The translations under genes and the position numbers were made by a program. A DNA stretch of 64,000 bases from a virus (lineage: Duplodnaviria; Heunggongvirae; Uroviricota; Caudoviricetes). How positions within the stretch are numbered: position 1 is the stretch's first letter; every line of letters starts with the position of its first letter. The stretch lies in IMG/VR virus record IMGVR_UViG_3300035696_001272. One strand, 5' to 3'. Below are positions 1-64,000 of this stretch, piece after piece. The notes below the pieces were generated by a model. That model was not told the DNA's origin, did not search any database, and was given only the letters and a program-made list of their open reading frames with translations.

Positions 1-741
1 CCCCCTAAAGAGCATGGTACTGCAATCTATGATGCTAAAAACAGTATTTACCAAGGCACACCTAAATCGCCGGCAGACAAGCACAAAGCAGATGACAATG
101 AACTTGGATACGGTTTCTATGAGAATCTAGAGAAGTACAAGAGTGTCAGAGATTTTATTGAGCATACTCCACTCGGTCCTGGCCACGGAGCCAAGATTAA
201 GCCAGAATGGGAAAGAGCCAAGCATCCTATTCAAAAAGCAGACGACAATGATATTGACTTCCCGATTGATGATATGGTTAATCGACAGGATCAAATGATT
301 TATCCTGAAGAAGCTGAATATCAAATCAGAAGAATGAAAGGTGATAAGTACGATTATCCTTCTGAAGGAAACAATATGGGACCAGAGTACACTAATATTT
401 CTTTGACCAGTCCCCAAATTGCTGGTGAGCACACCTATTTGCCGGACCCAGATTTCGAAGGCAAAAACGATAATGCGAGCGAATTAGATTTCGGCAGAGA
501 TTACACCGAGGAAACCCTTCCAGGCCGTGCTTCTGACATAGCTCACGATGATGATAAACAAATGGATTTGGATGGCTTGGAGTCTAAGTATCTAGAATCC
601 ACAGAAACTGGAATTTTGGGCTTGCCTGACGGAGTAGATCCAGAAGGCCATGACGCAGACCAAACTGTCCAAATAGAGCAGCCTTACGACACAATTTCTG
701 ATATTAGTCGTGAAATGTATGAGGATAAATGGAATATCTAA
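1..741 (+). CDS. 5'-truncated acidic hypothetical protein (probable internal head protein)
   Basis: Frame of ORF 274..741 is open back to base 1 (PPKEHG...KADDNE...KADDND...); acidic; carries the ADDND motif shared with downstream proteins. Confidence 0.75.
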   Translation, partial: PPKEHGTAIYDAKNSIYQGTPKSPADKHKADDNELGYGFYENLEKYKSVRDFIEHTPLGPGHGAKIKPEWERAKHPIQKADDNDIDFPIDDMVNRQDQMIYPEEAEYQIRRMKGDKYDYPSEGNNMGPEYTNISLTSPQIAGEHTYLPDPDFEGKNDNASELDFGRDYTEETLPGRASDIAHDDDKQMDLDGLESKYLESTETGILGLPDGVDPEGHDADQTVQIEQPYDTISDISREMYEDKWNI

Positions 742-750
742 AACCAAGCA

Positions 751-762
751 ATATCCTTGCAT
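751..762 (+). promoter_or_regulatory. class A phage promoter-like motif ATA-N6-CAT (representative copy)
   Basis: Also at 3077, 11993, 18511, 29170, 31125, 32751, 38324, 40527, 42769, 43792, 49132, 58145 (+) and 42755-42766 (-). Confidence 0.65.
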
Positions 763-797
763 ATAACCATATCGATAAAGCATCCAGAGGTACCTAA

Positions 798-1880
798 ATG
801 ACTTTGCAATCTAACGCACAAGAGCTATTTGTAATTGATCCGATTTCGCCAGCATCTCAATTGCCAGCTGATGTAAATTCGGTATCGGGCATACCTCCTC
901 ACCATCACCATGAGGGTAAGGAGCAACTTATTAGCTTTAGCCCACTAGAAGTGACTGAGCCTGTTGATGTTGAGATCGTGGTAGAAGAATTACCAGGAGC
1001 CCCAGCAGGTACTAAGGATCCGGAAATTATCGAAGTTGCAGATGAACCAATTCATGCCGCTGAAGAGGAAGATGCTAACGACGCCAAGAAGGGCAAGGGC
1101 GGTAAAAACGAAAAGTGGGATTGGGCAAAACACGGTCCACACGGATTCGTTGCTTGGGTCAAGGGTAGAATAGACGATGTGCCAAAGCACTCTGGTTATG
1201 ATTCTGCTGGTCTTGAACGTGCCATGGCTTACATGGATAGACTCGACAATGAAATCTCCAAAGCTATGAGAATGGACTTGGATGGTGAATTAGATGCTAA
1301 CAAGATTGAAAAAGTTCGTGCTGAACTAGAAGATGGCATGAACAGACTACAAGCCCGTCTTGACAAGGTCAAGGAGTCTAAGAAATCTTCTCGCAAGCGC
1401 AAGAAGACCGCTCAGGATCTATCTGTTCAGATACAAGATGTTTTGAAGAGATGGTCTGATGAAGACATTAATTCTTACGTAGCCGATACTACTGTTCCAG
1501 GTGAAACTTGGAGCATTGATAAGGCCATTGTTCAAATTGCTAACCAAGGTGAGGAACCAGGTTTCGAGGGTGGTTGGGTTAAGACTGCACAAAAAATCTA
1601 CGGTGTTGGTAGCGGTGTAATGATTACCGTTCCACTTTTGATTTCTAGAATTGCAAGAGTCTGTGTTAACGGTACTGTTTCTGCAGGACACGACATTGAA
1701 GACTTATACAACAGACAAGTTAAGAAGTGGGATTTGAGCGAGCGCGAGCAAGCTGAAGTGCAACAACTTTTGTTCGACATGGGATATCCATTGCGTCAAG
1801 ACCGTGGTTTCATGCCAGGTGATGACCTTGAAGTATGGGATAGCGACAATATGGATTGGGCAGCTAACTACAGAGGTTAA
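798..1880 (+). CDS. hypothetical protein, probable head-associated
   Basis: 360-aa ORF, GAGG RBS, preceded by ATA-N6-CAT motif at 751-762; contains KKTAQ, WVKTAQ and DANDA motifs. Confidence 0.75.
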   Translation: MTLQSNAQELFVIDPISPASQLPADVNSVSGIPPHHHHEGKEQLISFSPLEVTEPVDVEIVVEELPGAPAGTKDPEIIEVADEPIHAAEEEDANDAKKGKGGKNEKWDWAKHGPHGFVAWVKGRIDDVPKHSGYDSAGLERAMAYMDRLDNEISKAMRMDLDGELDANKIEKVRAELEDGMNRLQARLDKVKESKKSSRKRKKTAQDLSVQIQDVLKRWSDEDINSYVADTTVPGETWSIDKAIVQIANQGEEPGFEGGWVKTAQKIYGVGSGVMITVPLLISRIARVCVNGTVSAGHDIEDLYNRQVKKWDLSEREQAEVQQLLFDMGYPLRQDRGFMPGDDLEVWDSDNMDWAANYRG

Positions 1881-2536
1881 TGATGTCCAAATACAATCGT
1901 CACCAATCAGTAATCAATAGACAATCCGATGCATCTTATAGCGAAGATCATTGGCTGAAAGAGTTTGAAAATAAGTTGCAAAAGACCAGTGTACAACCAC
2001 GTGGTCAGAGCTTATTTGATGAAATTAGCACTATCATGAACAATGGTAAGGCTAAGTATCCATCAGTGCAGGCTGCAGTAGATGATATGATGCAACGTAG
2101 TGGATTGAGCGATTATCTTGATCAAACTAAGTACTCTGAGGAAGATAACACTCAGAAATCAAAGAAAACTGCCCAAGTGCAAAATGCACATGCGCCTGAA
2201 AAAGTAAATCCAAAGACTCCAGATATTATCAAAGAGAAGCCAAGCATTTTGCGCACTCTAGAAAACATCATCAAAGATACTCGTGGTAACATGCCAGTAC
2301 CCGCTATCATTAGTCGTTTGCACTCACTACATGCATCAGATATTCCTGATGAAGGCGCTTGGGAAGATGAGAAGCTTATTCGTTTGGTAAGTCAACTGAA
2401 TCTCCAAGCCAAAAAAGATAATCCAAGTAACTTCGAAAATTTTGATAATCTAGGAAAGGGTGACTTCACAGATAACTCTGACGTCGATCCTTCCAATACT
2501 GATGCCTTCAATATTTTGATGCCGGCAAAGATTTAA
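1880..2536 (+). CDS. hypothetical protein
   Basis: 218-aa ORF coupled to previous stop (TAATG); KKTAQ motif. Confidence 0.75.
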   Translation: MMSKYNRHQSVINRQSDASYSEDHWLKEFENKLQKTSVQPRGQSLFDEISTIMNNGKAKYPSVQAAVDDMMQRSGLSDYLDQTKYSEEDNTQKSKKTAQVQNAHAPEKVNPKTPDIIKEKPSILRTLENIIKDTRGNMPVPAIISRLHSLHASDIPDEGAWEDEKLIRLVSQLNLQAKKDNPSNFENFDNLGKGDFTDNSDVDPSNTDAFNILMPAKI

Positions 2537-3068
2537 GCGTTTCTTCTGCTTTAAGTTCTTTTTCAGCTTTTTGGCTGTGATAGCAATTGTAACAAAGCAG
2601 TTGTTCGTTGGTAATTACCAAACGTTCAATACGATCTTCCCGACAATCTCTACAACAATCACCATACAATTGTGTTGATTGTTTTTTGTATTTTAGTACA
2701 TATTTGTTTTTATACGGCTTCTGTTTGCAGTTGTAGCAGATAACTTGATGTCCCGCTTTTTGTACGATATTGTCATACAGATAATTGACGCTTCCATTAA
2801 TTGTTAGCTTAGTATAATCATCTTCTCCGCAAATACTACAAGCATTACCGTAAGCCAAAATAACCGCGCTTCTCCTCATGCGGTATCTATTTCTTTGTTT
2901 TTTAGCGTAGTTTGGATCTGCCCGATGACATTTTTCATCGTTGCTCTTTCGACATGTCTTGCAGATGTAATGTCCCTTCTTCTGATCATAAGTCGCCCAA
3001 TTTGCACTGGATAACAGGGTGGCGCATTTGAGACATTTCTTTTTTCCTCGTTTTTTCGTGGAAGTCAT
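2508..3068 (-). CDS. Cys-rich degenerate HNH-like protein (two tandem YG-x2-C-x2-C...C-Y-N-C units)
   Basis: CxxC pairs; YGNACSICGE...QVICYNC and YGDCCRDC...QLLCYNC resemble phage HNH domains, but the catalytic DH motif is missing. Confidence 0.55.
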   Translation of the reverse strand: MTSTKKRGKKKCLKCATLLSSANWATYDQKKGHYICKTCRKSNDEKCHRADPNYAKKQRNRYRMRRSAVILAYGNACSICGEDDYTKLTINGSVNYLYDNIVQKAGHQVICYNCKQKPYKNKYVLKYKKQSTQLYGDCCRDCREDRIERLVITNEQLLCYNCYHSQKAEKELKAEETLKSLPASKY

Positions 3069-3094
3069 TATACTGGATATACCTTCATTTTAGT

Positions 3095-4981
3095 ATGTCA
3101 ACAGCAAATGCAGAAAACAAAGAACTATTTGAAAAGTTGAAAAAGCAGTTGGTCATGCTTGATCCTGTTACCTTTTCAGAAACTTATTTAACACTTGATG
3201 GGAAACCATTTACTCTAAGTGGCAACGGGTACAAGCCCTTTGCTGATATCTATAGATACATCGGTATCAAAGCTTTAGAACCAAGTGCTAAACCCGTTAT
3301 CATCGTCAAAGGTCGTCAGGTTGGAGCTACGACTATGGCAAGTGCTCTTGAGATGTACTTCATGGGCTCTGGACTTTTTGGAGATGGATTCCGCCCTCCA
3401 ATTCGTGTCATTCATGCTTTCCCACAATTAGAGTTGGCAGCGGCTTATTCAAAAACTAAGCTAAACCAAATGATCTCTCAAGCCAAGATCGCTGATGGCA
3501 CCAAAGAAACTAAGACAGGTTCTCGACCAAAGTCTTTCATGCAACAGCTATTAGATCAGTCAACTGCTACCAATGATTCATTGCACTTCAAACAATTCGT
3601 AGGTGGAAATCACTTATGGATTGAATCAACTGGCGTAGACGCAGACCGCATCATGGGTCGTACAGCCGATATCATTTTCTTTGACGAAGTTCAGAAAACA
3701 ACAGGTCAGGCTATCGGAAACGCTCTTAAGATTTTGACCACAGCCAAGTATGGTAGACCTTCCAAGGGAGTTCAAGTTTACTTTGGAACTCCAAGACGTA
3801 AAGGTTCCGACTTCCATAAGATGTGGCAAACCTCTTCTCAGCAGTATTATTATCTGGGATGTGAAAATTGTAAAGAATATTTCCCGCTCTATACTCCTGG
3901 CTCAGATGATTGGGAGAAGGTTTGGATTCGCGAGAAAATTGTTAAGTGTCCAAAATGCGATTTCGAACAAGATAAATTAGCAGCTCAGGAACGTGGTAAA
4001 TGGATAGCCCTTAAGGATCCAGACGATCCAGATTGTGAGATGATTGGATTCCATATCAATCAACTTTACATGCCTATGTTCACCAGAGAGGATATCGAAA
4101 AAGAAAAGCCTGGCAAACACCCAATCAATACTGAAAGAGTTTTCATGAATGAAGTTCTAGGAGAATTCTTTCAGGGAGATTCCAGCCCTATTACCACTGA
4201 TGAGATACGAGAATTCTGTGCTGACATAGAAAGAAAATTCAGTCCAAGGATTATACCAAGCCGTGGCTTAACGCAGCAATTTGCAGTATTGGGAATCGAT
4301 TATGGTGCTCGTGCAGATTTGGAGCAGTTGGCAGATCCAGACAGGGCTAAACCACAAGGGCAGTCCTACAGTACGGCAGTTGTCCTATTAACTAAAGGAC
4401 CAAACCTTTTGTCTGTTGAATTTGCCACCAAATTCAAACGTAACGATCCGGAAAGTAAAAAGGGAATCATTGATCAACTGATGAGACAGTACAGTATCGA
4501 TTTAGCAATAGGCGATATTGGTTACTCTAACGATTTTTCCTACACACTTCATAGTGCTTACGGTGATAAGTATTTAGTTTCTCGTGCTCATAACAAGGTC
4601 AACGATTATGTTAAAGTGAATGTTGATGCTTTTCCAAAAGAAATTATCTTTGAAAGAGATCATTATATTGGAGAAATGTATGAACAAATGAAAAAAGGAA
4701 TGATTAGATTTCCATACGGAGATTATGAAAAAGTAGCTTGGTTAGTTGATCATTGTGCCAGTATGGAGATTAAACCATCTATTTCTAGATTTGGAGATCC
4801 TAGCATTCATTATGTAAAAGGTGGAACTCCAAACGACGGTTTCATGGCTTTATTGAATGCTTATTTGGCCTATAAGTTTATTATTAGTCGTGGTTTCACC
4901 AACAACAATCCTTTATTGCAAACAAACAAAAATGCCAATAAACCATTGGTACTAGCTGCATATGTGCCCAGAAAGATTTAA
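3095..4981 (+). CDS. terL: terminase large subunit (lambda gpA-like, with Zn ribbon)
   Basis: Walker A-like VKGRQVGATT, Walker B IIFFDEVQ, coupling motif GTP, CENC/CPKC zinc ribbon, RNase H-like GIDYG and PNDG motifs; immediately upstream of portal. Confidence 0.9.
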   Translation: MSTANAENKELFEKLKKQLVMLDPVTFSETYLTLDGKPFTLSGNGYKPFADIYRYIGIKALEPSAKPVIIVKGRQVGATTMASALEMYFMGSGLFGDGFRPPIRVIHAFPQLELAAAYSKTKLNQMISQAKIADGTKETKTGSRPKSFMQQLLDQSTATNDSLHFKQFVGGNHLWIESTGVDADRIMGRTADIIFFDEVQKTTGQAIGNALKILTTAKYGRPSKGVQVYFGTPRRKGSDFHKMWQTSSQQYYYLGCENCKEYFPLYTPGSDDWEKVWIREKIVKCPKCDFEQDKLAAQERGKWIALKDPDDPDCEMIGFHINQLYMPMFTREDIEKEKPGKHPINTERVFMNEVLGEFFQGDSSPITTDEIREFCADIERKFSPRIIPSRGLTQQFAVLGIDYGARADLEQLADPDRAKPQGQSYSTAVVLLTKGPNLLSVEFATKFKRNDPESKKGIIDQLMRQYSIDLAIGDIGYSNDFSYTLHSAYGDKYLVSRAHNKVNDYVKVNVDAFPKEIIFERDHYIGEMYEQMKKGMIRFPYGDYEKVAWLVDHCASMEIKPSISRFGDPSIHYVKGGTPNDGFMALLNAYLAYKFIISRGFTNNNPLLQTNKNANKPLVLAAYVPRKI

Positions 4982-4990
4982 AAGTCCACT

Positions 4991-4996
4991 GATATA
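4991..4996 (+). promoter_or_regulatory. class B phage promoter-like motif G[AT]TATA (representative copy)
   Basis: Also at 17763, 39626, 40930, 51304, 61032, 61821 (+) and 27267-27272, 45623-45628 (-). Confidence 0.55.
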
Positions 4997-5042
4997 TCAT
5001 ATTTAGTGTATTTAGTAGAAGGTATAGTGGAACAGAGGTAAT

Positions 5043-6926
5043 ATGGTTGGCATTAAAAAATCAGGTTTAGGAGACGCCCCATCCTTTTCAACAAAGTTTC
5101 TATCTAATAGATCTACTACTCCACAAGTTAGCGCTATCATGGCACATGGCATTTCTCAGGAGAGAAGAATTATTCTTTCAGATGAAGTAGACCAAGGTTA
5201 TTTTCGAGATGGGTCTGGCCCAAGTATTAAAACTGGAGAAGCTGCTGAAACAGCCAACTCTCGTGTTGTTTCATCCGTCAGTTTAAAAAAATATGGACAA
5301 GTAGTCAGTAGTGTTGGTGGTATGTTCCGTGGTATTCATGGAGACTCCGTTAAACAAACTCCAGAAGTTTATTCTCCCCTTTGGCTTAACAGTAACTTAA
5401 ATTTGCCACGTGACCGTGCAACTATTAATGCATGGTGTCGTAGCTTTTTTGCTTTGAACCCATTTGTGCACAACGCTGTCAGTTTGCATAGCACTTACCC
5501 AATTAGCAAACTTTCCATCAAGTGTCCTAACAAGGATATCGAAAAGTTCTTCAATGACATGATTGAAGAAATAGACTTGATGAACATTTGTATTCAGATC
5601 GCTCAAGAGTATTGGCTACTTGGTGAGGCATTCGTTTACTGCGAACTTGATGAAGGCAAAGGTAAATGGGCGCGTATCCATATTCAAAATCCAGACTTTA
5701 TGATTGTCAAGCGCACAGTAGTAGCTAGTGAACCTATCATTATGTTACGTCCTGACGAAAACCTTAAGAAGATTATCTTCTCCAATCGTCCAACTGACAT
5801 TGAACAACGTAAACAACTCAACCAACACATCATTGACGCAGTCAGACGTGGTGAAAATATTCCTCTAGACAACTTCCATGTATCTCATTTGGCTCGTAGA
5901 ATCAGCCCTTATGAAATCAGAGGTACTGGTTTGCCAGTCTGTATTTTCCGTCAATTGATGTTGTTCGATAAATTGCGTGAATCTAAGTATGCTCAATCTG
6001 ATAACATGATTAACCCACTTACCTTGGTCAAAATTGGTTCGGCTGACTATAAGCCAACTTTTGCTGACTTGGAAGCTTGGAGAAGTGTTTTCGAAGAAGC
6101 TCAATATGACAAGGACTTCAAAATCTTCACCCATGAAGGTGTTGCTGTCGAAAGAGTAGGTTGGGGTCAAGGTATCTATGATATCGGTCCAGACATTACA
6201 CAACTAGTTAAAGAAATTTGGATTGGTTTGTTCGTTCCACCAGTTATGATGGATGGTGGTGCTGATACCACGTATGCAAACGGTGGTGTTGCTCTTGATG
6301 TTTTGAGACAACGTTACATGTCATTCCGTAACATGATGTCTACTTGGCTTAAGAACAAAATCTTTGCTCCAATCTCCAAGATTCAAGGATTCTACGATTA
6401 CTCGGGTGGTGAGAAGCAACTCATCGTTCCAGAAATCGATTGGAACCACATGAGTTTGTTTGATGCAGGTGATTACATCAACACCTTGACTACTCTGTCA
6501 CAGGGAACTGCTGATCAGAAGAGAGTCTCTTTGCACACCTTATATCGTTCTTTGGGTTTGGAATTCGAAGACGAAGTCAGAAAGATGCGTAAGGAAACCA
6601 TTCAAAATGCCATTTCCAAGAAAGAAGCAGCAGCTTTGGATGCCATGGATCTTAACTCACTACGTGCCTTGGATGATGAAGATGAAATTCCAGAACCAAA
6701 AGTGGCGCCAGGTCAAGCCGCAGAGCAACCACTTCCAGGTGAAGTTCCTGGTGGTGCTCCAGGTGGCCTACCAGATTTAGGATTACCAGGCGGTCCTCCT
6801 CCAGGCGGTCTTGGTGGACCTCCTCCTCCACCTCCACCACCAGGTGGCGGTGGTCCTCCCCCAGCCCCTCCAGCAGGAGGTGGCGGTGGAGGTGGTGGCG
6901 GCGGTGGCCCTCCCCCAGGTCCATAA
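5043..6926 (+). CDS. portal protein with Pro/Gly-rich C-terminal tail
   Basis: Follows terL; YWLLGEAFVY, HLARRISPYEIRGTG, TYANGGVAL and WLKNKIFAPI fit the portal pattern; about 70-aa Pro/Gly tail. Confidence 0.85.
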   Translation: MVGIKKSGLGDAPSFSTKFLSNRSTTPQVSAIMAHGISQERRIILSDEVDQGYFRDGSGPSIKTGEAAETANSRVVSSVSLKKYGQVVSSVGGMFRGIHGDSVKQTPEVYSPLWLNSNLNLPRDRATINAWCRSFFALNPFVHNAVSLHSTYPISKLSIKCPNKDIEKFFNDMIEEIDLMNICIQIAQEYWLLGEAFVYCELDEGKGKWARIHIQNPDFMIVKRTVVASEPIIMLRPDENLKKIIFSNRPTDIEQRKQLNQHIIDAVRRGENIPLDNFHVSHLARRISPYEIRGTGLPVCIFRQLMLFDKLRESKYAQSDNMINPLTLVKIGSADYKPTFADLEAWRSVFEEAQYDKDFKIFTHEGVAVERVGWGQGIYDIGPDITQLVKEIWIGLFVPPVMMDGGADTTYANGGVALDVLRQRYMSFRNMMSTWLKNKIFAPISKIQGFYDYSGGEKQLIVPEIDWNHMSLFDAGDYINTLTTLSQGTADQKRVSLHTLYRSLGLEFEDEVRKMRKETIQNAISKKEAAALDAMDLNSLRALDDEDEIPEPKVAPGQAAEQPLPGEVPGGAPGGLPDLGLPGGPPPGGLGGPPPPPPPPGGGGPPPAPPAGGGGGGGGGGGPPPGP

Positions 6927-7008
6927 CGCAGTTAATCTATTGAATAAGCCTCTAGTTGTGAATAATTACGTATACTTTTAGTAATTGCTCATAAGCCGAG
7001 GGTTCCAT

Positions 7009-8235
7009 ATGCAAAAAGCTGCACAAAAACGAAGTATTCCCAGCCAGTTAAGGGAAGTAATCAATATGCCAGGTGCTTATCTAGAAGGCATTTTCAAGCC
7101 TGAACTAGACAGAGTCATGGCCGCATTGAAAGCATTAGACGACAGAGTTCGCTCTGAACTTACTGGTAAAAAAATTGGAGACGCTGATGCGCCTGAAATT
7201 GAAAAATCAGCTAAGGATCTTTTGAGATCTGCTCGCACTAACTTTAATCGTCGAGAATACATGTTAGGTGTTGCAGATTTGGGAATGTTCCATAAGAAGA
7301 TGGACACTATCGTAAAAGATATCGACAAATGGAAAGTTGACGTCAATAAGATTCATAACAAATTCTTGTTTGAAGGTTTGAAACCAGAGGACATGGAGAG
7401 AGTTAAGAAACTAAGAGAGTATATGGAAAAGGGAGCTAGAATGGAAGCCATTGAACAGCTAACCAAAGAAGCTGGCATCATGGACTTCTATCATAACTTC
7501 TTAACTACTCGTGGCCGTGGCTTGCTAGCTTGGGAAAAGAAATATCCAAAGGAAACAAAAGATCTTCGTGAGGGTGGCGCTAAACTAGTCACTGAAGCCG
7601 AGAATTTATTGGGAAATGTAATTTCTACTTTGAAGGAAATGGCAACTGCCCGCGCCATTCGTAGACCAGACGATTACATGGAAGCTGCCAACAAAATCAA
7701 AGCAGCATTTAGTAAGTTTGACTCTGGTGACAAAGGTTTTAAGGCTTTCTATCAAAATGCCGTTCTTCCATGGATGAAGATTAGAGATGAGATTGAGGCC
7801 AAGGAAAAGACAAGAGTTGAGCAAGAACAAGCTAAGCCACAAGTCGCACCCGCTCCTGAAAAAATTGAGTTAGGTGAAACGCCTCCTGCCCCACCATCTC
7901 CACCATCTCCTCCTGCACCCCCATCTCCAGGCATGCCAGGCAATCCACCAGGTGCCTCACCGCCATTTGCTATACCAGTTGTAACTGAGGAAGAAGCTCC
8001 AATAACAGAAAGACAGCCATTGGCAGTTCCAGCGGGCTCAGAGCTTGCAAAGATTCCAGAAGGTACCAAAGCAAGAGTCGCTCACCAACAATTCCTAAAT
8101 TCATTGGAAGCGATGAGTCAAGAAGATCCGCGTATCTTGGCCGGCTTCATCTCTAAGTACGCTTCATCCATTCAGGGTGAAGATCCAGAAACCGCTATCA
8201 GATTGTTCACTCTCGTCAAACAAATAAGGGGATAA
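7009..8235 (+). CDS. hypothetical helical protein with Pro-rich linker (probable internal head protein)
   Basis: ORF 6985..8235; likely start ATG 7009 after GAGG; MQKAA, IEKSA, LTKEA motifs. Confidence 0.7.
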   Translation: MQKAAQKRSIPSQLREVINMPGAYLEGIFKPELDRVMAALKALDDRVRSELTGKKIGDADAPEIEKSAKDLLRSARTNFNRREYMLGVADLGMFHKKMDTIVKDIDKWKVDVNKIHNKFLFEGLKPEDMERVKKLREYMEKGARMEAIEQLTKEAGIMDFYHNFLTTRGRGLLAWEKKYPKETKDLREGGAKLVTEAENLLGNVISTLKEMATARAIRRPDDYMEAANKIKAAFSKFDSGDKGFKAFYQNAVLPWMKIRDEIEAKEKTRVEQEQAKPQVAPAPEKIELGETPPAPPSPPSPPAPPSPGMPGNPPGASPPFAIPVVTEEEAPITERQPLAVPAGSELAKIPEGTKARVAHQQFLNSLEAMSQEDPRILAGFISKYASSIQGEDPETAIRLFTLVKQIRG

Positions 8236-8236
8236 A

Positions 8237-9388
8237 ATGCCAGTCAGAGGTAAAGCCAACCTTGGACCTAATTTCTATCCGAAGTTGGTTCAAATATCAT
8301 CCGAACTAGGAATGAAGCCAGAAGATCTTCTAGCTGTCATGACCTCGGAGTCTGGCTTGAATCCGTCTGCCTATGAGGAAAAGTACAAGGGAGCTGGGCT
8401 TATCGGCTTTATGCCGGATACTCTAAAGGGCCTTGGCTATCAAGGTACTTGGAGAGACTTTACACAACTAACTGGTGAAGAACAATTAGATTGGGTCAAA
8501 AAGTTTATCCAAGAGAAAAAGGGAGTCATGGGTGGTCGTCCATTCACATCTGCTGGTCTTTATTACACTGGTAATTTTTGGCCGGTCGCTCTCAAACTGC
8601 CTGGCGTTATCAAAGGTGACCCAAGTACTCGCATCCTGGAATCGCATCCAGAAACTGTTATAGATCCTAAGACTCAGAAAGAGTGGAGTAAGAAGTATTA
8701 CGATATAGGATTCAAAATAGATCCCAATTTTGAAAGAAAAGCCTACATAACTAATCCTCTTTTTGATCGTGATAAAAAGGGATACATCACTTATGGCGAT
8801 ATGATCAAACAAGCAGAAACAACTAGAAAAAACCCTATTTACCAACAAGCCGTTGCTGACATGACACGCAGAACTGGTTATGCACCAAGTCAGAAACCAT
8901 CTACTATGGTTGCTCAACAACAAACAGTGGCACCTGCTGGTTCTGGCGGTTTTGATTCGATTTTGGACAAGTATTTAGGATTTGTTTCTGGTGCTTCAAG
9001 TTCCTCATTAAAGAGATTGTACAAAAAGAACTTACCAAATAATGATATTCTAATCCAGGTTGCAGCCCCTGACCATATTAGTGCTGTAGAATTTGGCCGT
9101 GTGCTTTGCACTGCTTTGGATGAAGATTTGTTATCTACCGCATACACACACACGGATGGACACCTGGTTGAAATTGAATGTTCAATTCCTGGCCCTGAAA
9201 AGGAATGTTTTGAGGCAGTCAAACAAATGGCAGAGGCCGTGGCCGAAACATTTAAAGATGCCACTTCTAAAATTGGTGGAATTAAAATTACTACTAACTG
9301 TATTATGAATAAGAAGTCATCTTATCAACCAATTAGCTTCAAAACTGCTGGCACCAACTATAGGAAGTTCCTACTTAAATTCATCTAA
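8237..9388 (+). CDS. lytic transglycosylase (SLT/lysozyme-like) domain protein
   Basis: VMTSESGLNPSA (catalytic Glu) and GAGLIGFMPDT match SLT motifs I and II; unrelated C-terminal domain. Confidence 0.75.
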   Translation: MPVRGKANLGPNFYPKLVQISSELGMKPEDLLAVMTSESGLNPSAYEEKYKGAGLIGFMPDTLKGLGYQGTWRDFTQLTGEEQLDWVKKFIQEKKGVMGGRPFTSAGLYYTGNFWPVALKLPGVIKGDPSTRILESHPETVIDPKTQKEWSKKYYDIGFKIDPNFERKAYITNPLFDRDKKGYITYGDMIKQAETTRKNPIYQQAVADMTRRTGYAPSQKPSTMVAQQQTVAPAGSGGFDSILDKYLGFVSGASSSSLKRLYKKNLPNNDILIQVAAPDHISAVEFGRVLCTALDEDLLSTAYTHTDGHLVEIECSIPGPEKECFEAVKQMAEAVAETFKDATSKIGGIKITTNCIMNKKSSYQPISFKTAGTNYRKFLLKFI

Positions 9389-9397
9389 GGAAACGCA

Positions 9398-9817
9398 ATG
9401 GTATCTGAGAAACAAATAACAGACATGATAGAACATGTTAAGGGTTCCGGAAAAACCTTTGCCGAATTCATAGCTGAATTATTTCATAATAAGTTCATCG
9501 AAGTATATGTTGGTGACGCTTATGAAGATGTCAGCACTGAACAGGTATCTACGACTTATCCTGCTGTTTTTTGTGGAAAAGTGATAGCGGCCTATCGCGA
9601 ATGTTTAATTATGAATTGTGCTTTCGTCAATCCAACTTCCCGTCATTTACAATTGGGTAATATGGTTTTTGTCAATGAAAGAGCCATTAGAGCCCTTAAT
9701 GAAGTTGACGGTAAGGGCATCATAGAAGACATGATGTTACGCAGCAAAGAAACTTTGGATGTTAAGGCCGCTTTTATTGATCAACCGGCCCCTCTACCAG
9801 AACCTAAGAAGAAATGA
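9398..9817 (+). CDS. hypothetical protein (possible Sm/LSm-like beta fold)
   Basis: 139 aa, AAGGA RBS; IEVYVG...CGKVIAAY...MVFVNERAI pattern is Sm-like by eye only. Confidence 0.6.
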   Translation: MVSEKQITDMIEHVKGSGKTFAEFIAELFHNKFIEVYVGDAYEDVSTEQVSTTYPAVFCGKVIAAYRECLIMNCAFVNPTSRHLQLGNMVFVNERAIRALNEVDGKGIIEDMMLRSKETLDVKAAFIDQPAPLPEPKKK

Positions 9818-10554
9818 AAAACACTGATGACTTACTACAACTGGCAAGCACTTACGAAAATGAGTGCCAACAGAGTCTGACCAAGTTTGCGAGAATTCGC
9901 AAATTACCAGGCGGTAAGTATCGTGTACTCTCAGAAAAGGGTAAAAATCTAGGCACTTCTGAAACGAAGGGAGAAGCAGTAAAGCGTCTTCGTCAGGTGG
10001 AATATTTCAAACATCATGACAAATCGAAAGCGAATGATTCTCCAGTTATTGATTTGACTGGAATTGATGAGTTTGCTTATTCTGCTATTATGAGAAAGCT
10101 ACGTCAAAAGGGAACTCCAAAACAAGTTAAAGACTTTTTGAAGTTATTCAAACTATATTTTGACAAAGCAGTTAAAAACGACAAACACGATCCAGACAGA
10201 ATTGCTTTACAGAATGCAATGGTAAGATTCAGCAAGATGCACAAAGTTAAACTCGACAAAGACATGGTTAAGAGTGCGGCTGTAGCTGAATTGGGCAATG
10301 CAGAGGCTGTAGGCAGATATCTATCAGATATTGTAAAATTCATTCTAAATCGCATTCCTACAGAGAAAAGACAGCACGCTACGGAAGTTCTCAAACAGAA
10401 GTTTTCTATGTTGAATGAATCAGAAATATCTTCCAAGAATTTGCCACAAGCAGCAGCTTATGGTCAGGCCATTACCTTCGTTAAACATGTTTTATTTAAC
10501 CAAGATGCTAGATACGTCAGAGAAGTCCTCAATAGTTTAGTGAGGAGCCTATGA
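9814..10554 (+). CDS. hypothetical protein with small basic domain
   Basis: 246 aa; basic segment RIRKLPGGKYRVLSEKGKNLGT...KRLRQVEYFKH follows LTKFA; MVKSA later. Confidence 0.7.
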   Translation: MKNTDDLLQLASTYENECQQSLTKFARIRKLPGGKYRVLSEKGKNLGTSETKGEAVKRLRQVEYFKHHDKSKANDSPVIDLTGIDEFAYSAIMRKLRQKGTPKQVKDFLKLFKLYFDKAVKNDKHDPDRIALQNAMVRFSKMHKVKLDKDMVKSAAVAELGNAEAVGRYLSDIVKFILNRIPTEKRQHATEVLKQKFSMLNESEISSKNLPQAAAYGQAITFVKHVLFNQDARYVREVLNSLVRSL

Positions 10555-11321
10555 TGAAAAGATTTTTAGAAGTAGTCCCTGGTAAAATGTATCGTGGTTC
10601 CGCACCATCAATTCAAGATGTCCAATGGTTAAAAGACAACATGGGCATCAAAAAGATTGTTAGTTTGGATAAACCAACTGGTGAGAAAATTGATCGCGCT
10701 TGCAAACTGCTAGGTATCAAACACATTAAACAATATATTGGTGGTGATAGAGAAGGTCTATTACGCTTTCTATCAAAAGATTTAGGACACCTATTCTTAA
10801 AAGATGGGCCAACTTTCGTTCATTGTCATGAAGGAAAAGATCGCACTGGTTTAGCATCAGCTCTAGTTAAATGTAAGTTTCTAAAGATGGATCCAGAAAA
10901 GGCTATTGAAGAGGCTAAGTCACTAGGCTTTGGTGTGGGTATTCCTCCTCAAGTGACTGAATTGTTTGAAAAGTTGATTCGTGCAAGCAAACCAGCCAAA
11001 GACCAAAATAGTGCTGATATAGTTTCCATCGAAAGAGAATATACGGGAGACAATCGAGACAACTACTTCGATGAAATGCATCAAGGTTCTTTTGCTCCTG
11101 ACTTGGATCATACCCGCCAGAATCCAATGGATGCTCTATGGGGCTACACATTAGATCAATCTCCTACTCGACAAAATTATCCGGATACATCATTATTTGA
11201 GTATGATCCTGATAAGGGTAGTGCGATTCCAAATGTTGGAGAATTTGATAATGATTCGGGTCAACGTGGTTTCGGCCCAATGGAAAACTACAACGGTTTC
11301 TTCTCTGAAATAGGTCACTAA
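10551..11321 (+). CDS. Cys-based protein tyrosine/dual-specificity phosphatase family protein
   Basis: P-loop VHCHEGKDRTG (HCxxGxDRTG), N-terminal MYRGSAP and IKKIVSL; acidic C-terminal tail. Confidence 0.85.
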   Translation: MMKRFLEVVPGKMYRGSAPSIQDVQWLKDNMGIKKIVSLDKPTGEKIDRACKLLGIKHIKQYIGGDREGLLRFLSKDLGHLFLKDGPTFVHCHEGKDRTGLASALVKCKFLKMDPEKAIEEAKSLGFGVGIPPQVTELFEKLIRASKPAKDQNSADIVSIEREYTGDNRDNYFDEMHQGSFAPDLDHTRQNPMDALWGYTLDQSPTRQNYPDTSLFEYDPDKGSAIPNVGEFDNDSGQRGFGPMENYNGFFSEIGH

Positions 11322-11972
11322 ATGATTAAAAAGTCTTATTCTGTACAAATGAGCTACAATGTGTCTGATAGCGAAAAGCAGCAGGCAGAGAAAGCTTTGA
11401 GTTATTTTAAGGCGACTGAGAAGCTATTACAACAAGCTTCTGATCATCTTAATATCATGAAGACTCCTTTTAAAGATAATCCAGATATGTCAGAAGAAGA
11501 TGTCATGAAGGCTAGAGCAGTCATTAGACGATTCAGAGACAAGGCTCTTGAAAATTTTGACAAATTTAAAGAGGCCGCTTTTCAATGTGTTAGTGTAATG
11601 CAAACTTTTGCTACAGATACTCAAACTGTTAAGCTAATGAAGTCATTTATTAGTTCAGTTGATGATTTGGAGACTAAAGTAAATCTATTGTCAGAGTTAT
11701 TCAATGATTTGCAATCAAAAGATTTCTCCAAAAATGTAGTCACTAGCATAGAAGATGTTCAAAAGCAGTGTGATGAAATTGATGAGATTATTGATGAAAG
11801 AATCAAATCTCATATTCAGACTAATATTTTAGCTACCAGTTGGGTAGACTCTATTAGCAATGATTTACAGATGAAAATAGAGAAAAAGACTCCTTTAATA
11901 GTTGATCTCTTCAATAAACGACAAGATCAGCTAAATGATGCCATTAAGGAAAGGACTACACTGGGAAACTAA
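11322..11972 (+). CDS. coiled-coil hypothetical protein
   Basis: 216-aa ORF abutting the phosphatase gene; heptad-rich. Confidence 0.75.
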   Translation: MIKKSYSVQMSYNVSDSEKQQAEKALSYFKATEKLLQQASDHLNIMKTPFKDNPDMSEEDVMKARAVIRRFRDKALENFDKFKEAAFQCVSVMQTFATDTQTVKLMKSFISSVDDLETKVNLLSELFNDLQSKDFSKNVVTSIEDVQKQCDEIDEIIDERIKSHIQTNILATSWVDSISNDLQMKIEKKTPLIVDLFNKRQDQLNDAIKERTTLGN

Positions 11973-12088
11973 GGCTGACGCTAAAAATGGTAATATCGTT
12001 ACATATTAAGTGATGTTTTTGGCTGTCTGCCGAAAATTGTAGCAATATTACATTATAATTGTGTAGAGTCTCCCTTTGGAGAAAATAT

Positions 12089-12247
12089 ATGCCATTTGTT
12101 AAACACGGTGATGGAAAAATAGTAGACGTCCTTGACGAGAATGCTTTGACGGAAGAGCAGAAGCAAGCTGTTAAGAAAATGTCTAAAGAATTCGTCAAAA
12201 AATCTGACGAAACAACTGATTCTTCACAGAAGAAGTCAGGGAGTTAA
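12089..12247 (+). CDS. small hypothetical protein (52 aa)
   Basis: GGAG RBS before ATG 12089 (MPFVKHGDG...), in frame with ORF 12059. Confidence 0.6.
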   Translation: MPFVKHGDGKIVDVLDENALTEEQKQAVKKMSKEFVKKSDETTDSSQKKSGS

Positions 12248-12250
12248 TAC

Positions 12251-15200
12251 ATGCCCATTATTAAACTAGGCGAAGCGCACGAAATTAGACTTGAGAATGC
12301 AGAATCTTGTATTCCAGAAGTTAGCGCTGAGGTCTTGGAAAACTTTAGGAAGTTTGCAACTAATCTTAAGAAGATTGCACCTAAAGCAGAAGACTTTTTG
12401 TATTTTTCTGCTGTTATGATGCATGCTGCTGAAGCCGCAGCCCTTAATGAAGATGGTACTCCACGATTAAATGCTAAGGGTGAAGCTGTTCAAGTGGGCT
12501 GGGATAAGAGCGGTAATACTTGGAAGTGGACTTCTAATGACCCTAATGTAAAACCATATAAGAATTCAAATGGTGATATCTTTCCAGAAGAAGAGTTAAC
12601 CAAAGCTTACAAAAAGTGGAGACACAAGCCTCTATGCGTGGATCATAAATCGAGTTCGGTTGATCACGTGAGAGGCTTTATTGTTGATACGTATTACGAT
12701 CGTAGCCTCAAGAGAGTGATTGCTCTTTGTGCTTTGGATAAGGCCGGATTCCCTCAATTAGCTAGACAGATTTCAACTGGCGTTTCCAACTGCGTATCTA
12801 TGGGTACGGCTGTTGGTCGTGCTATCTGTTATGATTGTGGTAGAGTCGCTAGAGTAGAAGCAGACTTCTGCAATCACATGAAAAATAAGACTTGCTACGG
12901 TGAAATCAACGTAGACCTCAATCCAATTGAGTTATCTATCGTTGTCAATGGTGCTGACCCTAGAGCCAACATCAAGCATATCATTGCCGCAGCTAATACA
13001 ATGAACACGTATCTTGAGAACAGAGCTAAAGAGCTAGAAAAGCTCGCTGATCTCAGGTACAGTGCGAATGTACAAGTATCTGACCCACAAGGTCTTGAAG
13101 GTGGCGGTAGCGCTTCTTTCAATGTCGAAGCTGATGATATTGGTAAGTTTAAGAGTGAATTAGATGAAGCATTCCGTAAGGTCCAGGAATTCAAAAACGT
13201 AAAAATTTCTGAAAAAGATACTAATTCTTCTGCATCTAATCAATCGTCGGGTTCGATCGCTATGGATGAAGGCGCCCCCACGGATTCTGGATTGGCTCTC
13301 CAAACTCCACAAAACGTCAGATTTGCTTCTTCTGATGTGGGATATTTAGCTGAACTTCAGGAAGTTACTTCCGCTATCGAAGAAAAGCTAAATCAAATGA
13401 AAAAGAGCTTGGATAAGTTAGCTAAAACTACTTCTATAAATACACAAGAGGAAACTATGTCAGGATCAGATAAACTAAATAAGTCAGCTTATTTCCAGGG
13501 TGCTGGTGGTGTTAACGAACCAACTCCAGGTCAAGTTAAATACCCAAAGGATCCACTCAATGAGCAACTTCGTGAACACGAAGACAAGCAAATGGTGGGT
13601 CAACCTCCTTTCCCAGGAGTCGGACCAGTTGATGGAATGCATCCATCCCCAGGTTCCGTTGATCCTTCTGATGAGCTAGAGCGCAAGAAGATGCTCGCTC
13701 GTGCAGAAGCTGAGGAGAGACAAATGAGACGTAATGCTATCGTCCAATTGGCCAAAGACGCTTTGAAGCAAAAAGAAGCTTACTGGCAAGGTGGCGGTGG
13801 TGTTAATGAGCCAACTCCAAACAAGCCAAAGTATCCAAAAGATAAGCTCAACGAAGAATTGCGTGAGTATGAAGATAAGCAAATGGTTGGTCAACCACCA
13901 TTCCCAGGCGTTGGTCCTGTAGACGGTCTTCACCCTTCCCCATCCTCTGCTGATCCTAAGGATGAGTTGAAGCGTAAGGAGATGCTTGCTAGAGCTTCTT
14001 TGAGAGCTAGATTCATCAAGGCCGCTAATGGTGATGGTACTCAGAACAAGTCTAAGAGTGCTTGGGAAGTTTTCCTAGGCGACAAGCTTCTATTATCTGC
14101 ATCTGTCGATGAACTATCTGGTGGAAACACTGATATGATGTACGACAGTATTGCTACCAAGGATTTTGGTGCTAAGTTGATCGAAAAGGTCAAGACCAGT
14201 GGTGCTGAGTCCGTTTCTAAGCTAATCAAGAAGGCACAAGCCATGCCACCAGCAGCTCCTGGTGGTGATATGGGTGCTCCTCCAGCCGATATGGGTGGTG
14301 GTGAGGCCGGTCCTCCAGCTGAAGATGCTGGCAAGTCTGGTGACCCAAAGCAAAGTGCTATGGAACTATCTGAGAAGGTAAGAGACCTTAGCTCGGACCT
14401 AGTAGAAGCTGTTCGTGCCTTAACTGGTGAACAAGCTGAAATGGGTGCTGGTGAAGGTGGTGTTGGTGGTCCAGCTGGTGGTCCAATGGCCGCAGATGAC
14501 CAAGATGCCCGCAAGAAGAAGATGGAATCCTCAAAGGAATCTTCCAAGGAGTCCACTGCTGAGAACTTCAGCGCTTCTACCCTCAATACTTTGAGAAAAG
14601 AAATCAATGGTGCTCTAACCCACGCAATCAAGGAAGCTGTTGCTGAACTCAACGAGCATCAACAAGAACTTGACATGATTGTCGGCATGTATGATAAGGG
14701 TGCCGTAACTGAAGCCAACCAAGACTTCGTGAATACCATCGTAGAAGATGCATTAGGCGAAGCTAAGACTGCTGTAGCAGATGGTTTCAAGTTAATGACC
14801 GCCTTTGTTAAGTATGCTCGTGGTACAGAAGCTATTGTCAAGCGTGCTGAATTAGAAACAGAACTACAGGCACTAGCCGCAGACGAAGGAGATGCTATGA
14901 GCGACAAGAAGGATAGTCACTCCGCAGATGGCGGTGACTTAATGGCACTAATCAACGATACCAACGCAGATTTGGATGCCGTACATGAGATGATGGATGA
15001 TGACCAAGATCACACAGATCTAGGTGATATGGGCCTCGAAGGTCTAGAAGAGAAGCCAGAAGAGGGTGGCGGTATTGAATCCCTACTCGAAGGTTTGGCA
15101 GAAGACCAGAACGTTGCAACTATCATGGCACCAAATGCTAACGTAGCTGCTGACCTCGCAAAGAAGGCACCAGATGCTGACATTTCAGTCAAGTCTGCTT

Positions 15201-15982
15201 CTTACGATTCTAAGCAAGGACGTGCAATTCTTAGGGCTAAGTTGGCTGCTGATGCCACTGGCAAAGAAGAAGATGGTGAGATCCAGAGTGCTGAAAAGAT
15301 TCAGTTCAGCGATATGTTAGACCAAGCTGACGGTTTGGCTGATGGTCAAACTCAATTGGATGTCAAGCCATCAAGCAACGTAGGTGAGGCTAAATTCCCA
15401 CTAGGTTTGGTTGAGACTCCAGCAGAGAACATGAAGGCTATGCTAGAAGTTGCTAGAATGCCACCAAAGGTTCGCAAAGAAGCTGAAGCCATTCAAAAGA
15501 TGGTTAAGGCAGGTCATCTAGATCCAAACGATGTTGACCAACTAGCATCACTAGGTCTCGATAAGGACGCAGTAGCTTACTGGAAGAAGTACTATGGTGA
15601 AGTTGAAGGCGGAAGTGAATTTGCTACAGAGCTAGTAAAGGAACACGTCAAGGCTGCCATGGAAGAGGAACTTAACAAGTTCAGAGTCAAGTTAGCTCGT
15701 GCTTATGAGTTAACCTATGACATGGTTGATCGTGGTCTATGCCGTGAAGACAGAGCCACTATCTCTGACCAAGTTGATCAGATTATGAAGTTCAATGAGG
15801 ACGCTTTTGAATCTCTCAAGAAGGTCGTGGCAAGACACGAACCAGGTCTACGTAAGATGGCCGGTCATCTACCACAAATTGGCTTGATTGGCAACGGTGA
15901 GTCTCAAGCAACCGTAGCAGTCGAAGAAGACGCATATGCCCAATTGTCTTCAATGTTCGGAACCAAAAAGGGTGTGTTCTAA
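12251..15982 (+). CDS. prohead protease fused to scaffold (1243 aa)
   Basis: NSNGDIFP, PLCVDH (His), VSMGT (Ser), CxxC...CxH zinc insert, IELSIVVNGADP; long acidic/coiled-coil C-terminal part; lies between portal and capsid genes. Confidence 0.85.
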   Translation: MPIIKLGEAHEIRLENAESCIPEVSAEVLENFRKFATNLKKIAPKAEDFLYFSAVMMHAAEAAALNEDGTPRLNAKGEAVQVGWDKSGNTWKWTSNDPNVKPYKNSNGDIFPEEELTKAYKKWRHKPLCVDHKSSSVDHVRGFIVDTYYDRSLKRVIALCALDKAGFPQLARQISTGVSNCVSMGTAVGRAICYDCGRVARVEADFCNHMKNKTCYGEINVDLNPIELSIVVNGADPRANIKHIIAAANTMNTYLENRAKELEKLADLRYSANVQVSDPQGLEGGGSASFNVEADDIGKFKSELDEAFRKVQEFKNVKISEKDTNSSASNQSSGSIAMDEGAPTDSGLALQTPQNVRFASSDVGYLAELQEVTSAIEEKLNQMKKSLDKLAKTTSINTQEETMSGSDKLNKSAYFQGAGGVNEPTPGQVKYPKDPLNEQLREHEDKQMVGQPPFPGVGPVDGMHPSPGSVDPSDELERKKMLARAEAEERQMRRNAIVQLAKDALKQKEAYWQGGGGVNEPTPNKPKYPKDKLNEELREYEDKQMVGQPPFPGVGPVDGLHPSPSSADPKDELKRKEMLARASLRARFIKAANGDGTQNKSKSAWEVFLGDKLLLSASVDELSGGNTDMMYDSIATKDFGAKLIEKVKTSGAESVSKLIKKAQAMPPAAPGGDMGAPPADMGGGEAGPPAEDAGKSGDPKQSAMELSEKVRDLSSDLVEAVRALTGEQAEMGAGEGGVGGPAGGPMAADDQDARKKKMESSKESSKESTAENFSASTLNTLRKEINGALTHAIKEAVAELNEHQQELDMIVGMYDKGAVTEANQDFVNTIVEDALGEAKTAVADGFKLMTAFVKYARGTEAIVKRAELETELQALAADEGDAMSDKKDSHSADGGDLMALINDTNADLDAVHEMMDDDQDHTDLGDMGLEGLEEKPEEGGGIESLLEGLAEDQNVATIMAPNANVAADLAKKAPDADISVKSASYDSKQGRAILRAKLAADATGKEEDGEIQSAEKIQFSDMLDQADGLADGQTQLDVKPSSNVGEAKFPLGLVETPAENMKAMLEVARMPPKVRKEAEAIQKMVKAGHLDPNDVDQLASLGLDKDAVAYWKKYYGEVEGGSEFATELVKEHVKAAMEEELNKFRVKLARAYELTYDMVDRGLCREDRATISDQVDQIMKFNEDAFESLKKVVARHEPGLRKMAGHLPQIGLIGNGESQATVAVEEDAYAQLSSMFGTKKGVF
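13481..13996 (+). repeat. two 75-aa direct repeats in protease-scaffold (13481-13705, 13772-13996)
   Basis: KxAY[FW]QG.GGVNEPTP...EDKQMVGQPPFPGVGPVDG.HPSP...DEL.RK.MLARA occurs twice. Confidence 0.95.
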
Positions 15983-16001
15983 ACCTAGAACGAGGATGCA
16001 A

Positions 16002-16775
16002 ATGAAAAACCAAAGTGTATCAGATTTCGTAGCTGCAACTATGGATGCAGTTCTAAACAGCAAAGAACACAAGTCTTTGTTCACAACTCAATATAAGCTT
16101 GCCGGTGACAAGATGTGCGCTAAGTGTGGACATGATCACGGTGACAAAGATTCTTGCATGGCCGACGACAATGATGCCCGTAAGAAGAAGGAAGAATCCT
16201 CTTCTGACAGCTCATCTGCTTCCGACATCAACGATGCTCGCAAGAAGAAAGAAAAAGAGTCTTCCTCTGATTCTAGCAGCGCTGACGACCAAGATGCTCG
16301 TAAGAAGAAGGAAAAAGAATCTTCCTCTGATAGTTCATCTGCCGACGATCAAGATGCTAAGAAAAAGAAGGAATCTAAGTCTTCTGATTCTAGCTCCGCT
16401 GATGACAACGATGTTGATAGCAAACTAGGTCACGAGTACCCATCTCAATATGATGCTGATGAGTACAGACCAGGTGATGTTCTAAGAGCTGATGATATGG
16501 AAGCTGCAGCTGGTTACGATGTTGCTATCGACAGTTTGCTAACTGCTTCTGCCGCTCTTGACTCAGTAGGTCTTGGCCGTGGTTCCGCCCTTACTTTGAA
16601 GATTGCTTCTCTAGTTGTTGAAGCTAAGAAGAAGGAAAAGGAATCCAAGAAGTCCAAAAAGTCTGACAAGAAGGATTCTAAGAAAGACTCTCAGTCTGCT
16701 AAGGACAAGAAGTCTGATAAGAAGAGTGATTCCAAGAAGTCTGATAAGAAGGAATCAAAGAAGTCTTCTAAATAA
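16002..16775 (+). CDS. Lys/Ser/Asp-rich repeat protein (probable internal head protein)
   Basis: GAGG RBS before ATG 16002; ADD[NQ]DARKKKE.ESSSDSSS repeats; K/S/D-rich C-terminus. Confidence 0.75.
   Translation: MKNQSVSDFVAATMDAVLNSKEHKSLFTTQYKLAGDKMCAKCGHDHGDKDSCMADDNDARKKKEESSSDSSSASDINDARKKKEKESSSDSSSADDQDARKKKEKESSSDSSSADDQDAKKKKESKSSDSSSADDNDVDSKLGHEYPSQYDADEYRPGDVLRADDMEAAAGYDVAIDSLLTASAALDSVGLGRGSALTLKIASLVVEAKKKEKESKKSKKSDKKDSKKDSQSAKDKKSDKKSDSKKSDKKESKKSSK
16161..16412 (+). repeat. coding tandem repeat, about 4.3 units of 57-60 nt
   Basis: Peptide unit ADD[NQ]DARKKK(E)KESSSDSSS with synonymous divergence between units. Confidence 0.95.
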
Positions 16776-16780
16776 TATAG

Positions 16781-17002
16781 GTGACCATGTTCAAACAAGG
16801 CAGCAATGAGGACGAAATCTTTCGTTCAATGGAAACGACTCTGGTCAAAAACCAGACGGAAAACACACACGGGTTTAATAGACTCGCTAAAGCTGTCGAC
16901 CTCTTGAACACAGCCGCAGCTATCTTTGAACAAGCAGGTATGCACGAAGAAGCTGCTGAAGTTACCGCAGTATTGCAAAGCCTCGCTGAGGATCTTGGAT
17001 GA
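16781..17002 (+). CDS. small helical-hairpin protein
   Basis: 73 aa; AVDLLNTAAAIFEQAGMHEEAAEV motif shared with neighbours. Confidence 0.65.
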   Translation: MTMFKQGSNEDEIFRSMETTLVKNQTENTHGFNRLAKAVDLLNTAAAIFEQAGMHEEAAEVTAVLQSLAEDLG

Positions 17003-17754
17003 AAGAATTTCACTTAGATGAGTTAAGTCTCAGTATGCACAAAGAGCTAATCAAACAAGCTTCGGATGAACAACCAAATCTTGTTAAGGCAGCAGAGTGT
17101 TTGCATACAGCTTTAGAGATTCTTGAAGAACAAGGTTTACAAGCTAGAGCCGATCAGGTTCTACAGCTATTAGACAAGATTGCCCAAGGCGCCTCATTAG
17201 TCAAGGAAGCTAAGATTCATTCACTTCAACAGTTAATGGAAGCTGGCGTTACACAACACGATCTAAAAGAATTTGCCAGAGGCAGTCCAAAAGCTACAGC
17301 CAAACTCAATTTGGTTTTGCGCAAGCTAGGACTGTCCGAGCACGAAATTGCAAAGTTCTTAGGACCAGGCAAAGTTATGTCCGAAGAAGCTGCTCGTAAA
17401 GCTATTAGTCCAAATGAACCGGGCTCCCTAATGGAATTTAAAAGTCTAGCTCCTAGTACACCAGTAGGTGAAGGGGAACAGGCATTCGAGTTCAAGAGTC
17501 TCGCATTAAAAAAAAAGCCTAAGAACCCTGGCAGACCAGATAAAATCAAAGACCCTGCCACCAAAGGATTAACTCCTGCAAAGGAGGTTAAAAACCTTTT
17601 GGAACATGGACATCCACTTAATATCACCATGGCTGATGATGCATTTGCAATTGATGGTATTGATGAATTGATGAATATGGATATTTACGATGATACTTTA
17701 GAAGTATCTGAAAAAGATATGACCATAGAAGATTTCGAAGACGAAAGAGACTAA
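16999..17754 (+). CDS. hypothetical internal head protein
   Basis: 251 aa, ATGA overlap; helical-hairpin motif and four hydrophobic-x-K-x-A sites. Confidence 0.7.
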   Translation: MKEFHLDELSLSMHKELIKQASDEQPNLVKAAECLHTALEILEEQGLQARADQVLQLLDKIAQGASLVKEAKIHSLQQLMEAGVTQHDLKEFARGSPKATAKLNLVLRKLGLSEHEIAKFLGPGKVMSEEAARKAISPNEPGSLMEFKSLAPSTPVGEGEQAFEFKSLALKKKPKNPGRPDKIKDPATKGLTPAKEVKNLLEHGHPLNITMADDAFAIDGIDELMNMDIYDDTLEVSEKDMTIEDFEDERD

Positions 17755-17804
17755 ATCCAACCGTTATATAGGTACTAGAGCCGTATAGGTGACAAAGGAC
17801 ACTC

Positions 17805-18494
17805 ATGCTAAGACTAGTACAAGTTGGAAATACTCTTCCAGTTAGCTTTATTTGCGACCCCTCCGCTGAATTTCAACCTGGACAAATTGCCGAATTAACA
17901 GTTATTGGAAATCAGGTTATGGCTACCGTAAGCAACGGTACCGCACCTATCGGTGTAATTGACGATATTAAAACCAAAGCTTTCACTAACGTTTCTTGGA
18001 ATGAAACAGTTATCGTTCCTGCTGTTGGCGTTCCTGGCCCTAACAATACCATTGTTACTCCAGTTGATATCAAAGCAGAATTAAGAAAACCAAATATTAT
18101 TCCTTCTAGCTTCAATTCCACAGTAAGTGTTACTCTTAATCCGATAAATGGTATCATTACATTTATCGCTGGAACACCACTTAATTTCGACTTAGCAGGT
18201 ACTGGTTCAGTAAATGCTATCAAGTCAATAGTCAATTATACTTATCAAATAGCTAATATTCCAGGTGATGATAGTACGGCTGGTTCAGGCAGAATGACGG
18301 TCTGGTTTGAAAGAATGTTTTTCCAGACTGACCAGTACGAAACAAACCAGCAATATCCTGTCAGGGCTAATTTATACGTTAGCGAAGTTGGTTTCTTGAC
18401 CACCAGAAGGCCAAGTCCAATCCATCCCGCTGTAGCCATGGTCACTGCGCCTCCTACTCCTATGAGCCCAATGATAGAAGTCCTTTGGTTCTAA
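17805..18494 (+). CDS. putative head decoration/cement protein (paralog of 24729)
   Basis: Beta-rich; MLRLVQ start and STAGSGRMTVW match MLKLLQ and STGSGKTTCW in ORF 24729. Confidence 0.55.
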   Translation: MLRLVQVGNTLPVSFICDPSAEFQPGQIAELTVIGNQVMATVSNGTAPIGVIDDIKTKAFTNVSWNETVIVPAVGVPGPNNTIVTPVDIKAELRKPNIIPSSFNSTVSVTLNPINGIITFIAGTPLNFDLAGTGSVNAIKSIVNYTYQIANIPGDDSTAGSGRMTVWFERMFFQTDQYETNQQYPVRANLYVSEVGFLTTRRPSPIHPAVAMVTAPPTPMSPMIEVLWF

Positions 18495-18553
18495 TAGTAA
18501 TAAGCGACTAATATCGCTGCATATTGTAGATAATCTACTCATTTGAGGCTACA

Positions 18554-19624
18554 ATGACTTTTAAACATGTGAAATTTGAAGATTCTCCTACAATGCGTGC
18601 CCTAGAAAAGGTTGCAAAGGAAAAGGGTCTAGTTAAACCGGAGCCTATTCAAAAGCAGGCTTCAGCTCCTAAGAAACTGGATTTAACTGCATCCACTGAC
18701 TTAATGGAGAATATCTTTAAGCTATGTACGGGTTTGAGAGCCCAAGGCTTCGTCAAGGAGGCCGCTGAGCTAGAAGTTGATTATCTCAACTACAAGCGTG
18801 CCCAAACTCTTTATCAAGCTCACAAAGAAACGGGCGAAGATTTGCTCCAAATGGCTCATCCCGATGGTAGCCACAAATTGGAAGATGTAGAGGGTGACGA
18901 AGCAGTCTTTGAAGATCTTTTAGATAGACATGTAAAGTCTTTGCAGATGGTTAACAAAAAGCCAACTGGCAAGTTAACCAATGCTAATGCTCTCATCAAA
19001 GAAGTAAAGAAAGTTTTGGGACAAAGGATAGAGGGTATTCCAGAAATGAAACCCATGTCACAAGATCCAATTGAAGGTAAGTTGATTGATGAAGCTGCCT
19101 GGAGTGATGGTGACAGAGCCAACGCTAAGTACATCAGTGAAGTCTTAGGTAGAGCTGCAGCACCAATTGGTAAGATTCTTCCATTGTTACAACAATTAGA
19201 AGACTTAGCCAATGCTGATACCAGAATCGCTAGGAACGTCGGTCCAGCAGTTAAATCTGGTAAAGAATACATCGGAAACTTTGGTGCGGAATTTTGGAAA
19301 GCTTGTCAAACCGCTTTCCAAAAAGCGAGGGCCTTAGAAAAGCAAAGACTATCTGTCGTTGATGACTTAGAGCAAGCTAGAGTAAGCTTCAAAGAAGTTG
19401 GTGATGTTTTCAAAAGCGGAATACTTGGCAAAACTACTATTGGTCAACAGAAAACTTTTACTGGCGTATTAGCTGCTCTTCAAGCCTTTGAAAAGGGACT
19501 AGGTAATCTTATCTTCGATAACTATTCTCCAGGATTCGATTTCGATGAGCCTTACATGAAGGGCGTAAAAGATAAGGCTATGGGTATCTTTAACCAGATC
19601 AAAAAAGAACTAGGATCACAATAA
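18554..19624 (+). CDS. hypothetical internal head/ejection protein
   Basis: 356 aa; AHPDG...KKPTGKLT segment paralogous to ORF 23317. Confidence 0.7.
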   Translation: MTFKHVKFEDSPTMRALEKVAKEKGLVKPEPIQKQASAPKKLDLTASTDLMENIFKLCTGLRAQGFVKEAAELEVDYLNYKRAQTLYQAHKETGEDLLQMAHPDGSHKLEDVEGDEAVFEDLLDRHVKSLQMVNKKPTGKLTNANALIKEVKKVLGQRIEGIPEMKPMSQDPIEGKLIDEAAWSDGDRANAKYISEVLGRAAAPIGKILPLLQQLEDLANADTRIARNVGPAVKSGKEYIGNFGAEFWKACQTAFQKARALEKQRLSVVDDLEQARVSFKEVGDVFKSGILGKTTIGQQKTFTGVLAALQAFEKGLGNLIFDNYSPGFDFDEPYMKGVKDKAMGIFNQIKKELGSQ

Positions 19625-19625
19625 T

Positions 19626-20723
19626 ATGAGTGACGAGAACAGACTTAAAAAAATTGTGGAAGCAATTAAGAGAGAAGCCCAATTCGTTTCACTCAAAAAG
19701 ACTCCAGCTGGTACCGTAACGGCCCCTACTGATAAAGGCGGTGGCGGAACCACAAAGAAGGAGTATGGTGGAGCAGAAGCCATAATGGGCGGCACTCCTA
19801 CACCATTTGGTGGTGGCGGTGGTGGTGGTCGAGGTGTATCCAATCCTGAAGTAGTTCAGATGCAAGAGGCTATTCTCAATTTCGGTGATGTACTCTCCGC
19901 TCATCCTGTCATGTCAATGAAGGGTGGAGGTCAACAGGAACGTGAAGGCACCAAGCAACCTGACTTTTTAGGTGGCACAAGTGCATTCGGTAACTTCTTG
20001 GTTAACCAATATGTCAACAATCCTGAAGTAGTGGGTGGTAAACAATATGTCAACATCGGTATGGCAGAACCACTTCGTACTTCTACCGCTATACCTTCTA
20101 CCAATCTCGCCGGTATCATCAAGACTATCAGTTACGTAGGTGGAGCAGGTGCAGAACATAAGCCAGATGGTGATTGGAAAAATCGCACAAACAACGCTCT
20201 TAAACAGATTTATGCTGTTGGAAAAGCCTTGATGGAATTTGCTAAGCACATGCGTCTTGCAAGCAATGACTTTTCTGATGAAGATCTAGAAAAGTTGCGC
20301 TCACTAATACCAGAATCATACACCGAACTAAAAGGTGATGTTGGTCAAAGAGCCGCAGAAATCACACCATACATCAATAAGCTAACCAAGTTTTACAAGC
20401 AATTTGAAAATACGGTACTAGAAAATCCTGCATTCAAACCATTAATCAACCAAGAAAAGGCCTTTGTTGATTATTCTAAGAATGTAGCACAAAAGCTAAA
20501 TGAACAAGAACAGGCAATTTATGACGCCAATAAATCAGCTGTAGTTCCAGGAGTTGTCATTAACGGCAAGCCACTTATGTTGGCTAATATCCAAGATCTT
20601 CCATCTTTTAGAAAGTTCTTGCAAAGCGCCAATGTTGATCTCAGCAGACCTGGTGAATTACAAAAACACATTGATGCAATAAAATATGATCTCGAAGGCG
20701 CTACCTTTGGAGCAGGATTTTAA
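19626..20723 (+). CDS. hypothetical protein with possible peptidoglycan-binding-like motif
   Basis: VVQMQEAI...PDGDWKNRTNNAL resembles the PG_binding_1 DGxxGxxTxxAL motif; Gly-rich linker. Confidence 0.55.
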   Translation: MSDENRLKKIVEAIKREAQFVSLKKTPAGTVTAPTDKGGGGTTKKEYGGAEAIMGGTPTPFGGGGGGGRGVSNPEVVQMQEAILNFGDVLSAHPVMSMKGGGQQEREGTKQPDFLGGTSAFGNFLVNQYVNNPEVVGGKQYVNIGMAEPLRTSTAIPSTNLAGIIKTISYVGGAGAEHKPDGDWKNRTNNALKQIYAVGKALMEFAKHMRLASNDFSDEDLEKLRSLIPESYTELKGDVGQRAAEITPYINKLTKFYKQFENTVLENPAFKPLINQEKAFVDYSKNVAQKLNEQEQAIYDANKSAVVPGVVINGKPLMLANIQDLPSFRKFLQSANVDLSRPGELQKHIDAIKYDLEGATFGAGF

Positions 20724-20724
20724 C

Positions 20725-22170
20725 ATGCCATACCTACCATCCATTTTTAATGACCAAAAACTAATCAGCGACCTACTTGACATTGTTCAACCAGTCAAGC
20801 AAGGTCAAGCTGCGCCACCTGATGCTGATGCGATTAAAGCAATAGCTAGCAAGTTAGTCAACAAATTGGGTGTAGAGTCATCGATTAGCGTTGATAATCC
20901 TGATGTTCAGTTGTTCATGCGTGATTTACAAAGCTTGGGTCAGCTCGTCAATTTTTTGAATATCAATGGCGTTAAGTATAATAACATAATGATCGTGCAG
21001 CCTGACTATAATAAGTTAGATGCAGATATGAAGCGTCTCTATGTTCCTTTCAAGGGAGAAGGCGCCATAACAGTTGGTGGTGCTACGCCTGCAATCTACA
21101 AAGATGGTCTAGTGGCTTACTTCAAATCATTGCAACAAGAAGCGGGTGATGAAGGCGGACAACTTTTAACCGGCATATTGAACAATTTGGCTCAACAAAT
21201 CAATAAACTTCTTGGTACCAAGTTAGGTGCTGAGGAAACCGCTCCAACAGGAGCTGTTTCTATGGCCACTCAAGTGGATACTGTACCACAAGTCTTGGAC
21301 GCTGAACATTGGGGCGATGAAGGAACAATTCCTCTAATTTTAGCCGATATTAAATCGGTTGATGCGCTTCGCAATTGGCTTAGAATGAGAAACGTGTCTT
21401 TGAAGACCGTAATGGAAACAAAGAATGATCAAGGACAGAGCTTAAAGACTCCTATTAATGCTACCGTAAAAGATTTGCAGTATTTTGATATCTGCAAAGT
21501 CATTAACATTTTGCATAATAGAGCACAGAAACTATATGGTGGAACTCAACGTCCAGAAGGCAAGGCTTATCTTGCCAGCATGAAGCAAATTGCTGGACAA
21601 GCTAGTTGCAGCCTAACTGGCGTCTCCACAACAGAAACTGGTGGTGGCACTGGAGAGGGTGCAGGAGCAGGTGGAGGGGCTAGAATAAGTGCAGCGGCCC
21701 TTCAACAATTAGCCAGCTTGAAGCCTTTCAATAGCCAATATATAAACTTCCATGAAATATCTACGTTCTTAAAGAGTTACGCTGCATTAGCAAACAGCCC
21801 TGAAGTAACTGCTGCGGCTCAACAGATTCAGGGATATATCGATACCTTCAAGTCTTATATGGCCATTCCTAGTGATACAGTTCAGTTATACAATTTAACT
21901 GGCTCACAGTTTAAATCTTGGCTCAAAAATCCTGCTGCCGCTCAAATTGCAGTAGGTATTTTATATGATATCGTGCACTATGCTGGTGTGTTGTATCAGC
22001 AAATGCTTGCCTCACTACAAACAGTTGCTCGCGATCAACTCGATCGTGTAGATCCAGGTCTCTTCAGAGGTATGATGCAGCAAGTTGTTCCAGGTGGTCC
22101 ACAACTAACTAACATTTCCACACTCAACGAACTCAAGTTCGACTTACAACAAGAATGGCAGAAACGATGA
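20725..22170 (+). CDS. hypothetical helical protein (probable ejection protein)
   Basis: ORF 20686..22170; likely start 20725 after AGGA. Confidence 0.7.
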   Translation: MPYLPSIFNDQKLISDLLDIVQPVKQGQAAPPDADAIKAIASKLVNKLGVESSISVDNPDVQLFMRDLQSLGQLVNFLNINGVKYNNIMIVQPDYNKLDADMKRLYVPFKGEGAITVGGATPAIYKDGLVAYFKSLQQEAGDEGGQLLTGILNNLAQQINKLLGTKLGAEETAPTGAVSMATQVDTVPQVLDAEHWGDEGTIPLILADIKSVDALRNWLRMRNVSLKTVMETKNDQGQSLKTPINATVKDLQYFDICKVINILHNRAQKLYGGTQRPEGKAYLASMKQIAGQASCSLTGVSTTETGGGTGEGAGAGGGARISAAALQQLASLKPFNSQYINFHEISTFLKSYAALANSPEVTAAAQQIQGYIDTFKSYMAIPSDTVQLYNLTGSQFKSWLKNPAAAQIAVGILYDIVHYAGVLYQQMLASLQTVARDQLDRVDPGLFRGMMQQVVPGGPQLTNISTLNELKFDLQQEWQKR

Positions 22171-23291
22171 TATCAGACAGTGAAGTCAGCTTTTGCGTTG
22201 ATACGCTGCTTGTAGAAACTGTGTTAGCAGATCCAAAATTCTACAAGAAAGCTGGCTTTGTATCTGATATGCTAACTAGCGTTCAAGAGTATTTTAGCGC
22301 TCACATCGATAAAAGCAACCCAGTTGCTAGCGTTATCGATGTGCTAGCTCCAGGAGCTTTGTGGCTTTTGTTTCAATCCTTGGGATTGGGTAAATTCGGT
22401 CTTTTGCTTGGTCTTCTAACTGAAGTTTTCCACGTAGACGCTTATGGCATGTTGAAATCACTTTTCGGAAAAGTGCGCAGTATGTTATCAAGTGGAGAAA
22501 AAGTTTCCTCGGCACAAGTTGATTCTGCAGTACAAGAAAGTGCTCAGGAGTTTGCTAAACCAGCTACTCAAGAAGAGGCACAAAAAGGCTATCAAAGACT
22601 GCAAGAACATCAAAGCGGACAAAGCAGTTCTTGGGCAGATGATGGGGCAGTTTATTCTTCTTTGGAGCTGATGCATGATGCAAAGATTATCAGTTTAGCT
22701 CTTATTTCATATGAAGATCAAAGAATGAGATTGACCAAAGAAGGTGCACCAAAGTTCGACCCTAGCTCTTTCTTTAGTGGTTTTGGTAGTACCAAAGCCA
22801 AGGGAACTAGCTTGCTTGCCAGGATATTTGGCTGGGTTATCAAGATTGCTTTGGCATCTGCTGGTCTAATGGTAGCTGGTGATGTCGTTAACAAGGTGAT
22901 AGGTCGTCCAAACGCGTTTGATAAGACCTATCAAGCAGGTAAAGAGACAGCACCAGAAGCTAAAGTTAATGTTCCAGTTGGTCCAGTTTCTAAACAAACT
23001 AAGTTCAAGTTAAAATCAGACGCTCCGTTGCCATCCTCTTGGCCTTTAACTAATACGCCGTCCAATATAGAGAATATGTTAATCCAATTTACCAAAGATG
23101 TATATGACGGATTAGATGGCAAAGAAAGTATTATACAAAGTTCTGCTGCGTTCCAAGCTATTAGAGAAGAAATAGAATGGTATAATGTTCATAATCCGGG
23201 AAGTGCAGTTATTTTTATACCAAGCAACTTCACCTCTAAAAAGCAGTTAGTAGATTACTTCATAGATGACGTGGCTAAACGAGCTGGATAA
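22155..23291 (+). CDS. hypothetical protein with hydrophobic segments (probable ejection protein)
   Basis: APGALWLLFQSLGLGKFGLLLGLL and LLARIFGWVIKIALASAGLMVAG hydrophobic stretches; FYKKA and LTKEG motifs. Confidence 0.7.
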   Translation: MAETMISDSEVSFCVDTLLVETVLADPKFYKKAGFVSDMLTSVQEYFSAHIDKSNPVASVIDVLAPGALWLLFQSLGLGKFGLLLGLLTEVFHVDAYGMLKSLFGKVRSMLSSGEKVSSAQVDSAVQESAQEFAKPATQEEAQKGYQRLQEHQSGQSSSWADDGAVYSSLELMHDAKIISLALISYEDQRMRLTKEGAPKFDPSSFFSGFGSTKAKGTSLLARIFGWVIKIALASAGLMVAGDVVNKVIGRPNAFDKTYQAGKETAPEAKVNVPVGPVSKQTKFKLKSDAPLPSSWPLTNTPSNIENMLIQFTKDVYDGLDGKESIIQSSAAFQAIREEIEWYNVHNPGSAVIFIPSNFTSKKQLVDYFIDDVAKRAG

Positions 23292-23316
23292 TCTATACAT
23301 TACGAGGTATTAATAC

Positions 23317-24582
23317 ATGAAAAGAAGCGAAATTTTTGAAAGCTTTGTTAAAATAGCCCAAGAAAAGGGTTTGATTGCCGAAGCTGACCATGCCGAGCAT
23401 ACCGAAAAAGATTTTCATGAGACCAATCCTCGTCATGACTCATTGTCTATTGAGCAAATTGGCAAACTGTATGGCAACAAACCACAGATGCCAAAGGGTA
23501 TGGAATACAAGAACAACATCATGGAAGTTGCTCATCCCGAGTCTTCTATGTTGGTGATTTCGCCATCTCATGATAAACTAAACGGCTTGATTGAGAATAA
23601 TATTGAAGGTCAGAATATCAGACTACGTATCGTGAGAAAAGAGCCTGATGGCCATCTCACACAGCGTAAATATGCTCAACAAAATTTAGTTCTATCTCTT
23701 GTTAGAGTTGCTAACGAGCTAGATAACCGTGACCAAGATGAGTTGCGTAAGCTAGCTGACGTTTGCTTATTGCAAGCCTCTCAAAAAAAAATTGAGAAAC
23801 GAGCCGTTTGGGGACTAGTCATAGCAGCTGCTGGTGCTTTATTTGCCGCTCTATATGCTAAAGAACATTTGCGTTTCCACAGTGATGGTTTCGAGGCCGA
23901 CTACGACAAGGCCATTGCAGAAATCGATGATCTACTCAATTCCAACAGCAATTGGGGAGTAGGATATGCTTACACGCCAGAATTCATTCAGACAGTTAAT
24001 CAGCTTAAGACCGTGCTTTCTGAATTGCATTCAGAAGTTCAGAAAATTTTACCAATCCTAGATAAGGTTGAGAAGCCTCGTACCAAACAAGAATTGCTAC
24101 AAATGGCTCAACAATCAGATTCAATGGAAGCTTCTAGGGCACTTGATGAATTTAGACAAGAAGTAGAAAAAATTCAACCATTTATCCAAAAAGTAGTACT
24201 TGATTTCGGAAATGAAAGCTATAAGCAAAGAGCTATTAAGGAAAAGGGCGCCCTTACTTCTTTGATAGATGTAACTGAAGTCCTACATGGTGGTAAAGGC
24301 CTAGTGGCTGATGATTTCGATGATGTCAAGCATGCTTTACAAACCTTGATGGTAGATATCAATAATATTGTCAAAGGTCTAAGAGATGCTACCAATATTA
24401 AACAAAAGTTTATACAAGAAGCAGAAGCTGCTCAATCAGAAACTGCTAAGATGTTTGCTGCAGAACCTGAAACCCCAGAGGCACAGCCTACTAAGCCAGC
24501 TGTAGAGGAAAGCGGAATTGGCTCTTTAGAGGAAGAGGGTGAAGGTTTGATGGGTGGTTTAGGTGGATTAATTCCTAGATAA
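23317..24582 (+). CDS. hypothetical protein with hydrophobic segment (probable ejection protein)
   Basis: GAGG RBS; IEKRA followed directly by VWGLVIAAAGALFAALYA. Confidence 0.7.
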   Translation: MKRSEIFESFVKIAQEKGLIAEADHAEHTEKDFHETNPRHDSLSIEQIGKLYGNKPQMPKGMEYKNNIMEVAHPESSMLVISPSHDKLNGLIENNIEGQNIRLRIVRKEPDGHLTQRKYAQQNLVLSLVRVANELDNRDQDELRKLADVCLLQASQKKIEKRAVWGLVIAAAGALFAALYAKEHLRFHSDGFEADYDKAIAEIDDLLNSNSNWGVGYAYTPEFIQTVNQLKTVLSELHSEVQKILPILDKVEKPRTKQELLQMAQQSDSMEASRALDEFRQEVEKIQPFIQKVVLDFGNESYKQRAIKEKGALTSLIDVTEVLHGGKGLVADDFDDVKHALQTLMVDINNIVKGLRDATNIKQKFIQEAEAAQSETAKMFAAEPETPEAQPTKPAVEESGIGSLEEEGEGLMGGLGGLIPR

Positions 24583-24728
24583 TCTAGGCATAGCAAAACA
24601 TTTAGGATGATACTAGCTCTTTTTTATCCGAAATATGGCAATAAAAAAGTATGCTTTTCAGATTTTGTAAGTTTAGGTGTAAGTAACCATGTCCTTCGTG
24701 ACATTTTAAGATTAACGGGAAAATAAAA

Positions 24729-25466
24729 ATGTTAAAACTATTACAACCAGGCATTCAGCCTCTAGGCCAATTCGATGGTCTTGACACAGATGTTTTGACC
24801 CTCAAGGGTGGTGAAGTTGTTTCTTTTGCTCAAGTAACCACTTCTGGTCAACCAGGTGTTACCACAAGCGGTCTTGACCAAGCTGCTTACGATGTGTTCG
24901 ATGGTTATGTCAACCAAGCAGGCACCTTCAAGCGTCCAGCTGTAACTCGTCACTTCGATGGTACAACTACTCTAACCGCTTCATCCCGTCCACTAATGCT
25001 TTCTGATGATGGTATTACTGGATACGGTACTTTGTTCGGAACTGTTGTTGGTGGAACTGTCGGTCAAGTATCCTACGGCCCAACTTCTACTGTTGCCGCA
25101 GCTAACCTACTTGGACCTCACACCTCAACCGGCTCTGGCAAGACAACTTGCTGGGATAAGCCAGGTCTCTACGCAGTCTCTCTAGACGCAGTAGACGGTT
25201 ACTTGCAACCAACCAACACTGCATTGGTGATTGGTAACGCACTGACCTTCACCAGCTTGGGTCTCTTGACTCCAACTGGTTCTTCTGACGCACTAGCTGG
25301 TGCTCCAGTCGTAGCTCACTTGGTTGAGTTCAATACCAACCAATCTTTGGTAACAACCCCTAACTACTTGGTAGCTGCTCTAAACAGCCCATCTGGTAAC
25401 GTTAGCTCCGTTGGTCCAAGAGCATTCCAGTTCGCAACAATCTACTTTGCACCTCCAACCTCTTAA
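24729..25466 (+). CDS. putative head decoration/cement protein
   Basis: Beta-rich 245-aa protein directly upstream of the capsid gene; paralog of 17805. Confidence 0.6.
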   Translation: MLKLLQPGIQPLGQFDGLDTDVLTLKGGEVVSFAQVTTSGQPGVTTSGLDQAAYDVFDGYVNQAGTFKRPAVTRHFDGTTTLTASSRPLMLSDDGITGYGTLFGTVVGGTVGQVSYGPTSTVAAANLLGPHTSTGSGKTTCWDKPGLYAVSLDAVDGYLQPTNTALVIGNALTFTSLGLLTPTGSSDALAGAPVVAHLVEFNTNQSLVTTPNYLVAALNSPSGNVSSVGPRAFQFATIYFAPPTS

Positions 25467-25485
25467 TTGAGCTGATGCAATAAAA

Positions 25486-25618
25486 CTTCTCTAGCCGAGA
25501 GGCTGGGGGAGATGCCAGGTGAAAACCTGCCATTCTCGAAGTCCTAACAGACTCCTCTCACCCTTTAACAAGTAAGTTTTTAAGCTGGTAAGACTGGCAA
25601 ATTTTTCTAGGAGAATCT
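25486..25618 (+). promoter_or_regulatory. structured 5' leader of the major capsid gene
   Basis: Hairpins CTCTAGCC-GAGA-GGCTGGGG and CAGGT-GAAA-ACCTG (GNRA loops); CTCCT at 25552-25556 complementary to SD AGGAG at 25609-25613. Confidence 0.5.
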
Positions 25619-26632
25619 ATGAATATGTTTAGCGGTAAAGGCGATTTAAACGCCTCCTCTTTCAAAGAGGCTTTGCAGGGATTGGTCAAGTATGCTGCCA
25701 TTCTCGAAGAGAATGTTCCTTCCAACATAGGTCTCGCTGGCCAACCAGCATTGAGCGATGAGAAGCGTGATGAGTTAATTACTCGCGCTATCATGACTCA
25801 GGACGGTAAGATTGCTCTAGCTCAGGCTATGGCAAACCCAATCCGTAGAAACCTCGATTACCATGGTATCGCTCGTCGTGCCTTGGTTGTTGATCCACTT
25901 CCACAGGGTGCAATGCCAACCTACGATAGAGATATCGATGTTGCCGCAGTTGTCATCTCCTCCAACGGCACTGGTCCAGAGTCCAGAGTCTTCGGTGACA
26001 GAGTGGTTGTTCCTGAGTTTGAAATCTACGCTAACCCAACGGTTAGAATCGCTGAAGTTAAGCGTCGTAGATTTAACGTGATTGATAGAGCTGTTCAGAA
26101 GGCACGTCAAGAAATCATGGCACAAGAAGATGCAAACATCTTTGCTGCTTTGGATGCTGCTGCCTCCGTTGAAAACACTCTAACAGACATTGCTGATGCA
26201 GGTTTGCTAAAGAGAGACTTAGTTGAAATCAAGCAACAAGTCGATCGTTGGGACTTGGTAACTACCAAGTACTTCATGAACATCAATGAGTTCACCGATA
26301 TCCTCAAGTGGGGTTCTGGTGGTGGTCAAGGTGTTGGTGGTGGTGACTTCGATCCAGTAACAATGAGAGAAGTTCTACAAACTGGTCTTTACGCCCATAT
26401 CTGGGGTACTGACATTATGGTTAGCAAAATTGTTCCACCTGGTACAATCTACGGTGTAGCTGATCCTGAGTTCGTTGGTGTAATGCCAATCCGTCAGGAT
26501 ATTGAAGTGCTCCCAGCTGACGAACCAAAGCAATTGAAGCTAGGTTGGGTAGTTTCCGAGATCATCGGTATCGCTATCGTAAACCCACGCGGTGTTGCAG
26601 CAGGCAGAAAATCAGTAGTCATCGGAGCTTAA
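25619..26632 (+). CDS. major capsid protein (HK97 fold)
   Basis: 337 aa, AGGAG RBS, strong codon bias; ARRALVVDPLPQG, PEFEIYANP, QEDANIF, IWGTDIMVS, GIAIVNPRGV pattern; followed by a strong terminator. Confidence 0.88.
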   Translation: MNMFSGKGDLNASSFKEALQGLVKYAAILEENVPSNIGLAGQPALSDEKRDELITRAIMTQDGKIALAQAMANPIRRNLDYHGIARRALVVDPLPQGAMPTYDRDIDVAAVVISSNGTGPESRVFGDRVVVPEFEIYANPTVRIAEVKRRRFNVIDRAVQKARQEIMAQEDANIFAALDAAASVENTLTDIADAGLLKRDLVEIKQQVDRWDLVTTKYFMNINEFTDILKWGSGGGQGVGGGDFDPVTMREVLQTGLYAHIWGTDIMVSKIVPPGTIYGVADPEFVGVMPIRQDIEVLPADEPKQLKLGWVVSEIIGIAIVNPRGVAAGRKSVVIGA

Positions 26633-26656
26633 TAAGCTAGTTGATTAAAGAATAAC

Positions 26657-26695
26657 AGAAAAGGTTCGTAGGAAACTACGAACCTTTTCTTTTTT
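26657..26695 (+). terminator. intrinsic terminator after capsid gene (likely bidirectional)
   Basis: AGAAAAGGTTCGTAG-GAAA-CTACGAACCTTTTCT perfect 15-bp stem followed by T run. Confidence 0.9.
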
Positions 26696-27257
26696 GTATC
26701 GTCTTATAGGTTTGCTCAATCCAGGCGACAAATTGTTTGTGTGTTCTATCCATTTTTGCCGAATTGCACCATTTACAACAAGGCACTACATTATCCAAGT
26801 TATGTGGCTTAAAATTGTCAACTCTATCTAATCCATTATAAAAGAAATCGCCTGAAGAAATGTCTTTTAGAACTGTAGTTGCAAATTTCTTTCTATACTT
26901 ATTATACACATTGGAATTTTGCGGCAGAGTACCACAATAATAACAAGGTTGCTGTGACATTTCTAAGAATTTGTCGAAAGAAATATCGCCATCCTTATAT
27001 CCATTTGTATAAACATGTCTGGCAGATGCCTTTTGAGGATCGGTAGATAACATCTTTTTTGCTGTTTTAATGGCACCATCTATCTTGTTGCATCCGCACG
27101 ATGTTGTATGGCCATTTCTTAATCCAGAGCCAATAACAATGGTTTCAGTGCCACAATCACAAAGACATTTCCAATAGACATTTTTCTTACGATAAGCCTC
27201 TTCAATTACCATAAGTTTACCAAATTTTTGGCCAGCCAAATCAATAGGTTTACTCAT
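26676..27257 (-). CDS. HNH-type homing endonuclease
   Basis: DLAGQKFGKL...WKCLCDCG...SCGC N-terminus; CYYCG...GLDRVDN...NVVPCCKWCN nuclease motif; likely start MSKPID at 27257. Confidence 0.8.
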   Translation of the reverse strand: MSKPIDLAGQKFGKLMVIEEAYRKKNVYWKCLCDCGTETIVIGSGLRNGHTTSCGCNKIDGAIKTAKKMLSTDPQKASARHVYTNGYKDGDISFDKFLEMSQQPCYYCGTLPQNSNVYNKYRKKFATTVLKDISSGDFFYNGLDRVDNFKPHNLDNVVPCCKWCNSAKMDRTHKQFVAWIEQTYKTIQKRKGS

Positions 27258-27338
27258 GCAGCAACATATATCTGACGATTGCAAACCTGTCATCTCAAAT
27301 GAAATCTAGAGACCCTTTCTCTTTTCTGGCATAATAGT

Positions 27339-27911
27339 ATGGACTCTAAGAAACTCCGCAAAAAGTATATGCTCACCGTGCCTCACTTGAATAAGGCGCT
27401 AAAACACGTACATGAACAATTGGCAGATTTACCACCAGCTGAATTTCTATTGGAAACCAACGTCAAGCCTTATACTAGTGTCAAGAGGAAAATGGAACTT
27501 AATAAAGAAAGTAATCCATTAGCTCTCTCAGATCTAATAAGAGGCCGTTTATTCTTTTCTGAGAATTTCAATTTTGAAGAAGTATTAGATATTCTCGAAA
27601 AACTATTCGGTAACAAAATCAAGAAAGTTGATAGAGAAGTTGATAATGAACATGGTCTTGATTCTCATGGCATTAAACATGTTGACTTGAATATTAACGG
27701 CGTTAATTTCGAGTTGCAAGTAATGCCAATTGAATACAAACCATATAAAGAATTCTTACATCAAATTTACGAAAAGTTTCGTGATCCTAAAACTAGTGCT
27801 AAGTTAACGGATAAACAAAAAGAAATTTTGCGTAAGATCAACAATAAACTCTATAAGGCACTAGAAGAAAAATCTAAATCTAATAGAGCGCCATCAGAAT
27901 TGTCTGACTAA
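27339..27911 (+). CDS. RelA/SpoT synthetase-like nucleotidyltransferase (divergent, single domain)
   Basis: VKPYTSVKRK, SDLIRGR, H, FELQV are in the order of RelA/SpoT synthetase motifs, with substitutions. Confidence 0.6.
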   Translation: MDSKKLRKKYMLTVPHLNKALKHVHEQLADLPPAEFLLETNVKPYTSVKRKMELNKESNPLALSDLIRGRLFFSENFNFEEVLDILEKLFGNKIKKVDREVDNEHGLDSHGIKHVDLNINGVNFELQVMPIEYKPYKEFLHQIYEKFRDPKTSAKLTDKQKEILRKINNKLYKALEEKSKSNRAPSELSD

Positions 27912-29120
27912 TTCTAGTAGATGATATTTGTTATTGTGTTCCGGATGACGCAATATCTCTAAATAACATTCTTCCAAAGCCTTTTTAATACGAGGTCCAG
28001 CAGGTATTCCGGCTGCCAGAATATCGTCTCCGTTTATCTGCATTTCGCGCTTGGAGAAGACAACTTCCGCGTAATACTTGTCCAGTTGCCTTCTAGAACC
28101 TAATCCTAGGGCTTCAGTCAATAGTATAAATTGCTCCAAGGATTGGTCCCAGGCTTCGGGGGCATGATTTTTGACGGTGGCCATAAAGCTCTTATAAGAT
28201 AAAGCCGTGTCTTTCTGGACAAAAACATTGTATTTTCCCAGTAAGTCCAGCAAAAATATTACTTTTTTGATTTGCTTATTAGAAAACTTTAGCGAAAGCA
28301 TTTCGCCCTGAACTTCAGGGATTGGCACACTCGCATAGAGAAAGGCCAATCGAGTTTCTAGTTCACCTTGGCACTTGTTTAGAATCGGCAAAGAGTGGCT
28401 AGTCAGAGCTGGACAGGCAATTTCTAGCGCTCCGCATTGCTGTAAAAGCTGCAATCCGAAGGAGGGATCTGATGTCATTAGTGTCTTGCATAATTCATCA
28501 TTGATGCGTTCTTTAGAGACCTTTCTCAAAGTATCCAAACTATCTTTCATACCTTGAAAAGTATCTCCATCCACTGCATAACCAAAACGAGCAGCAAAGC
28601 GAGCCACACGCATAATACGAAGCCCATCTTCTTGAAATCGAACGGTTGGTTTGCCAACGGCCTTGATTAGGCCATTCATCAAATCCTTGACACCACCGTA
28701 TGGGTCAGTGATTCTTTGAGTTACAGGATCGTAAGCAATTGCATTGATAGTCAAATCTCGACGGGCCAAGTCTTGTTCAACATTCATCACAAAGAAAACT
28801 TCATCTGGCCTACGACCATCTGAATATTCACCTTCAATACGAAAGGTTGTGACCTCGAAATGATTTTCTACACCCTCACCCATACAGACGGTTACAGTAC
28901 CATGCTGCAATCCAGTGGGGATGGTTCTTTCAAAAATCTCCATGACTTTTTGTGGAGAGGCATCCGTGCAGATATCCCAATCTTTGGGCTTCTGTTTCAA
29001 GATTAGGTCACGGACACATCCGCCTACAATGAAGGCTTGGTATTGGTGCTCTTGCAACATACGACAGACCTTAATGGCCAGAGGATGAATCAAACGAGGA
29101 GGGATGTACGGATTTTCCAT
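27894..29120 (-). CDS. cca: class II CCA-adding enzyme (tRNA nucleotidyltransferase)
   Basis: GGCVRD, DWD, HGTV, EVTTFR, DGRRPD, DLARRDLTINA, FQEDGLRIMR motifs; likely start MENP at 29120. Confidence 0.92.
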   Translation of the reverse strand: MENPYIPPRLIHPLAIKVCRMLQEHQYQAFIVGGCVRDLILKQKPKDWDICTDASPQKVMEIFERTIPTGLQHGTVTVCMGEGVENHFEVTTFRIEGEYSDGRRPDEVFFVMNVEQDLARRDLTINAIAYDPVTQRITDPYGGVKDLMNGLIKAVGKPTVRFQEDGLRIMRVARFAARFGYAVDGDTFQGMKDSLDTLRKVSKERINDELCKTLMTSDPSFGLQLLQQCGALEIACPALTSHSLPILNKCQGELETRLAFLYASVPIPEVQGEMLSLKFSNKQIKKVIFLLDLLGKYNVFVQKDTALSYKSFMATVKNHAPEAWDQSLEQFILLTEALGLGSRRQLDKYYAEVVFSKREMQINGDDILAAGIPAGPRIKKALEECYLEILRHPEHNNKYHLLELVRQF

Positions 29121-29127
29121 GGGGAGC

Positions 29128-29155
29128 AATCTAAACTTAAAAAATTAGCTGTCAA
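29128..29155 (-). promoter_or_regulatory. sigma70-type promoter of cca
   Basis: Minus strand TTGACA (29155-29150), 16 nt, TAGATT (29133-29128), then 7 nt to ATG. Confidence 0.65.
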
Positions 29156-29212
29156 GTCCGGGGCACGTAATAAGTAGGCATATTACTAGAGTTCTACCAA
29201 AAATAGAGGAAT

Positions 29213-29920
29213 ATGAGTGTATTAGAAGCTTCAGAAATATACAACTTGATTTCTAGAGGTTCCCAAAACAGGGAAACCAGGAAACAAACTAGAGAACTAC
29301 GTAAAGTAGCTCTTGGTTCCGTTTCTTCCAATCAAGGTTTTACCAAAGTAGCTTTTGATACACGTCGTATCGATCAGGAAGTTGAATACAATCCACGTAG
29401 AGGACTACAGCACTATAATCGTAGTGAAGGTTTTCTTTCCGAGGCTCTTGGACAGAGAGTTAAAAATTTTGCCAAGTTGCGTAAAGTTCTTAATGATCTA
29501 AAGACAGTATACGGTAAAGAAAATGAGTGGCAAGATAGTAATGTGCGTATCCTATTAACGGCAGTGGATAGCGGTTTACGAACCGGCATTGAAGATGAAG
29601 ATTTTGCAGTAAACCAACCAGGTGTTGGTAGTTTTGATTATCTAGACGAATTATTGAATGTCAGATATCGTCTCAGTTTTGATCAAATGACTAGACTTGG
29701 TGAAGCTGATTTGAAGAAAGTTCTGCTATCGAGAGATGAAGAATTAACTCGTAAAGATGTCAAACAAGCTCTAGAGATCACTAAGAGTGATGTTGCTACA
29801 AAGGGATATGATTCCCTAATAGAAAAATTGTTCGACGGATGTAAAGCCAGTGCCGAAAATCCAGACGTAGAGAGAACTATCACTATAACCATTAGAGATC
29901 GATTCCACAAAGAAGGTTAA
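29213..29920 (+). CDS. hypothetical protein
   Basis: GAGGA RBS; ATA-N6-CAT at 29170-29181; LRKVA and FTKVA motifs. Confidence 0.75.
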   Translation: MSVLEASEIYNLISRGSQNRETRKQTRELRKVALGSVSSNQGFTKVAFDTRRIDQEVEYNPRRGLQHYNRSEGFLSEALGQRVKNFAKLRKVLNDLKTVYGKENEWQDSNVRILLTAVDSGLRTGIEDEDFAVNQPGVGSFDYLDELLNVRYRLSFDQMTRLGEADLKKVLLSRDEELTRKDVKQALEITKSDVATKGYDSLIEKLFDGCKASAENPDVERTITITIRDRFHKEG

Positions 29921-29921
29921 C

Positions 29922-30611
29922 ATGGGAATGAACGATTTCGCACCCGGTCGTAATGAATGTGGTCAGTTTATTGTTAGAAACATCTCTCCACAGAAAAAGA
30001 CCATCAACATTTTTAACTATCCTATCAATTTGGGTGCCACTAGAGATCTATTACAAATTCCAGGCGTTTCAGAAGGTGATATCAAATCAGCTTTGATGAA
30101 GGGTCAAATTCGACACAAATTAAGAGTGGGAGACATTCAACTAGTCTTTAGTAATATTGATCTTTTGCAGTTCAATGACTGTGGAATTCAATATTTACAC
30201 GGATATGGTTTTACTACTGGAGTCTTGGTTGGATTTGAGCAATTAGATGGATATACCCAAAATCTAATACTCAATGGTGGTGGCGGTGGTATTACGCCAA
30301 CACAACATGAAACTTTACGTCAACTCATCCACTTTGTAAATGAAGGCCCTGGTGATGGTTTCGCTTCTGGAGCTGTGAAGGTGACGCTTCCAACAGGCAG
30401 TCCATTCCCAACTTCTGTCATTTGGTATTTAGACAGCTCACTAACAACCAAATTAGTAGAAAAACTGATAACATACAATGCCAACAACTTCCCAGTTATC
30501 ATATCATGGAATATGTATGATTATGATGGTGTAACTATCGTGCACAATGTTACTGATACTATTTCTTACAACGCGGCATTTGAAACGACTAGAACAAGGA
30601 CGATAAGCTAA
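29922..30611 (+). CDS. virion structural protein (N-terminal domain paralogous to 42326)
   Basis: FIVRNISP...RDLL...GQI resembles FWVTNGSP...VNLL...GSI; contains DGY. Confidence 0.6.
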   Translation: MGMNDFAPGRNECGQFIVRNISPQKKTINIFNYPINLGATRDLLQIPGVSEGDIKSALMKGQIRHKLRVGDIQLVFSNIDLLQFNDCGIQYLHGYGFTTGVLVGFEQLDGYTQNLILNGGGGGITPTQHETLRQLIHFVNEGPGDGFASGAVKVTLPTGSPFPTSVIWYLDSSLTTKLVEKLITYNANNFPVIISWNMYDYDGVTIVHNVTDTISYNAAFETTRTRTIS

Positions 30612-31117
30612 TGTCGAGCGATTCACCAGCAGCCATATTATTTAATGAACTGGGTCAGCCAGTTGGCGTTATTTTTGATGGCACTATCTATAGATTACAA
30701 ACGCAGGATATCATCGTTGATGGTTATGGCAATGGTCCTGTAGCCGTTACTCCTCCATTCACTGGAGCAACCACAGCTGATCCTGCTTTGGTTGTGGCTA
30801 TCAGTCCGAACAACTCATTCACAGTCAATTTTCAGAAGCCGACCACTAGCACCACTAGTAGCGTGGCTAGCTCGGCCACCAACGTATTGTTGTTGTCATC
30901 CAATACTTTACGACTTGGAGCGACTGTTTATAATGATTCAACAGCTATCTTGTATCTCAAGCTTGGAACTACGGCTACCACTTCCGATTTCACAATAAAA
31001 ATGCTACCCACTTCTTATTACGAAGTTCCTTTTGGATATTTAGGTGAAATAGAAGGTATTTGGGCGGGCGGCACTGGAATAAGTGGCTTTGCCAGAATCG
31101 ATGAGCTAACCCCATAA
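30611..31117 (+). CDS. short fibre/decoration protein
   Basis: Shares the N-terminal SPxxIL motif with 31180/32779, the C-terminal domain ending ELTP with 31180, and DPALVVAISPN with 32779. Confidence 0.65.
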   Translation: MSSDSPAAILFNELGQPVGVIFDGTIYRLQTQDIIVDGYGNGPVAVTPPFTGATTADPALVVAISPNNSFTVNFQKPTTSTTSSVASSATNVLLLSSNTLRLGATVYNDSTAILYLKLGTTATTSDFTIKMLPTSYYEVPFGYLGEIEGIWAGGTGISGFARIDELTP

Positions 31118-31179
31118 TATATGGATAAAGTCACATTCAAATAGTAAGTCTTATCTTATAAATTATGTGAGGCCAACTA

Positions 31180-32685
31180 ATGTCAGGTCAATCCCCAGCA
31201 ATAATTCTATATACATCAACTGGTGTAGAGTTAGATGTACAGACTAACACCGCCGTTCCTAGCGGAACAGGCGCGATACTAATTTCTGGTGTAAGTCCTT
31301 CAGGAAACTCTAACTGGATTCCAGCCACTCAGGAAGGCGTGCTTGGCATTACTCAGATGGCCAATATCCAAACTGCGCAGAGTGCTGCTACAGTTACGGC
31401 CACCGGCTCTTTTACTACCACCAACTTCTATGCTGGTGCCCAAGAAGCCGCCCTCGTTGTTGATGTAGGAACGGTTACTGGCGCTGGTTCTATTCAATAC
31501 ACTATTCAAGAAGTAGACCTCGCAGGTAACGTTTATGGTAACTCTGCCTCCACTGTTGTCATCAATAGTGGAAATGCTCCAGGTGTCTTCACGGCTGTTT
31601 TGCCAGTTAGTACGGCAGTTAACATAAGGGTAACTTGGACAGTCACAGGTACATTCAGTGCAACCATTACTTCTTATGTAACAAGCAGAAGCACACCTTC
31701 TACTCAAACTGTCAACGGTTCTGTATCTATCACTGGTACAGTTGGCGTTACTCAATCTACTAGCCCCTGGGTTACTAGCGTAACTGGAACGGTTGCTGTC
31801 ACACAGTCTACTAGCCCTTGGGTTGTTAGCGGCACTGTCACTGCTAACCAAGGTACTCCAAACTCACTTATCAACGCGTGGCCAGTTGAACTAACTGACG
31901 GTTACGGCAATCTCTTTGGTGAGCCAAACAATCCAATCTGGGTTACTGGCTCTCTCAGTGCTACTAACCCTTCCGTAAGCTCCATCGGTGCCGCCCCTCC
32001 AAGCATGGCAACCTATGTTGGTGCTTTGGCCACTACTTCTCAAGAGTCGGGTTTGACCAACGGAGATATGTACGCATTCAACATCACCACTACAGGTTTG
32101 CTACGTATCGATGGTCATTATCCAACTGGCACCACGACCGCCAATGCCCCTGATATGGGTCAGGTCGGTGGTATCGTAACTACAGCTGCACCAACTTACA
32201 CCACTGGACAAATCAATGCATTGTCTCTGACAACTGTTGGTCAGTTGCGTATCGACTCAGTTTATCCAACTGGTACAACGACAGCTAACGCTCCAGACGC
32301 TACTGAAATGGGCGCTATCACCGTAGCTGGTCCTCCAACCTACACCGCTGGTCAGCTCAACGCTTTGACCACAGATGTTGGTGGTAACTTGCGTGTCGTA
32401 ACTAACAAGGCAAGTACCGCCGCTGTTACTTCTGTTGCTGTAACGGCTTCTACACCTACTTCTTTGCTAGCTGCTAATACTTCTAGAGTATTTGCCTCTT
32501 TGTACAACAACGGTTCCAAGGGAACTATGTACGTCTTACTAGGAGGTGGAACAGCCAGCGCATCTAACTTCAGCATTACCTTGCTACCTTCTTCTTATTG
32601 GGAAATTCCAGTAGATTGGACTGGTGCTGTTAGCTGCTTCTCTACGAACGTATCTACTGTACTTGTAACTGAACTAACTCCATAA
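31180..32685 (+). CDS. Thr/Gly-rich fibre/decoration protein
   Basis: 501 aa; VTQSTSPW and PTYT.GQ.NAL repeats; C-terminal ELTP domain. Confidence 0.7.
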   Translation: MSGQSPAIILYTSTGVELDVQTNTAVPSGTGAILISGVSPSGNSNWIPATQEGVLGITQMANIQTAQSAATVTATGSFTTTNFYAGAQEAALVVDVGTVTGAGSIQYTIQEVDLAGNVYGNSASTVVINSGNAPGVFTAVLPVSTAVNIRVTWTVTGTFSATITSYVTSRSTPSTQTVNGSVSITGTVGVTQSTSPWVTSVTGTVAVTQSTSPWVVSGTVTANQGTPNSLINAWPVELTDGYGNLFGEPNNPIWVTGSLSATNPSVSSIGAAPPSMATYVGALATTSQESGLTNGDMYAFNITTTGLLRIDGHYPTGTTTANAPDMGQVGGIVTTAAPTYTTGQINALSLTTVGQLRIDSVYPTGTTTANAPDATEMGAITVAGPPTYTAGQLNALTTDVGGNLRVVTNKASTAAVTSVAVTASTPTSLLAANTSRVFASLYNNGSKGTMYVLLGGGTASASNFSITLLPSSYWEIPVDWTGAVSCFSTNVSTVLVTELTP

Positions 32686-32708
32686 TCTAGTTAGTTGAAA
32701 AGATAAAT

Positions 32709-32746
32709 AAAAAGAGGCTTGCTAGAAATGGCAAGCCTTTTTCTTT
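32709..32746 (+). terminator. intrinsic terminator
   Basis: AGGCTTGC-TAGAAATG-GCAAGCCT followed by TTTTCTTT; A run upstream. Confidence 0.8.
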
Positions 32747-32778
32747 GCGTATAATTCAGCATTTGAGTAAGGAGATAC

Positions 32779-35700
32779 ATGGGTACAGAGAGTCCAGTAG
32801 CAGTTCTATATGATATGAATGGCAATGAAATGCCAGTTCAAAATGGATCCGCTATTCCAGCTAACACACCAATGCTATTAATGGGTGGTTCTGATGGAAC
32901 CAACTCTAGATATATGACTGTTGATACTTCTGGCCGACCGGTATTTGTAGGCGCTGGTACAGCAGGTACTCCATCTGGTGGAATTATCACTATTCAAGGT
33001 GTTTCGGGTGGTACTGTAATTCCTATTTCCATAAACACGCCCGATACAACCGCTACAGGATCTTTGGGCGCTCTCAATGCTACAGTGCCAATTACTTTAG
33101 CGGGCACCAGTGGTGTTGCTATGCAGTTGGTGGCTGGTACATTAGTAGGCACCATAGTTCCCGAAATTTCTTTTGATGGTGGTACTACTTGGGTCTCTAC
33201 ATTTTTTGACGATCCATCTACCGGAAATAAAACAAGCAGTATTGTCTTTGCTTCCAACAACACTGCTACGACTAGAGTACTAGCTACTGCAGATGGTGCC
33301 TCTAACATGCGCGTTAGAGTGTCTGCTTATACTTCTGGCACTGCAACTTGTAATTTGAGAGGCAGCAGTCAAAACGAACCCTCTGTACTATATTCTGGTA
33401 CAGCTGGTGGCGTCTTGCCTCCAACCATTGCTCAGATAGGCGGAACTGATGGTTCTAACCTAAGAGCTATGTCTACTGATACATCTGGACATCCAGTAAT
33501 AGTTGGTCCAGGTACAGCCGGCACACCTTCTGGTGGAGTAATTACTATTCAAGGAGTTTCGGGGGGCACAGTAGTTCCTGTAAGCGGAACTGTGGCAGTT
33601 ACACAAAGCACATCTCCTTGGGTAGATAACATTACTCAATTTGGTGGAACTAATATTTCTACTGGAACTGGTGCAAGCGGAGCTGGTATTCCAAGGGTAA
33701 CAGTTTCCAATGACTCTAACATTCTTGCTACACAATCTGGCACTTGGACAGTTCAACCTGGCAACACGGCCAATACAACTCCATGGTTGATTACCATCAA
33801 CCAAGGCGGTAACTCAGCTACCGTTACCGCTTCCAATGCTTTAAAGGTAGATGGTTCCGCCGTTACACAACCAGTGAGTGGAACAGTTACGTCTAATCAG
33901 GGTACTGCAAATACATTGGCCAATGCTTGGCCAGAAAAAATTACTGACGGTACCAATGGTCCTGTGGCTGTCAAACCGGCTTCAACTGCCGCTGTTGCTA
34001 CAGATCCGGCTCTTGTAGTTGCAATCAGTCCAAATAACAGTTTTTCTATCTCAACTCAAGACGTAACTAACACAGGCGCACTTGGCGCACTAAATGCCAC
34101 AGTTGCAGTTACACACCCAGGATTACAGACAGTAGGTATGCAACTCGCTGCCGGTACACTTATTGGTACAATCGTTCCTGAAATTTCATTTGACGGTGGT
34201 ACCACTTGGAATCAAACATTCTTCGATAGTCCGTCTACTAGCAATATTGTTTCTAGCATCGTGTTTGCCTCATCTAATACGGCAACCGCCGAAAGTATCG
34301 TAGGGGCTGGTGGTGCTGGCATGACTCGTGTTAGAGTCTCAGCTTATACATCTGGTACTGCTAACGTTACTGTAAGAGCCTCAGATATTCATGATCCATC
34401 GCTCTTATTTGGTGGTGCTGCCGGTTCGGCCCTCCCTCCTGTTATAGCACAAATGGGTGGTTCTGTAACCACAGCAGCTCCAGCATATACGAATGCTACA
34501 ATAAATGCATTATCTCTAACAACTGCTGGCGCTTTGAGAATAGATGGTAGTGCCGTTACACAGCCAGTTTCAGGAACCGTTACTGCAAATGCTGGTACTG
34601 GTAATTTCAACAACGCTTCTGTTGGGGCTACTGCTGCTACTCCACCAGCAGATGCTACCTATATGGGCGGATCTGTTACCACATCAGCTCCAACTTATAC
34701 TACTGGACAGATGGACCCGTTGTCTTTGACAACTGCTGGTTTGCTACGTATTGATGGCGTTTATCCTGTCAATGCCACTACTCCTACTACAGATATTACT
34801 TTTGTCGGTGGTGCTGTTACCACTGCTGCCCCGACTTATACTACAGGTCAGCTAAGTGCTTTGTCACTAAATACATCTGGCGGTCTCAGAGTAGACGGAA
34901 GCGGAGTAACGCAACCTGTTAGTGGAACTGTTACAGCTAACCAGGGAACCGCTAATACCCTAGCGAATGCCTGGCCAGAAAAACTTACAGACGGTACTAA
35001 CGGACCTGTCGCTGTCAAAGCCGCATCTACCGCCGCTGTTGCAACCGATCCAGCTTTGGTTGTTACTATCGGTCCAAATACCCCGCTTCCAGCAGGCACG
35101 AACATCATTGGAGCCCTTTCGGCTAACCAAAGCGTCAACCTTGCCCAAGTAGCAGGTGCTACAACTGCAACATCTGCCTCAGGCGTTCAGAAAGTTGGTA
35201 TTGTTGGTAATGCTGGGGCCACACTTGATGCTACGTTGGTCGCAGGTACTGCCCCAACAGATGGTTTGGGTACTCTAGCTCAATACAACACAACGCAGCC
35301 TGCACCGACTAATACTCAGACGCTTAGCCTACAATCCGACCAATCGGGCAATCTACTCACCTTCCCAGGCGTTCAGACTAAGACTGGTGCAGCTTGGAGT
35401 TCCGGTACAGCTATCAATACGCTGCAATATCCAACTGGAACTACGACTGTTGGTGCTTCTCTTGGGGCACAAGCCCTCCTCGTTCAACTTGATCAAACCA
35501 CCACACTAACGGGTGGCGCTGTAACATTTCAAGGAACGTACGATGGAACTAACTGGGTTACCATTCCAGTAGCCCAAGTTCTGAATCCACAGACTTTTGC
35601 TCAACTAACTAACCCATACACATTCGTAGCTTCGACCAATCAACCATTTTTGATTGTGTTGCAAGGTTTTCAACAAATTAGAGCTAACCTTACGACAGTG

Positions 35701-36585
35701 ATTACTGGTACGGGTTCAGTCACTCCATATTGGACTGCTATTGCCACTTTTAATCAAGACACCTATATTACAGATGGAACTAATGGTCCTGTTGCTGTTA
35801 AACCAGCTTCTACAGCTCCATTAGCCACTGATCCGGCACTTGTTGTCGTCCTGAGTCCTAATCAAGCAGCCATTCCGGTTACCACATCACCTACTAATTC
35901 CACCCCTAACCTAGCCTTTGGAGATTTGACTACAGCATCAACAACTGTACAAGCTATCCGCAGAACGGCTTACACTGAACAATCGGCTAACTTTACTGGA
36001 TCTATTGTCTCATCTAGCACAAGCGATACCTCGGCTGGAACTGGAGCTAGAACTGTTACTATTTATTGGATGAACTCAGCCGGAACAACGACTGGTAGCG
36101 AAACTGCGACACTAAATGGTACGACAGCAGTAAACCTTGTAACCACAACCAAATGCTTCATAGAAAAAATTGTTGTAGCAACTGTTGGTAGCGGCGGCTC
36201 AAACGCAGGTACTATTACGCTTTATACTGGAACAGGTGGAACTGGTACTGTTGTCGGCACTATTGGAGTTGGTGATAATAAGACTTTCTGGACTCATCAC
36301 TATGTTGTGTCTGGTAAAACTTGTTATATTACAGATTTTATGCTTGGCAACAATGATGCGGCTGGTGGAGGCGTGGGGTATATTAAAGCTACCAGTATAG
36401 GAACTTCTGCCCCTGAAATTCAAATTGGAGACTCTATTACATGTGCTGCTGTTTCGAATGCTATTACACGTAACTATGGATCTCCTATTAAAATGGCTGG
36501 TCCCAGCAGAATAACAGCATACATTGTGCCAAATTCAACTGCCAGCTACAATTATCGTGGCTCTTTCGGCTCTTATGACATGTAA
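32779..36585 (+). CDS. large modular fibre protein (1268 aa)
   Basis: AAGGAG RBS; duplicated PEISFDGGTTW domain, repeated TDGTNGPVAVK.ASTA..ATDPALVV and VTQPVSGTVT modules. Confidence 0.75.
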   Translation: MGTESPVAVLYDMNGNEMPVQNGSAIPANTPMLLMGGSDGTNSRYMTVDTSGRPVFVGAGTAGTPSGGIITIQGVSGGTVIPISINTPDTTATGSLGALNATVPITLAGTSGVAMQLVAGTLVGTIVPEISFDGGTTWVSTFFDDPSTGNKTSSIVFASNNTATTRVLATADGASNMRVRVSAYTSGTATCNLRGSSQNEPSVLYSGTAGGVLPPTIAQIGGTDGSNLRAMSTDTSGHPVIVGPGTAGTPSGGVITIQGVSGGTVVPVSGTVAVTQSTSPWVDNITQFGGTNISTGTGASGAGIPRVTVSNDSNILATQSGTWTVQPGNTANTTPWLITINQGGNSATVTASNALKVDGSAVTQPVSGTVTSNQGTANTLANAWPEKITDGTNGPVAVKPASTAAVATDPALVVAISPNNSFSISTQDVTNTGALGALNATVAVTHPGLQTVGMQLAAGTLIGTIVPEISFDGGTTWNQTFFDSPSTSNIVSSIVFASSNTATAESIVGAGGAGMTRVRVSAYTSGTANVTVRASDIHDPSLLFGGAAGSALPPVIAQMGGSVTTAAPAYTNATINALSLTTAGALRIDGSAVTQPVSGTVTANAGTGNFNNASVGATAATPPADATYMGGSVTTSAPTYTTGQMDPLSLTTAGLLRIDGVYPVNATTPTTDITFVGGAVTTAAPTYTTGQLSALSLNTSGGLRVDGSGVTQPVSGTVTANQGTANTLANAWPEKLTDGTNGPVAVKAASTAAVATDPALVVTIGPNTPLPAGTNIIGALSANQSVNLAQVAGATTATSASGVQKVGIVGNAGATLDATLVAGTAPTDGLGTLAQYNTTQPAPTNTQTLSLQSDQSGNLLTFPGVQTKTGAAWSSGTAINTLQYPTGTTTVGASLGAQALLVQLDQTTTLTGGAVTFQGTYDGTNWVTIPVAQVLNPQTFAQLTNPYTFVASTNQPFLIVLQGFQQIRANLTTVITGTGSVTPYWTAIATFNQDTYITDGTNGPVAVKPASTAPLATDPALVVVLSPNQAAIPVTTSPTNSTPNLAFGDLTTASTTVQAIRRTAYTEQSANFTGSIVSSSTSDTSAGTGARTVTIYWMNSAGTTTGSETATLNGTTAVNLVTTTKCFIEKIVVATVGSGGSNAGTITLYTGTGGTGTVVGTIGVGDNKTFWTHHYVVSGKTCYITDFMLGNNDAAGGGVGYIKATSIGTSAPEIQIGDSITCAAVSNAITRNYGSPIKMAGPSRITAYIVPNSTASYNYRGSFGSYDM

Positions 36586-36594
36586 AGGCAAATA

Positions 36595-38304
36595 ATGTCC
36601 CTATCTATCGCCCCTCAATTTACACAGAAAAACTATAGCTGGACTAATTGGAAATCTATATATGCTATCAAAGGAGGACCATATCAATATTATGATGATG
36701 GTACGATAACTACTGTCTATTTTTACGACCCGCCAGAAGTTTACATAGCTACTATGTGGGACGGAACTGTTCCTGATGGCATCATTGCTGGAGGATATTC
36801 TCAGTCACAAAATAATTCCGATTTGTCTGATTTTAATACTAATTGGGTGGCGGGAGCAAATCAGCGTATTACTCCAAGCGCCAATGGACAAGTAATTATG
36901 TCCAATTCCACTGTAACAGTGGGTGGCAGCCAAACTTTCGCTGGTTTCGGTAATCGACAAATTAATCTCTTCATCAACGTCAAAAATGCTCCAACCGGAA
37001 CCGCACCAGGCTTACAATTCACCCTTCAAGAAGTAGATCCTGGCGATTTGACAACAGTGGTTGGAACGACCGTTACTGGTTTGTCTATTACGGCAGCAGG
37101 TACACAGGAAATTACACTTAATTTAACCACTTCTAGCGTAATTAAAGTTTCATGGATTATTGTAGGAACGACCCCATCCTTTACTGGTGTCTATGCTACA
37201 TTAACTACCAAACCAACTACAGTATTTAGCGGCATAGATGCTACTGGTGTTGAAAGAGTTTTCCAGCCTGATACCTCTGGACGTCTTTTAGTATCAGGTT
37301 CTAACGCAGTGGGCGCAGCTGCCACAGTTAATCCAATCCTAGTAGGAGGAGTAAACCCTGCTGGTGTGGCCGGTTATGCTCAATTAGCATCCGACGACTC
37401 GATGCTAGTTGCCGATGCGCCTAATACTCAACCAGTTTTCATTAATGGTACCATTACATCGAATAACATTTCAAACCTAGTGGATATCGGAGATACATCA
37501 GTTTATCTCTTCATCAACGTCAAAAATGCTCCAACTGGAACCAGTCCTACTTTGACATTTTCACTGACCGAAGTAGACCCTGGTGACAAAGCTACCGCTG
37601 TTAGAAGCACTGTGACGGGTGCAGCTATCAAAGCGGCAGGCACACAGGTACTAACACTTCCAACTGTTACTTCTGGCGTGGTGCAAGTTTCTTGGACTGT
37701 TGGTGGTACGACTCCCTCTTTTACTGGTGTATACGTTACAGCTATTTGTAAGGATGGCGTTTCGCAAGATGATCTCTACGGAGATTTTTACCTTCCATCT
37801 ATTAACTCCACCATGTATGAGGCGTCCACTGCAACTTCTGGTGTAGCGCCTGGAACCACCATTGGAACAACTGGAGCCTTCACATTATACAACCCAAAAA
37901 CTTCTACTAGAAACCTGGTGGTACAAGAAATCAATATGGCTTATGTTTCTGGAACATTGGGTTCTGGGGCTGTCTATCTTTGCGCTAATACTAACCCAGC
38001 CGCTTCTGCTCCAACTGGAACCAGTATTACACCAGTTTGTACTTATATTGGTAGCACTATTACGGCACAAGCACAAGCATTTACTACATCTACTTTACCA
38101 GCTTCACCAACAATGATTCGAGGATTGTGGACGCTAACTCCAATGTTAGCTACCTCTGTTTTCCAGCCTTTCGTTTTGGAAGAAACGACACAAGGAAGAT
38201 ATGTAATTCAGCCAGGTTGTGCACTTAGCCTTGAGGCTGTAGCTGGTTCTGGTAGCTCACCCAAAGTTGTATTTAGTATGAGTTGGATTGAAGTTCCATT
38301 CTAA
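36595..38304 (+). CDS. fibre/decoration protein with duplicated beta domain
   Basis: LFINVKNAPTGT...EVDPGD...SW...GTTPSFTGVY occurs twice. Confidence 0.7.
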   Translation: MSLSIAPQFTQKNYSWTNWKSIYAIKGGPYQYYDDGTITTVYFYDPPEVYIATMWDGTVPDGIIAGGYSQSQNNSDLSDFNTNWVAGANQRITPSANGQVIMSNSTVTVGGSQTFAGFGNRQINLFINVKNAPTGTAPGLQFTLQEVDPGDLTTVVGTTVTGLSITAAGTQEITLNLTTSSVIKVSWIIVGTTPSFTGVYATLTTKPTTVFSGIDATGVERVFQPDTSGRLLVSGSNAVGAAATVNPILVGGVNPAGVAGYAQLASDDSMLVADAPNTQPVFINGTITSNNISNLVDIGDTSVYLFINVKNAPTGTSPTLTFSLTEVDPGDKATAVRSTVTGAAIKAAGTQVLTLPTVTSGVVQVSWTVGGTTPSFTGVYVTAICKDGVSQDDLYGDFYLPSINSTMYEASTATSGVAPGTTIGTTGAFTLYNPKTSTRNLVVQEINMAYVSGTLGSGAVYLCANTNPAASAPTGTSITPVCTYIGSTITAQAQAFTTSTLPASPTMIRGLWTLTPMLATSVFQPFVLEETTQGRYVIQPGCALSLEAVAGSGSSPKVVFSMSWIEVPF

Positions 38305-38334
38305 TCTCCTCGTCCGACACTGCATAATTTTACA

Positions 38335-38377
38335 TGTAGTTGTAAGTTGTAAGTTGTAAGTCGTAAGTTTCAAGTTT
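38335..38377 (+). repeat. 7-nt tandem repeat (TGTAAGT) in a 5' leader
   Basis: TGTAGT-TGTAAGT-TGTAAGT-TGTAAGT-CGTAAGT-TTCAAGT directly after ATA-N6-CAT at 38324-38335. Confidence 0.85.
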
Positions 38378-38405
38378 CACCGGAAACTTTACAATGAGGA
38401 AACAT

Positions 38406-39554
38406 ATGCCTTGTACTAATTTACTCGCTTGTGATGGAAGCTCTTCAGCACCATCCATTGCGTTCAACAGCGATCAGAAGTTGGGATTCTATAGAATCGG
38501 TACCGATCAAATGTCTTTGGTCGATTCTAGCGGAGCCGTAATCAACTTCGGTAATTTTACCACCAACAATATTGTACCGCCTCCATACGGTCCTGACCAA
38601 GTTCGTTATTCTATGAACATGTTCACACAGCCAATCGGCTCTTCTGCCGAAAGTACTGCTGTTTACATGAAGATGAATCACAGCTCTAGTCAAATGGTTT
38701 ATGGTATTTACGGAGAGATTGATTCTAGTCAGGATGGTACTGGCGGATCTTTCACCAAAGTAAACCATCTAGGCGCAGGGGATGCTCACTATGTAGCTCA
38801 CTTCGGAACTGGTGGCATCGGTTACGAATCTGCTTCTTGGGCTAATAACACCACTGGATTCTTGGCTGACGTTCAGATTGCCGGACTATCTAACGCAATC
38901 ATGTTTAATGCTTTGTGGGAGCAAGCTACTATTCCAAACTACGGTTTGTTCGTAGCAACTGCAACTCCAGCTAATGCACTAACCATTTCCAAGTACGACG
39001 ATACCCATGAAGGTAACGTTCAAATCCGCATTACCGAGCCAAACTACGGTTATGATCGTTTTGAAGTGTTCAACAGCGGTCAAGTTAACCAAATTGGTGT
39101 TAACGCCAATTCCACTGTAACTTTGAGCAATGCTCCTGAGCATCGTTTGGTTGCGTCTTACTGGAATGGTACTGCTCCAGTTGCACGGCACGCTGTCATT
39201 GGTCATGCTATGGACAGCACTGCTCCTTCTTCTCACATCTACTTCAAAGTAGGCCCTTACGGTAGTGAACAGTACGCCGCTTTGATGTCACCTGGTTTGC
39301 TTGACCTACAAGGAGCCACCATTGCTAACTGCAATAGTATCCAAAGCACGTCCGCAACAACCATGGTAGCTAACGGTACTGTAGTAGCTCAATTTAGCTA
39401 TGATAGTGTAGATTCTACTGGAGCCTTGGCTCTAAACATTGTATCTACTAACGTAGCTAGCTCTGGTTCAGCTACCTTGCCAGCCAACCCAGTTGGATTC
39501 ATGGTAGTAGACCTAAATGGAACTAACGTTAAGATTCCATACTACGCAGTCTAA
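38406..39554 (+). CDS. fibre/receptor-binding-like virion protein
   Basis: GAGGA RBS before 38406; DGSSSAPSIAF.SD...GFYR N-terminal motif and LPANPVGF...KIPYY C-terminus typical of phage fibres. Confidence 0.6.
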   Translation: MPCTNLLACDGSSSAPSIAFNSDQKLGFYRIGTDQMSLVDSSGAVINFGNFTTNNIVPPPYGPDQVRYSMNMFTQPIGSSAESTAVYMKMNHSSSQMVYGIYGEIDSSQDGTGGSFTKVNHLGAGDAHYVAHFGTGGIGYESASWANNTTGFLADVQIAGLSNAIMFNALWEQATIPNYGLFVATATPANALTISKYDDTHEGNVQIRITEPNYGYDRFEVFNSGQVNQIGVNANSTVTLSNAPEHRLVASYWNGTAPVARHAVIGHAMDSTAPSSHIYFKVGPYGSEQYAALMSPGLLDLQGATIANCNSIQSTSATTMVANGTVVAQFSYDSVDSTGALALNIVSTNVASSGSATLPANPVGFMVVDLNGTNVKIPYYAV

Positions 39555-39574
39555 TTTACAGAACGATAAAATAT

Positions 39575-39613
39575 TGATGCCCAGTGGAGTAATTCGCTGG
39601 GCATTAGTTTTTT
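39575..39613 (+). terminator. intrinsic terminator
   Basis: TGATGCCCAGTGGA-GTAA-TTCGCTGGGCATTA followed by GTTTTTT. Confidence 0.8.
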
Positions 39614-39666
39614 AGGCACTATTCTGATATATCTTTCATAGACCCTATAAACGGGAAGAGGTAGGG

Positions 39667-40527
39667 ATGAAAGCATTAGTTCACAGTGGTGGAGCTGCCA
39701 AAGGAGCCTGGGCTTGTGGCATCATTCAATATTTGCTAGGCGACCTTGAAATACATTACGATATCTTAACAGGCACCAGTGTTGGGGCTATTAATACCTC
39801 CTTCCTAGCTATGTTCAAAGAGGGTGAAGAAAAGGAAGCCGCTAAACTCTTGAAGGATTGGTGGCTAAAACTAGATAATTCTAAGATATACAGGCGTTGG
39901 CCATTTTGGGGCCGAATTGCAGCAGCTTGGCGCAAATCTTTCTACGATAGTACACCATTGCAAACTCTCATTAGGAATGAAGTTGACCTGGAAAAGATAA
40001 GAACGTCTGGCAAGAAGATTGCTGTGGGGGCTCTTAATCTACATACTGGAAAATATGTGGTTTTCGATCAAGATGATGACAATTTTATTGATGCAGTATT
40101 AGCTTCATCAGCTTTTCCAGCTACACTAACTCCGGTTAAGATAAATAATGACCTCTTCATAGATGGTGGAATGAAGATGTTGAGCCCAATCAAAGTAGCT
40201 ATTGAGATGGGAGCTGATGAAATAGATGTTATTACTACTTCACCAGATATAAGGGATAAGAAATTTATAGAAGATCCAAATATAATTGATATTGTTAGAA
40301 GAGCATTCGATGTAGCTACTGATAAAATCTTATCTAATGACATAGAACTGGCCATGATGTATAATAAATTGGCTGAGGCTGGCCTGAGCAACAAAAAACC
40401 TGTTAAATTGCGTATTTTGAGACCTCATTACAACCTTTTGGACAACGTTTTGGACTTTAATCCCGACAAAATACGGGAAATGATGGAAAAAGGCTACAAC
40501 GACGCCAAGACCAATTACATAATGTAA
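39667..40527 (+). CDS. patatin-like phospholipase
   Basis: SGGAAKG oxyanion loop, GTSVG nucleophile elbow, ASSAFP and DGG motifs. Confidence 0.92.
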   Translation: MKALVHSGGAAKGAWACGIIQYLLGDLEIHYDILTGTSVGAINTSFLAMFKEGEEKEAAKLLKDWWLKLDNSKIYRRWPFWGRIAAAWRKSFYDSTPLQTLIRNEVDLEKIRTSGKKIAVGALNLHTGKYVVFDQDDDNFIDAVLASSAFPATLTPVKINNDLFIDGGMKMLSPIKVAIEMGADEIDVITTSPDIRDKKFIEDPNIIDIVRRAFDVATDKILSNDIELAMMYNKLAEAGLSNKKPVKLRILRPHYNLLDNVLDFNPDKIREMMEKGYNDAKTNYIM

Positions 40528-40554
40528 TATTTCTACATACTAAGAGGAGATATC

Positions 40555-40923
40555 ATGGGTGCTTATCCAAACGACAGATCGAACGATCCAAAAGCGGCCA
40601 TCACTTATGGCTTTGATTACAATTTTTTCAAACAGGTGACCCCAGGTTCATCTGGAGCTGGCGTTTTTGGTACAGACTGTGATGTCGTCATCAATATAAT
40701 AGTTCCAACCTACACTGTAACTTTTTGGTTACCGCCTTCTGGTGGCAACTCTGGCACCGTGCAATATTCTTTCAATGGTAACACTATTCATGGGACTCTT
40801 GATGGTGCTGGCTTGACTGCGCCTCAGTTCTTGCAGTTCGACAACAGAGTTATCTCCAAGATTTGGTTTAGCACACAGGCTGGCTCTCCCGTTGTTCGTG
40901 TAGAAGCCTGGGGCGTTAGATAA
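40555..40923 (+). CDS. small beta-rich protein (probable virion component)
   Basis: GAGGAG RBS; ATA-N6-CAT at 40527-40538. Confidence 0.65.
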   Translation: MGAYPNDRSNDPKAAITYGFDYNFFKQVTPGSSGAGVFGTDCDVVINIIVPTYTVTFWLPPSGGNSGTVQYSFNGNTIHGTLDGAGLTAPQFLQFDNRVISKIWFSTQAGSPVVRVEAWGVR

Positions 40924-40944
40924 GTCTGCGATATAGTTAAGTAC

Positions 40945-41268
40945 ATGAGTAAGTTAATTAAGAATAAGTGCGAAATCGAGTCTTGTGAGGTGGTTGACCC
41001 CAAGCTGCTAGAATTGCACCATATCATTGAAAGAACAGAAATTAACACTACCAATCATGATTTCAATTTAGCTATTCTATGTGCCAATTGTCACGCATTA
41101 ACTCATACCGGCCGTCTTAAAATCATTGGAGTTTTTCCTTCTACTAAATTGCCAAATAAGCGTACCTTAGTATACGAGTTGGATGGAAAGCGCAACATCG
41201 AAGATTTAGATACGCCCTATGTAGAGTTTAAAAATAAGTCTTTCAAAATTGGGATAAAGCATGAGTAA
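40945..41268 (+). CDS. small HNH endonuclease
   Basis: CEIESC...LELHHI...NHDFNLAILCANCHALTH. Confidence 0.8.
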   Translation: MSKLIKNKCEIESCEVVDPKLLELHHIIERTEINTTNHDFNLAILCANCHALTHTGRLKIIGVFPSTKLPNKRTLVYELDGKRNIEDLDTPYVEFKNKSFKIGIKHE

Positions 41269-41599
41269 AGTAATAATGGATAGCACCAATCCAGATGATT
41301 TAAGTAACAAAGTTACCAGTGAGGCAGAAACACGCAAGAAGTTTCTCACAGTTGCTCGTTGGGCGGGACGCGAAAGAGATATGCTTTTGATTTTTGCCAA
41401 ATACGATAAGTTACTTCGTAACTGTGAAGATGAAGCTAAGAGAAAAGATATTGGTAAAATTGGGGCAATAGAAACATATAAACTACTAGGAGAATGTTTC
41501 GCATCTCTTAAAGCTGGTGGAGCACTTTCTATTCCGGGGTTAGACTCTAATATGGGTGAACTTTGGGTAGATGGCGAACTAGTATATAAAGGAAAGTAA
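41261..41599 (+). CDS. hypothetical protein
   Basis: 112-aa ORF overlapping the HNH gene. Confidence 0.65.
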   Translation: MSKVIMDSTNPDDLSNKVTSEAETRKKFLTVARWAGRERDMLLIFAKYDKLLRNCEDEAKRKDIGKIGAIETYKLLGECFASLKAGGALSIPGLDSNMGELWVDGELVYKGK

Positions 41600-41833
41600 A
41601 TGACTGACGCAAAGTATTACGGAGAAGTATTGTGGTTCGATCCGAAGAGAGGCTTCGGATTCATTGGTTGGGAAAAAGATGGTGTCAAACAAAAAGATAT
41701 GTTTGTCCATTTCTCTGATGTTGCTTGCGAAGGCTTTAAAACCCTTTACAAACACCAAAAGGTTTCTTTCGATCTTGGTACCAACAAGCGTGGTGATCCA
41801 AAAGCTACCAATGTCGAAATTATGAAGAACTGA
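41600..41833 (+). CDS. cold-shock domain (CspA-family) protein
   Basis: GEVLWFDPKRGFGFI (RNP1), DMFVHFS (RNP2), GFKTL...KATNV. Confidence 0.92.
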   Translation: MTDAKYYGEVLWFDPKRGFGFIGWEKDGVKQKDMFVHFSDVACEGFKTLYKHQKVSFDLGTNKRGDPKATNVEIMKN

Positions 41834-42142
41834 TTACTTCTTAAGAAAAATTTGCACAATCTGTGCCACTAGGGTCAATAGCCCAGTGATAAATAGTACT
41901 TGGATTTTGAACAAATCTCTAGATTGCTTCTCTGATTTTTCTAGAAGTTTATCTATTTTAATATCCATTGCTTCTTGATTGCTTCGTGTATTATTAAGCA
42001 ATGCAATGATCTCTTCATTTTGTCCAGCCACTTCTGTCTCAATTTCAACAGCTTTCTTATTGACTTCTAAAATGATATCAAGATCTCTCCTATTAACTTG
42101 ATCGAGAGGTATTATTTTGTCTTTGTCTTTGTCAGACATCAC
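41834..42142 (-). CDS. coiled-coil protein with C-terminal transmembrane helix
   Basis: IQVLFITGLLTLVAQIVQIFL C-terminus. Confidence 0.65.
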   Translation of the reverse strand: MMSDKDKDKIIPLDQVNRRDLDIILEVNKKAVEIETEVAGQNEEIIALLNNTRSNQEAMDIKIDKLLEKSEKQSRDLFKIQVLFITGLLTLVAQIVQIFLKK

Positions 42143-42324
42143 TCACCTATTTGATTAGACTTTTTACTTTTTCTTTCTCGAATTTTTTCAATAACAGCAT
42201 CACATTTATCGTTGAGTTTTCTATACTCATCAACAGTGGATTGATTAATGCAATCGCAGTCAATTTCTATTTCTGACGTGAGAATTTCAGCAATTACATT
42301 AGCTAATTGTTTACGTGAATGCAT
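42139..42324 (-). CDS. small hypothetical protein
   Basis: 61 aa, coupled to both neighbours on the minus strand. Confidence 0.5.
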   Translation of the reverse strand: MHSRKQLANVIAEILTSEIEIDCDCINQSTVDEYRKLNDKCDAVIEKIRERKSKKSNQIGE

Positions 42325-42325
42325 A

Positions 42326-42748
42326 TTATACCTTCTTGTTGGCTATAGCCCTTTGGATGTCTATTTCAGCTAGATCAGCGTTTTCTTTGGCGTAAAGCTC
42401 ATCTTGCTTCTGCTGATCTTCTTCACTTACTTTCAACTCATCGTATTCCTTCTCTTCAATAACGAGAACGGATCTTTCTCTGGAAGGAATAGCCGCCTCT
42501 CTATAAATTAGAGAATCTTGCTTAACTTGTTCTGGTGGCAAATCACGAACTTTTATTTTATCTCTTTTAGCGAAAATGGATCCTGAATCTCTAGATTTTA
42601 TTAATTGTTCTAGTGTATAACTGTAATGTCTACTATCCAATAGATTAACTGTGGTAAATGCTTTGATATTCAAAGCCAAATCTGCCAAAGTTACATTTCT
42701 TGGACTTCCATTAGTGACCCAAAAAGCTGGTTTTGGAGGAGTTTTCAT
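42326..42748 (-). CDS. hypothetical protein (paralog of the 29922 N-terminal domain)
   Basis: 140 aa; minus-strand ATA-N6-CAT at 42766-42755, 6 nt before ATG. Confidence 0.7.
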   Translation of the reverse strand: MKTPPKPAFWVTNGSPRNVTLADLALNIKAFTTVNLLDSRHYSYTLEQLIKSRDSGSIFAKRDKIKVRDLPPEQVKQDSLIYREAAIPSRERSVLVIEEKEYDELKVSEEDQQKQDELYAKENADLAEIDIQRAIANKKV

Positions 42749-42796
42749 ACTATAATGTAAGTATATTCATAATTCGTCATAATAGCGAGGACTCTA

Positions 42797-43777
42797 ATGG
42801 GCGACAGCGACATCTTAAGTTATACACCAGGTCAACTGGTTACCTTCTACAAGGAAGTCAAAGACGGCTATGATCAACGTACTGATGATGGTTACATCCC
42901 AGTTGTTGCTAGAGTCATTTATCCTGGTCTTACTTTGGCTCCAGGCTATCCACTCAACATGGTTCGTGTGGATGTTGGTCTTTATTATTTCCAATTAACT
43001 CTGCCCTCAGGTGCGTCAGCCATAGGAACTTATTTCGTTGATATCATATTCCTTGATCCGAATACTGGACAGTTATCCAACGATTCTCGACAAATTGTTG
43101 TGACGGCACCATATGGTAACTATGCGGCCTCTTCGTCCAGCGGTAGTCCTACTCCGGTTCCTCCAACTCCTCCACCAAGTGGTGCAACTGGTGTAGCTGG
43201 TGGTGATTTGGCCGGAATGTATCCAAATCCTATCGTTGCTCAAATTCAAGGCATTCCTGTTTCGCCACTCATCCCAACACTTAACCAGTTCTTGCAATGG
43301 AACGGTACGGCTTGGACACCAACTAATTTTCCAGCAGTTCCACCTGTTTTGGATTTGTCATTTCTCTTTGCAAATAATATCGCTACACAAACTATTGCTC
43401 CTGGTGGGGCACAAGTTCAATTTGGTGGAGCATTTGGTTCAATTGAAAATGTTGGAGATCTAATTGCGGTTGAAGGAAACACAACGTTCACGCTTCAGGG
43501 AGGTCACACTTATCGTTTCAGAGGTAACCCAGCCCTCGTAAGTGTAGCTTGTTCTTGGCAGTGGTGGAATGAAACTTTTAATACTGGATTTGGTACAATT
43601 GGCGCCAATATAAGTCCTGCTTTGAGTACAGATGCTGTGGCTTATGCAACGGTTCCTGAAGGAACTGTATACACCATATCATTTAGAATTATTTATGCGC
43701 CTAGTGGTGTTACCGTGGGAGGTAGCACAGTAGGCGGTTTCGTTGGACCATTTATACAAATTGAATCATTGGGTTAA
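42797..43777 (+). CDS. virion protein: Ig-like N-domain plus fibre segment
   Basis: YTPGQ.VTF..EV.DGY.QR.DDGY domain; AGGDLAGMYPNP motif shared with 49166. Confidence 0.7.
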   Translation: MGDSDILSYTPGQLVTFYKEVKDGYDQRTDDGYIPVVARVIYPGLTLAPGYPLNMVRVDVGLYYFQLTLPSGASAIGTYFVDIIFLDPNTGQLSNDSRQIVVTAPYGNYAASSSSGSPTPVPPTPPPSGATGVAGGDLAGMYPNPIVAQIQGIPVSPLIPTLNQFLQWNGTAWTPTNFPAVPPVLDLSFLFANNIATQTIAPGGAQVQFGGAFGSIENVGDLIAVEGNTTFTLQGGHTYRFRGNPALVSVACSWQWWNETFNTGFGTIGANISPALSTDAVAYATVPEGTVYTISFRIIYAPSGVTVGGSTVGGFVGPFIQIESLG

Positions 43778-43817
43778 AAAGAACTCTATTCATAATTTAA
43801 CATGATATTGAGGACTA

Positions 43818-44342
43818 ATGAGCGGTAATTTGTACTATACGCCAGGACAAACAGTTACTTTCTTTCAGGAAGTGCTGGACGGATATCGTCAACGTGTTGA
43901 CGATGGCTATACTCCAGTTATTACTCAAATACTAAATCCAGCTTTCGTACAACTCTCAGGTTATCCTCAAAATATGATTCGATATGATGTTGGTCTGTGG
44001 TATTTCCAATTTAAACTTCCTAGATTGGATAGACATGATCGTGGTCATGATCATTACAGACATTTTGAACATCAAAGACCTGATCTTAAATGTGTAGGTA
44101 GAGATTTTAGAGATGATAGAGATTTCGTGTTCAGGACGCCCAACACACAAGGAACGAGTGAAAGTTTTGGCAATTGTGACGGATATGTGATAGGCACCTA
44201 TCTTGTTGACATTGCCTATCAGAATCCAGATACTGGGCTTATTGTTAATGATAAAAGACAAATAATAGTCTCCGCTCCATTTGGTATGTTCAATGTTTTG
44301 AGCGGCAAAAGATTTGGTTGTTTTCCGGGGAGGGCATGGTGA
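43818..44342 (+). CDS. paralog of the 42797 N-domain with His/Arg/Asp-rich insertion
   Basis: Colinear with 42797 except for an insertion of about 50 aa. Confidence 0.7.
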   Translation: MSGNLYYTPGQTVTFFQEVLDGYRQRVDDGYTPVITQILNPAFVQLSGYPQNMIRYDVGLWYFQFKLPRLDRHDRGHDHYRHFEHQRPDLKCVGRDFRDDRDFVFRTPNTQGTSESFGNCDGYVIGTYLVDIAYQNPDTGLIVNDKRQIIVSAPFGMFNVLSGKRFGCFPGRAW

Positions 44343-45238
44343 GTATCAAAGCACGAGGTGAGTTAATCGACGTAACAGATCAGGTTAACTTAACTGTACA
44401 ATTTAAAGACGCAATGGGTAACCCCGTCAACACGGATTCCTTCCCAACAATTTCTATTGTTCAACCAAGCGGCTTGGTGGCCCTAACTCCAACATCAGCG
44501 GGAGTGCAGCAACTAGGCGAGGGTCTCTATTCCTACGTTTATAGTGTTCCTATCAACGGCCCTTATGGTGTTTTCAACGATATTTGGACTGGTTTCATCA
44601 ACGGATTCAGAGTAGAGACTACTTTCAGCTTCGTAGTTACTCACACACAAGTTCCAGCCATTAACACCGATGGTTTTGCCCACTTGGGAGATGATGTTGG
44701 CTTTCATTACTCTCAGTGTGCCATAATCAATGTTAACAAACTTATCAAGTCTCTTAGAGCCAGACTCAACAGTGCTGGTAAAGCCAAGTCAGTCGATGCC
44801 TATGGTAATACGGTCTACGTTGACTGTGATATTTTCTCAGTAGACATGCTAACTACATTTATTGCTACTGCACTATGGGATTTTAACCAAGTTCCTTACT
44901 TTACTTTCTTCCGATTCGAAGACGATGACTTCGTTGATCAGTTTGGAGAGATTTTGGTAGAAGGAGCCACTCTATACGCTCTAGCTTCCAAAGCTTTGAT
45001 AGAACGTGGTCGTGAATTTCAATTGACAGACAATGGCTTGAACTTCAATCCTCCAACTGTCAGCGAATTGATGCAAACGCAGGTAAGTTCGTTATTGACC
45101 GTATATTGGGACAAACTCAAATACATTAAGAATAGCTTGCGTCCAGCTCCAAGAGGATTGGGTGTCTTCAGCATGAACAGTGCCATCAATCCAGCCTTTG
45201 CTAGATTGCGTCATTTGAGAGCCAGAAGATTGATTTAA
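44336..45238 (+). CDS. putative neck/head-tail adaptor protein
   Basis: GGAGG RBS before 44336; Ig-like N-domain then helical domain LVEGATLYAL...FQLTDNGLNF; called from position and pattern. Confidence 0.55.
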   Translation: MVSIKARGELIDVTDQVNLTVQFKDAMGNPVNTDSFPTISIVQPSGLVALTPTSAGVQQLGEGLYSYVYSVPINGPYGVFNDIWTGFINGFRVETTFSFVVTHTQVPAINTDGFAHLGDDVGFHYSQCAIINVNKLIKSLRARLNSAGKAKSVDAYGNTVYVDCDIFSVDMLTTFIATALWDFNQVPYFTFFRFEDDDFVDQFGEILVEGATLYALASKALIERGREFQLTDNGLNFNPPTVSELMQTQVSSLLTVYWDKLKYIKNSLRPAPRGLGVFSMNSAINPAFARLRHLRARRLI

Positions 45239-45612
45239 TCAGCAGAAGATTTGTAAGTTTTGGTACCAGTTACGGATTCACACTCTGCTTCAACACCTTC
45301 GGAAATAACCCACTCATCAGTCATGTAAGATACGCTAATTCCTGAGAACCAAACATTGGTTGCTCGAATAGTTTCTACTTTATCTTCCACAATAATAATA
45401 TGTACTGGGTATATTTGGGAGTCTACGTGGAATTTGCCATCCTTGAATGTTTCATTCAATCTTTCACGAGAGAGGCGCATTCTGGTTATTTCTAATTTAG
45501 CATTAACAGATGCTGGTTCATTCTCTTGAACAAACTCTTTAATAGTAAGAGATTCAATTGCACCAAGTGCTTGTTTATCACTGGTAAAGATAAGTATATT
45601 TGTAGAAGTCAT
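45235..45612 (-). CDS. truncated paralog of the tail tube protein
   Basis: Colinear blocks with 61061: TNILI, GAIESL/GAVQSM, SQIYP/AQVYP, NVWFSGI/NVWISGI, EWVIS/DWVIT. Confidence 0.8.
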   Translation of the reverse strand: MTSTNILIFTSDKQALGAIESLTIKEFVQENEPASVNAKLEITRMRLSRERLNETFKDGKFHVDSQIYPVHIIIVEDKVETIRATNVWFSGISVSYMTDEWVISEGVEAECESVTGTKTYKSSAD

Positions 45613-45626
45613 ATACTACAAATATA

Positions 45627-46244
45627 TCATCTTTCTGTTTTTCTGCGTTCGTAAGTATGAGTTAAGACTTCTTGCAATGGATTGCCGGCAATCTTCTCGA
45701 ATATTTCTGCTTTCTGTATCAGCAAAGCATTTTTATCAAAAGCAGGCCCAGCTAATGGGAAGGTAACGAAGATTCTATCGTCGCCATGATCGCCTCCCCA
45801 CAATACAAGTTCTGCAATTGAGAACTCCAATGGATGAAACTCAGTCTCCTTGGGCTCTTCCTCAGAGTATGATAAGGTAACATGTGGTTTGAAATCTTTA
45901 TGGACCTTGGAGAATTCGATTTTCTGGTCATCAAACTCTTTTGCTAACTTATCACGTAGCTCATGTAGTTTTTCAGACTCAATTCTAGTAATGACTGGTA
46001 CTTTACCTTCTGGATTTTTAGGGAAACAAGTCACTTTGCTCATCTTAGCTATGAATGGATGAAATTTAGAGACCACTTTGTAGGTAGCTTCCAAAGATTT
46101 AGAGATTTCAGAGATAGGCCATTCGTCGCCAAAATATAGGAGGGTAATGTGTAGTTCCGATAGGCTACTTTTTTCACCGGGAACCTCAATTTGCGACAAT
46201 AAACGACCTGTTTCGTGTGGGATACGTATTCCTAGAAATGCCAT
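45627..46244 (-). CDS. 2H phosphoesterase (LigT/ThpR/Acb1-like)
   Basis: Two HxT motifs (LHITLLY, PHVTLSY) with typical spacing. Confidence 0.88.
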   Translation of the reverse strand: MAFLGIRIPHETGRLLSQIEVPGEKSSLSELHITLLYFGDEWPISEISKSLEATYKVVSKFHPFIAKMSKVTCFPKNPEGKVPVITRIESEKLHELRDKLAKEFDDQKIEFSKVHKDFKPHVTLSYSEEEPKETEFHPLEFSIAELVLWGGDHGDDRIFVTFPLAGPAFDKNALLIQKAEIFEKIAGNPLQEVLTHTYERRKTER

Positions 46245-46280
46245 GTTAACCTTCTAATATGACTATTTAACCATACTTGT

Positions 46281-47171
46281 ATGGCCGAGCAAAAAGAAAA
46301 GAAAATTCCGCTCCCTGCGGTCAAAAAATTACCTTATCAGTCACTAAATCGCATGATTAGAAAAATGCGAGAGTATCTAAAGCAAAATGATGTGGTGAAA
46401 AAGGTATTTGACGAGTATGACGTGGACATCAGTGAAATTGATGAAATACCAATGAGGTTTGGTGAGCTAGACGTATCAGCCAAGACTGATCATGGTGTCA
46501 TTATCTTCAATTACAAACTTTTGACTGATGCAGATTTTTTCAAAGACTTTTCATATGGCGTTCATGAAATGACTCACTGGCTTCAACAAACTACTGGTAA
46601 CAAAGCCACCAAGAGTTCTGACGATGGAAGCTATCTTGATAATCCATATGAGCAAGAAGGATTTCAAAACCAAGTCGAATATATTGCCGAGCAATTTGGT
46701 GAAGATGAAGCGGAGCAATACGTAGACGATTTGTTAGAGCATCATGAAGTGGAATCCAAAAAGGAAATCGAGGAAAAGAAAGATACCTTGATGTCAAAGA
46801 TAGCAAAAAAGAAATTAGTTACCTTTGACTTTGATGCCACTCTATGGGATTACAATGCAAGACAATTTATGGAACCCACTATTAATCTTTTGAAACGTTA
46901 TTTGTCTGAGGGCTATAAAGTGGCTGTAGTCACACATAGAAATAGTCAAGAAGCAAAGCAGGCAAGGCATATGCTGAATAAAATTGGCATTAATGTTCCC
47001 GTTTTATCATGTCCTAGTACTGACATAACATCTCACCATTTGAACAAGAGTGAGGCACTTCTGGCTTTGAAGCCGATTATCCATTATGATGATCGTCCTC
47101 AAGATTTGAAGGAAGCCATATTGGGCGGAATTAAAGTTGTCAAGCCACCTGCACACATACGTAATCAATAA
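46281..47171 (+). CDS. HExxH metallopeptidase-like domain fused to HAD-like domain
   Basis: VHEMTHWLQ...NPYEQE, then VTFDFDATL (DxD), VVT, K and YDD HAD motifs. Confidence 0.7.
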   Translation: MAEQKEKKIPLPAVKKLPYQSLNRMIRKMREYLKQNDVVKKVFDEYDVDISEIDEIPMRFGELDVSAKTDHGVIIFNYKLLTDADFFKDFSYGVHEMTHWLQQTTGNKATKSSDDGSYLDNPYEQEGFQNQVEYIAEQFGEDEAEQYVDDLLEHHEVESKKEIEEKKDTLMSKIAKKKLVTFDFDATLWDYNARQFMEPTINLLKRYLSEGYKVAVVTHRNSQEAKQARHMLNKIGINVPVLSCPSTDITSHHLNKSEALLALKPIIHYDDRPQDLKEAILGGIKVVKPPAHIRNQ

Positions 47172-47185
47172 AATAGAATTATAGT

Positions 47186-49135
47186 ATGGTCCACTACGCT
47201 AATCCCATATTAAGTGGTTTAAATAACGCTTTATCACTGGGTGACGGATATTCTGTCACCTTGCAGTGGTTTATTGCCTATCCCGTTAATCCGAACAACA
47301 AAATAGCGTACCATATTTACTACTCCACAGCACAAGATACCGTGTTTGATGAAGGCGTCAAATTTGTGGTCATCGATGGCTCGGTAACAGCCAACATTGT
47401 TGATCTGACGCCAGGTCAAGACTATTGGTTTTCGATGAGACCGGTCGAATATGACCCAACTGTCATTACTTTCCTTCAAAATTTGCCGATCGCACATGAT
47501 AACTTGAGATTTTATCCAAGCAGTATGTTGCGAAGGGATATGACTGCCACAGATTTGATCGTTCCTCTTCTTGATGTAGCCGGATTTCCAAGTTCTGGTA
47601 TTGTCCAAGTCGGAATTGAACTAATTCAGTACCTAGCCGTCGATCCAATCAACCAAAATTTGATTGTACCACCTGGCACTAATGGTACGCCTGCACATTT
47701 GGCCCTACAATCCAATAATCAATACTATTTACCAGGCCCGGACAACGTTGGACAAGGAAGTTTGGCTGGTATAACACTAACCAGTACCAACGCGCCAAAT
47801 GAAACATTCAAAATCCTTTGCTGCGCTGTTGATACAGATGGTTACGGCAATGTTACCACCAAATTCGAAGCTATCGGCACTGTTACTGGCAGTATTCGTG
47901 ATCAATACTCCAATGTAATCACTTGGGAAGCCAATGGCCCATCAATACCAAACGACACTCTGGAATTTTCAGTTGTAGAGACTGCGCAATTCCAGGTTGG
48001 CGATTATTTCACCGTACAAACAATTGGTGCCACTATGGGACTTGGTGGAGGTCGAGGTTTCAACTTTACTCCGATTACTATGCACACAGTTTCGGGTTAT
48101 GACGGCTATCACACTTATAGTCCAATTGTTAGCATGATTGCTATCGAAGAAGATCTGCGTTGGGATAATATTTATGCCTGTCAAGTACGTTTTGAGTATC
48201 CTAACTTTCCATTTACTGTCGTAGATGGCTACCGTCAAGTTCCGATAGACTATTTGTCCACAGATGACTCTGCTGCTGATGCTGCTAACGTTACATTCCC
48301 AATGTACGACTATGCAGGCTATCACAGAACTGATCCTGTGCAACTCTTGGACGGCACTTGTGTCGGAAGCTATATCGGAGGAGAAATGGGATGTATTGAT
48401 GCCTATGGCAACTACAACATCTATCGTGGATTCTCTCTACAAGATCAAAACACGCAGAGAGAAGATGTTCTCTTATCTGTCACTGGACAACCAGCCGTTC
48501 TTATCAAGAGAGTTCAAACGGGCATCACTTGTTCTTGTTATCTAGCATCTAGTGAGTATCCAGACGATCGTTGTCCATTCTGTTATGGTACCAAGTTCGT
48601 GTTTGGTTATGAACAATACTTTAACCCACGTCAATCAGACGGTCGTATCCAAATTAGACTTGGACCAACTGCTGAAAATCTTAAAATGCACGAAGCTGGT
48701 TTGGAATCTGAGTTCCCTCTAGATATTTGGACATTGACTGTGCCAACTATCAAAACCAGAGATGTATTAGTTGTATTCGATCAAGATGACAACGAATCAT
48801 TCCGATACGAAGTTTCAGACGTTATCCGTAACCAAACTATTCTAGGTTTGGATGGCGGTCAGCATCTTAGAACTTTTAGAGTTAGAAAGACCGATCCGAT
48901 CTATCAGATTCGTATCTTTAGAAATACTGCTGACTTCCCAAGTACACTAAATACCAGTTTGGCATTCGTACCAGGAATTCCGCCTCATAGCCACACAGTT
49001 GTCGTAAATGAAAAAGTTTTGTCGGTAAGCCAAATCAATCAAACCACTGGACTTACGCAGGGACATAACCATCCAATTGTAAATGGTGTTGTTCAGACGG
49101 TTTTGGGCCATACTCATCAAATAATCTTGCCATAA
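47186..49135 (+). CDS. multidomain neck/head-closure protein
   Basis: FN3-like N-terminus (YHIYYS...LTPGQDYWF), sheath-like domain, GQPAVLIKR..TGITCSC...CPFCYGT, His-rich C-terminus. Confidence 0.55.
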   Translation: MVHYANPILSGLNNALSLGDGYSVTLQWFIAYPVNPNNKIAYHIYYSTAQDTVFDEGVKFVVIDGSVTANIVDLTPGQDYWFSMRPVEYDPTVITFLQNLPIAHDNLRFYPSSMLRRDMTATDLIVPLLDVAGFPSSGIVQVGIELIQYLAVDPINQNLIVPPGTNGTPAHLALQSNNQYYLPGPDNVGQGSLAGITLTSTNAPNETFKILCCAVDTDGYGNVTTKFEAIGTVTGSIRDQYSNVITWEANGPSIPNDTLEFSVVETAQFQVGDYFTVQTIGATMGLGGGRGFNFTPITMHTVSGYDGYHTYSPIVSMIAIEEDLRWDNIYACQVRFEYPNFPFTVVDGYRQVPIDYLSTDDSAADAANVTFPMYDYAGYHRTDPVQLLDGTCVGSYIGGEMGCIDAYGNYNIYRGFSLQDQNTQREDVLLSVTGQPAVLIKRVQTGITCSCYLASSEYPDDRCPFCYGTKFVFGYEQYFNPRQSDGRIQIRLGPTAENLKMHEAGLESEFPLDIWTLTVPTIKTRDVLVVFDQDDNESFRYEVSDVIRNQTILGLDGGQHLRTFRVRKTDPIYQIRIFRNTADFPSTLNTSLAFVPGIPPHSHTVVVNEKVLSVSQINQTTGLTQGHNHPIVNGVVQTVLGHTHQIILP

Positions 49136-49165
49136 ATCTGCATACTAGCGTAAAAGAGAAAAATA

Positions 49166-50788
49166 ATGCCTGATAGCCAAAACCCACAAGTTCCAAATTT
49201 CGTTCCAGGTGTCGGTAGACTGGTCACCGATCGTTTCGACTTTGAAGCGCATGTAGATGGTCAGTCATTTAGACACAATGCCACTATGATTGACCTGTTT
49301 CCAACATTGGTCATCAATAGTACTACTGTTACGACTGTGCAGCAAGCATTACAGGCTTTGGTTGGCATTTTAACTGTACCTACCGTACCTCAAGCAACTA
49401 TAGGAACGGGTACTGGCAACTTGGGTATTGTCACTTTGGGTGGAGATTTTGCTGGCACTGGTTCCAGTGCCCTATCTCCAAAAGTAGGAGGCATTCAAGG
49501 AATTCCAATCCAAAATGCTATTCCAACTCTCGGACAAGTATTGGCCTTCAATGGAAGTGCTTGGGCTCCTGCTACAGCCCCTCCTCCAGGCGGATCTGCT
49601 GGTGGTGACTTATCTGGATCTTATCCAAACCCAACCGTGGCAAAATTGCAAGGTACTTCTGTTTCTTCTGCTGTACCAACTCTTAATCAGTTGCTACAGT
49701 TCAACGGAACTTCTTGGACACCGACCACAATATCTTCATTGCCTCCAAGTGGTGCAGCCGGTGGCGATCTTTCTGGAACCTATCCAAATCCAACTGTAGC
49801 AAAATTGCAAGGAACTTCTGTTTCTTCCGCTCCTCCATCTGCATCTCAAGCCTTGGTTTATAATGGAACTGCATGGGCTCCTTCAAGCGCTCTTACGGGT
49901 AAAGCCTACTACGGAACTCACGCTGATGGTAATGCAACATTCGATGGTACTTCTACCGTTTTAGGTCTAGTGCCAAACGCTGCCCAAACTTATTTTATGA
50001 CGGCCAATATTGAGTGCTCAAACATGACAATCAATCCTGGTGTTACTGTTGTCACTCAGGGATTTATCATCATGTGTACCGGTCTATTGACAGTTAACGG
50101 TATAATAGATAACTCTGGTACTGCTGCTAGTGGTACCACACAAGGTACTGGAGCTTTCTGGACTTTCATGGGTGGTGGTTCTGATGGCGGTTCTGGTTCA
50201 CATTTTAGCGCACAACAGTCTGGTGTAAGTTTTACTACTGTTGGTACAAATAACAACGTAGCTTTGGGTGGTCAGGGTGGAATGGGTGGTAATATCTCTA
50301 ATTTGGGTGGAGCAACCAACAACCCAATCGGTGCCAGCACACTTGTTTGGAGAGCGGATCATCTAGATTTGGGTAGCATACTCATGTCATCAAGAATATT
50401 CAATGCTGGTTTGGCTGGTGCCGGATCAACTGGTGCTGCTAGCCTAATTTCTTTTGGTGGTGGTACTGGCGGCGGTGGTGGAGCTTCACCTGGCGGTGGT
50501 CCACCAGTTGACGGAGGTGGTGGTGGCGGTGGTGGAGGTATTATTTTGATCTTTGCCAGCGCAATTACTGGAACCGGTACAATTCAAGCAAATGGTGGCA
50601 ATGGAGCTAATGCTACAGCCGTACAATGGGCTGGTGGTGGAGGCGGTGGCGGTGGTGTTATTATAATTGTTTCTGGAACTTATTCTTTCACCGGACTAGT
50701 TGTCCCAGCACCAGGAATGGGTGGCACCGGTCCAATGGGAGCAGGAATGATGGGATTTCCAGGGTTTGTTGCTTTGATTCAAGGATAA
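49166..50788 (+). CDS. Gly-rich fibre protein
   Basis: AGGDLSG.YPNPTVAKLQGTSVSS repeated; Gly-rich C-terminal domain. Confidence 0.7.
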   Translation: MPDSQNPQVPNFVPGVGRLVTDRFDFEAHVDGQSFRHNATMIDLFPTLVINSTTVTTVQQALQALVGILTVPTVPQATIGTGTGNLGIVTLGGDFAGTGSSALSPKVGGIQGIPIQNAIPTLGQVLAFNGSAWAPATAPPPGGSAGGDLSGSYPNPTVAKLQGTSVSSAVPTLNQLLQFNGTSWTPTTISSLPPSGAAGGDLSGTYPNPTVAKLQGTSVSSAPPSASQALVYNGTAWAPSSALTGKAYYGTHADGNATFDGTSTVLGLVPNAAQTYFMTANIECSNMTINPGVTVVTQGFIIMCTGLLTVNGIIDNSGTAASGTTQGTGAFWTFMGGGSDGGSGSHFSAQQSGVSFTTVGTNNNVALGGQGGMGGNISNLGGATNNPIGASTLVWRADHLDLGSILMSSRIFNAGLAGAGSTGAASLISFGGGTGGGGGASPGGGPPVDGGGGGGGGGIILIFASAITGTGTIQANGGNGANATAVQWAGGGGGGGGVIIIVSGTYSFTGLVVPAPGMGGTGPMGAGMMGFPGFVALIQG

Positions 50789-50832
50789 TTCTGCTTATAT
50801 TACTTGTTTCGCATTAGTAATAAGGAGTTTTT

Positions 50833-51294
50833 ATGGATCCAATTCTGCAAGTTTTGCTGAGCTGGCAGTTTGTCCTCTTTGGATTAGCTGTTGCCGCAGT
50901 AATGTATGTTATTCGATTGATTGTTGAATATATAGCTTCGGTTCTCAAGAAAGATCTTTCAACATCTAATCTTTGGAATAATCTACTTCTACCAATTCTG
51001 CCCGTCTTTTTTGGTGTTGCTGCAGCGATCGTACTCAAAAAGTTCCCATATCCTGGATTTACTCCAGATATCCATGGTGTAGTTGCTAGAGGTGATAGAA
51101 TTATTTTCGGATTAGTAGCCGGATTATTCTCTACAGTGATGTATCGTGTAATTAAGTCTTTACTTTATCAGAAACTAACGTCTGCAGTTCAAAATCTTAC
51201 TCCAACAGTTGTTGCACCAGGTACTACAACTACAATTACAACAACTACTGGACAAATACCACTAAATCAATTGCCTCCAAGAGGTCAGGTCTGA
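50833..51294 (+). CDS. membrane protein (holin-like, about 3 TM)
   Basis: AAGGAG RBS; three hydrophobic helices. Confidence 0.55.
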   Translation: MDPILQVLLSWQFVLFGLAVAAVMYVIRLIVEYIASVLKKDLSTSNLWNNLLLPILPVFFGVAAAIVLKKFPYPGFTPDIHGVVARGDRIIFGLVAGLFSTVMYRVIKSLLYQKLTSAVQNLTPTVVAPGTTTTITTTTGQIPLNQLPPRGQV

Positions 51295-51319
51295 TACTTT
51301 TTAGTTATATATGGTGAAT

Positions 51320-54300
51320 ATGAGCAATTATCCAAATGCTTTTGATGACGACAGCACACTTCCAGCTGTAAATGACAATATCGATCAGATTGGTGGCGAT
51401 GCCATTAATGCGCTGAGAGATGCTGTTATGCAAATTGAGATGACTCTTGGAATTAATGTCCAAGGTACGACTCCAAATTTGGCAACTCGTCTACTCACCC
51501 TAATTAACCTAGATGGCAGCCCAAATATTGCTACCTTCACCAGCCTAGGTCTAGTAACCCTTCCAATCTTTAACTTTCAAGTTGCTGATAATGCTGGTAT
51601 CGTAGAATCTAAGCTCACTCTAGACTATCCAACACAAACTCTTTATAACTACATTAGAGACCTATCCAGAGATGTCAATTTGGCACTTGGCTGGATCTCA
51701 GTTACTGGTGTTAAACTAGAGCCTCATCTTATTGGTGTTATCTATCGCCACAATCTATTACAAATTGATGTTGGAGAAAGTCCAGCCCAATTTTTGAATA
51801 ACGTCTTTAGAGTTGCTAGAAATAATACAGACGCTTATACTTTAATCAGTGATATCAACAATGAACTATTGGCTCACCAATGGGCAGATGGTTCGCCATT
51901 CGGCACTATTCAGAATATTACAACCAACAACGGTTCAACATATCCATCCAATTATGCTCACGTAGCTAGCGGTATCTATGTTAACACTAGCAGATTTGCA
52001 GTAATTCCTCAAACGGACACTGATGCACAATCAATATTTGAATACTTTGACAGCAACAGTCTCTTCCTCTTGGGTACTAGAATCCAGAACCTTTACGGTA
52101 ATGGCATCTCCAAGCACTCCACCTCTTCTAGCTTAACAACTGATGGCTATGGACAGCCACTAGTTCCAGTTACTGCGGCCATTGCGTTCTTGAGAGGCAT
52201 GGGTAATAACAGTATTCCAATCGATGATATCGCTATCGGTGATGATATCATTCAATTCCTGCCATCTTCTTCAGTAACCAGCAATAACTCATTCGATGAG
52301 CAATTCGCTCTCGTTAAAGTTGGTGACATTATCAGAGTTAACTATGCTGGTGATGGATACAATATAGAAGTTCCGTTCGTCATCTCTGAGAAAAAATACA
52401 TTCAAGGTGGTGGCAACAAGATTTTCATTGTCAGAATTGCTGGCAAGAATATCATGTATTCTCCAAATGCTACAGCTCGCATCGATAGAGATCTGTACAA
52501 CATCAACAAGTATGGTGTATTGGCTGTTGCTTCAGGTGCAGCTGCCAACTCTTCTGGAACTTCTCTAACAGGACTTATCCCAAGCTTGATTGTAGCTGCT
52601 CCAAGAGGAGCCCAAGCTCTAGGCGTCAATTTTAGTCCGGATCAATTCAACGAATCGCACTATCTGTTGTATCTAGCTTTGTTCACTGACGGTAATCCTC
52701 TAGATGGATACACCATACTACCAGGAATCGACGTCACTGGAAACCGAGGTACTACACCAGGTTCCTATACACTAGATTCTATCGTCACCGCCACTAACAA
52801 TGCTTTTAGACAGCCTGGCTTCAACTATCGATTCATTGCCTTCGAATATCAAGGCGAATTCGGTATCATGTTGGCCGATTCCATAAACAATGCTTCGTTC
52901 TCAATAATTAGCGCTGTGGTCAATGGAAGTGGTTATGATCAGGCCAATACACAACTAAACTTCCCTAACAACGTTATCGATGTCTTTCCAGTTACTGGTA
53001 CTGTGGCGTTGGATCCATTGGGTTTTGGTCCTGCCAACGCGGGTATCGCAAGCCCACCATTCCAGATGTCATACATCACGGCTGAACAAGCTCAGTTCCC
53101 AACTATCTTGTTGCCACCACTTAGACGTAATAACTACTATGTTGATGGAACCGAACGTGAATTGCTCAACTTAGACGTTGGCCAGGTGTTGGACACCTAC
53201 GGTGATGGTTATTGGGTTGCTACTGTTGATGGTTATTCAAACAACCCAGGTCCACCAGGACATACTACGGTTACTTACAATATCCCACTAGATTTGTCAG
53301 CTTCCGGATTGAAGATAGGCAAGACTTTAATTGTCCAGCAATTAGGAAACAATCTAGGATTGGTCAACTACGGTCGTTTCATTATCCAGAATGTTACATT
53401 CAGCTGCTGTCCACCAATTGAAACTCAAATCACTGTATATGACGGTGTTCATGCCACCGGCGTTTCACCATCCATAGTCGCTCCAATCGGATCCCAAGTA
53501 GCTATCTACTTCAGTTCATCTTCTGTATCTTTCAATGCTGAGACTGCCACGGATTTCTCTCCAGTTAGCGCTCCATTCAAGAGACACTTCGAACTTTACG
53601 TTGATGATAATGGCAACACTTACACTCACGAAAGAGGCAGACTCAGTATTACTGGTAATGTCGTTGTTAACGGAGTAACTCTATACAACAGTTTGCCACA
53701 GTTGGGACAACTTGATATGGTTAGCATCTCTCCAAAGTTGAGAGGATATCAATTTGGTTCTGTTAACAAAATTACGCTACAAATATCCAGCTTCAACTCC
53801 ACTACCGGTATCCTTACTGCTAATTTGGCTGAGTTTAATGGAGGCCCATTCTCAAGACCGGGCCCAGTCACTTCTGGTAAGGTCGGTGAAGTAATCAAGT
53901 TCTACGATGAAACGAACATCGATTATATCGAAGTCATCTTTGAGTTTGGTAATACTATTCCAACTTTCTCTAACCAATATATTGATTTCCAGTTGTTCCC
54001 AAGCCTAGCCTTGGATGGCGAGATCATGATACTCGCTTCTTGTCAAGAGCGTACCGATACGAATATCGTTGACCACATTGTAGATCTACGACAGTTCGGA
54101 AATATTACTGAAAACGAACTAAGCACTTCTGCTCTCAATTTGATATCGGCATCTGACAGACTGTTACATTTCAATGGTGTAATCAGAGGATTTGATGCTA
54201 CAGTGGCAGGGGGTTATGCAACCAGCGGATTACTTACTCTAACAGGTGGATTGGCTCTGGCCAATGGTGATTTGCTGTCCATTAACGATCAAATATTCAC

Positions 54301-57229
54301 TGTACCACCACTTCAAGAAACATATCTCTCCGTTATGTACCCGATCAACTACGCTTTGTGCGTTAATTCGGGTGGTGAGCTAGTTACTATCGTACTCACA
54401 GACTATGACCCTGTTTTGGGAACACCAAATGCTCCAACCAGAGTGGTCACTGTCACTAACGTAGTTTCTTCTACCTCATACGAAGTCGATTCCAACACTT
54501 TCTCTTACATCCTCAACAATAGAAAGGATTTGACAGTCCTTTACATTGTCTCGTCAGTAGTAACTGGAACTGGAAGTTCAGCAACTACTGCGCTCACTAT
54601 CCGTGATGTTAGAAGATTCGTTAACGACTCTGATTCCAGCGTTCCTGCCGTTTTGACTAGCGACAACTCGCAAGGTAACTTCAAGACACTCGCTGCCGCT
54701 CTAAATTGGCTCAAATTTAACGCTGCTTTCCAAGACCAGCTACAGGTTAAGGGCGCATTCGCAATATCTACCGATCCTGGTTTGAATTTCCCGCTGTACA
54801 TCAGTGGTGGTGGTTCAACAGCAAGCTTAACATTCAATACTACCATGAATATGTCAAACGTTACATTCAACAATGTAACTGTAGTATTCAACGGAGCACT
54901 AACTGCAACTAACGTCACCTTCAATAACTGCAATATCACTTTCAATGCAGCAACTACACTAACTAATGTCATTATCGACCCGTCTGTAGTTAATGTCGCC
55001 GGTTTGGTGACCGTTTCACAAACATCAATCCTAAATTCGACTGTCAATGTCAGCGTTACACAAGGATTTGCCCTTGGTTCAACCAACACTTTCGCTGGCT
55101 CGACTTTCAACTACACTGCCAACCCAGTAGGTGGCGGCGGTTACAGCACTTCTGATTTGGTCAATGCCGGATCAGGTATGATGTATGCCAACGTTACTAC
55201 TTCACTTGGTGGATTGACCGTTAGAAAGTGTACTTTCAACAACACTCTAGCCGATCACTTTCCATTCATTAGCTTGCAGCTCGGTGGAGCCATGGCCCCA
55301 TTTGCTTACAGCGCAATTGTTCGTGGAATAGATATCGACGACAACCAATTCAACAACCTGTTCGTTGGTAATGATCGCAGAGCCGTAATCGCTATTACAT
55401 CTACTATCACCGCAGCTCCTCCAGCCAGCAGTTACCCGGCGTTTCCAAAATTGGTGGATGTCAGCATTACTGACAACGTTTGCAACTATGATCAGATGAT
55501 CCTATTGTCCACCGTTAGAATTGCCGGTTCGCCAATCACTGGCTCTATGTTGACCTGTGTGGACTGTACCATTCAAGACAACGTTTGCGGTGTAATTGGT
55601 TACATGACTGCTTCCGATGTAATTTCCAGCGGAGACAACTCGGAGACTGCCAATCTTGGAGCTATCCGAGACAAGATTGACCAGCTGGTTATCCAACACA
55701 ACACCTGTAAACTGATTACCAACTTGGATTCAGTAGGACAGTACATCGCCTTCAATACTTCTGAACAAGCAACTCCTGTAGATTGGGTCAAGGTCGGAAC
55801 TGGTGCTGTTACCATAGAGAAAAATGCAAGCAGCTGGATTCTAGTCGGAGCTTCAAATTGGAGCCAAAACACTGCAGTCTATACAAATCTTAATGGTGAG
55901 GGAGCAATCATTTCCAAGAACAGGCTCTCAGCATACAACTCTGCCTTCTTGAATGCTTATCAAGACGTCAACAACAGCGGACTCGTACCTCCAAATATTG
56001 CTATCCATCTAAGATACGATGCTTATCAGCAATCTGATTTTAACATTACCCAAAGCGTCATCAATGATAATATCATTGATTCTAGAACTTGGTTAGAGTC
56101 GGTAGGTTTCGTTTACAACACCTTTAACTATGCTATCGGTATCAAGTGTGAAAATAGCGCTAATATAATCAACAACACCATAGATCGTCCAGGACGTTCT
56201 TCTACTATGATTCTATTGGGCGGCACTGCCTCCGGTGGACCAATTATCAGATGCAATGGAAACATACTGAGCCGTGGAAGCACCATCATAGCAGCTTATT
56301 TCCAGGGCATCAACAATACCGCTATTAACAATGTTAATATCACCGGCAACACTCTTGATAGTCCAACTATCGATGGAAGCACTACCACTGTAGGCATTAA
56401 CATCTCTCCTTACTGGACATTCCACACCAACGTCAATCAAACAGCTTACCTATCTATTTCTGCAACTGATTACCAGAATTACGCATCAAGTCTTGGTCTG
56501 TCAAATGAAAATACAGCTAGCGGTGCAGTTGGAGCAGGTGGTGGACAAGGTACTTTTGGAACTGACTATAACGGAGCTTTCTATATAGATTCTAGCAACG
56601 GATTCCAAGTTGCCAGGGTAGTTGGATCTCTTAGCTTTGGTCTTGGAACAAGCTATGGTCCAGCCGCCGAGTACATGATTGTTTCTGATTACACTTACGT
56701 GCCAGCTGCTGGTGAAAGAAACTACAGCTTTACTGTTCCACTAGATCACGGCTTGCCAATGGGCGCCAAGATCATTTCTGTCACCATGGGTATTTATTTG
56801 ACACAGAACGGAGCAACCTTGGATATTTCTGCCGGTACAAATAACCAGTACACGCTGAGCTTGATACCTTATCTCCCAACCGCAACTGCCAACTCTGCAA
56901 ACGGAGTAGCAGATGTCAAGAGTAACATAAGGCTACTTGGCGGTATAACTGACGAAGCTTTGAATATCTTCGGACTTCTACAAAGTACTTTCTTTGTCGG
57001 TAGCTCTACCACATCAAATCAAAGACAAATATCAGATTTGACCAGCGCAACTCAATACATGACTATTACAGCTGCGCAGACTTCCGCAAACCAACAATGG
57101 TATACCGTGGATGGTCTCCACAGAATTGCAGCAACCTTTGATTTCAACTATAAGAGAATGGGTGGTACCACAGCCGCGCATTTCGTAACCTGGTACCTAT
57201 CTCCAATAGTTGTACAATACAGATGGTAA
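51320..57229 (+). CDS. giant virion structural protein (about 1970 aa) with beta-helix-like C-terminal half
   Basis: MSNYPNAFDDD...INALRDAVMQIE.TLG N-terminus typical of phage tail proteins; NVTFNN-type beta-helix repeats; five DGY. Confidence 0.7.
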   Translation: MSNYPNAFDDDSTLPAVNDNIDQIGGDAINALRDAVMQIEMTLGINVQGTTPNLATRLLTLINLDGSPNIATFTSLGLVTLPIFNFQVADNAGIVESKLTLDYPTQTLYNYIRDLSRDVNLALGWISVTGVKLEPHLIGVIYRHNLLQIDVGESPAQFLNNVFRVARNNTDAYTLISDINNELLAHQWADGSPFGTIQNITTNNGSTYPSNYAHVASGIYVNTSRFAVIPQTDTDAQSIFEYFDSNSLFLLGTRIQNLYGNGISKHSTSSSLTTDGYGQPLVPVTAAIAFLRGMGNNSIPIDDIAIGDDIIQFLPSSSVTSNNSFDEQFALVKVGDIIRVNYAGDGYNIEVPFVISEKKYIQGGGNKIFIVRIAGKNIMYSPNATARIDRDLYNINKYGVLAVASGAAANSSGTSLTGLIPSLIVAAPRGAQALGVNFSPDQFNESHYLLYLALFTDGNPLDGYTILPGIDVTGNRGTTPGSYTLDSIVTATNNAFRQPGFNYRFIAFEYQGEFGIMLADSINNASFSIISAVVNGSGYDQANTQLNFPNNVIDVFPVTGTVALDPLGFGPANAGIASPPFQMSYITAEQAQFPTILLPPLRRNNYYVDGTERELLNLDVGQVLDTYGDGYWVATVDGYSNNPGPPGHTTVTYNIPLDLSASGLKIGKTLIVQQLGNNLGLVNYGRFIIQNVTFSCCPPIETQITVYDGVHATGVSPSIVAPIGSQVAIYFSSSSVSFNAETATDFSPVSAPFKRHFELYVDDNGNTYTHERGRLSITGNVVVNGVTLYNSLPQLGQLDMVSISPKLRGYQFGSVNKITLQISSFNSTTGILTANLAEFNGGPFSRPGPVTSGKVGEVIKFYDETNIDYIEVIFEFGNTIPTFSNQYIDFQLFPSLALDGEIMILASCQERTDTNIVDHIVDLRQFGNITENELSTSALNLISASDRLLHFNGVIRGFDATVAGGYATSGLLTLTGGLALANGDLLSINDQIFTVPPLQETYLSVMYPINYALCVNSGGELVTIVLTDYDPVLGTPNAPTRVVTVTNVVSSTSYEVDSNTFSYILNNRKDLTVLYIVSSVVTGTGSSATTALTIRDVRRFVNDSDSSVPAVLTSDNSQGNFKTLAAALNWLKFNAAFQDQLQVKGAFAISTDPGLNFPLYISGGGSTASLTFNTTMNMSNVTFNNVTVVFNGALTATNVTFNNCNITFNAATTLTNVIIDPSVVNVAGLVTVSQTSILNSTVNVSVTQGFALGSTNTFAGSTFNYTANPVGGGGYSTSDLVNAGSGMMYANVTTSLGGLTVRKCTFNNTLADHFPFISLQLGGAMAPFAYSAIVRGIDIDDNQFNNLFVGNDRRAVIAITSTITAAPPASSYPAFPKLVDVSITDNVCNYDQMILLSTVRIAGSPITGSMLTCVDCTIQDNVCGVIGYMTASDVISSGDNSETANLGAIRDKIDQLVIQHNTCKLITNLDSVGQYIAFNTSEQATPVDWVKVGTGAVTIEKNASSWILVGASNWSQNTAVYTNLNGEGAIISKNRLSAYNSAFLNAYQDVNNSGLVPPNIAIHLRYDAYQQSDFNITQSVINDNIIDSRTWLESVGFVYNTFNYAIGIKCENSANIINNTIDRPGRSSTMILLGGTASGGPIIRCNGNILSRGSTIIAAYFQGINNTAINNVNITGNTLDSPTIDGSTTTVGINISPYWTFHTNVNQTAYLSISATDYQNYASSLGLSNENTASGAVGAGGGQGTFGTDYNGAFYIDSSNGFQVARVVGSLSFGLGTSYGPAAEYMIVSDYTYVPAAGERNYSFTVPLDHGLPMGAKIISVTMGIYLTQNGATLDISAGTNNQYTLSLIPYLPTATANSANGVADVKSNIRLLGGITDEALNIFGLLQSTFFVGSSTTSNQRQISDLTSATQYMTITAAQTSANQQWYTVDGLHRIAATFDFNYKRMGGTTAAHFVTWYLSPIVVQYRW

Positions 57230-57232
57230 ATA

Positions 57233-58060
57233 ATGGGTACTAATAATTTCTCTAAAACAGACCTGAATAATATCTACAATATCGTTCAATCTTCGATGAT
57301 AGTGTATCCAAAGGAAATCATTATTGCTACATTACGTGATTTCTTTTCACAGGATAGTTATTACCATTTTTCTAAGGATCAATGGGGATTTGCAAACACA
57401 ACAGATCACACCGATCTGCCACCCGGAGCCGACTTGCCTAGAGGGCCGGGTGCTAACCCACAATTGAACCCGAGCCCAATTCTGCCCACTCGTATCTTCA
57501 TTGGTGAAAACTGGAGATACGATGCTATTTTTTATCCTGCTATCCTGGTTAAGAGTGGCGGCACTAGATATGTACCAATTTCTATCAATCGTAACCAAGG
57601 CGGCATTGAGTTTAGTAAAATTCTCTTTGCGGATGGGTATGGTAATGAAACAGCTATCTACAGACCTGTGGCCGTCGTAACAAATGGTGCTTGGGAAGGG
57701 TCAATTTTGATAGATGTTATGAGCAGGAGTTTAAGAGCTAGAGATGATTTGGTAGAGCTAATTGGAATGTGTTTCACAGAAATACATTTCGACACACTAC
57801 ACGACATAGGCATTATAGTCAAGCCAATTACAGTCAGTGGCACAACCGAGACAGACGACCGAAACGACAAGCTATTTAGGCAAACTCTAACATTAGATAT
57901 AAGAACTGAGTGGAAGAGAGTGATACCAATAGAGAATACTATTGACTCTATTTTCTTTACAGCCACCTTTTCAGATTTGTCGCAGCCAAACAGCCCAATA
58001 GCAGCCAATCTAACTATCAATACAGAAGTTGGTATGGTGGATATGCTACTAAATATGTAA
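57233..58060 (+). CDS. putative tail completion/terminator protein
   Basis: Directly upstream of the sheath gene; YPAILVK...IDVMSRS...RDDLVE...LTLDIRTEW pattern. Confidence 0.55.
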   Translation: MGTNNFSKTDLNNIYNIVQSSMIVYPKEIIIATLRDFFSQDSYYHFSKDQWGFANTTDHTDLPPGADLPRGPGANPQLNPSPILPTRIFIGENWRYDAIFYPAILVKSGGTRYVPISINRNQGGIEFSKILFADGYGNETAIYRPVAVVTNGAWEGSILIDVMSRSLRARDDLVELIGMCFTEIHFDTLHDIGIIVKPITVSGTTETDDRNDKLFRQTLTLDIRTEWKRVIPIENTIDSIFFTATFSDLSQPNSPIAANLTINTEVGMVDMLLNM

Positions 58061-58197
58061 AATAGGGTGGGTAGATTTAGGCATAATTATAAAGTTTAAG
58101 ACCGGCAAGCCACAAAATGTGTGAATATGACTTCAAGGATAGCAATATTACTACATTTTAGTGATGCAGTCCACAAACCGAGTGAGAAGGATTTAAC

Positions 58198-61029
58198 ATG
58201 GCAAATATACCAGGCGCAACAAATGCCTTACCAGGAGTATTTACAAACGTAATAACACAGTCAAGTGGTGTTGCGATTCCTGGAGGTTCACGTGTTACAG
58301 CCATGATTGGCCAAGGTTCTACCAATGAGACCTTAGTTGCCCAGGCTTTAGGTGGTGGTCAAGACGGACTAAACCCAGAATACACAAGTAGCACAGGCTC
58401 TGACGGCAGACACTTTGCTACAGCAAATTTTCCCCTAGTTTCTAACCGTACTACTATATTCAAGAATGGTATTCCACTAGTTGGATTTGAATTAGGTCCA
58501 ATTACACCAACTACAACTTTTAGTGATATTTACGATTATCAACTCGATCCTACTACCGGACATATTTTGTTACAGTCTGCCCATCTACAAGATCAGGGCG
58601 GAACTTTTTATGTACCACTCAGCACCAACGTTGGTTTGGGTACTTTAAACAACCTGACACTAGAAGATCCAAATGCTCCACCAGAGACTTGGACCATTCG
58701 TTGTGTTGGCGTTCAAAGAAATGCCATGAACCAACCAATTGCCGGAACTGCAGATTTCCAAGCTTTCGGAACTGTCTCTGGCTCTCCACTAGATGCAAAT
58801 GGTAATCCAATTATCTGGATTGCAAATGGCGAGACCGTTACTAACGGAATTCTAAGCTTCAGCATTACCGAAACACAAGTAGGCGGTATGGCTGTTTCTC
58901 CATTCCGTCAAGGTGACGCATTTACTATCATCGTCGCTAGCGGCGTTCTAGTGCGTGGTGACTCTTTGACTACAAATGAGATTCCAGTAAACAACATCAA
59001 CTTGCCAACTGTTCTCACAGGAATTTCCGATGCAACCAATTTCTGCGGACCAGCAAGTTTGACAAACAACTTGAGCTTAGGCGCTCAAATGTTCTTCGCA
59101 AACGGAGCTTCTTCCTTGCTCGCTCTACAAGCGGCCCCACCATTGCCAAGAAGAACATCTTATGTTTTGGATCCAAGCGTAAATGCTCTATCCACAAATC
59201 CAGATGACTTTACCTTCCCTTTCCCAATTGGTGTTGTTCCAGATTTCAACTCTGACATCCATGTCTTCGTAACCAATCCAGCCACTCAAGTAGAAACTCA
59301 GGTACTACCTAACAAGTTTACCTATTACACCCTGAATACTGCTGGCCAGCCAACTACTCAAGAATTCGTCTTCAGTAACCTTCAGCCTCCAGCAGGATAC
59401 TCCTTCGATTATACTGTCGTCAACAGCTTCGAAACCGTGGTTAGCGAATTTGACGGTTACATTGGTAGACTACCAGCTTTCGGAACGACAGCAGTCTTCA
59501 ACTCACCAAGTGTTGAATTTGATTTAAGCTATGTCGGACAGTTACTAAAGGTTATCGACTCTAACAACAGAGCCAACGTTGGTATCTTCAACATCACTGG
59601 TGTTTCCAGCGGTCAATTGACTATCCAGACCATCACAACTGGTGAGCCTGGTGATCCAATTCCATATCCAACTCCAAGCGGCTTCCCCGATTTCGTTCAG
59701 GATCCTCTTCCACAAACATTTGAACTCATCTATGTCCCAACTGGTTTGCCAGTGGTGGGCGGATCTGGTACAGATGGTACATTGGTTGGTTTCACAAACA
59801 CCGCACAAGCTACGCTACACAGCACCGCTGTTAACTTCAGTACCTTCCCTAACTTGATAGCAGATTACAGACTGCAAATCAATGGATCAACTGTTGGAAA
59901 CAATGGTCTATACGATATCATTGGCTACAACTCTCTAACCAACACTTTGACAATACAAATGGCCTTTGTTAGCGAGAGCGGTCTGAGATATGAAGTCCTA
60001 GATCCAGATCTCACCAGCACTTACTTGGTTTTGAACCACAACGTTGTTCCAAACGGCAACCAACTTAGAGTTACTATCGTTGACGCCAGAGACGCAGCTT
60101 TCTATGATGCTGGCTGGGTCAATGCTCTCGAAGTTCTAACAACTGTCGAATGCGATATCTTGGTTCCACTACCAAATCAAACCATCACAGTTATTTTCCA
60201 GAACTGCTTGAGTCATTGTATCACAATGAGCAATATTGCGAACAGAAAAGAAAGAGTGTTGTTCATCGGAGCTATCCAAGGTTTGACACCAGCCAACTTG
60301 ACTGGCGCACAACTGGCCGCAGTTGAAGATTTGGGTATCCTGGAAGGAATTCCTAACAACGATATTACTAGCACTTTGGCTGGTAACATCCAGGACATTG
60401 CTAACTACTCTGTACCAGATGCTTATGGCGAGACATTCAGAGCCGTTTATTTCTATCCTGACCAGATCGTGGTACAGGCTGGCAGTGAAAACGTGCTCAT
60501 CGATGGATTCTATATCGCAGCTGCTGCCGCAGGTTATGCTAACGCGGACCTCAACTTGGCAAATCCATTCACCAACAAGGTGTTCAGCGGATTTACCATC
60601 CTCAGAAACAAGACCTTCTCTACTATGGTCTTGGAGCAATTGGCTCAAGCAGGCGTCACTACTCTACAACCAGTCGCTGGTGGTGGAAGAGTGGTCTGGG
60701 GTATTACCACTTCACAAAGTGGATTCCCAGAGGAACAAGAAATCTCTATCGTCTTCATCAGAGACAGAGTTGCTAAGGTATTGCGTTCTGGATTCGCAGG
60801 CTTCATTGGAACTCCACAAACCGCCAATACACCAATCGCTTTGAATACAGAAGCTGTGCTCTTGCTCAACTCTCTAGTTACCCAAGGATTGATTGCTGGT
60901 TACAAGGGATTGACAGTAACACAAGATCAAGTAGACCCACGTCAATTCGATATTGCTGTTAGTGTTCAGCCAATTTATCCACTCAACTGGATCTATATCG
61001 TAGTGAATGTTGGTAATTTGGGAATATGA
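58198..61029 (+). CDS. contractile tail sheath protein with large insertions
   Basis: PGVFT N-terminus; C-terminal VWGITT...EISIVFIRDRV...VQPIYPLNWIYI. Confidence 0.88.
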   Translation: MANIPGATNALPGVFTNVITQSSGVAIPGGSRVTAMIGQGSTNETLVAQALGGGQDGLNPEYTSSTGSDGRHFATANFPLVSNRTTIFKNGIPLVGFELGPITPTTTFSDIYDYQLDPTTGHILLQSAHLQDQGGTFYVPLSTNVGLGTLNNLTLEDPNAPPETWTIRCVGVQRNAMNQPIAGTADFQAFGTVSGSPLDANGNPIIWIANGETVTNGILSFSITETQVGGMAVSPFRQGDAFTIIVASGVLVRGDSLTTNEIPVNNINLPTVLTGISDATNFCGPASLTNNLSLGAQMFFANGASSLLALQAAPPLPRRTSYVLDPSVNALSTNPDDFTFPFPIGVVPDFNSDIHVFVTNPATQVETQVLPNKFTYYTLNTAGQPTTQEFVFSNLQPPAGYSFDYTVVNSFETVVSEFDGYIGRLPAFGTTAVFNSPSVEFDLSYVGQLLKVIDSNNRANVGIFNITGVSSGQLTIQTITTGEPGDPIPYPTPSGFPDFVQDPLPQTFELIYVPTGLPVVGGSGTDGTLVGFTNTAQATLHSTAVNFSTFPNLIADYRLQINGSTVGNNGLYDIIGYNSLTNTLTIQMAFVSESGLRYEVLDPDLTSTYLVLNHNVVPNGNQLRVTIVDARDAAFYDAGWVNALEVLTTVECDILVPLPNQTITVIFQNCLSHCITMSNIANRKERVLFIGAIQGLTPANLTGAQLAAVEDLGILEGIPNNDITSTLAGNIQDIANYSVPDAYGETFRAVYFYPDQIVVQAGSENVLIDGFYIAAAAAGYANADLNLANPFTNKVFSGFTILRNKTFSTMVLEQLAQAGVTTLQPVAGGGRVVWGITTSQSGFPEEQEISIVFIRDRVAKVLRSGFAGFIGTPQTANTPIALNTEAVLLLNSLVTQGLIAGYKGLTVTQDQVDPRQFDIAVSVQPIYPLNWIYIVVNVGNLGI

Positions 61030-61060
61030 AAGATATATACCCTTTAGGGAGTAATAACTT

Positions 61061-61774
61061 ATGACTTCGAGTTCAACTTATCCACAAACAGGTTCAACCT
61101 TATACGTACCAGGCGGAAGTACTACAGTTGGTGCAATTAACGTAACTGCTACATCAATTGCTACTAACATATTGATTACAGTTAGAAATCCAAATGCTCC
61201 AGGTGGTTATGTACCAGTAGGTGCAGTTCAGTCGATGGCTATTTCCGAAAGACGTCCACTTAAGATGATTGATGAAGTTGGAACAGATGGTCATATTGAC
61301 TCTACTCCAAATCAATCTACAAACATCACTGGAACTTGCCAGAGAGTAAGATTCGATCAATTAAGAGTTGCTGAAGCTTTTGATAGAAGCTTTTTGCATG
61401 CATCAGCTCAAGTTTATCCTTTTGATATTATCATTTTCGATAAACAAAAATTTGTTACAGGTAGCCAAATTCAAACGGTTATTAAGAACGTTTGGATCTC
61501 TGGTATTGATTATACTTACCAAGTTACTGACTGGGTTATCACAGACAGCATGACCTGGGAAGCAGAAACAATCTTTAGCATGACCCTTGGTGGCAACCCA
61601 GCTGCTCAAGGTGGATACAACCAGATTCAGTCCTTCCAGCAAGGCAATCCAGCTTGGATTGAAGTTGCAACTGATATGGGTCTCAATGGTAGAAGAGGTT
61701 CTTTGGATGCTGCCGGACTTATCGATATTGGTTCTGCCAACTACGGTACTGTCAATACAACCAACATCTTCTAA
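61061..61774 (+). CDS. tail tube protein
   Basis: Follows sheath; VGAVQS...IDEVGTDG...PFDIII...KNVWI. Confidence 0.8.
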   Translation: MTSSSTYPQTGSTLYVPGGSTTVGAINVTATSIATNILITVRNPNAPGGYVPVGAVQSMAISERRPLKMIDEVGTDGHIDSTPNQSTNITGTCQRVRFDQLRVAEAFDRSFLHASAQVYPFDIIIFDKQKFVTGSQIQTVIKNVWISGIDYTYQVTDWVITDSMTWEAETIFSMTLGGNPAAQGGYNQIQSFQQGNPAWIEVATDMGLNGRRGSLDAAGLIDIGSANYGTVNTTNIF

Positions 61775-61805
61775 TTCAATAGAATAACATCCATAAATAG
61801 TTCTT

Positions 61806-61850
61806 AAAGTACCCTGTAATGATATATAATCTTTGCAGGGTATTTATTTT
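61806..61850 (+). terminator. inverted repeat (possible terminator) with GATATA motif in its loop
   Basis: AGTACCCTGTAA-TGATATATAATCT-TTGCAGGGTATT followed by TATTTT. Confidence 0.55.
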
Positions 61851-61863
61851 GTGGAGTTAAACA

Positions 61864-62526
61864 ATGCCAAAATTTGAAAGTCCATTAGGTAGTAGAGAGT
61901 TTCGTAATCCAGGAATGAGAGAGATCAATGTTCCTGATGAAAGTGGACAAGCACCTTTACCAGCACGTCCTCATCAATCACCACCTGTTCTTGACCAGGC
62001 AGCATTCCAAGAGTTTCAATCTCGTATGCAACCACCTCCTCCTCAAATGAGAGAGATGTCGCCAGCAGAACAAGATATTCTAGCAGCTAAAAGAGCTAGA
62101 AGAGAAGGTAAAGAAAGATTGACAGATGGTGCCAAGCGTCGTATTGAGATGCTAATTGGTATGACCAGATCAAGCAAGGATTTAGATATTGCTGGACAAC
62201 ATTATAGATTGCAGACACTAACATCACAGGAATTACGTGATGCTATTACTGGAGCAGCCGAATATGATGGTACTGTTCAGTTTATTTTTGAAACTAGAAA
62301 ACAACTACTGGCTCGTTCACTTGTAATAGTGGCTGGAGTGGAAGTTGATCAGTTCTTAAATTCTACTGAAATGGAAGCTCGTTTAGAGTTCATCGAGTTG
62401 ATGGATCACGCCCTATTACAAAGATTATACAATGAATATGTAGCCTTGGCACAGGAAGCTCAGGATAAATACGCTATGAAGACTGAGGCCCAGGTTAAGG
62501 AGGTACTGGAAGATCTAAAAAAATAA
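61864..62526 (+). CDS. tail assembly chaperone (gpG-like)
   Basis: Between tube and tape measure; ends CTA AAA AAA TAA on a slippery heptamer. Confidence 0.75.
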   Translation: MPKFESPLGSREFRNPGMREINVPDESGQAPLPARPHQSPPVLDQAAFQEFQSRMQPPPPQMREMSPAEQDILAAKRARREGKERLTDGAKRRIEMLIGMTRSSKDLDIAGQHYRLQTLTSQELRDAITGAAEYDGTVQFIFETRKQLLARSLVIVAGVEVDQFLNSTEMEARLEFIELMDHALLQRLYNEYVALAQEAQDKYAMKTEAQVKEVLEDLKK

Positions 62527-62873
62527 TAAATGAACCGGAACACCGTTTCATTTGGCATTTGTGTAAGATGTACCAGAAATTGCCAATTGATCCATTTATT
62601 ACTGAAATGGATCCGGTTCTAAAGATGTGGCTGTATGAACAATGGCTAGGCGATCATCGAGATGATGCAGAACTAGCTAAAAATCACGCATATCTATTAG
62701 GCTCCTTCTTTAACTCTGAAGCGGTACAACAACTACTAAATGATAATGTTCACGAATCCTCCGATGAGGATTATGAAGAGTCTCTGAGAATGGTTAGAGA
62801 CACCAATCTCAAGCTACTACAAGCTGAGAAAGCCCCGAAAAGAAGAAAGCGTAAGGCAACCCTAAAGGAATGA
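62517..62873 (+). CDS. -1 frameshift extension of tail chaperone (gpT-like part of gpGT)
   Basis: The -1 frame is open from A AAA AAA (62517-62523) through ORF 62559..62873, which has only a TTG start and no RBS. Confidence 0.78.
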   Translation, partial: KKIINEPEHRFIWHLCKMYQKLPIDPFITEMDPVLKMWLYEQWLGDHRDDAELAKNHAYLLGSFFNSEAVQQLLNDNVHESSDEDYEESLRMVRDTNLKLLQAEKAPKRRKRKATLKE

Positions 62874-62876
62874 TAA

Positions 62877-64000
62877 ATGGCCAACGGAACTGACCCAACG
62901 ACAACAGCAACTACCGACATAGTGACGCCTAGTGCTGATGATCAGCAACAGTGGCAACAGTTTAATACACTTATCGATAGTACTGGCACCAGCCTAACCA
63001 ATGTCGGTAATATTGGCCATACAATCACCAACGTTTTCAATAGCCTTGGTGGCCAAATATCAACCTTAGGTAATTCATTCAATTCGCTAAGTGGTATGAC
63101 AGACGATACCGCTGCTAAATTTGGTTTGATTACAACATCTGTTATTGGTGCCACAGAAGCATTCAAAAATCTGGCTGGTGTAGATACCACTCGTCTAGTT
63201 ACTTTCAAAGGCCAACTGAAAGACCTTCTTGACATCGTTAGAGAAGGTCCCGGAACTCAATTAGCAGCTAGAGCCATCTCTGACATAATTGGCGAAATGA
63301 CATCCCTAGGCGCATCATCGGATATAACCAAAAAAGCCTTTGCAGAACTTAAGACTGGTGTTACAACAATGGCCGCAGCATTTCTAAACAGCGCCGATAA
63401 CATTGTTAGACTTCAAAATTCTTTCATGCAAATGACCATTCAAGGAAGTGGTTCAAATGCCCTCTTTAGAAACATCTCTGAAACCATTAAGGGAGTAGGA
63501 ACAGATTTCAACAATATAAACGATGTTACATCACGTTACACCGCAGTTTTGAACAATGCTACTAGGGCTTTAGGTGGCAATCAAGAATTAGCATCACAGT
63601 ACATGGCAGAAATCAATAGAATGCCTGGTGGTCTAAAAGCACTACTGACACAAACGGAACTGGCTGGCAACAAAACTGATCTCCTGACTGCTAGCATGCA
63701 TTATGCTGTAGGGGCTGGCCGAGATCAAAAATCTGTCTTCGATGACATGAACAAGGCCATGACAGAATATAGTTTGACTGGTGGTGACGCCCTTAGGTTC
63801 TCTGCCAGAATGACTGAAGTAGCTGATACGTTAGGCGCTCAAGTTAGAGATGTGCAGGGTGCTTTGACAGAATCAGCTGACGCTTTTAAGATGTTTGTTT
63901 CTGATGGCGCTAACGCTGCCAACATGACGCAGGGCATGGCCGATGCGATGAGAAACTATGTTGGTGAACTAACTTCAGTTGGTATTCCGGCACAAAATGC
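62877..64000 (+). CDS. tape measure protein (3'-truncated by window end)
   Basis: ATG 62877 after AAGGA; Ala/Gly/Thr-rich helical sequence that appears open to the window end; follows the chaperone pair. Confidence 0.75.
   Translation, partial: MANGTDPTTTATTDIVTPSADDQQQWQQFNTLIDSTGTSLTNVGNIGHTITNVFNSLGGQISTLGNSFNSLSGMTDDTAAKFGLITTSVIGATEAFKNLAGVDTTRLVTFKGQLKDLLDIVREGPGTQLAARAISDIIGEMTSLGASSDITKKAFAELKTGVTTMAAAFLNSADNIVRLQNSFMQMTIQGSGSNALFRNISETIKGVGTDFNNINDVTSRYTAVLNNATRALGGNQELASQYMAEINRMPGGLKALLTQTELAGNKTDLLTASMHYAVGAGRDQKSVFDDMNKAMTEYSLTGGDALRFSARMTEVADTLGAQVRDVQGALTESADAFKMFVSDGANAANMTQGMADAMRNYVGELTSVGIPAQN

Follow-up and report, generated by a model that had tools for sequence, protein, structure and literature searches.

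In proteins of the tail-tube fold, a long β2-β3 hairpin and an N-terminal arm (N-arm) make the ring-to-ring contacts. Paralogs with this fold commonly form initiator or terminator rings, examples being gp48, gp54 and gp3 of phage T4 and the tube initiators Afp5 and Pvc5. Such paralogs stand outside the bulk tube and are conserved core genes of the tail or baseplate module. Tail-tube proteins also trigger bacterial immunity: the NADase DSR2 is a sensor of the monomeric tube core and cannot be activated without loop 1 of the tube protein (β2-β3) (PMC10981675). A phage inhibitor of this tube-sensing enzyme, DSAD1, has a fold without known relatives and binds a different conformation of DSR2 (PMC10981675), and it serves here as a model of how a small accessory phage protein can stop a tube sensor from firing. 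In the literature on tube paralogs and decoys we found neither a truncated accessory copy of a tube protein nor a tube-mimic anti-defence protein.

The locus described here contains, apart from its full-length tube gene, a real and expressed-looking accessory gene that encodes only the β-sandwich core of the tube fold, hereafter called the mini gene. The stretch of DNA studied (the window, 64 kb) corresponds to bases 133698-197697 of a 251,895-bp IMG/VR viral contig with a CheckV completeness of 59%. An identical mini protein is encoded on a 476,653-bp contig, and the genome of the source phage is about 480 kb in size. Related contigs reach 420-506 kb, which indicates a widespread clade of uncultured phages of around 0.45-0.5 Mb. 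Searches of GenBank phages by tblastn with the mini and with the tube gave zero matches, and scans of IMG/VR for relatives of the mini found none. The sheath alone was matched among GenBank phages, in Bacillus phage G and Eggerthella phage LE2-3. Phage G is the nearest cultured phage found, albeit a remote one, with 29% sheath identity over 145 residues. The three genes that the comparison of mini and tube depends on are as follows.

45235..45612, minus strand: the mini tube-fold gene, an open reading frame of 125 aa (P0001), homologous to the tube and with an AF2 model of tail-tube fold.
61061..61774, plus strand: the tail tube protein, 237 aa, the full-length paralog, directly after the sheath gene and with a model that matches the phage 812 tube.
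58198..61029, plus strand: the tail sheath, 943 aa, with matches to PF17482, PF04984 and phrog_279 and a remote match to the phage G sheath gp178.

The assignment of the 237-aa protein as the tail tube follows from its position directly behind the sheath and from its AF2 model (pLDDT 78), which matches the phage 812 tail tube with a TM score of 0.76-0.80 by target, an rmsd of 2.6-3.6 Å and an E value of 2e-8. Two small genes and then a tape-measure-like gene lie on its 3' side. The mini and the tube share 27% identity over 139 columns (BLASTP E 6e-15), and this alignment recovers every one of the blocks that the original prediction had listed (TNILI/TNILI, GAIESLTIKE/GAVQSMAISE and others). 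Profile methods agree that the similarity is significant. Profile-profile comparison of the two proteins with hhalign gives a probability of 99.75% and an E value of 2.8e-27, and an HMM built from close homologs of the mini, run against the 984 open reading frames of the 252-kb contig, retrieves only the mini itself and the 237-aa protein (E 6.8e-16; next best 0.54). A weak profile match links the mini to the phage 812 tube (E 0.024).

The AF2 model of the mini has a pLDDT of 90.4 and shows the tail-tube β-sandwich fold. Its structural matches include the phage 812 tube (Foldseek E 2.5e-4), the tubes XkdM and Milano (Z 7.6 and 7.3, respectively; VIA), the Atlas tube clusters (TM 0.68-0.70), and Pa193, PVC and the DSR2-bound SPR tube. 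The model also resembles Hcp, the tube of type VI secretion (Z 6.0-6.3), but this identity was rejected, the gene being in a phage genome that has a sheath, tube and tape-measure module. Strand for strand, the mini corresponds to residues 34-175 of the tube. What it lacks is the 33-residue N-arm (tube residues 1-33), the 62-residue C-extension (176-237), a 7-residue insert, and much of the β2-β3 hairpin, where the 16 residues at positions 27-42 of the mini replace 31 protruding residues (64-94) of the tube, a shortening of about 15. The absence of part of the hairpin and of both terminal arms, as proposed from the sequence, is therefore borne out. Against the solved 142-aa phage 812 tube, about 16 hairpin residues are also missing from the family profile. 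Real tubes can be as short as about 117-130 aa (Mu, Milano), so small size alone is no proof that a protein cannot polymerise; the distinguishing mark of the mini is its missing hairpin and arms, not its size. It is a reasonable inference that the mini would be unable to stack like the tube. A predicted complex of tube and mini scored 0.19, against a mark of 0.32, a value that speaks neither for nor against binding.

Residues common to the mini and to tubes across the family are G17, F56, Q66, P69, N86 and W88, together with the less strictly conserved R44-x-R46. The most variable segment of the mini is loop 27-37, the remnant of the hairpin, which also carries insertions and deletions, followed by the C-terminal tail. 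When conservation among minis was compared with that among tubes, the residues conserved among minis proved to be core residues that tubes conserve too, and no mini-specific binding surface stood out.

With the Phi812-type tail tube (PDB 8q01/8r5g) and with the tube of the window itself, the mini has the β-sandwich and detectable homology in common. It differs from these in having no N-arm, no C-extension and a hairpin about 15 residues shorter, and also in that it is not adjacent to a sheath gene, is not conserved among relatives and evolves much faster. Like the T4 and Afp5/Pvc5 paralogs, it is a tube-fold paralog outside the bulk tube; unlike those core genes, it is cargo that comes and goes. 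The mini also differs from DSAD1 in fold, and no homology between the two was seen. The separation from the tube gene had been put at 16 kb on the opposite strand; the strand is as described and the measured distance is 15.4 kb. The gene had also been called antisense, which holds for its inverted strand but not in the sense of lying antisense to a gene, as it merely overlaps by 4 nt the convergent 3' end of the neighbouring 306-aa gene. The immediate surroundings of the mini gene comprise the following features.

45627..46244, minus strand: a 2H phosphoesterase (LigT-like; PF13563, E 2.8e-12), co-oriented with the mini and 14 nt upstream of it.
44318..45238, plus strand: a 306-aa protein, the conserved left flank, 62-93% identical in related loci except locus L083.
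46281..47171, plus strand: the conserved right flank, a 174-aa domain joined to a HAD phosphatase domain (PF08282; phrog_415 polynucleotide kinase).
45613..45629, minus strand: a conserved upstream element, TGATATATTTGTAGTAT, which ends at the ATG of the mini and overlaps the stop codon of the upstream gene.

The mini is hence the second gene of an inverted pair, headed by the 2H phosphoesterase and held between the 306-aa gene and the gene for the 174-aa domain. Against Acb1 the 2H phosphoesterase scores 25.5 bits, which is under the cut-off of 27. The left flank reaches only 44% identity in the outlier L083, and the 174-aa part of the right flank is 44-85% identical in related loci. The HAD fusion in the right flank was seen here and in locus L034 only; the relatives examined have a gene of 174-181 aa. 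A scan of metagenomes with the 306-aa flank recovered 78 loci of the clade. Both flanks are present in 44 related loci (L003, L005 and L008 included), 41 of which were found without reference to the mini.

Across these 44 loci the flanks lie between 5 and 4465 nt apart, and the slot is empty in six (≤195 nt between flanks). The commonest cargo is the 2H phosphoesterase, present in 26 of the 44 slots; other slots hold a SET-domain gene, an AAA_33 (P-loop) kinase, a HAD domain or one of several families without assignment. Three of the kinds of cargo seen at this hotspot (45239-46280 in the window, and the same place in L011-L088) are RNA-end-repair-type enzymes. Only one of the 41 slots found through the flank alone holds a mini (L019, HMM E 1e-32, with E > 0.02 for every other open reading frame in the slots), a count that covers the slot and leaves room for a copy elsewhere in the genomes of relatives. 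Other open reading frames of 97-133 aa at the position of the mini were considered as diverged minis and rejected (HMM E > 0.02), one of them being a SET domain.

Where the mini is present, its company varies. The 2H enzyme is followed directly by the mini in the window, in L003, in L089 and in a JGI contig, whilst in L005 an additional gene of 94 aa separates them. The L019 slot contains the 2H enzyme, the mini and a 263-aa gene, that of L008 contains the mini alone, and in both L006 and L007 a 150-aa gene of no known family is found upstream of the mini. A functional link between the 2H enzyme and the mini was considered and dropped, as the enzyme is present in six of eight mini-bearing and 23 of 40 mini-less loci (Fisher p 0.45), and L008 has a mini without it.

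The slot is also where the mini parts company with its neighbours in rate of change. Relative to the window, the flanking genes of L008 are 90%, 80% and 71% identical and the mini only 37%; for L006, 93% identity compares with 49% for the mini. The closest pair of loci is L003 and L005, with a dS of 0.7-1.2 for all five genes compared. Between these two the mini has a dN of 0.217 and an omega of 0.20, as against 0.024-0.077 and 0.03-0.06 for its neighbours (the 2H enzyme, the two flanks and a 649-aa gene), meaning that its dN is 3-9 times theirs. Tubes in the closest relatives are 84-93% identical. Across all computable pairs the omega of the mini falls between 0.12 and 0.33, close homologs keep a length of 117-143 aa, and 42 columns are invariant among eight mini homologs. 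An omega of about 0.2 indicates that the mini is under purifying selection and is not decaying. Neutral decay of the homologs, which would have undermined the original prediction, is contradicted by this value, by the conserved length and by the pLDDT of 90.

The mini was predicted to have a GATATA motif of its own, and we see this motif at the commonest spacing found in the contig. The 17-nt element TGATATATTTGTAGTAT is near-identical in the window and in L003, L005, L006 and L008, irrespective of the gene upstream, and GATATA is conserved in four of the six mini-bearing loci read. The motif has no overall enrichment in the window (26 sites, 31 expected). Its placement in the contig is far from even: 31 of 119 sites lie ≤60 nt upstream of the starts of the 290 called genes, where about 4 would be expected (Poisson 2e-17), and of all permutations of these six letters GATATA ranks highest. 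The motif is most often spaced 14-17 nt from the ATG, and the interval lacks a Shine-Dalgarno sequence, as seen for 11 genes including the mini; for the tube gene the distance is 29 nt. This pattern suggests that GATATA may be a phage promoter element giving a short-leader or leaderless mRNA. Example sites in the window are at 3076, 40930, 45623, 61032 and 61821.

The mini belongs to a much larger group. An exhaustive profile search gave 139 clusters at 50% identity, of which roughly 25 are tube-type (about 185-255 aa, with a 32-residue hairpin and both arms) and more than 100 are short (105-160 aa). In the family tree the tubes form one supported clade and the short forms occupy many deep branches; the minis from the slot are nested in a clade whose 29 members are arm-less short forms, and the remaining tree is star-like. 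Neither the mini nor the short family members tested matched Pfam or PHROGs. With phrog_985, four of the five tested long-hairpin members matched (three full-length and one 161-aa form), and none of the tested short-hairpin members did. The short tube-fold forms are a widespread family without prior annotation, comprising at least 100 clusters at 50% identity. The tube itself has 975 homolog clusters at E ≤ 0.001, with 60-93% identity among the 120 matches listed, compared with seven clusters for the mini in the same kind of search. Two distant short members sit among small genes with no sheath in view. One contig with a short family member (L009, carrying P0020) probably derives from another very large phage; its short tube-fold protein, of 143 aa, has an EF-Ts homolog (PF00889) and a Kelch β-propeller gene as neighbours, among small open reading frames.

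What, then, does the mini do? Its position and distribution do not fit a standard part of the tail, be it the bulk tube, an initiator or a terminator. Core tail genes are not found as this gene is, 15.4 kb from the sheath-tube module, on the opposite strand, in a variable slot and in one of 41 loci; likewise, its distribution across slots and the presence of two family members in the 252-kb contig do not agree with the core-gene status of minor tail proteins. A variable hotspot and fast evolution are instead what is found for accessory cargo, and the combination is the pattern of counter-defence or competition cargo. Since the slot in which the mini lies is mostly filled otherwise in relatives, the protein is probably no part of the tail but a soluble mimic of the tube. 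It would be unable to build a tube, and in the infected cell it would pass, in soluble form, for a tube subunit that has yet to assemble. The likeliest target would be a host immune sensor of monomeric tube protein, which the mimic would occupy without triggering it. The DSR2 NADase is a model for such a sensor: it binds the core of the tube protein and fires only if the long loop is present, so that a loop-less core could occupy it silently. If the mini is a mimic, host immunity seems to us a likelier target than tail assembly, and we tentatively propose, at somewhat less than an even chance, that the mini is a non-polymerising tube mimic used in counter-defence. Several observations speak against this proposal. 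The fold of DSAD1, the known inhibitor of DSR2, is unrelated, the minis conserve the core residues of tubes and no surface of their own stands out, and no anti-defence protein of this kind came up in the literature searched. In addition, slots without a mini are compatible with a copy elsewhere in the genome, and the linkage to the 2H enzyme is not significant.

An action on the phage's own tail assembly, as a cap, a chaperone holding monomers, or a regulator of length or timing, was the main suggestion of the original prediction and now appears unlikely. Homology to the tube and retention of the family-wide core residues would suit it, as would the GATATA upstream of both the mini and tube genes, although 31 genes of the contig have this motif. 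On the other hand, the slot has no mini in 40 of 41 independently found relatives, the structural genes of which are conserved, and in the window the gene lies outside the tail module in a hypervariable position. Moreover, the partner of a highly conserved tube is expected to change slowly, so the 3-9 times faster divergence of the mini next to tubes that are 84-93% identical weakens the cap and chaperone ideas in particular. Less probable again is a minor virion component, that is, a second tube-fold structural protein such as Bacillus phage G has. The family profile does match both gp180 and gp179 of that phage, and initiator and terminator rings are commonly made of tube-fold paralogs; yet those of phage G have retained the long hairpin and follow the sheath in tandem, whereas the mini is hairpin-less, sits in a cargo slot on the opposite strand and is missing in most relatives. 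The accessory, fast-evolving pattern would also fit a weapon against co-infecting relatives, in which the mini acts as a poison subunit that blocks the tail assembly of a competitor, and relatives with different minis do co-occur in one sample (3300078418 yielded both L005 and L008, whose minis share 45% identity). The tubes of the clade are so conserved, however, that such a poison would hit the tube of its producer too, and no feature for self-protection was seen, which makes this reading quite improbable. Patchy distribution and a high substitution rate might, finally, point to a functionless remnant of a tube duplication drifting to loss. With purifying selection in every computable pair, a maintained length, invariant columns, a confidently predicted fold, a conserved upstream element and a family that is both deep and broad, we give this last reading hardly any credence.

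The proposal of an immune mimic can be extended from the mini to the family, with a little more hesitation. The short members could be hairpin-less tube-core mimics that bind or soak up DSR2-like sensors without activating them, and would then represent a class of anti-defence proteins derived from a duplicated and trimmed trigger protein; we see this as a possibility worth stating, and a slightly more doubtful one than the role proposed for the mini. Trimmed tube copies in accessory slots are in any case a concrete, testable candidate for structural mimicry as counter-defence. If the mini acts on assembly instead, it would provide the study of tail assembly with a tube subunit that naturally does not polymerise. 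Either way, annotation of these short genes in the genomes of huge phages should avoid the name 'tail tube protein'.

Bacillus phage G is the nearest cultured phage found to have tube paralogs of the family to which the mini belongs, and is likewise about 500 kb in size. In this phage (L091, 109467-110785), gp179 and gp180 are tandem tail-tube paralogs right behind the sheath gp178, and are annotated only as 'virion structural protein'. The family profile matches gp180 with an hhalign probability of 98.1% (E 6e-14) and gp179 with one of 93.6% (E 2e-7). Unlike the mini, these two proteins retain the long hairpin and are encoded within the tail module. Descent of the mini from a gp180-like second tube was considered and set aside: the tube profile and the family profile both match gp180 better than gp179, so this comparison says nothing about descent.

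Some further features of the window were recorded. The 174-aa gene upstream of the 306-aa gene (43818-44342) is paralogous, at 38% identity, to the N-terminal part of the 326-aa gene that precedes it (42797-43777). Two genes ahead of the sheath, at 51311-57229, is a 1972-aa open reading frame for which PHROGs gave no match. Residues 119-244 of the sheath (58552-58929) and residues 168-277 of the 649-aa protein (47687-48016) share a domain of about 120 residues at 38% identity (E 3e-17), which suggests that the 649-aa protein is probably also a surface protein of the tail or neck.
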